The position numbers and the translations under genes are program-made. This document shows, piece by piece, positions 1 to 19,250 of a DNA stretch of 19,250 bases. How positions within the stretch are numbered: the stretch's first letter is position 1; each line of letters opens with the position of its first letter. Under the pieces are notes generated by a model. That model ran no database searches. It was not told where the DNA came from and worked only from the letters and a program-made list of their open reading frames with translations. This DNA comes from Candidatus Diapherotrites archaeon CG10_big_fil_rev_8_21_14_0_10_31_34 (GTDB lineage Archaea; Iainarchaeota; Iainarchaeia; Iainarchaeales; 1-14-0-10-31-34). The stretch is taken from positions 1 to 19,250 of the forward strand of contig PFAI01000020.1 in assembly GCA_002763225.1 (NCBI GenBank), written 5' to 3'.

Positions 1-101
1 CAACAATTCCATTTGATGTATTAGATAAAATGATTAAACACCCATTAACAGACAAAGGAATAGAAAAATTCTTAGAAGACTGGAAAAAAACAAAAAAGTA
101 A
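1..101 (+). CDS. tal: Transaldolase (FSA/TalC family), 3' end only; 5' part outside window
   Basis: Manual translation from base 3 gives [32 protein letters not shown] (TAA 99-101). This matches the TxP...HPLTDxGxxxFxxDW C-terminus of short transaldolases/fructose-6-phosphate aldolases. Not in the ORF track. Confidence 0.85.
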
Positions 102-102
102 A

Positions 103-226
103 CTTTTACGAAAAGCAACTTTTCAAAAAAGTTGCATCAAAACAAACTTTTAATAAAAGTTTGATCAAAATTTGGTTCAACCCTTTTCCAAAGGGTTGTT
201 TTGTTTAACCTTTTTCCAAAAAGTTA
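103..226. repeat. Array of four 21-bp palindromes with 7-bp tails (REP/BIME-like), plus one partial unit
   Basis: GCAACTTTT-CAA-AAAAGTTGC (115-135) + ATCAAAA. CAAACTTTT-AAT-AAAAGTTTG (143-163) + ATCAAAA. TTTGGTT + CAACCCTTT-TCC-AAAGGGTTG (178-198). TTTTGTT + TAACCTTTT-TCC-AAAAAGTTA (206-226). Partial unit CTTTT-ACG-AAAAG (103-115). Confidence 0.85.
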
Positions 227-243
227 GTTTAATCAAAAAAAAT

Positions 244-927
244 TTATTTTTCCACTAATTTTATTTTTTTTATTTCTAAGTAACCTGAATCTTTTTGCCA
301 GTGATTTACAGAATCAATTACTTCAATCTTTTTTTTGAAGAACGGAGCATCCAAAACAAAAGTTTCATATTCCCCTCCTTCTCCTGCAACATTTAAACCA
401 ATTTTTTTGTCTAATTCAATTAAACGATTTAAAATGCTTTCATCTAATTTTCTTCCAAGCCAGTTTTCTCCCAAACCCTGGGCTGCAACTCCAACAATCA
501 AAACCTCAAAGCCATTAGAAATCAATTCCTGAACATACTCTGTTTGATTTTTCTGCCATAACGGAGAAAAACATTTTAAACCCAAATCAGAACAAATTGA
601 TTCAACCCTGTTTTTCTGGTAAGAAGAAGCTAATGCACCAGTAGTAATTCCTTTAACTGAAAAATTTTCTTTTGCTTCAGCTAAAGCATGCTTTAATTCC
701 TTTAATTCTTTTTCTGCTATTCCGGGAGTTGTTTTATACATTACAGGAATTTCTGCTGCTAACCCCTGAAAAGAAGTCAATTTAATGTTTGGAGTATGAA
801 ACATATAACTGTAAGGGTTTTCTGAAACAATTGAAACCAAAACATTTACTTTATGGTTTTGATTTAAAGCCCAGTCTACTGCATAACACGAGTCTTTGCC
901 TCCAGAAAACAATCCAGCTAATTTCAT
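244..927 (-). CDS. dph6: Diphthine--ammonia ligase / PP-loop ATP pyrophosphatase (MJ0570-like)
   Basis: PP-loop FSGGKDS, SYMFH, GALASxYQ, PLWQ and GEGGEYETFVLDAP motifs; 227 aa. Confidence 0.85.
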   Translation of the reverse strand: MKLAGLFSGGKDSCYAVDWALNQNHKVNVLVSIVSENPYSYMFHTPNIKLTSFQGLAAEIPVMYKTTPGIAEKELKELKHALAEAKENFSVKGITTGALASSYQKNRVESICSDLGLKCFSPLWQKNQTEYVQELISNGFEVLIVGVAAQGLGENWLGRKLDESILNRLIELDKKIGLNVAGEGGEYETFVLDAPFFKKKIEVIDSVNHWQKDSGYLEIKKIKLVEK

Positions 928-991
928 AAGAGAATTTATTTAGGAAAAGAATAAATACTAATATTTCCTTGTTATTATTATAGGCGTTTAT

Positions 992-1837
992 TTGAAGAAA
1001 ACAATTATTACAGGAACAATTTTAGCTAAATTGATTTTTGCTTCAGCAATTCAAGCACAAGATGTTGGCGCTCCATTGCATACAGACTCAAACGTCAAAA
1101 TACTGAAGATTGTTAAAACACCAGAGCAAATGCATTCAGTTAAAGTAACAGGAAAAAAATTTTCAGGAAGCAAGACAACAATTTCTATTCCGTTTATAAC
1201 AATTATTCAAGGAGTAAAATCTGCTGGATATATAAGTGTTGATTCAAAATCAGGAGTAAAACCTTCTCTTGCTTTAGGAGCTGCGGCAGAAAAAGCAGGA
1301 GTTAAAGCAGGATTAAGCTTTAAAGGTTTAAACATCAGAACAGGGTCAACTCATGATCCTGGAAGAGTTGTTGTTACTGTTGTGCCTGGAGTATCAATAA
1401 ATTTTGGAAAAGGATGGGAAGGAACTTTTTCAAAAGAACCAGGAAAGCCTTCAACATTTGGATTTAATCGTGTTGTTGAATTAAGTCCTGAATTAAGAAA
1501 ACAAGTTTTTGGTAAACTGTCAATTAAAGAAATAGCTTTTGGATTGAAAACTGAACTAACCAAAAGAAATAATCCTAATACAGTTTTTGGAGTTCAGGTT
1601 AAAGCAAAAAAAACTACAATAGGAGTTTCAATGTCTTCCACAAAAGAAGGCCGTGCAAAAGGAGCAATACAATTAAGACAAGCTTTTAAAGACGGTTCAA
1701 TTCAGATTTCATGGAGAGCTAACCTGCAAAAAGGTTCTCTGCCAACTAATTGGCTATCAGTTAATCTTCCATTAAAACTTATTTCAAAGAAACCAGATAC
1801 TAAAAAACAATACCAATATCGTAAAAGAAGACGTTAA
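992..1837 (+). CDS. Hypothetical secreted, basic, beta-strand-rich protein
   Basis: 281-aa ORF filling the gap between dph6 and alaX. TTG start, then a signal-peptide-like N-terminus (MKK, hydrophobic stretch, IQA|QD). No family recognised. Confidence 0.7.
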   Translation: MKKTIITGTILAKLIFASAIQAQDVGAPLHTDSNVKILKIVKTPEQMHSVKVTGKKFSGSKTTISIPFITIIQGVKSAGYISVDSKSGVKPSLALGAAAEKAGVKAGLSFKGLNIRTGSTHDPGRVVVTVVPGVSINFGKGWEGTFSKEPGKPSTFGFNRVVELSPELRKQVFGKLSIKEIAFGLKTELTKRNNPNTVFGVQVKAKKTTIGVSMSSTKEGRAKGAIQLRQAFKDGSIQISWRANLQKGSLPTNWLSVNLPLKLISKKPDTKKQYQYRKRRR

Positions 1838-1853
1838 ACAAAAGCTATTAATT
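1838..1853 (+). promoter_or_regulatory. Possible BRE/TATA for a leaderless alaX transcript
   Basis: A-rich CAAAAG followed by TATTAA (1846-1851), about 25 bp before the ATG at 1877, with no Shine-Dalgarno. Weak evidence in so AT-rich a sequence. Confidence 0.35.
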
Positions 1854-1876
1854 CATTTTCCTTTTTCTTTTATTGC

Positions 1877-2599
1877 ATGAACACAGAACTGGTTTTTTTA
1901 AAAGACTGCTATGCAAAAGAATTGCAGGCAAAAGTAGTTGAAAGCAATCCAGAAGAAAAATGGGTTGAATTAAACAAAACAATTTTTTATGCTGAATCAG
2001 GCGGACAGCCAACAGACAAAGGAAAAATTGAATGGAAAGGAACTACTTCAAACATAAGAGAAGTAAAAAAAAGAGACGGAAAAATACTTCATTTTTTGGA
2101 AGGAAAAATTCCAGAAAAAGAAACTGAAGTGAAATTGATTTTGAACTGGGATTTACGTTTAAAATATATGAGAATGCATTCAGCCCAACATCTTTTATCA
2201 GCACTCATTTTAGACAAGCATGGAGCAAGCACTGTTGGAAACCAGATTGGAGAAGAAAAAAGCAGAATGGATTTTCATCCAATAAAATTTTCTCAGGAAA
2301 TGCTGAAAGAATTTGAAGACAAATTTAATGAAATCGTTGAAAAAGGGGTTCCAATTGAAATTTCTTTTAAAGACAGAAAAACTGTGTTAGAGGAAGTAGA
2401 TGAAAAAAGAAGAGTATTGTTTTCAAGACTGCCTGAAGCAATTCAGGAAATAAGAGTAATTGAAATTCCTGGAATAGATAAATGCCCTTGCGGAGGAACA
2501 CATGTCTCTAACACAAAAGAAATAGGAAAAATAAAAATAACTGAAAGAAAAAACAAAGGAAAACAAAGAGACAGAATTACATTTGAATTAGTGGATTAG
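1877..2599 (+). CDS. alaX: Alanyl-tRNA editing protein, AlaX-M type
   Basis: TIFYAESGGQPTDKG N-domain motif and zinc ligands HxxxH (MRMHSAQHLL) and CxxxH (CPCGGTHV); 240 aa. Confidence 0.93.
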   Translation: MNTELVFLKDCYAKELQAKVVESNPEEKWVELNKTIFYAESGGQPTDKGKIEWKGTTSNIREVKKRDGKILHFLEGKIPEKETEVKLILNWDLRLKYMRMHSAQHLLSALILDKHGASTVGNQIGEEKSRMDFHPIKFSQEMLKEFEDKFNEIVEKGVPIEISFKDRKTVLEEVDEKRRVLFSRLPEAIQEIRVIEIPGIDKCPCGGTHVSNTKEIGKIKITERKNKGKQRDRITFELVD

Positions 2600-2671
2600 A
2601 ATTGAAGAAAACCAAAACCAAAGTAAATAATCTGCTTAAATACTTTTTTGTCTTTTATTTAACTGATTTAA

Positions 2672-4006
2672 ATGAATTTAAGTGAGCTAAAAAACAGGTT
2701 TTCAGTGAAAGAACTGGATGAAATAAAAGTTTTTACTGACAACGAAGAATACACAGGAATAATTCTGCCTTCAACAAACGAAAAAACTTTGACTTTAAAG
2801 CTTAAATCAGGGTATAATATTGGAGTAGGAACAGAAAGAATCACTAAAATAGAAAAAACAGGGGAAATAAAAAAAGAAATTCCAGCAGAAGAAAAAAAAA
2901 TAATGCAAATTGACGGATTACCATTAATTTCAATTTTGAATACAGGAGGAACAATTGCTTCAAGAGTTGATTACAGAACCGGAGCAGTAAGCCCTGCATT
3001 AGAACAAGAAAAGCTTATTTCAAACATTCCTGAATTAATGGAAATAGCAAACATTAAAACAAAAATAATTGAAGAAATGTTTTCAGAAAACATGCGTTTT
3101 TTTAACTACAAAAAAATAGCTGAAGAAATAGAAAAAGAAATAAAAGAAAACAATCCAAAAGGAATAATTATTGGACATGGAACAGACACAATGCATTACA
3201 CTTCAGCAGCATTAAGTTTTATGCTGGAAGGAATAAATATTCCTGTTATTTTAGTTGGCTCGCAGAGAAGCTCTGACAGAGGTTCTTCTGATGCAGCAAT
3301 GAACTTAATTTGTGCAACAGAATTCATTTCAAGAACAGATTTTGCCGGAATAGGTTTATGCATGCATGAAAGCTCTTCTGATGACAACTGTGTGATTTTA
3401 AGCGGAACAAAAAGCAGGAAAATGCATTCAAGCAGAAGAGATGCATTCAAAAGCATTAATGATGTTCCAATAGCAAGAATTAATTTTGAATCAAAAAAAA
3501 TAACATACTTAAAAACCGATTATCAGAGAAAAAAAGAAGAAACTGAATTAGCTTTAAAAGAAAAAATGGAAGAAAAAACTGTTTTAATTAAATTGTATCC
3601 AAACTTTCATTCAAAACAATTAGAGTTCTATGAAAAAGAAAACTATAAAGGAATAGTTTTAGAGGGAACAGGATTAGGTCATGCTTCAATCGGAACAAAA
3701 GCACAAGGAACCGAAGAAAACGGAAAATTGTTTGAAGCAATAAAAAAATTAAGTGAAAAAGCAGTTGTAGTAATGGCTTCACAGGCTTTTTTCGGAAGAA
3801 TTAACATGAATGTTTATTCAACCGGAAAAGATTTATTGAACGCAGGAGTAATTCCTGCAGAAGACATGACTCCGGAAACAGCTTTTATTAAACTTGCATG
3901 GCTTTTAGGAAATTATTCAAAAGAAGAAACAAAAAAACTGATTACAAAAAATTTACGGGGAGAAATAACTGAAAGAAGCGATATAAGAGGATTTAAAGTT
4001 GATTGA
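2672..4006 (+). CDS. gatD: Glu-tRNA(Gln) amidotransferase subunit D
   Basis: N-terminal LKLKSGYNIG domain and asparaginase-like motifs TGGTIASRVDYRTGAV, HGTDTM, GSQRSSDRGSSD, RKMHSSRRDAF and GTGLGH. Confidence 0.96.
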   Translation: MNLSELKNRFSVKELDEIKVFTDNEEYTGIILPSTNEKTLTLKLKSGYNIGVGTERITKIEKTGEIKKEIPAEEKKIMQIDGLPLISILNTGGTIASRVDYRTGAVSPALEQEKLISNIPELMEIANIKTKIIEEMFSENMRFFNYKKIAEEIEKEIKENNPKGIIIGHGTDTMHYTSAALSFMLEGINIPVILVGSQRSSDRGSSDAAMNLICATEFISRTDFAGIGLCMHESSSDDNCVILSGTKSRKMHSSRRDAFKSINDVPIARINFESKKITYLKTDYQRKKEETELALKEKMEEKTVLIKLYPNFHSKQLEFYEKENYKGIVLEGTGLGHASIGTKAQGTEENGKLFEAIKKLSEKAVVVMASQAFFGRINMNVYSTGKDLLNAGVIPAEDMTPETAFIKLAWLLGNYSKEETKKLITKNLRGEITERSDIRGFKVD

Positions 4007-4015
4007 GGTGGAAAA

Positions 4016-4390
4016 ATGGGTTTTGTTTCAAAAGTAGAACAGCACATTAAAACAGAATTTGAGCCAATAAAACTGCAGCATGCATATAAAGTGAGAATGA
4101 ATGCATTGCAGTTAATGGAAAAAATTGATGCAGACCAAGAAGTAGTGGAAATATCTGCTTTAATGCATGAAGCAGGAACAACTCCAATGCAAAGCTCTCT
4201 TAAAGCACTGGCTTTGTTAAGCGAATTAAATTACAATGAACACAAAAAACACAAAGTAGCAAAATTAATCAATAATCATCCGTTTGATTCATTTATTTTA
4301 GAACAAAATATTTTGTTCAGAGCAGACAATTCAGAGCATAAACAAGAAAAAAGTTTTTTAGATAAAATGAAATCGTTTTTAGGAATATGA
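4016..4390 (+). CDS. Small degenerate HD-domain-like protein
   Basis: SD GAGGTGG upstream. QHAYKV...ADQEVVEISALMHEAG...LFRAD follows the H...HD...D pattern with HE in place of HD. Amphipathic C-terminus SFLDKMKSFLGI. Confidence 0.65.
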   Translation: MGFVSKVEQHIKTEFEPIKLQHAYKVRMNALQLMEKIDADQEVVEISALMHEAGTTPMQSSLKALALLSELNYNEHKKHKVAKLINNHPFDSFILEQNILFRADNSEHKQEKSFLDKMKSFLGI

Positions 4391-4427
4391 TTTCCATCAA
4401 AAGAAAATCAAAGATTTTGGGTTGCAA

Positions 4428-5027
4428 ATGATTGAAATAGAAGTAAAACACAAAATTAAAGGAAAAAAAGAATTAAAAAAAATAAAAAATAAATTAAATC
4501 AAATTGCTCAATTCAAAAAAAAAGAAAAAGAATTAAACCTTGTATTTGATTCAGCTGATTCTTCTTTTAAAAAAAAAGGTTTTTTGTTAAGGCTAAGAAA
4601 AGCATCAAAAAACACTTTAACATTCAAAAGCAAAATTAAAGGAAAAGGAAAATTCAAGGAAAGAAAAGAAACTGAAATGCAAATTAAGGATTTTTACAGA
4701 ACAAAAAAAACTCTGGAAAAAATGAATTTTGAGCCAAAATTTATTTATGAAAAAAAAAGGGAAACATTTGAATTAAATCAAACAGAAATTTTATTGGATG
4801 AACTTCCTTTTATTGGATTTTATCTGGAAATAGAAGGAAACAAAAAAAGCATTAAAGAAGTTGAAGAAAAACTCGGGTTAAAAGAAAAAAACCGCATTAC
4901 AAAAAATTATCTGCAGTTGTTTTTGGATTACAAGAAAAAGAAAAGATTAAAAGCAGAAAACATGTTATTTTATAGTATTAAGGAGGGAAGTTTATGTTTG
5001 GATTTGGAAAAGGAAAAATTGAAGTAA
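4428..5027 (+). CDS. CYTH-domain protein (class IV adenylate cyclase CyaB-like / triphosphate tunnel metalloenzyme)
   Basis: ExExK (IEIEVK), LRLRK, LTFK, ERKETE, YEKKRETF, LDELPFIGFYLEIE and NYLQL motifs. ATG at 4428 preferred over TTG at 4422. Overlaps the next gene by 34 bp. Confidence 0.88.
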   Translation: MIEIEVKHKIKGKKELKKIKNKLNQIAQFKKKEKELNLVFDSADSSFKKKGFLLRLRKASKNTLTFKSKIKGKGKFKERKETEMQIKDFYRTKKTLEKMNFEPKFIYEKKRETFELNQTEILLDELPFIGFYLEIEGNKKSIKEVEEKLGLKEKNRITKNYLQLFLDYKKKKRLKAENMLFYSIKEGSLCLDLEKEKLK

Positions 5028-5482
5028 TACTGGAAAAATTTAATTTCAAGCCCGGAGAAACAATTAAAGGAAAAGTTAAAGTTAAAATGAATAAGCCGAC
5101 TAAAGCAAGGCAGTTAAAAGTGGTTTTTGCCGGAACCAAAACAACTTCTTCTGGAATGATGGTTGGAAATTCTAGTTTTAGTGTTGGAATAGGATCAAGA
5201 AACCACGACAAAAGAAAAACAACAACTGAATTTGTACACAAATTTGAAATGCCTTTAGACGGAGAAAAAGAGTACACTGAAGGAGAATATGATTTAGAAA
5301 TACTTGTTCCTGCAGACATCATGCAAAGAGGAAGTGGTCCAGGCGGGGAAGTGGGAGCAGCATTAAAAGCAGTTCAGTTTCTTTCTGGAAACTCAAGCAG
5401 AATCGAATGGTATATTCAGGCAACACTAGATGTAGATAAAGGACTGGATGTAAACAAAAAAGTGCAGATAAACGTCGGATGA
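4994..5482 (+). CDS. Spo0M / arrestin-N-like beta-sandwich protein
   Basis: Strong SD AGGAGGG upstream. N-terminus GFGKGKIEVILEKFNFKPGETIKGKVKV has the LEK..f.PGE.i.G.V pattern of Spo0M/arrestin-N. C-terminus has IEWYIQATLDV. Confidence 0.65.
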   Translation: MFGFGKGKIEVILEKFNFKPGETIKGKVKVKMNKPTKARQLKVVFAGTKTTSSGMMVGNSSFSVGIGSRNHDKRKTTTEFVHKFEMPLDGEKEYTEGEYDLEILVPADIMQRGSGPGGEVGAALKAVQFLSGNSSRIEWYIQATLDVDKGLDVNKKVQINVG

Positions 5483-5550
5483 AAAAAAAACAGTTAAAAG
5501 CAATATTTTAAATGGTTAATCAGTTATAAAATATTATTTCAGGTGGATAA

Positions 5551-6606
5551 ATGAATTTAGATTTTTTGTATCAGACTTTTTTTGGATACACTATACAAGA
5601 TCTTTTGATTGCAATAGGACTGCTTGTTGCAGGATATGTTGTAGGAAAAATAGTTTATTATTTATTTAAAACAGTAGGAAGAAAATTAACAGCAAAAACC
5701 AAAACAGACTTGGATGATGTTTTACTTGATGTAATTGAAGAACCAATTGTTGTAATCATTTTTTTGACTGGAGCATATAGCGCTGCAATATACTTAAAAA
5801 TGCAGGATAGATTTTTTAGTGTAATACTAAAAATGGCAGTAATCATTCTTTTGTCTTGGACTGCAATAAGATTAGTTAATGCAATAATAGAAAAAATATT
5901 GATTCCTTTAACAAAAAAAACTAAATCTGATTTTGATGACCAAATAATTCCATTGTTTTCAAAAGGAAGCAAAACAGTAATAGTAATCCTTGCATTAATA
6001 ATGTTATTAGATGTAGTGGGATTTGATGTAACTGCATTGGTTGCAGGAGCAGGAATTATCGGATTGGCTTTGGCTTTTGCAGCACAAGAAACTGTTTCAA
6101 ACCTGTTTGGAGGAGTATCTCTTTTATTGGATAAATCAATCAGGTTAGGAGACAAAATAAAGCTGGAATCAGGCGAAGTAGGAATAGTAGATGAAGTTGG
6201 GTTAAGAAGCACCAGAATAAGAACTTACTCAAATGAAACAATACTTGTTCCAAATTCTATTATGGCTAACAGCAAAATAGTCAATTTTGCCCAGCCAAAT
6301 TCTTTTGGAAGAGGAGAAATAAAATTCGGGGCAGTTTATGGAAGCGACCCGGAAAAAGTAATTAAAATAATAACAGATTTAATGAAAAGAAACCCAAATA
6401 CATCTAAACACAAGGACAGAGAACCAAAAGTGGAAATGCTTTCAATGGGAGACTTTTCATTAAATTTTACTGCAAAATTCTGGTGTGATGACTACACACA
6501 AATATGGCCAACAGAAAGAGAATTAACCATAGAAATTTATAATGGATTAAACAAAAACAAAATTGGAATTCCTTTCCCAACCCAAACAGTTTACCTGAAA
6601 AAATAA
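5551..6606 (+). CDS. mscS: Small-conductance mechanosensitive channel
   Basis: N-terminal TM helices, then TM3 LVAGAGIIGLALAFAAQETVSNLFGG, GDKI, VGLRSTRIRT, VPNS and GIPFP. SD AGGTGG. Confidence 0.94.
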   Translation: MNLDFLYQTFFGYTIQDLLIAIGLLVAGYVVGKIVYYLFKTVGRKLTAKTKTDLDDVLLDVIEEPIVVIIFLTGAYSAAIYLKMQDRFFSVILKMAVIILLSWTAIRLVNAIIEKILIPLTKKTKSDFDDQIIPLFSKGSKTVIVILALIMLLDVVGFDVTALVAGAGIIGLALAFAAQETVSNLFGGVSLLLDKSIRLGDKIKLESGEVGIVDEVGLRSTRIRTYSNETILVPNSIMANSKIVNFAQPNSFGRGEIKFGAVYGSDPEKVIKIITDLMKRNPNTSKHKDREPKVEMLSMGDFSLNFTAKFWCDDYTQIWPTERELTIEIYNGLNKNKIGIPFPTQTVYLKK

Positions 6607-6608
6607 TT

Positions 6609-6660
6609 TCGCGGTTTCGATCGCGAGTACCGATGTATGGGATAAACTCGTACTGCTTTT
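6609..6660 (+). repeat. GC-rich two-hairpin element, copy 1, followed by a T tract
   Basis: TCGCGGT-TTCG-ATCGCGA (6609-6626) and GTATGGG-ATAAA-CTCGTAC (6635-6653). 32/46 ungapped identity (hand count) to 16797-16842. Confidence 0.8.
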
Positions 6661-6710
6661 TTCTTTTTTTTAATTTAAAAATAGAATACAATTTATAGTC
6701 GACTTTTGTT

Positions 6711-7781
6711 TTAAAGCCATTTCTTTTTTCTGAAAAACAAGAACATTGAAAAAGCAACTGAAATCATTATAATCCAAAGAATTGGATAAGACCATTCCCA
6801 ATCTAATTCAGGCATATACTTGAAGTTCATTCCATAAACTCCTGCAATAAAAGTTAAGGGAATAAAAATAGTTGCAATTATTGTCAAAACTTTCATTACT
6901 TCATTCATTTTATTGCTTATGCTTGAAAGATATACGTCAAGCATTCCTGCAACCATATCCCTGAAAGTCTCAATTGTATCAATTACCTGAATTGTGTGAT
7001 CATAGACATCCCTTAAAAAAAACAGTGTCTGCTTTGAAATTAATTTTGAGTCTCCTCTCTGCATGGCGCTAATTACTTCTCTTAAAGGCCAGACAGACCT
7101 CCTCAAAAAAATCAAGTTATGTTTTAGCCTGTAAATCGTATTTAATTCTTCTTTTGAAGGATTTTCCATTACTTTTTCTTCTAACAATTCAATTTCTTCC
7201 CCTATTTTTTCTAAAACAGAAAAATAACTGTCAACTATTGCGTCAACCAAAGCATAAACAAGGTAATCTGTTCCCATTTTCCTTATTTTTCCTTTTGCAT
7301 TCCTGATTCTTTCCCTTACTCCGTCAAAAACATCTCCTTCTCTTTCCTGAAAAGAAAAAACAAAAGTTTTTCCCACAACAAAACTAATCTGTTCTATTTC
7401 CATTTTTTTTTTTCCGCCGTTAAAATAAACCATTTTCAAAACCAAAAACAAATAAGATTCAAAATCCTCTAATTTAGGTCTCTGGTTTGTGTTAACAATA
7501 TCCTCTAAAACCAATGGATGAAACTCAAAATGAGAACCAATTTTTTCAATTAAATTAAGGTCATGCAATCCAATTATATTAAACCAGGAAACACTTGATT
7601 TGTCTTTGAAAGGAAAACAATCCTCTATTTTATCTATTTTTTTTTCTTCAAAAGTTTTTTCAGTATAATCAATTAATTCAATTTTAGAATTCTCTAACTG
7701 TTTTTTTCCTACATGAACTAAAGTTCCAGGAGAAATTCCAGGTTTAGCAGAAGATTTTTTGATATATTTTGAAAGAGGCAT
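6711..7781 (-). CDS. corA: Magnesium/cobalt transporter CorA
   Basis: PGTLVHVG, HPLVLEDI, QRPKLE, MNEVMKVLT and the signature YGMNFKYMPEL between two C-terminal TM helices. Confidence 0.96.
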   Translation of the reverse strand: MPLSKYIKKSSAKPGISPGTLVHVGKKQLENSKIELIDYTEKTFEEKKIDKIEDCFPFKDKSSVSWFNIIGLHDLNLIEKIGSHFEFHPLVLEDIVNTNQRPKLEDFESYLFLVLKMVYFNGGKKKMEIEQISFVVGKTFVFSFQEREGDVFDGVRERIRNAKGKIRKMGTDYLVYALVDAIVDSYFSVLEKIGEEIELLEEKVMENPSKEELNTIYRLKHNLIFLRRSVWPLREVISAMQRGDSKLISKQTLFFLRDVYDHTIQVIDTIETFRDMVAGMLDVYLSSISNKMNEVMKVLTIIATIFIPLTFIAGVYGMNFKYMPELDWEWSYPILWIIMISVAFSMFLFFRKKKWL

Positions 7782-7892
7782 GCACTAATAAATATCCTTT
7801 CAGGTTATTATTTTTAACTGGAGAGAAAAAAACCAAAAAAAATCTCTTTAAATTAATTTATTGTTTCTTTATATTAAAGGTTTTTATTAGGA

Positions 7893-9791
7893 ATGATTAT
7901 GGAATTAAATTATCAAGAACTGGGAATGAAAGCAGGATTAGAAGTTCATCAGCAGTTAAATACAAAAAAACTTTTTTGCTGTTGCCCTTCAATAATGAGA
8001 GAAGATTCATCAGACTTTGAATTCAAAAGAAAATTACGGGCAGTTGCATCAGAACTGGGAAAATTTGATCCGGCAGCATTAGAAGCATTCAAAAAAAAAC
8101 AAAGTTATTTATACAAATTTTATTCTGATTCAAACTGCTTGATTGAATTAGATGAAGAGCCGCCAAAACCAATTAATTTAAATGCATTAAAAACAATTTT
8201 AGAGGTCTGCCTGATGACTGAATCAAATATTGTGGATGAACTGCATGTAATGAGAAAAACCGTAATAGACGGAAGCAATACATCAGGTTTCCAGAGAACA
8301 GTTTTAGTCGGCTTAGGAGGAAAAATCAAATTAAAAGAAAAAGAAATAAAAGTACAGACCATAGTGTTAGAAGAAGATGCAGCAAAAAAAATTGAAGAAA
8401 AAGACAAAGAAATAATTTATTCTTTAGACAGATTAGGAATTCCATTAATAGAGTTAGCAACAGAACCGGATATTAAAACTCCAAAAGAAGCAAAAGAAAC
8501 AGCACTAAAAATAGGAGAACTGTTAAGAAGAACAGGAAAAACAAAAAGAGGATTAGGAAGCATAAGGCAAGACGTAAATATTTCTATTGCAGAAGGCGCA
8601 AGAGTTGAAATAAAAGGAGTGCAGGAACTGGAAATGATTGATGTTTTTGTGGAAAAAGAAGTTGAAAGACAGGTAAAATTAATTGAACTAAAAAACGAAT
8701 TACAAAAAAGAAATTCAACAAAAGAAGAACTGGAACAAGAATCAATGAAAGAAGTAAGCGGAATTTTTTCTGACAGCAAATGCAAAATGATTAAAGGAAA
8801 AAAAGTTTTTGGAATCAGGCTAAAAAAATTTAATGGATTAACAGGAAAAGAATTACAGGAAGGAAAAAGATTTGGAACAGAACTGGCAAAATACGTCAAA
8901 GCAAGAACAGGATTAAAAGGAATATTTCATTCAGATGAACTGCCAAAATATGATATAAGCAAAGAAGAAGTTGAAAAAACAAAAGAAAAACTTGTCTGTG
9001 AAAAACAAGATGCTTTTGTTTTGGTTGCAACTGAAAACCAAAAAACTGCAGAAAAAGCATTGAAAACAGTGATTCAAAGAAGTGTTATGGCGTTAAAAGG
9101 AGTTCCTGAAGAAACAAGAAATGCATTAGAAGATGGAACAACAGAATATTCAAGGCCTTTAGCGGGAAACGCAAGAATGTATCCTGAAACAGACATTCCG
9201 GCTAGAAAAATAAGCAGAAAATTATTAGAAGAATTAAAACAAAATCTTCCTTTAACTTCAGAGCAAAGAAAAATAAAATACATAAACAAATACAGGATTT
9301 CAGAACAATTAGCAGAAAAAATGAAGCTAAACAATTACGCAAGATTTTTTGAAGAACTAATTGAAAAAGGATTCAAGGCAACCGGCACAGCAGTATTATT
9401 GCTTGAAGGAATAACAACATTAAAAAGACAGGGAACAAAAACAGAAAATTTAACTGAAAAAATGATTGAAGAAACACTGAATGCAGTAAAAAAAGGAAAA
9501 CTAGTGAAAGACAATCAATTAAAAGCATTAGATTTATGGAGCAAAGAACCGGAAAAACCAATTGAATCAGTAATCAACTCATTGCAGGAAACACGGTTCT
9601 CTGAAGAAGATTTAAGAAAGTTAGTTAAAGAAACAATAGAAAAAAATTCTGCAATCATTAATACTGAAGGAACAAATGTTTTTTCTGCTTTAATGGGAGA
9701 AGTAATGATTAAAATAAAAGGAAAAGCCTCAGGAAAAGAAGCAAGCAAAATTTTAAGAGAAGAACTAAACAAAAAAGGGATAAAAGAATAA
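7893..9791 (+). CDS. gatE: Glu-tRNA(Gln) amidotransferase subunit E (start may be ATG 7899)
   Basis: GLEVHQQL..KKLFC, MRKTVIDGSNTSGFQRT, LEEDAA, LDRLGIPLIE, RQDVNISI, GIFHSDELP (GAD insertion) and ARMYPETD motifs. Confidence 0.96.
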   Translation: MIMELNYQELGMKAGLEVHQQLNTKKLFCCCPSIMREDSSDFEFKRKLRAVASELGKFDPAALEAFKKKQSYLYKFYSDSNCLIELDEEPPKPINLNALKTILEVCLMTESNIVDELHVMRKTVIDGSNTSGFQRTVLVGLGGKIKLKEKEIKVQTIVLEEDAAKKIEEKDKEIIYSLDRLGIPLIELATEPDIKTPKEAKETALKIGELLRRTGKTKRGLGSIRQDVNISIAEGARVEIKGVQELEMIDVFVEKEVERQVKLIELKNELQKRNSTKEELEQESMKEVSGIFSDSKCKMIKGKKVFGIRLKKFNGLTGKELQEGKRFGTELAKYVKARTGLKGIFHSDELPKYDISKEEVEKTKEKLVCEKQDAFVLVATENQKTAEKALKTVIQRSVMALKGVPEETRNALEDGTTEYSRPLAGNARMYPETDIPARKISRKLLEELKQNLPLTSEQRKIKYINKYRISEQLAEKMKLNNYARFFEELIEKGFKATGTAVLLLEGITTLKRQGTKTENLTEKMIEETLNAVKKGKLVKDNQLKALDLWSKEPEKPIESVINSLQETRFSEEDLRKLVKETIEKNSAIINTEGTNVFSALMGEVMIKIKGKASGKEASKILREELNKKGIKE

Positions 9792-10130
9792 CAAAAACAA
9801 AGATTAAATAACCAAAAAAAAAGAAATAAAAGAATAACAAAAAAAAGGAACAAAATTACTAAAACTGAAAAAAAAACAAATAAAAAGAAAGAAAAGAAAA
9901 ATAACAAAAAAGAATAAATAAACAAAAAAAAGAAAACAACAAAAAAAACAAAAAGGAAAAAAGAAAGAAAATTAAAGAAAAATAAACAAAAAAAAGAAAG
10001 AAAACAAATAAAAGAAACAAAAAAAATTAAAGAAAAATAAACAAAAAGAATTAAAATGAAAATAAAAAAAAGAATAACAGGGAAAAAAATTAAACAATTA
10101 AGAAAAAAATAAGAGTTAAAAAAGATTTTT
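9792..10130. repeat. 339-bp low-complexity A-rich spacer with internal direct repeats
   Basis: Roughly three-quarters A on the + strand. ATAAAAGAATAACAAAAA at 9780-9797 and 9826-9843; ATTAAAGAAAAATAAACAAAAA at 9971-9992 and 10026-10047. Confidence 0.8.
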
Positions 10131-10961
10131 ATGAAAAAAGAGTTTGTTTCAAAAAAAATCCTTAAAAAAGTGCTGAAAAAAAGAAAGCCTGATGACTTTA
10201 AAGGAAAAAACGGAAAAGTGCTGGTTATAGGAGGAAGCATTGAATACATTGGTTCTCCGGCGCTTGCAGCTTTAGCGGCATTAAAATTCTGCGACATAGT
10301 TGAAATTTTTGCCCCGGAAAAGCCTGCTTTATCAATGAACTGTTTTTCCCCTGACTTAATTACAAAAAAATTTTCTGGAAATTACTTTGAAAAAAAACAC
10401 GTAAAAGAAATCTCAGAAAAAGCAGAAAACTTTGATGTTGTTTTAATCGGAAACGGCATGGGAAACAACAACAAAACAAAAGAATTTGTTAATGAGTTAA
10501 TTCCAAAAATTTCTGTTCCAAAAATAATTGATGCAGATGCAATCAAATTATTAAGCGGAAAAGCCAAAAACGCGGTTTTTTTGCCGCAGAAAATTGAATT
10601 TGAAAAAAAGTTCGGGGAAAAGCCTTCAATGAAACCAGATGAAAGAATTAAGCTGACTGAAAAAAAAGCAAAAGAATTCCGGACAACAATTTTATTAAAA
10701 GGAAGAATTGATGTAATTTCAAACGGGAAAAAAACCTTGCTGAATAAAACAGGCAACCCAAGAATGGCTGTAATCGGAACAGGAGATGTTTTGGCAGGAA
10801 TTACTGCAGGAATAGCCTCAAAAAACAATTTATTTGATTCAGCTTGCGCTGGCGCATATATTAACGGATTATTAGGAGAAAAAGCATTTAAAGAAAAAGG
10901 AGATTATTTTACTGCAATGGATTTAATTGAATTAATTCCTGAAATGTTAAAAGGTGAATAA
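10131..10961 (+). CDS. nnrD: ADP-dependent NAD(P)H-hydrate dehydratase (YjeF C-terminal)
   Basis: KGKNGKVLVIGGSIEYIGSP, IGNGMG, IIDADAI, LLKG and NKTGNPRMAVIGTGDVLAG motifs. Confidence 0.92.
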   Translation: MKKEFVSKKILKKVLKKRKPDDFKGKNGKVLVIGGSIEYIGSPALAALAALKFCDIVEIFAPEKPALSMNCFSPDLITKKFSGNYFEKKHVKEISEKAENFDVVLIGNGMGNNNKTKEFVNELIPKISVPKIIDADAIKLLSGKAKNAVFLPQKIEFEKKFGEKPSMKPDERIKLTEKKAKEFRTTILLKGRIDVISNGKKTLLNKTGNPRMAVIGTGDVLAGITAGIASKNNLFDSACAGAYINGLLGEKAFKEKGDYFTAMDLIELIPEMLKGE

Positions 10962-11936
10962 ATGAATGAAATGAATAAATACGATGAAAAAAATTATTTT
11001 GATTTACTGGAAAATTTTCCCCAGCAAATAAGCGAAGCAATGTGGATTGGAAAAAAAATCAGGTTAAAAAAAAGAAAATTTGAAAACATTACAGTTCAGG
11101 GAATGGGCGGGTCAGGAATAACAGGAAAAATTCTGGAAAACTTATTCAAAAATGAATTAAAAATCCCTGTTCAGACAGTAAACGATTATGAAATTCCTGA
11201 ATATGTTTCAAATAAAACTCTTTTCATTGCAGTAAGCTATTCAGGGAAAACAGAAGAAACTTTATCAGGACTGCATCACGCAAAAAAAAAGAAAGCATTT
11301 ATTTTAGGAATCAGTTCAGGAAAAAAATTCAATGAAAGCAGTTATTTCATTAAAATACCGGAAAATTATCCTCCAAGAGCTGCAACAGCTTTTTTGGTTG
11401 TTCCATTAATTTTTGCCCTGCAAAAACTCGGATTAATTACAAAAAAAGAAAAAAACATAATTGAATTCATTAAACTGGCAGAAAAAGAAAAAAACAGAAT
11501 TAAAAAAAATGCGTTTGATTTGGCTGAAAAAATGCATAACAAAACAATTTTTGTTTATTCAGCCAAAACAATTGAAGTTTGTTCTTCTAGATGGATGACA
11601 CAAATAAATGAAAATTCTAAAGGATTTTGTCACGCAAATATTCTGCCTGAAATGAACCACAATGAAATAAACATGAATTATTCAAATGGATTATTTGTTT
11701 TCCTTAAAACAGCAAAAGAAAGCAGTCAAATGCAGAAAAGAATTAAATTTACTAAAAAAGTTTTTTCTAAAGAAAACACTGTAACTGAATTTACCTCAAA
11801 AGGAAAATCATTGTTTGCACAATTATTTTACTTGATTTATTTAGGGGATTTTACTTCTTATTACCTTGCTTTACTGAAAAAAGTTGACCCTTCCCCTGTC
11901 CCGATAATTGAAGGATTAAAAAAAGCATTAAAGTGA
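10962..11936 (+). CDS. Bifunctional phosphoglucose/phosphomannose isomerase (SIS fold)
   Basis: GMGGSG, SYSGKTEET, PRAA, RWMTQINENSK, LPEMNHNE and GDFTSYYLA...VDP motifs. Starts directly after the nnrD stop, with SD AGGTGA. Confidence 0.92.
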   Translation: MNEMNKYDEKNYFDLLENFPQQISEAMWIGKKIRLKKRKFENITVQGMGGSGITGKILENLFKNELKIPVQTVNDYEIPEYVSNKTLFIAVSYSGKTEETLSGLHHAKKKKAFILGISSGKKFNESSYFIKIPENYPPRAATAFLVVPLIFALQKLGLITKKEKNIIEFIKLAEKEKNRIKKNAFDLAEKMHNKTIFVYSAKTIEVCSSRWMTQINENSKGFCHANILPEMNHNEINMNYSNGLFVFLKTAKESSQMQKRIKFTKKVFSKENTVTEFTSKGKSLFAQLFYLIYLGDFTSYYLALLKKVDPSPVPIIEGLKKALK

Positions 11937-11940
11937 TTAA

Positions 11941-12852
11941 ATGAAAGCAATTGGAATAGACATTGGAGGAACAGAAATCAAAGCAGGAATAATAACAGAA
12001 AAAGGAAAAATACTAAAACAAATTAACATTGAAACAGAATCAAATCAGGGCAAAAAAAAATTAATTCAAAACCTTGAAAGAATAATAGAAAAATTAGATT
12101 CAAAAGAAATAAAAGGAATTGGAATAGGTTTTGCAGGAGATGTTGATTCAGTTGCCGGAAAAATAATTCAAAGCCCTAATATTTCATGCATGAACAAAGT
12201 AAATTTAGTTAAAGAACTGAAAAAAAAGTTTAAGAAAAAAATTTTACTTCAAAATGATGCAACTTTAATGACTTTTGCTGAAGCAATTCTGGGAGCAGGA
12301 AAAAAATTTAATTTTGTTGTCGGATTAACTGCAGGGACAGGAATTGGTTCAGGAATAATTTTAAATAAAAAAATCTATTCAGGTAAAAGCAATTTAACTG
12401 AAATAGGGCATACAACAATCAATTTTAACGGTCCAAAATGTTCTTGCGGAAACTACGGCTGTTTAGAATTATATGTCGGAATAAAACCTTTAATGCGTTT
12501 AACTGAAATGAAACTAGAAGTATTTAAGTCAAAACTAAGTGAAATGTGGCCTTTAACCCCAAAAAAAGTTGATGAAGCAGCAAGAAAAAAAGACAAAATT
12601 GCAATTTCAATTCTAAAAGAACAAGGAAGATATTTGGGAATCGGTTTAACAAATATAGTGAATTTCTTTAATCCTGATACAATAGTTTTAGGAGGAGGAT
12701 TAAGCAATTCAGACATTCTCATTAATGAAGCAAAAAAAGAAATGAAATTAAGGGCATTCAAAAGAGTTTCCAATACAAAAATACTTAAAGCAAAATTCAA
12801 AAACCACGCAGGGATGATTGGCGGAGCATTAATGATATTCAAATCAAATTAA
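11941..12852 (+). CDS. ROK-family sugar kinase (glucokinase-like)
   Basis: GIDIGGT, NDA, GTGIGSG, EIGH, zinc motif CSCGNYGCLE, LGGG and AGMIG; no N-terminal HTH. Confidence 0.92.
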   Translation: MKAIGIDIGGTEIKAGIITEKGKILKQINIETESNQGKKKLIQNLERIIEKLDSKEIKGIGIGFAGDVDSVAGKIIQSPNISCMNKVNLVKELKKKFKKKILLQNDATLMTFAEAILGAGKKFNFVVGLTAGTGIGSGIILNKKIYSGKSNLTEIGHTTINFNGPKCSCGNYGCLELYVGIKPLMRLTEMKLEVFKSKLSEMWPLTPKKVDEAARKKDKIAISILKEQGRYLGIGLTNIVNFFNPDTIVLGGGLSNSDILINEAKKEMKLRAFKRVSNTKILKAKFKNHAGMIGGALMIFKSN

Positions 12853-12886
12853 AATCTTTTGCAAACAATAATTTAATGTGATTTAA

Positions 12887-13558
12887 ATGAAAGAAAAACA
12901 AAAAGAAAATTCAGCAATAGAAGCATTAAAATATGTAAAAAAAGGAATGACTCTTGGATTAGGAAGCGGAAGCACAGCAGAAATTTTTGTAAAAAAATTA
13001 GCTGAAAAAAACAAAAAAGAAAAACTGGATTTGACTTGTGTTGCTACCTCAAATAAAACAATGAGAATAGCAATTGATTCAGGCTTAAAAGTAGTGGGAA
13101 TAGATTTAGTTGAAAAAATTGATTTAGCGGTAGACGGAGCAGACCAAGTCAACAGCAAAAAAGAGTTATTAAAAGGAATGGGAGGCTATGCTTTCTTAAA
13201 AGAAAAACAAGTGGATTACAAAGCAAAAAAATTCATTGTAATAATAGATGAAAGCAAACTAACCAAAGAATTAACTGAAGAAATTTTAGTTGAAGTTGAA
13301 CCGGCAAAAGCAATTGAAGTGATAAAAAATTTAAGTGAAAAATTTGACGGAGAAATAGTTCATGCTTCAAATAAATGCATGCCGGTTGAAACAGACAACA
13401 ATAATTATGTTATTTCAGTTCAACTGCATTCACCAATAAAAAACGCAAAAGAATTAGAAAAAAAAATCAACAAAATTGACGGAGTAAAAGAAAACGGATT
13501 GTTTACAAGAGAATGCACTGTAATTGTCGGAACAGATAAAGGGACAAAAACAATTTAA
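12887..13558 (+). CDS. rpiA: Ribose-5-phosphate isomerase A
   Basis: GLGSGST, ATS, DLAVDGAD, KG.GG.A..KEK, DESK, TDN.N and GV.ENGLF motifs. Confidence 0.92.
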   Translation: MKEKQKENSAIEALKYVKKGMTLGLGSGSTAEIFVKKLAEKNKKEKLDLTCVATSNKTMRIAIDSGLKVVGIDLVEKIDLAVDGADQVNSKKELLKGMGGYAFLKEKQVDYKAKKFIVIIDESKLTKELTEEILVEVEPAKAIEVIKNLSEKFDGEIVHASNKCMPVETDNNNYVISVQLHSPIKNAKELEKKINKIDGVKENGLFTRECTVIVGTDKGTKTI

Positions 13559-13612
13559 AAAAAATTTATCAAAAAAATAAAAGTTGAATAAAAAAACAAA
13601 TGGGAAAATTTT

Positions 13613-14680
13613 ATGGACGAGAAAATAAAATTTACTTATTCTGATGCAGGAGTAAACCTTTTGAAAGGAGAAGAAGTAGTTCAAAGAATTAAAAAACACG
13701 TTAAAGACACTTTTACTCCGGAAGTATTACTTGATTCAGGCTTGTTTGCAGGAGCAATAGACTTAAAAAAAATAAAAAAATTTTTTAACCCAGTACTACT
13801 TTCAAGCATTGACGGAGTTGGAACCAAAACAATTATTGCAAGGCAAATGGATAAATGGGATTCAGTCGGACAGGATTTAGTTAATCATTCAGTTAATGAT
13901 ATTTTATGCCATGGAGCAACTCCAATAGCTTTTCTTGATTATATTGCTTCATCAAAATTAAATCCTGTAATAATAGAAGAAATAGTTAAAGGAATGTCAA
14001 TTGCATGCAAAGAAAACGGAGTTGCTTTAATTGGAGGAGAAACAGCTGAAATGCCCGGAACATATAACGAAGGAGAAATAGATATAGCCGGAACAATAAT
14101 CGGAGTAGCAGAAAAAAACAAATTAATTACAGGAAACAAAATAAAAGAAAAAGATGTTTTAATCGGCCTTCCATCAAATGGATTACATACAAATGGTTTT
14201 TCTCTTGCAAGAAAAGTACTGGAAAAAACCGGCAGAAGCCTGAAAGAACAATTTGTAGTTGAAAAAGAAGATTTTACTTTAGGAGACTTGCTTTTAAAAA
14301 TACATAAAAGCTATTTAAATGAAGTAAGTTATTTAATGAAAAAATTTGAGTTAAAAGGAATAGCCCATATTACCGGCGGAGGACTAATAGGAAATTTACC
14401 AAGAATTTTTCCTTCAGGAATCGGCGCAGTAATAAACCAAAACAAAATCAAAATACCATTTATCTTCAAATTTTTGCAGGAAAACGGAAACATTCCAGAA
14501 AAAGAAATGTTTAAAGCATTTAACATGGGAATCGGCATGGTTTTAATTGTTTCACAAAAAGATTCAGAGAAAATTGTTTTAGAACTAAAAAAACAGTTTT
14601 CAATGGATGCAGTAATTTTAGGGGAAACAATAAAAGGAAAAGGAATCAAACTAGAAAAACCATTCTTCAAAGAAAAATAA
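13613..14680 (+). CDS. purM: Phosphoribosylformylglycinamidine cyclo-ligase (AIR synthase)
   Basis: TYSDAGV, DGVGTK, VND, FLDY, GGETAEMPG, SNGLHTNG, HITGGG and FNMGIGM motifs. Confidence 0.96.
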   Translation: MDEKIKFTYSDAGVNLLKGEEVVQRIKKHVKDTFTPEVLLDSGLFAGAIDLKKIKKFFNPVLLSSIDGVGTKTIIARQMDKWDSVGQDLVNHSVNDILCHGATPIAFLDYIASSKLNPVIIEEIVKGMSIACKENGVALIGGETAEMPGTYNEGEIDIAGTIIGVAEKNKLITGNKIKEKDVLIGLPSNGLHTNGFSLARKVLEKTGRSLKEQFVVEKEDFTLGDLLLKIHKSYLNEVSYLMKKFELKGIAHITGGGLIGNLPRIFPSGIGAVINQNKIKIPFIFKFLQENGNIPEKEMFKAFNMGIGMVLIVSQKDSEKIVLELKKQFSMDAVILGETIKGKGIKLEKPFFKEK

Positions 14681-15124
14681 CTAGAACATTAATTTTTCTT
14701 CATAATACAAAGGCTTTTGATTATAGTGAATCCAAGCATTTATTTTGTAAAAATATTTTTTAGGCAATTCAAGTTTTTTGAATATTTTTCTTCTGCCTAA
14801 CCCTTGAGAATGCATTTGCATTACTTTTTCATATAACTTCCATTCATTATTCAAATGTTCAGAATTTTTTAAAAATTTGTCAACCTCCTTTGTAAACCTT
14901 TCTTGTTTTTCTTTTGCATACATAAATGGAATTTCTTTAAATAAACGCAAAATGTTTGGGCTGTGAGAATCAATACTAAAATAAATTTTCATTGAACGAT
15001 TTCCATCTTTTTTTATCGTTCTAGATTTTTCAAAAGTTATTGGAGAAGTAGAAATTTCAAACTCTTTCAACAAAATTTTTATTTGATTAAGAAAAAATTC
15101 TAAATCCTTTTTATTGAATTTTTT
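14681..15124 (-). pseudogene. 5'-truncated LAGLIDADG homing-endonuclease-like remnant with C-terminal HTH
   Basis: The frame stays open past the TTG at 15073 up to a TAG at 15125-15127: KKFNKKDLEFFLNQIKILLKEFEIST...YFSI...NILRLFKEIPFMYAKEKQ, then YEKVMQMHSQGLGRRKI..KL.LP...INAWI...KP. This resembles the second half of intein/intron-type LAGLIDADG domains plus an HTH. The LAGLIDADG helix and an ATG start are missing. Confidence 0.55.
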
Positions 15125-15203
15125 CTAGCTTTTGAAGAAAACAAGGAAAGAAACTTGCTTTTATCAACAATTATTTTGTTCACATAAAAATTTGTTTTTA
15201 GTT

Positions 15204-15233
15204 ATTTAAAAGCAGTTTGAAACCCGTAACTGC
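15204..15233 (-). terminator. Hairpin plus T run downstream of the small zinc-finger gene
   Basis: On the - strand, GCAGTT-ACGGGTTTCA-AACTGC followed by TTTT, starting 16 bp after the stop at 15250. Confidence 0.45.
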
Positions 15234-15249
15234 CGATGATTAAAAATAA

Positions 15250-15447
15250 TCAAAACATCCCTTTTGCAGATTTTCTCGCTTTTCTTGCACAACGTTTATG
15301 CCAGTATTGCCCTGCCCACTTTTTTTCGCTTCCTCCGCCACCGCACAAAGCACAAGATTCATCATATTTTCCTTCTAATTGAACTTCTTGTTTTTTTTGT
15401 TCTTTTACTTCTCCTATTTTTTTCTTTAATATATCCCCTAAACCCAT
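15250..15447 (-). CDS. Small zinc-finger protein (CxxC-x14-HxxC)
   Basis: 65 aa with SD GAGGG upstream; motif CALC-GGGGSEKKWAGQYW-HKRC. Confidence 0.75.
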   Translation of the reverse strand: MGLGDILKKKIGEVKEQKKQEVQLEGKYDESCALCGGGGSEKKWAGQYWHKRCARKARKSAKGMF

Positions 15448-15545
15448 TTCAATTCCCTCAAAACAAAAAAAGCAGGAAAAGTTTTAAAATAGCATTTAAC
15501 AGAAAAAAACAACAAATAAATACAAGAAAAACATTATAGTAATGA

Positions 15546-16757
15546 ATGAATAAAAAAATTCTTTTTATAACATTATTGCTTTTTTCAGTTAATGCTTATG
15601 CAGCACTAGGAGAAATTGGAGGGAAACCTCCTCTTGTTTCAATCAACAATTTAGAAGAAGATTCAAGTCCGCCTTACATTGATGAATTAAATAACCTGAA
15701 AACTGATTTAGTGTTAAGAATTACATCAAATAATGCAACAGAATGCAGGTATTCAACTATTCAAGGATTTAATCCTTTAACACAAGGAAATTTATGCAGT
15801 TTAGCAGACCCTTCAAATGCAACATGCGAATTTGGAAAACTATTAAACGGGGATTACACTTATTATTATGCATGCAAAAACTCTTCTAGCACTTGGTCTT
15901 CTTCTAATTCAAAAATTGATTTTGAAGTTAATCCAAGCATTACAGTTTTTGTTTCAATTATTTCTCCTTTAGATGGAAACCAATATTATATCGGAAAAGA
16001 AATATTATTTGAAGCTGAAATTATTTGCGCAAATGAACCATGCACTTTTAGATGGGATTCAAACAAAGACACTGGGTGGCATTCAACAGACCAAAACATT
16101 TCATACAATGGGCTAAGTATCGGAGACCATAATATCAGTCTGACTGTAACAGATTTTTTTGGAGGGGTTGAAAAAGGTTATACAATAATTTCAATTAATC
16201 CAATCCCAACAGATGTATTATCAATCTCAGATTTTCAAATAACAAAATTAGAGCCAGCAGACAGATATGCAGTAAACAGCAAAATAAGAGTTCAGGCAAA
16301 AGTAAACTATTTCTTGTTTGAATCAATTAATGCAAAAGCATTCATCATAATCAGCGACCCAAGAACCGGACAAGCATTATACGGCCCAGAACCATTTTAC
16401 TTAAATTTTTCAGTTCCTGCTTTTGAAGAATATGATTTAAACATTGATTTAGGAAACTATGGTTTTGAAGAAAGACAAAACTATAAAATAGAATTTTTGG
16501 TTGTAAGCAATTTCGTTGAATCTTCTCCTGAATACTTTGTTGACCCAATGGATGAATACAGTGATTACTGGGCAGACGGACAAATATATTTTATTCCGGA
16601 AACACAAATCCCAGAACAAAACAAGGCAAACAATTCAGGATATGAAATAATTGAATTAGGCCCTGAAGTATTAAGAGACATAAGCAATCTCCCTGAAACA
16701 AACTCAACAATAATTTTACTGATTGTTTTTGCAGTTTTAATCCTACTTAAAAAATAA
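15546..16757 (+). CDS. Cell-surface protein with Ig/PKD-like domains and a C-terminal sorting-type anchor
   Basis: Signal peptide MNKK...VNAYA. PKD-like segment (IISPLDG...FRWDSN...LSIGDHNISLTVTD), CARDB-like E.NxxNN, and a C-terminal LPET + TM helix + KK. Confidence 0.8.
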   Translation: MNKKILFITLLLFSVNAYAALGEIGGKPPLVSINNLEEDSSPPYIDELNNLKTDLVLRITSNNATECRYSTIQGFNPLTQGNLCSLADPSNATCEFGKLLNGDYTYYYACKNSSSTWSSSNSKIDFEVNPSITVFVSIISPLDGNQYYIGKEILFEAEIICANEPCTFRWDSNKDTGWHSTDQNISYNGLSIGDHNISLTVTDFFGGVEKGYTIISINPIPTDVLSISDFQITKLEPADRYAVNSKIRVQAKVNYFLFESINAKAFIIISDPRTGQALYGPEPFYLNFSVPAFEEYDLNIDLGNYGFEERQNYKIEFLVVSNFVESSPEYFVDPMDEYSDYWADGQIYFIPETQIPEQNKANNSGYEIIELGPEVLRDISNLPETNSTIILLIVFAVLILLKK

Positions 16758-16763
16758 AAAAAA

Positions 16764-16905
16764 GCAGTGCTATCGAACGAAGTGAGGATAGCACGTTCAC
16801 GATTCCGATCGTGAGTGCCAGTGCACGACGTAAAGTCGTGCTAGCACGAGTGAAACTCGTGCCTCGTCACAGCCGAACGAAATCAGCTCGCGCGAGCAGG
16901 CGCGA
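16764..16905 (+). repeat. GC-rich five-hairpin cassette containing copy 2 of the 6609 element
   Basis: GTGCTATC-12nt-GATAGCAC (16767-16794), TCACGAT-TCCG-ATCGTGA (16797-16814), GCACGAC-GTAAA-GTCGTGC (16823-16841), GCACGAG-TGAAA-CTCGTGC (16844-16862), and palindrome GCTCGCGCGAGC (16886-16897). Confidence 0.85.
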
Positions 16906-16924
16906 AAAGAGAAAATAATTCTTT

Positions 16925-18084
16925 TTACTTGTTTTCCATTAGTTTTTTCAGGATTGGAGGGGTAACTAAAGTTGTTAGCATTATCACTACAACAAGAATT
17001 GAGTACATTCCTTCTCCAATAAAGGCATGAGCTAAACCAAAAGTAGCAAAAATCAGTCCTACTTCTCCTCTTGGAATCATTCCGACTCCAACAGAGCTAG
17101 TTTAGATGCTTTTGTTCCAATTGCACCAACCCCTGCAATAATCTTTCCCACTAAAGCAATAATCAGCAATACTGCCCCTAAAGGAAGCAAATCAATGTTA
17201 ACTGTATAGATGTTTACTGCTACTCCGGCCATAACAAAAAAAATTGGGGTAAACACATCTCCGATTACCTCAGTTTTTTTCATCATGTGTTCTTTGTGTT
17301 CTTCTCTTTCTAAAATCAATCCGGCTGCAAATGCCCCGACAATTGCCGCCAAGCCAATCATTTGCGCAAGATAACCTAAAGCCAAAGCAAAAATTACTGC
17401 TGAAACAATAAAAGTTCTTTGGACTTTAAGGTGTCTAATTAAATCTAAGATTGGCCCCTCTAATTTCATTCCAAGCACTACAGTAACTGCAAGGAATAAA
17501 ACTGACATTACAATTGTCTGCAATACATTAAATACTTCAACTGAACCTGTTTCAGCTATTCCTGCTAACACAGATAAAATAATTAATCCAAGAACATCAT
17601 CTATTACTGCTGCCCCTAAAATAATTTTTCCTTCCAATGAAGTAATTTTCTTCATTTCACTTAAAACTCTCATTGTTACCCCGACACTTGTTGCAGTAAG
17701 AGTTGCACCAATAAACAAGGCTGCATTAAAATCCAGTGCCTCAACATACAGCAAATAAGGCAGTGCAAGAATCACAGGAGAAATTACTCCGATTACTGCA
17801 ACCATTAAAGCTGCCTTGCCGCTTTTCAATAATTCATGAATATTGGATTCTAATCCAACTAAAAACAATAAAATTATTACTCCGATTTCAGATAAAAACA
17901 TTAAAATTTCTTCACTGCCGTCAATAAAACCAAACAAGCTTGGTCCCAGCAAAACACCTACAAGCAATTCACCTAAAACTCTTGGCTGTTTTATTCTGTC
18001 AAACAAAAACCCTGCAATTTTTGCAGCAAACAAAATTACAATTAGTTTTAGCATTATTTCAGTTATAATAGTAGTCTCAGACAA
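16925..18084 (-). pseudogene. Cation:proton antiporter (CPA2/NapA-like), frameshifted near the 3' end
   Basis: P.VLGELLVG.LLGP, LLFLVGLE, TATSVGVT, AAVIDD, GAFAAG and PIFFV motifs. The track ORF ends at 17077, but the conserved VGVGMIPRGEVG...TTLVTPPILKKLMENK* continues in another frame to 16925. Likely start is TTG 18084 after SD AGGTGA. Confidence 0.88.
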
Positions 18085-18209
18085 TTTATCACCTTGATTC
18101 AATTCTAGAAAAAAAATAATAATTAAAAATGTTTAAAAAGTTATTTTAGAATTAAGCTGAAAAAAGAATAACAATACACTTAAATTTTTGTTTTACATAT
18201 TAATAATAA

Positions 18210-18413
18210 ATGATTTTTGAAAAAAAAAATAAATGGGAAACACGCGGAGAAATTTTTGGCTACTTATTTTCATACAGTGTTTTTACTTTAATTCTTTTTA
18301 TTGCTTTAACTTTTTTTAAAAAAATGCCTGTTGGATGGAATTATATTCATGTAATTGCATTGACTTTGTTTATTGTTTTAATTGGAACAAGTTTAAAGGA
18401 ATGGTTAAAATGA
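18210..18413 (+). CDS. Small two-TM membrane protein
   Basis: 67 aa with two hydrophobic segments. ATGA overlap with the next gene. CTTAAA TATA-like box at 18179-18184. Confidence 0.7.
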   Translation: MIFEKKNKWETRGEIFGYLFSYSVFTLILFIALTFFKKMPVGWNYIHVIALTLFIVLIGTSLKEWLK

Positions 18414-18655
18414 GTTTTAAATTTTTTTGGAAAGGCTGTAAAAAAGGAATGAAAAAATTCGGAGACACTATTTCAGCAATAGTTAACACTGTTTTATTGT
18501 TTATTGTTTATTTTTTTGGCGTTGGTTTAACCTGGTTTTTTTCAAGAATTGCCGGAAAAAAATTTCTTGAAACAAAGATTTCAAAAGAAAAAAGTTATTG
18601 GAATGACTTAAATTTAAAGGAAAAAAATATTGAAGAATATTACAGGCAATTTTGA
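18410..18655 (+). CDS. SxtJ-like membrane protein (C-terminal-half type)
   Basis: From ATG 18410: FWKG.KK..KKFG..I..IVNTVLLFIVYFFGVG....F.RIAGK.FL......KSYW.....YYRQF, the pattern of the SxtJ-family C-terminus. Confidence 0.7.
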   Translation: MSFKFFWKGCKKGMKKFGDTISAIVNTVLLFIVYFFGVGLTWFFSRIAGKKFLETKISKEKSYWNDLNLKEKNIEEYYRQF

Positions 18656-18667
18656 GGAGGAAAATTA

Positions 18668-19250
18668 ATGGATAAAGGAGAAAAAGTAAAAAAATTTTAT
18701 GATAAAAATCCTTTTCCCGATTTTGAATTAAACAAATTTAATTCAAAAGAAGATTTAAAATTGGCTGCTTTTCCTTTTGCAAAAATTTTAGACAGAAGCA
18801 TTCCTGAAAACGCTTCAATAATTGATATAGGAACAGGAACCGGACAGCTCTCTGCTTTTTTATCCTTAAAAAGAAAAAATGTTTTTGGAACAGATTTCTC
18901 TGAAACTTCACTGAATAAAGCCAGAGCATTAAAAGAAAAACTTAAATTAGATTCTTTAACCCTGAAAAAAGTTGATTTAATGAATGAAAAGGAAATTGAA
19001 AACATTGAAATGAAATTTGATTGTCTTTTATGTTTAGGAGTATTACATCACACTGAAAACCCATACCAAGGATTCCAAAACATATTAAAACTACTTAAAC
19101 CAAAAGGATTTCTTGCAATAGGATTATACAATAAATTTGGAAGAGTTCCTCTAAAAATAAGAAGAGTTCTGGCAAAAACAGTTTTCAAAAACAATACTAA
19201 AATGAAAGAAAAGTTTATCAAAATGCAGTTAGAAAACCTGAAAGACGAAA
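18668..19250 (+). CDS. Class I SAM-dependent methyltransferase, 3' end outside window
   Basis: Manual translation gives MDKGEKVKKFYDKNPFPDF...IIDIGTGTGQ...GTDFS...FD...CLGVLHHT...LLKPKG...GLYNKFGR. SD GAGGAGG upstream. Not in the ORF track. Confidence 0.9.
   Translation, partial: MDKGEKVKKFYDKNPFPDFELNKFNSKEDLKLAAFPFAKILDRSIPENASIIDIGTGTGQLSAFLSLKRKNVFGTDFSETSLNKARALKEKLKLDSLTLKKVDLMNEKEIENIEMKFDCLLCLGVLHHTENPYQGFQNILKLLKPKGFLAIGLYNKFGRVPLKIRRVLAKTVFKNNTKMKEKFIKMQLENLKDE

Follow-up and report, generated by a model that had tools for sequence, protein, structure and literature searches.

The window analysed here is a stretch of 19,250 nucleotides (C31:1-19250) of a 1.04-Mb, 31% GC draft genome (81% complete; G000 in what follows) from a Diapherotrites archaeon, and it encodes relatives of Dph6, AlaX, GatD, GatE, MscS, CorA, RpiA, and PurM. 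Its named GatE homologues bear the labels Diapherotrites, Micrarchaeota, and 'Candidatus ainarchaeum', and the DNA occurs in groundwater runs, so that the host is a DPANN archaeon, likely of the Iainarchaeota. A first-pass annotation, made from the sequence alone, drew attention to a segment at 6609-6654 that aligns without gaps to 16797-16842, and proposed that selection acts on a single-stranded fold, in the form of a 3′-UTR RNA motif, a small noncoding RNA, or a REP-like single-stranded DNA element. The 14 differences in 46 nt and all of the substitutions it listed can be read directly in the sequence: both bases are exchanged in three stem pairs (G-C to A-T at unit positions 3/16, T-A to C-G at 28/44, and G-C to C-G at 33/39), three one-sided changes all give G-T pairs on the + strand (6/13, 30/42, and 32/40), each of these pairs lying in copy 1, and the remaining changes lie in the loops (two) and the linker (three). 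The unit is 48 nt long (6609-6656 for copy 1) rather than the 46 nt first aligned, and is composed of two hairpins, B and A, joined by a linker. The features at the two clusters are as follows.

5551-6606, + strand: MscS-family mechanosensitive channel, host gene of copy 1; no element behind it in any of five congeners
6609-6626, + strand: hairpin B of unit 1; 6-bp stem with one G-T pair, 6-nt loop TTTCGA (TTNCGN in the family); exact end of the element
6627-6634, + strand: linker of unit 1; 8 nt (RKMAC-GR-N in the family), fixed in length, with a conserved AC-G core, and unpaired in the family
6635-6656, + strand: hairpin A of unit 1; 7-bp stem with two G-T pairs, 5-nt loop ATAAA, tail TGC
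6657-6672, + strand: T-rich flank, giving hairpin A a terminator-like look at copy 1
6711-7781, − strand: CorA, the convergent neighbor; arrangement identical but element-free in congeners G001 and G004
15546-16757, + strand: gene hosting the second cluster; 403 aa, matching no family above cut-off; element absent in all four congeners with a clear orthologue
16764-16794, − strand: hairpin A (long loop) and TGC tail of a variant host unit
16797-16844, + strand: unit 2 (copy 2); perfect B and A stems; left half of a doublet, with the joint GCTAGC
16841-16888, − strand: unit 3; forms the right half of the doublet and reads on the strand opposite to unit 2
16888-16905, − strand: hairpin B of the variant host unit; loop CTGCTC; the doublet replaces its linker, and an un-nested copy lies on contig C60

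Both copies had been placed behind the stop codon of a + strand gene in a convergent gap. The gaps are indeed convergent and copy 1 starts 2 nt past the mscS stop, whereas copy 2 starts ~40 nt past the stop of its gene and is one half of an inverted doublet, whose partner at 16841-16888 had been missed; the doublet is in turn nested in a fourth, variant unit. A covariance model finds three full units in the window, at 6609-6656 (+), 16797-16844 (+), and 16841-16888 (−), and this nested composite recurs on contig C51 (94% identity over 117 nt). Copy 1 is not an artefact of one assembly, because a contig from a second groundwater run, which may share its campaign with the first, spans 5500-6993 and carries the element unchanged, with one differing letter outside it.

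Elsewhere in the window, a 162-aa protein is encoded directly upstream of mscS (4994-5482, + strand), with a match to the arrestin N-domain (E 1e-6) and a weak match to Spo0M. The gap that separates gatE from the NAD(P)HX dehydratase gene contains ~350 nt of A-rich, purine-biased, low-complexity DNA (9760-10130) with a GC content of 16-18% and an AT skew of up to 0.8, in which no long + strand ORF is listed. At 16925-18102 (− strand), a cation/proton antiporter ORF ends at 17077 (341 aa), against congener frames of ~400 codons, and antiporter-homologous coding sequence continues to ~16925; a frameshift near 17100 is either real or an assembly error.

A family of two-hairpin repeats

The family is not limited to the two copies that were originally compared. 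Counting copy 1 itself, five places in the genome agree with it at no fewer than 32 of the 46 nt; 10 locally shuffled genomes each contained none. Hairpin B modules were sought without favoring either strand (G-T and A-C scored alike), by requiring a 6-bp stem and a loop with T in second place and CG in fourth and fifth, followed by an iterated weight matrix; this identified 63 in G000, against 0, 1, and 0 in three shuffled genomes. With the covariance model, and up to 100 candidates scored per genome, there are 70 matches in G000 and 74, 17, 69, 66, and 36 in the five congeners; matches are present in 26 of 61 relatives, and the family in 36 of the 101 genomes of a phylum sample. Two sequence patterns gave no match in viral contigs. 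A pattern scan of other species' genomes returned at least 115 stretches, and the 80 matches listed are single and from unrelated bacteria; we take these to be chance. No published description of the family was found in the open full-text literature, a search whose coverage mostly excludes subscription journals.

Units have a constant order: hairpin B (6-bp stem, loop TTNCGN) comes first, a linker of 8 nt (RKMAC-GR-N) joins it to hairpin A, and the unit closes with a tail that reads TGC or TAG. The A hairpin, which is clear in 56 of the 63 units, has a 7-bp stem and loops that vary freely in length (3 to >20 nt) and orientation. The two ends of single units are unlike each other, and there is no poly(A) tail. 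Copies occur in both orientations, as inverted doublets, and as nested mosaics, and hairpins are exchanged between units: hairpin A of copy 1 differs by two bases from that at G000:C11:6183-6230, where it stands with a different hairpin B, so the modules have been shuffled.

Selection on the two-hairpin fold, as first proposed, is borne out by the alignment of 28 short-loop units (26 from the G000 set and 2 from G001), in which 12 of the 13 pairs over both stems show two-sided change and 97% of cells are paired, a result equaled in 0 of 500 shuffles and compared with 27-39% in slid controls; because the aligned units were picked for stem pairing and are mutually related, these figures overstate the covariation. 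The individual motifs that the annotation had emphasized fare less well. The supposed UNCG tetraloop is a 6-nt TTNCGN loop, with A at the last position in only 3 of 63 units and a closing pair formed in 7 of 28; the RTAAA loop of hairpin A is not conserved, with TTTCA, CTTCG, and long loops being common; and the alternative helix involving the linker occurs in 2 of 63 units, these two copies alone, with pairing at the level of shuffled sequences. Nor does the fold correspond to an Rfam family, as there is no match in the window and none at seven other unit loci (E up to 10), with eight noise matches around copy 1 that lie far below threshold. Copy 1 itself folds no better than its shuffles (RNA z −1.42, DNA z −0.38), whereas copy 2 folds better on either strand (z −4.4 and −5.4).

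A preferred folding strand had also been proposed, and this holds for one hairpin. In hairpin B, G-T pairs outnumber A-C mismatches 26 to 8 over 190 units, a bias drawn from 34 mismatches in related sequences, with ratios of 11:1 in sense and 10:3 in antisense context; hairpin A has no such bias (G-T:A-C of 11:7 in G000 and 3:8 in the congeners). As the bias in hairpin B is seen in sense and antisense copies alike, the folding strand is therefore the element's own and not that of the host transcript.

Insertion sites, polarity, and target duplications

Behind mscS, the unit is missing in all five congeners, two of which have the same convergent corA gene, and behind the 403-aa gene it is missing in all four with a clear orthologue (in G003 the gene has more distant copies only), G002 aligning as a clean empty site for this second cluster. 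Because ~70 copies are scattered over the genome and the same spot is empty in five sister species, the unit is likely a mobile element. No presence/absence variation within the species was seen in the one contig that spans the element, and the contigs of three low-coverage runs did not bridge it.

Insertion is polar. In 21 of 42 cases the B end falls between −3 and +5 nt of a stop codon or of the end of a tRNA; for the A end, the count is 1 of 28. With nine units within ORF or tRNA calls set aside, 20 of 40 units have the B end at a gene or tRNA edge, against 5.5 expected from random placement in the element-free gap (0 of 100,000 simulations reach this). Eleven units adjoin stop codons in sense, and several stop codons run into the opening bases of hairpin B. 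Convergent gaps contain more units than their share of all gaps would give (14 of 49 units, compared with 77 of 546 gaps), and relative to the upstream gene 36 are in sense and 16 in antisense orientation. Of 119 congener units, taken from 69 loci picked among the top model matches, 16 stand in sense against a tRNA 3′ end and 13 in antisense against a tRNA 5′ end; another 12 are found within tRNA introns, most of them at a splice junction, 35-37 nt from the end of the tRNA. The target edges coincide with the cut sites of RNase P, RNase Z, and EndA.

Some insertions stand at a set distance behind a hairpin. Nine of 17 nested units start 6-7 nt past another hairpin B, a peak that does not amount to nine independent events because nested composites recur as units, and 17 of 23 units start 8-9 nt past a tRNA T-arm, a distance that is confounded with the tRNA edge. 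The T-arm loop, TTCGA, resembles the loop of hairpin B. At non-tRNA insertion points (148 other units), upstream hairpins show no excess over a shifted control.

Target duplications are long and variable. Perfect direct repeats of 18, 22, 23, 27, and 28 bp, ending within 2 nt of hairpin B, flank five insertions among the 63 G000 units, with none at either window cluster; the score threshold used for these insertions is reached by 2 of 113 control gene ends. Duplications of 18-19 bp are present at two insertions among the 119 congener units, and duplications of 14-33 bp at seven insertions among 40 loci that come mostly from other families. Between hairpin A and the repeat there is a tail of a few to ~20 nt. 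Two long repeats in G000 were rejected as duplications, one consisting of tandem tRNA-Lys genes and the other of two related units, as were two further candidates among the congener units.

Several loci with unusual arrangements were also recorded. At a tRNA-Glu gene (G000:C31:24265-24624), the final 23 nt are present in three copies separated by hairpin cassettes, the middle copy having two changes; the array has a CRISPR-like look, but without Cas1, and the tRNA-Glu gene of G001 (L016:380-760) has a related arrangement. At G000:C15:8494-8581, a single unit lies just after a start codon, and an 18-bp duplication restores the ribosome-binding site and ATG downstream. Units at G000:C24:26948-27025, C52:18648-18696, and C32:17548-17594 overlap long ORF calls near their 5′ ends, and may be in-frame insertions or reflect mis-called starts.

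Known repeat families and candidate enzymes

The closest likenesses are among repeats that encode no protein of their own. Bacterial REP, BIME, and REPIN sequences, moved by RAYT (TnpA-REP), are described as short, GC-rich intergenic hairpins with inverted doublets and mosaic clusters, a preference for convergent gaps and for the vicinity of the 3′ ends of genes, termini that provide stop codons, and inferred single-stranded handling, all of which resemble the archaeal family (PMC6006769, PMC3733652). The archaeal unit, however, has two different hairpins and duplications of 14-33 bp; a GT[AG]G tag within 6 nt outside either end is present in only 2 of 63 units; and five of the six genomes of the genus have no Y1 transposase gene, with no unit-flanked Y1 gene (REPtron) in the genus. 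For Archaea, the IS200-type subclass alone is reported (PMC6006769). CGTC-tagged REPs and the Neisseria NTS (dRS3) repeats recognized by the GIY-YIG nuclease Ssn offer a further parallel, in that the orienting tags conserved before hairpin B on the opposite strand (CCGTTAC, TCGTGCT, and TCGTCAC) recall CGTC (PMC11893778, PMC3733652), and the strand-specific hairpin recognition described for Ssn (PMC11893778) is the mechanism that we infer for the archaeal unit. The degenerate SRM motif, however, occurs in 0 of 63 units (with one unrelated match in the genome), the stem is 6 bp and not 8-9 bp, GIY-YIG proteins over cut-off are found in 0 of 6 genus genomes, and units do not flank the order's small GIY-YIG genes.

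The YPAL (RU-2) elements of Yersinia are similar in having internal hairpins without terminal inverted repeats, high GC content, filled and empty sites, variable duplications (3-26 bp), and targets at or beside dyad symmetry (PMC2229807). They are bacterial and ~168 bp long, compared with 48 nt, and the likeness is one of described features; targeting of tRNA edges or introns is not mentioned for YPAL in the excerpted account (PMC2229807). MITEs differ from the archaeal family, whose units have unlike ends without terminal inverted repeats and duplications of 14-33 bp or none, rather than fixed short ones, and a casposon or Cas1-made array does not fit with Cas1 in 0 of 5 genomes. The double-hairpin elements of Allomyces mitochondria belong with the yeast GC clusters as a close known system. 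The GC clusters (GC42) of yeast mitochondria are described as GC-rich palindromes of ~40-50 nt in an AT-rich genome, with stems under constraint, modules that merge and reshuffle, turnover between presence and absence, and a mobilizer that is not known, but they are organellar and their duplications are 2-3 bp (AG, ACT) rather than 14-33 bp (PMC4478555). Among archaeal repeats, the SMRs and PATEs of Haloquadratum walsbyi are likewise transposase-free and insert into the palindromes of other elements, and SMR mobilization is called enigmatic; SMRs, however, are 80-110 bp long with terminal inverted repeats, PATEs derive from IS605-type ends, and neither makes duplications (PMC3119063). Our units, unlike PATEs and IS200/IS605 elements, duplicate their targets in some cases and do not lie at Y1 gene ends, and TnpB is found in 0 of 6 genomes. 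Feature by feature, the family is without the marks of GTAG-tagged REPs, SRM repeats, REPtrons, Ssn-linked repeats, MITEs, and PATE/SMR elements, and has those of YPAL-like elements together with the doublets and mosaics of REPs.

A mobilizing enzyme was sought with profile families in the draft genomes (81% complete in the case of G000), and none was found among the families tried, which were GIY-YIG, Y1_Tnp, Cas1, reverse transcriptase, DUF559, TnpB, IS110, HNH, Cas4-like, and tyrosine recombinase. GIY-YIG proteins over cut-off, absent from the six genomes of the genus, are present in 34 of 61 relatives, and two of 30 such loci of the order hold one unit, each at a neighboring tRNA gene. Y1_Tnp is present in one of the six genus genomes, where it is not unit-flanked, and in 18 of 61 relatives; of 30 Y1 loci, one has a clear unit, ~600 nt away. 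No Cas1 passes the cut-off in five genomes, and a reverse transcriptase was found in one of five genomes tested (none in G000), its two loci having no unit. TnpB and IS110 are each found in 0 of 6 genomes, DUF559 in one (a single weak match), HNH in two, Cas4-like proteins in five (two over cut-off), and tyrosine recombinases in all six. In a scan of 20 candidate-enzyme loci, with three tyrosine recombinase/DUF559 loci left out for size, units were seen only at L338, where they belong to a tRNA-Leu array.

Two genes with units on both sides were considered and rejected for lack of nuclease resemblance: a 597-aa coiled-coil-like ORF in G000, and a gene in G116 whose product we take to be an FKBP-type isomerase look-alike. 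Separately, stand-alone GIY-YIG proteins of ~80-100 aa (L191-L219), presumably of the housekeeping UPF0213 type, are common in the order and were not found in the six genomes of the genus, the group with the greatest abundance of the repeat; their loss might allow hairpin repeats to build up.

Mode of spread

Our verdict is that the element behind mscS is real, non-random, and structured, and that it is a copy of a mobile repeat and not a new RNA gene. We think it probable that 6609-6656 is one of ~70 copies of a gene-less 48-nt repeat, absent from the corresponding sister-species sites, which is likely a non-autonomous mobile element and likely recognized, in the form of a folded single strand, by an enzyme whose gene lies elsewhere. 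As to kind, it is best read as a REP/YPAL-like non-autonomous mobile repeat that is likely processed while single-stranded and folded, which supports the last of the three options originally put forward, the REP-like single-stranded element.

The other two options, a 3′-UTR RNA motif (or terminator) and a small noncoding RNA selected for function at these genes, would account for the position of copy 1, which begins 2 nt past a stop and scores as terminator-like with its T run, for the excess in convergent gaps, and for the units that adjoin stop codons in sense. However, orthologous sites are empty in all congeners examined, units occur in both orientations and antisense copies retain the folding strand (G-T over A-C, 10 to 3), a T run follows hairpin A in only 11 of 56 units, the G004 empty site has T-rich DNA as well, copy 1 folds the most weakly, and Rfam gives nothing above noise. 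We now regard a cis-acting function as quite improbable, and the regulatory-RNA reading of the mscS hairpins can be dropped; any effect on the mscS and corA transcript ends would be secondary. It is extremely unlikely that a small self-cleaving ribozyme or other catalytic RNA drives its own spread. The covarying stems around a conserved linker are compatible with this, and a similar suggestion exists for the GC clusters of yeast (PMC4478555), but no Rfam match was obtained, the two hairpins are unconnected and the sole tertiary pairing proposed fails, and hairpin A loops vary freely in length and orientation.

Spread could instead proceed through RNA, with a folded transcript joined to processed RNA ends (tRNA 5′ or 3′ ends, splice sites, or mRNA ends) or primed at a nick, and reverse-copied into DNA as in target-primed retroposition. 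Target-primed reverse transcription yields one exact end, one loose end, and variable duplications, which fits the junctions seen here, and the edges used are RNase P, RNase Z, and EndA cut sites. Because sense copies outnumber antisense copies 36 to 16, we give an RNA step some weight, but we judge this route unlikely overall: the single genome with a reverse transcriptase is not G000 and neither of its two loci has a unit, there is no poly(A) tail, and joining to tRNA 5′ ends needs the element strand opposite to that for joining to 3′ ends. A further alternative dispenses with dedicated mobilization altogether: intergenic patches rich in hairpins would have passed units to one another through replication slippage, template switching, and gene conversion, and deletion and selection alone would have shaped the edges. 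This agrees with the lack of a transposase or linked nuclease among the families tried, with the mosaics and module shuffling, and with the several stops that overlap the first bases of hairpin B, as selection on junctions would give; it is nonetheless very unlikely, given clean insertions in unrelated sequence, perfect duplications with an edge flush to the gene end, and a fixed geometry with near-invariant loop and linker bases that point to a protein reader.

For a non-autonomous element read as a folded single strand, we envisage that the strand reading B-linker-A would be copied or peeled off, with hairpin B and the linker serving as the recognition end for an enzyme acting in trans. The 5′ end of hairpin B would be attached, with single-base precision, to a single-stranded target that has been nicked, whereas the A end would be resolved loosely by re-synthesis from 14-33 nt upstream, giving the variable duplication and the short variable tails. 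B-like hairpins may guide some insertions, 6-7 nt behind another hairpin B or 8-9 nt behind a tRNA T-arm, and purifying selection would retain only events at or beyond a gene edge. Copy 1 would be an ageing insertion, its three G-T pairs representing tolerated decay.

What emerges is a mobile repeat of reduced archaeal genomes which, as far as our searches went, lack the enzymes by which repeats of this kind are known to be mobilized, and its junctions, with an exact B end, a loose A end, and a long variable duplication, define the substrate for a nuclease or ligase hunt. Its interest lies in the missing mobilizer, in these unusual junctions, and in its connection with tRNA introns. More speculatively, the family may represent a new minimal class of mobile element, although we hold this only tentatively and think it rather doubtful as a whole: a folded strand of 48 nt that is exact at one end and loose at the other, moved by a DPANN housekeeping enzyme without a transposase, finding targets by structural mimicry (hairpin B resembling the tRNA T-arm, with cuts 6-9 nt behind such hairpins), rebuilding the gene edge by a 14-33 bp duplication, and seeding and growing archaeal tRNA introns.

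Among individual tRNA loci in G000, introns of 76-121 nt in tRNA-Tyr, tRNA-Ala, and tRNA-Thr genes contain units (G000:C37:2920-3085, C25:2683-2848, and C45:2502-2697), and other tRNA introns hold AT-rich and short-B variants of the unit. In G044, a unit lies within an apparent RNase P RNA gene (L186:1400-1750), which we take to be such from its motifs.
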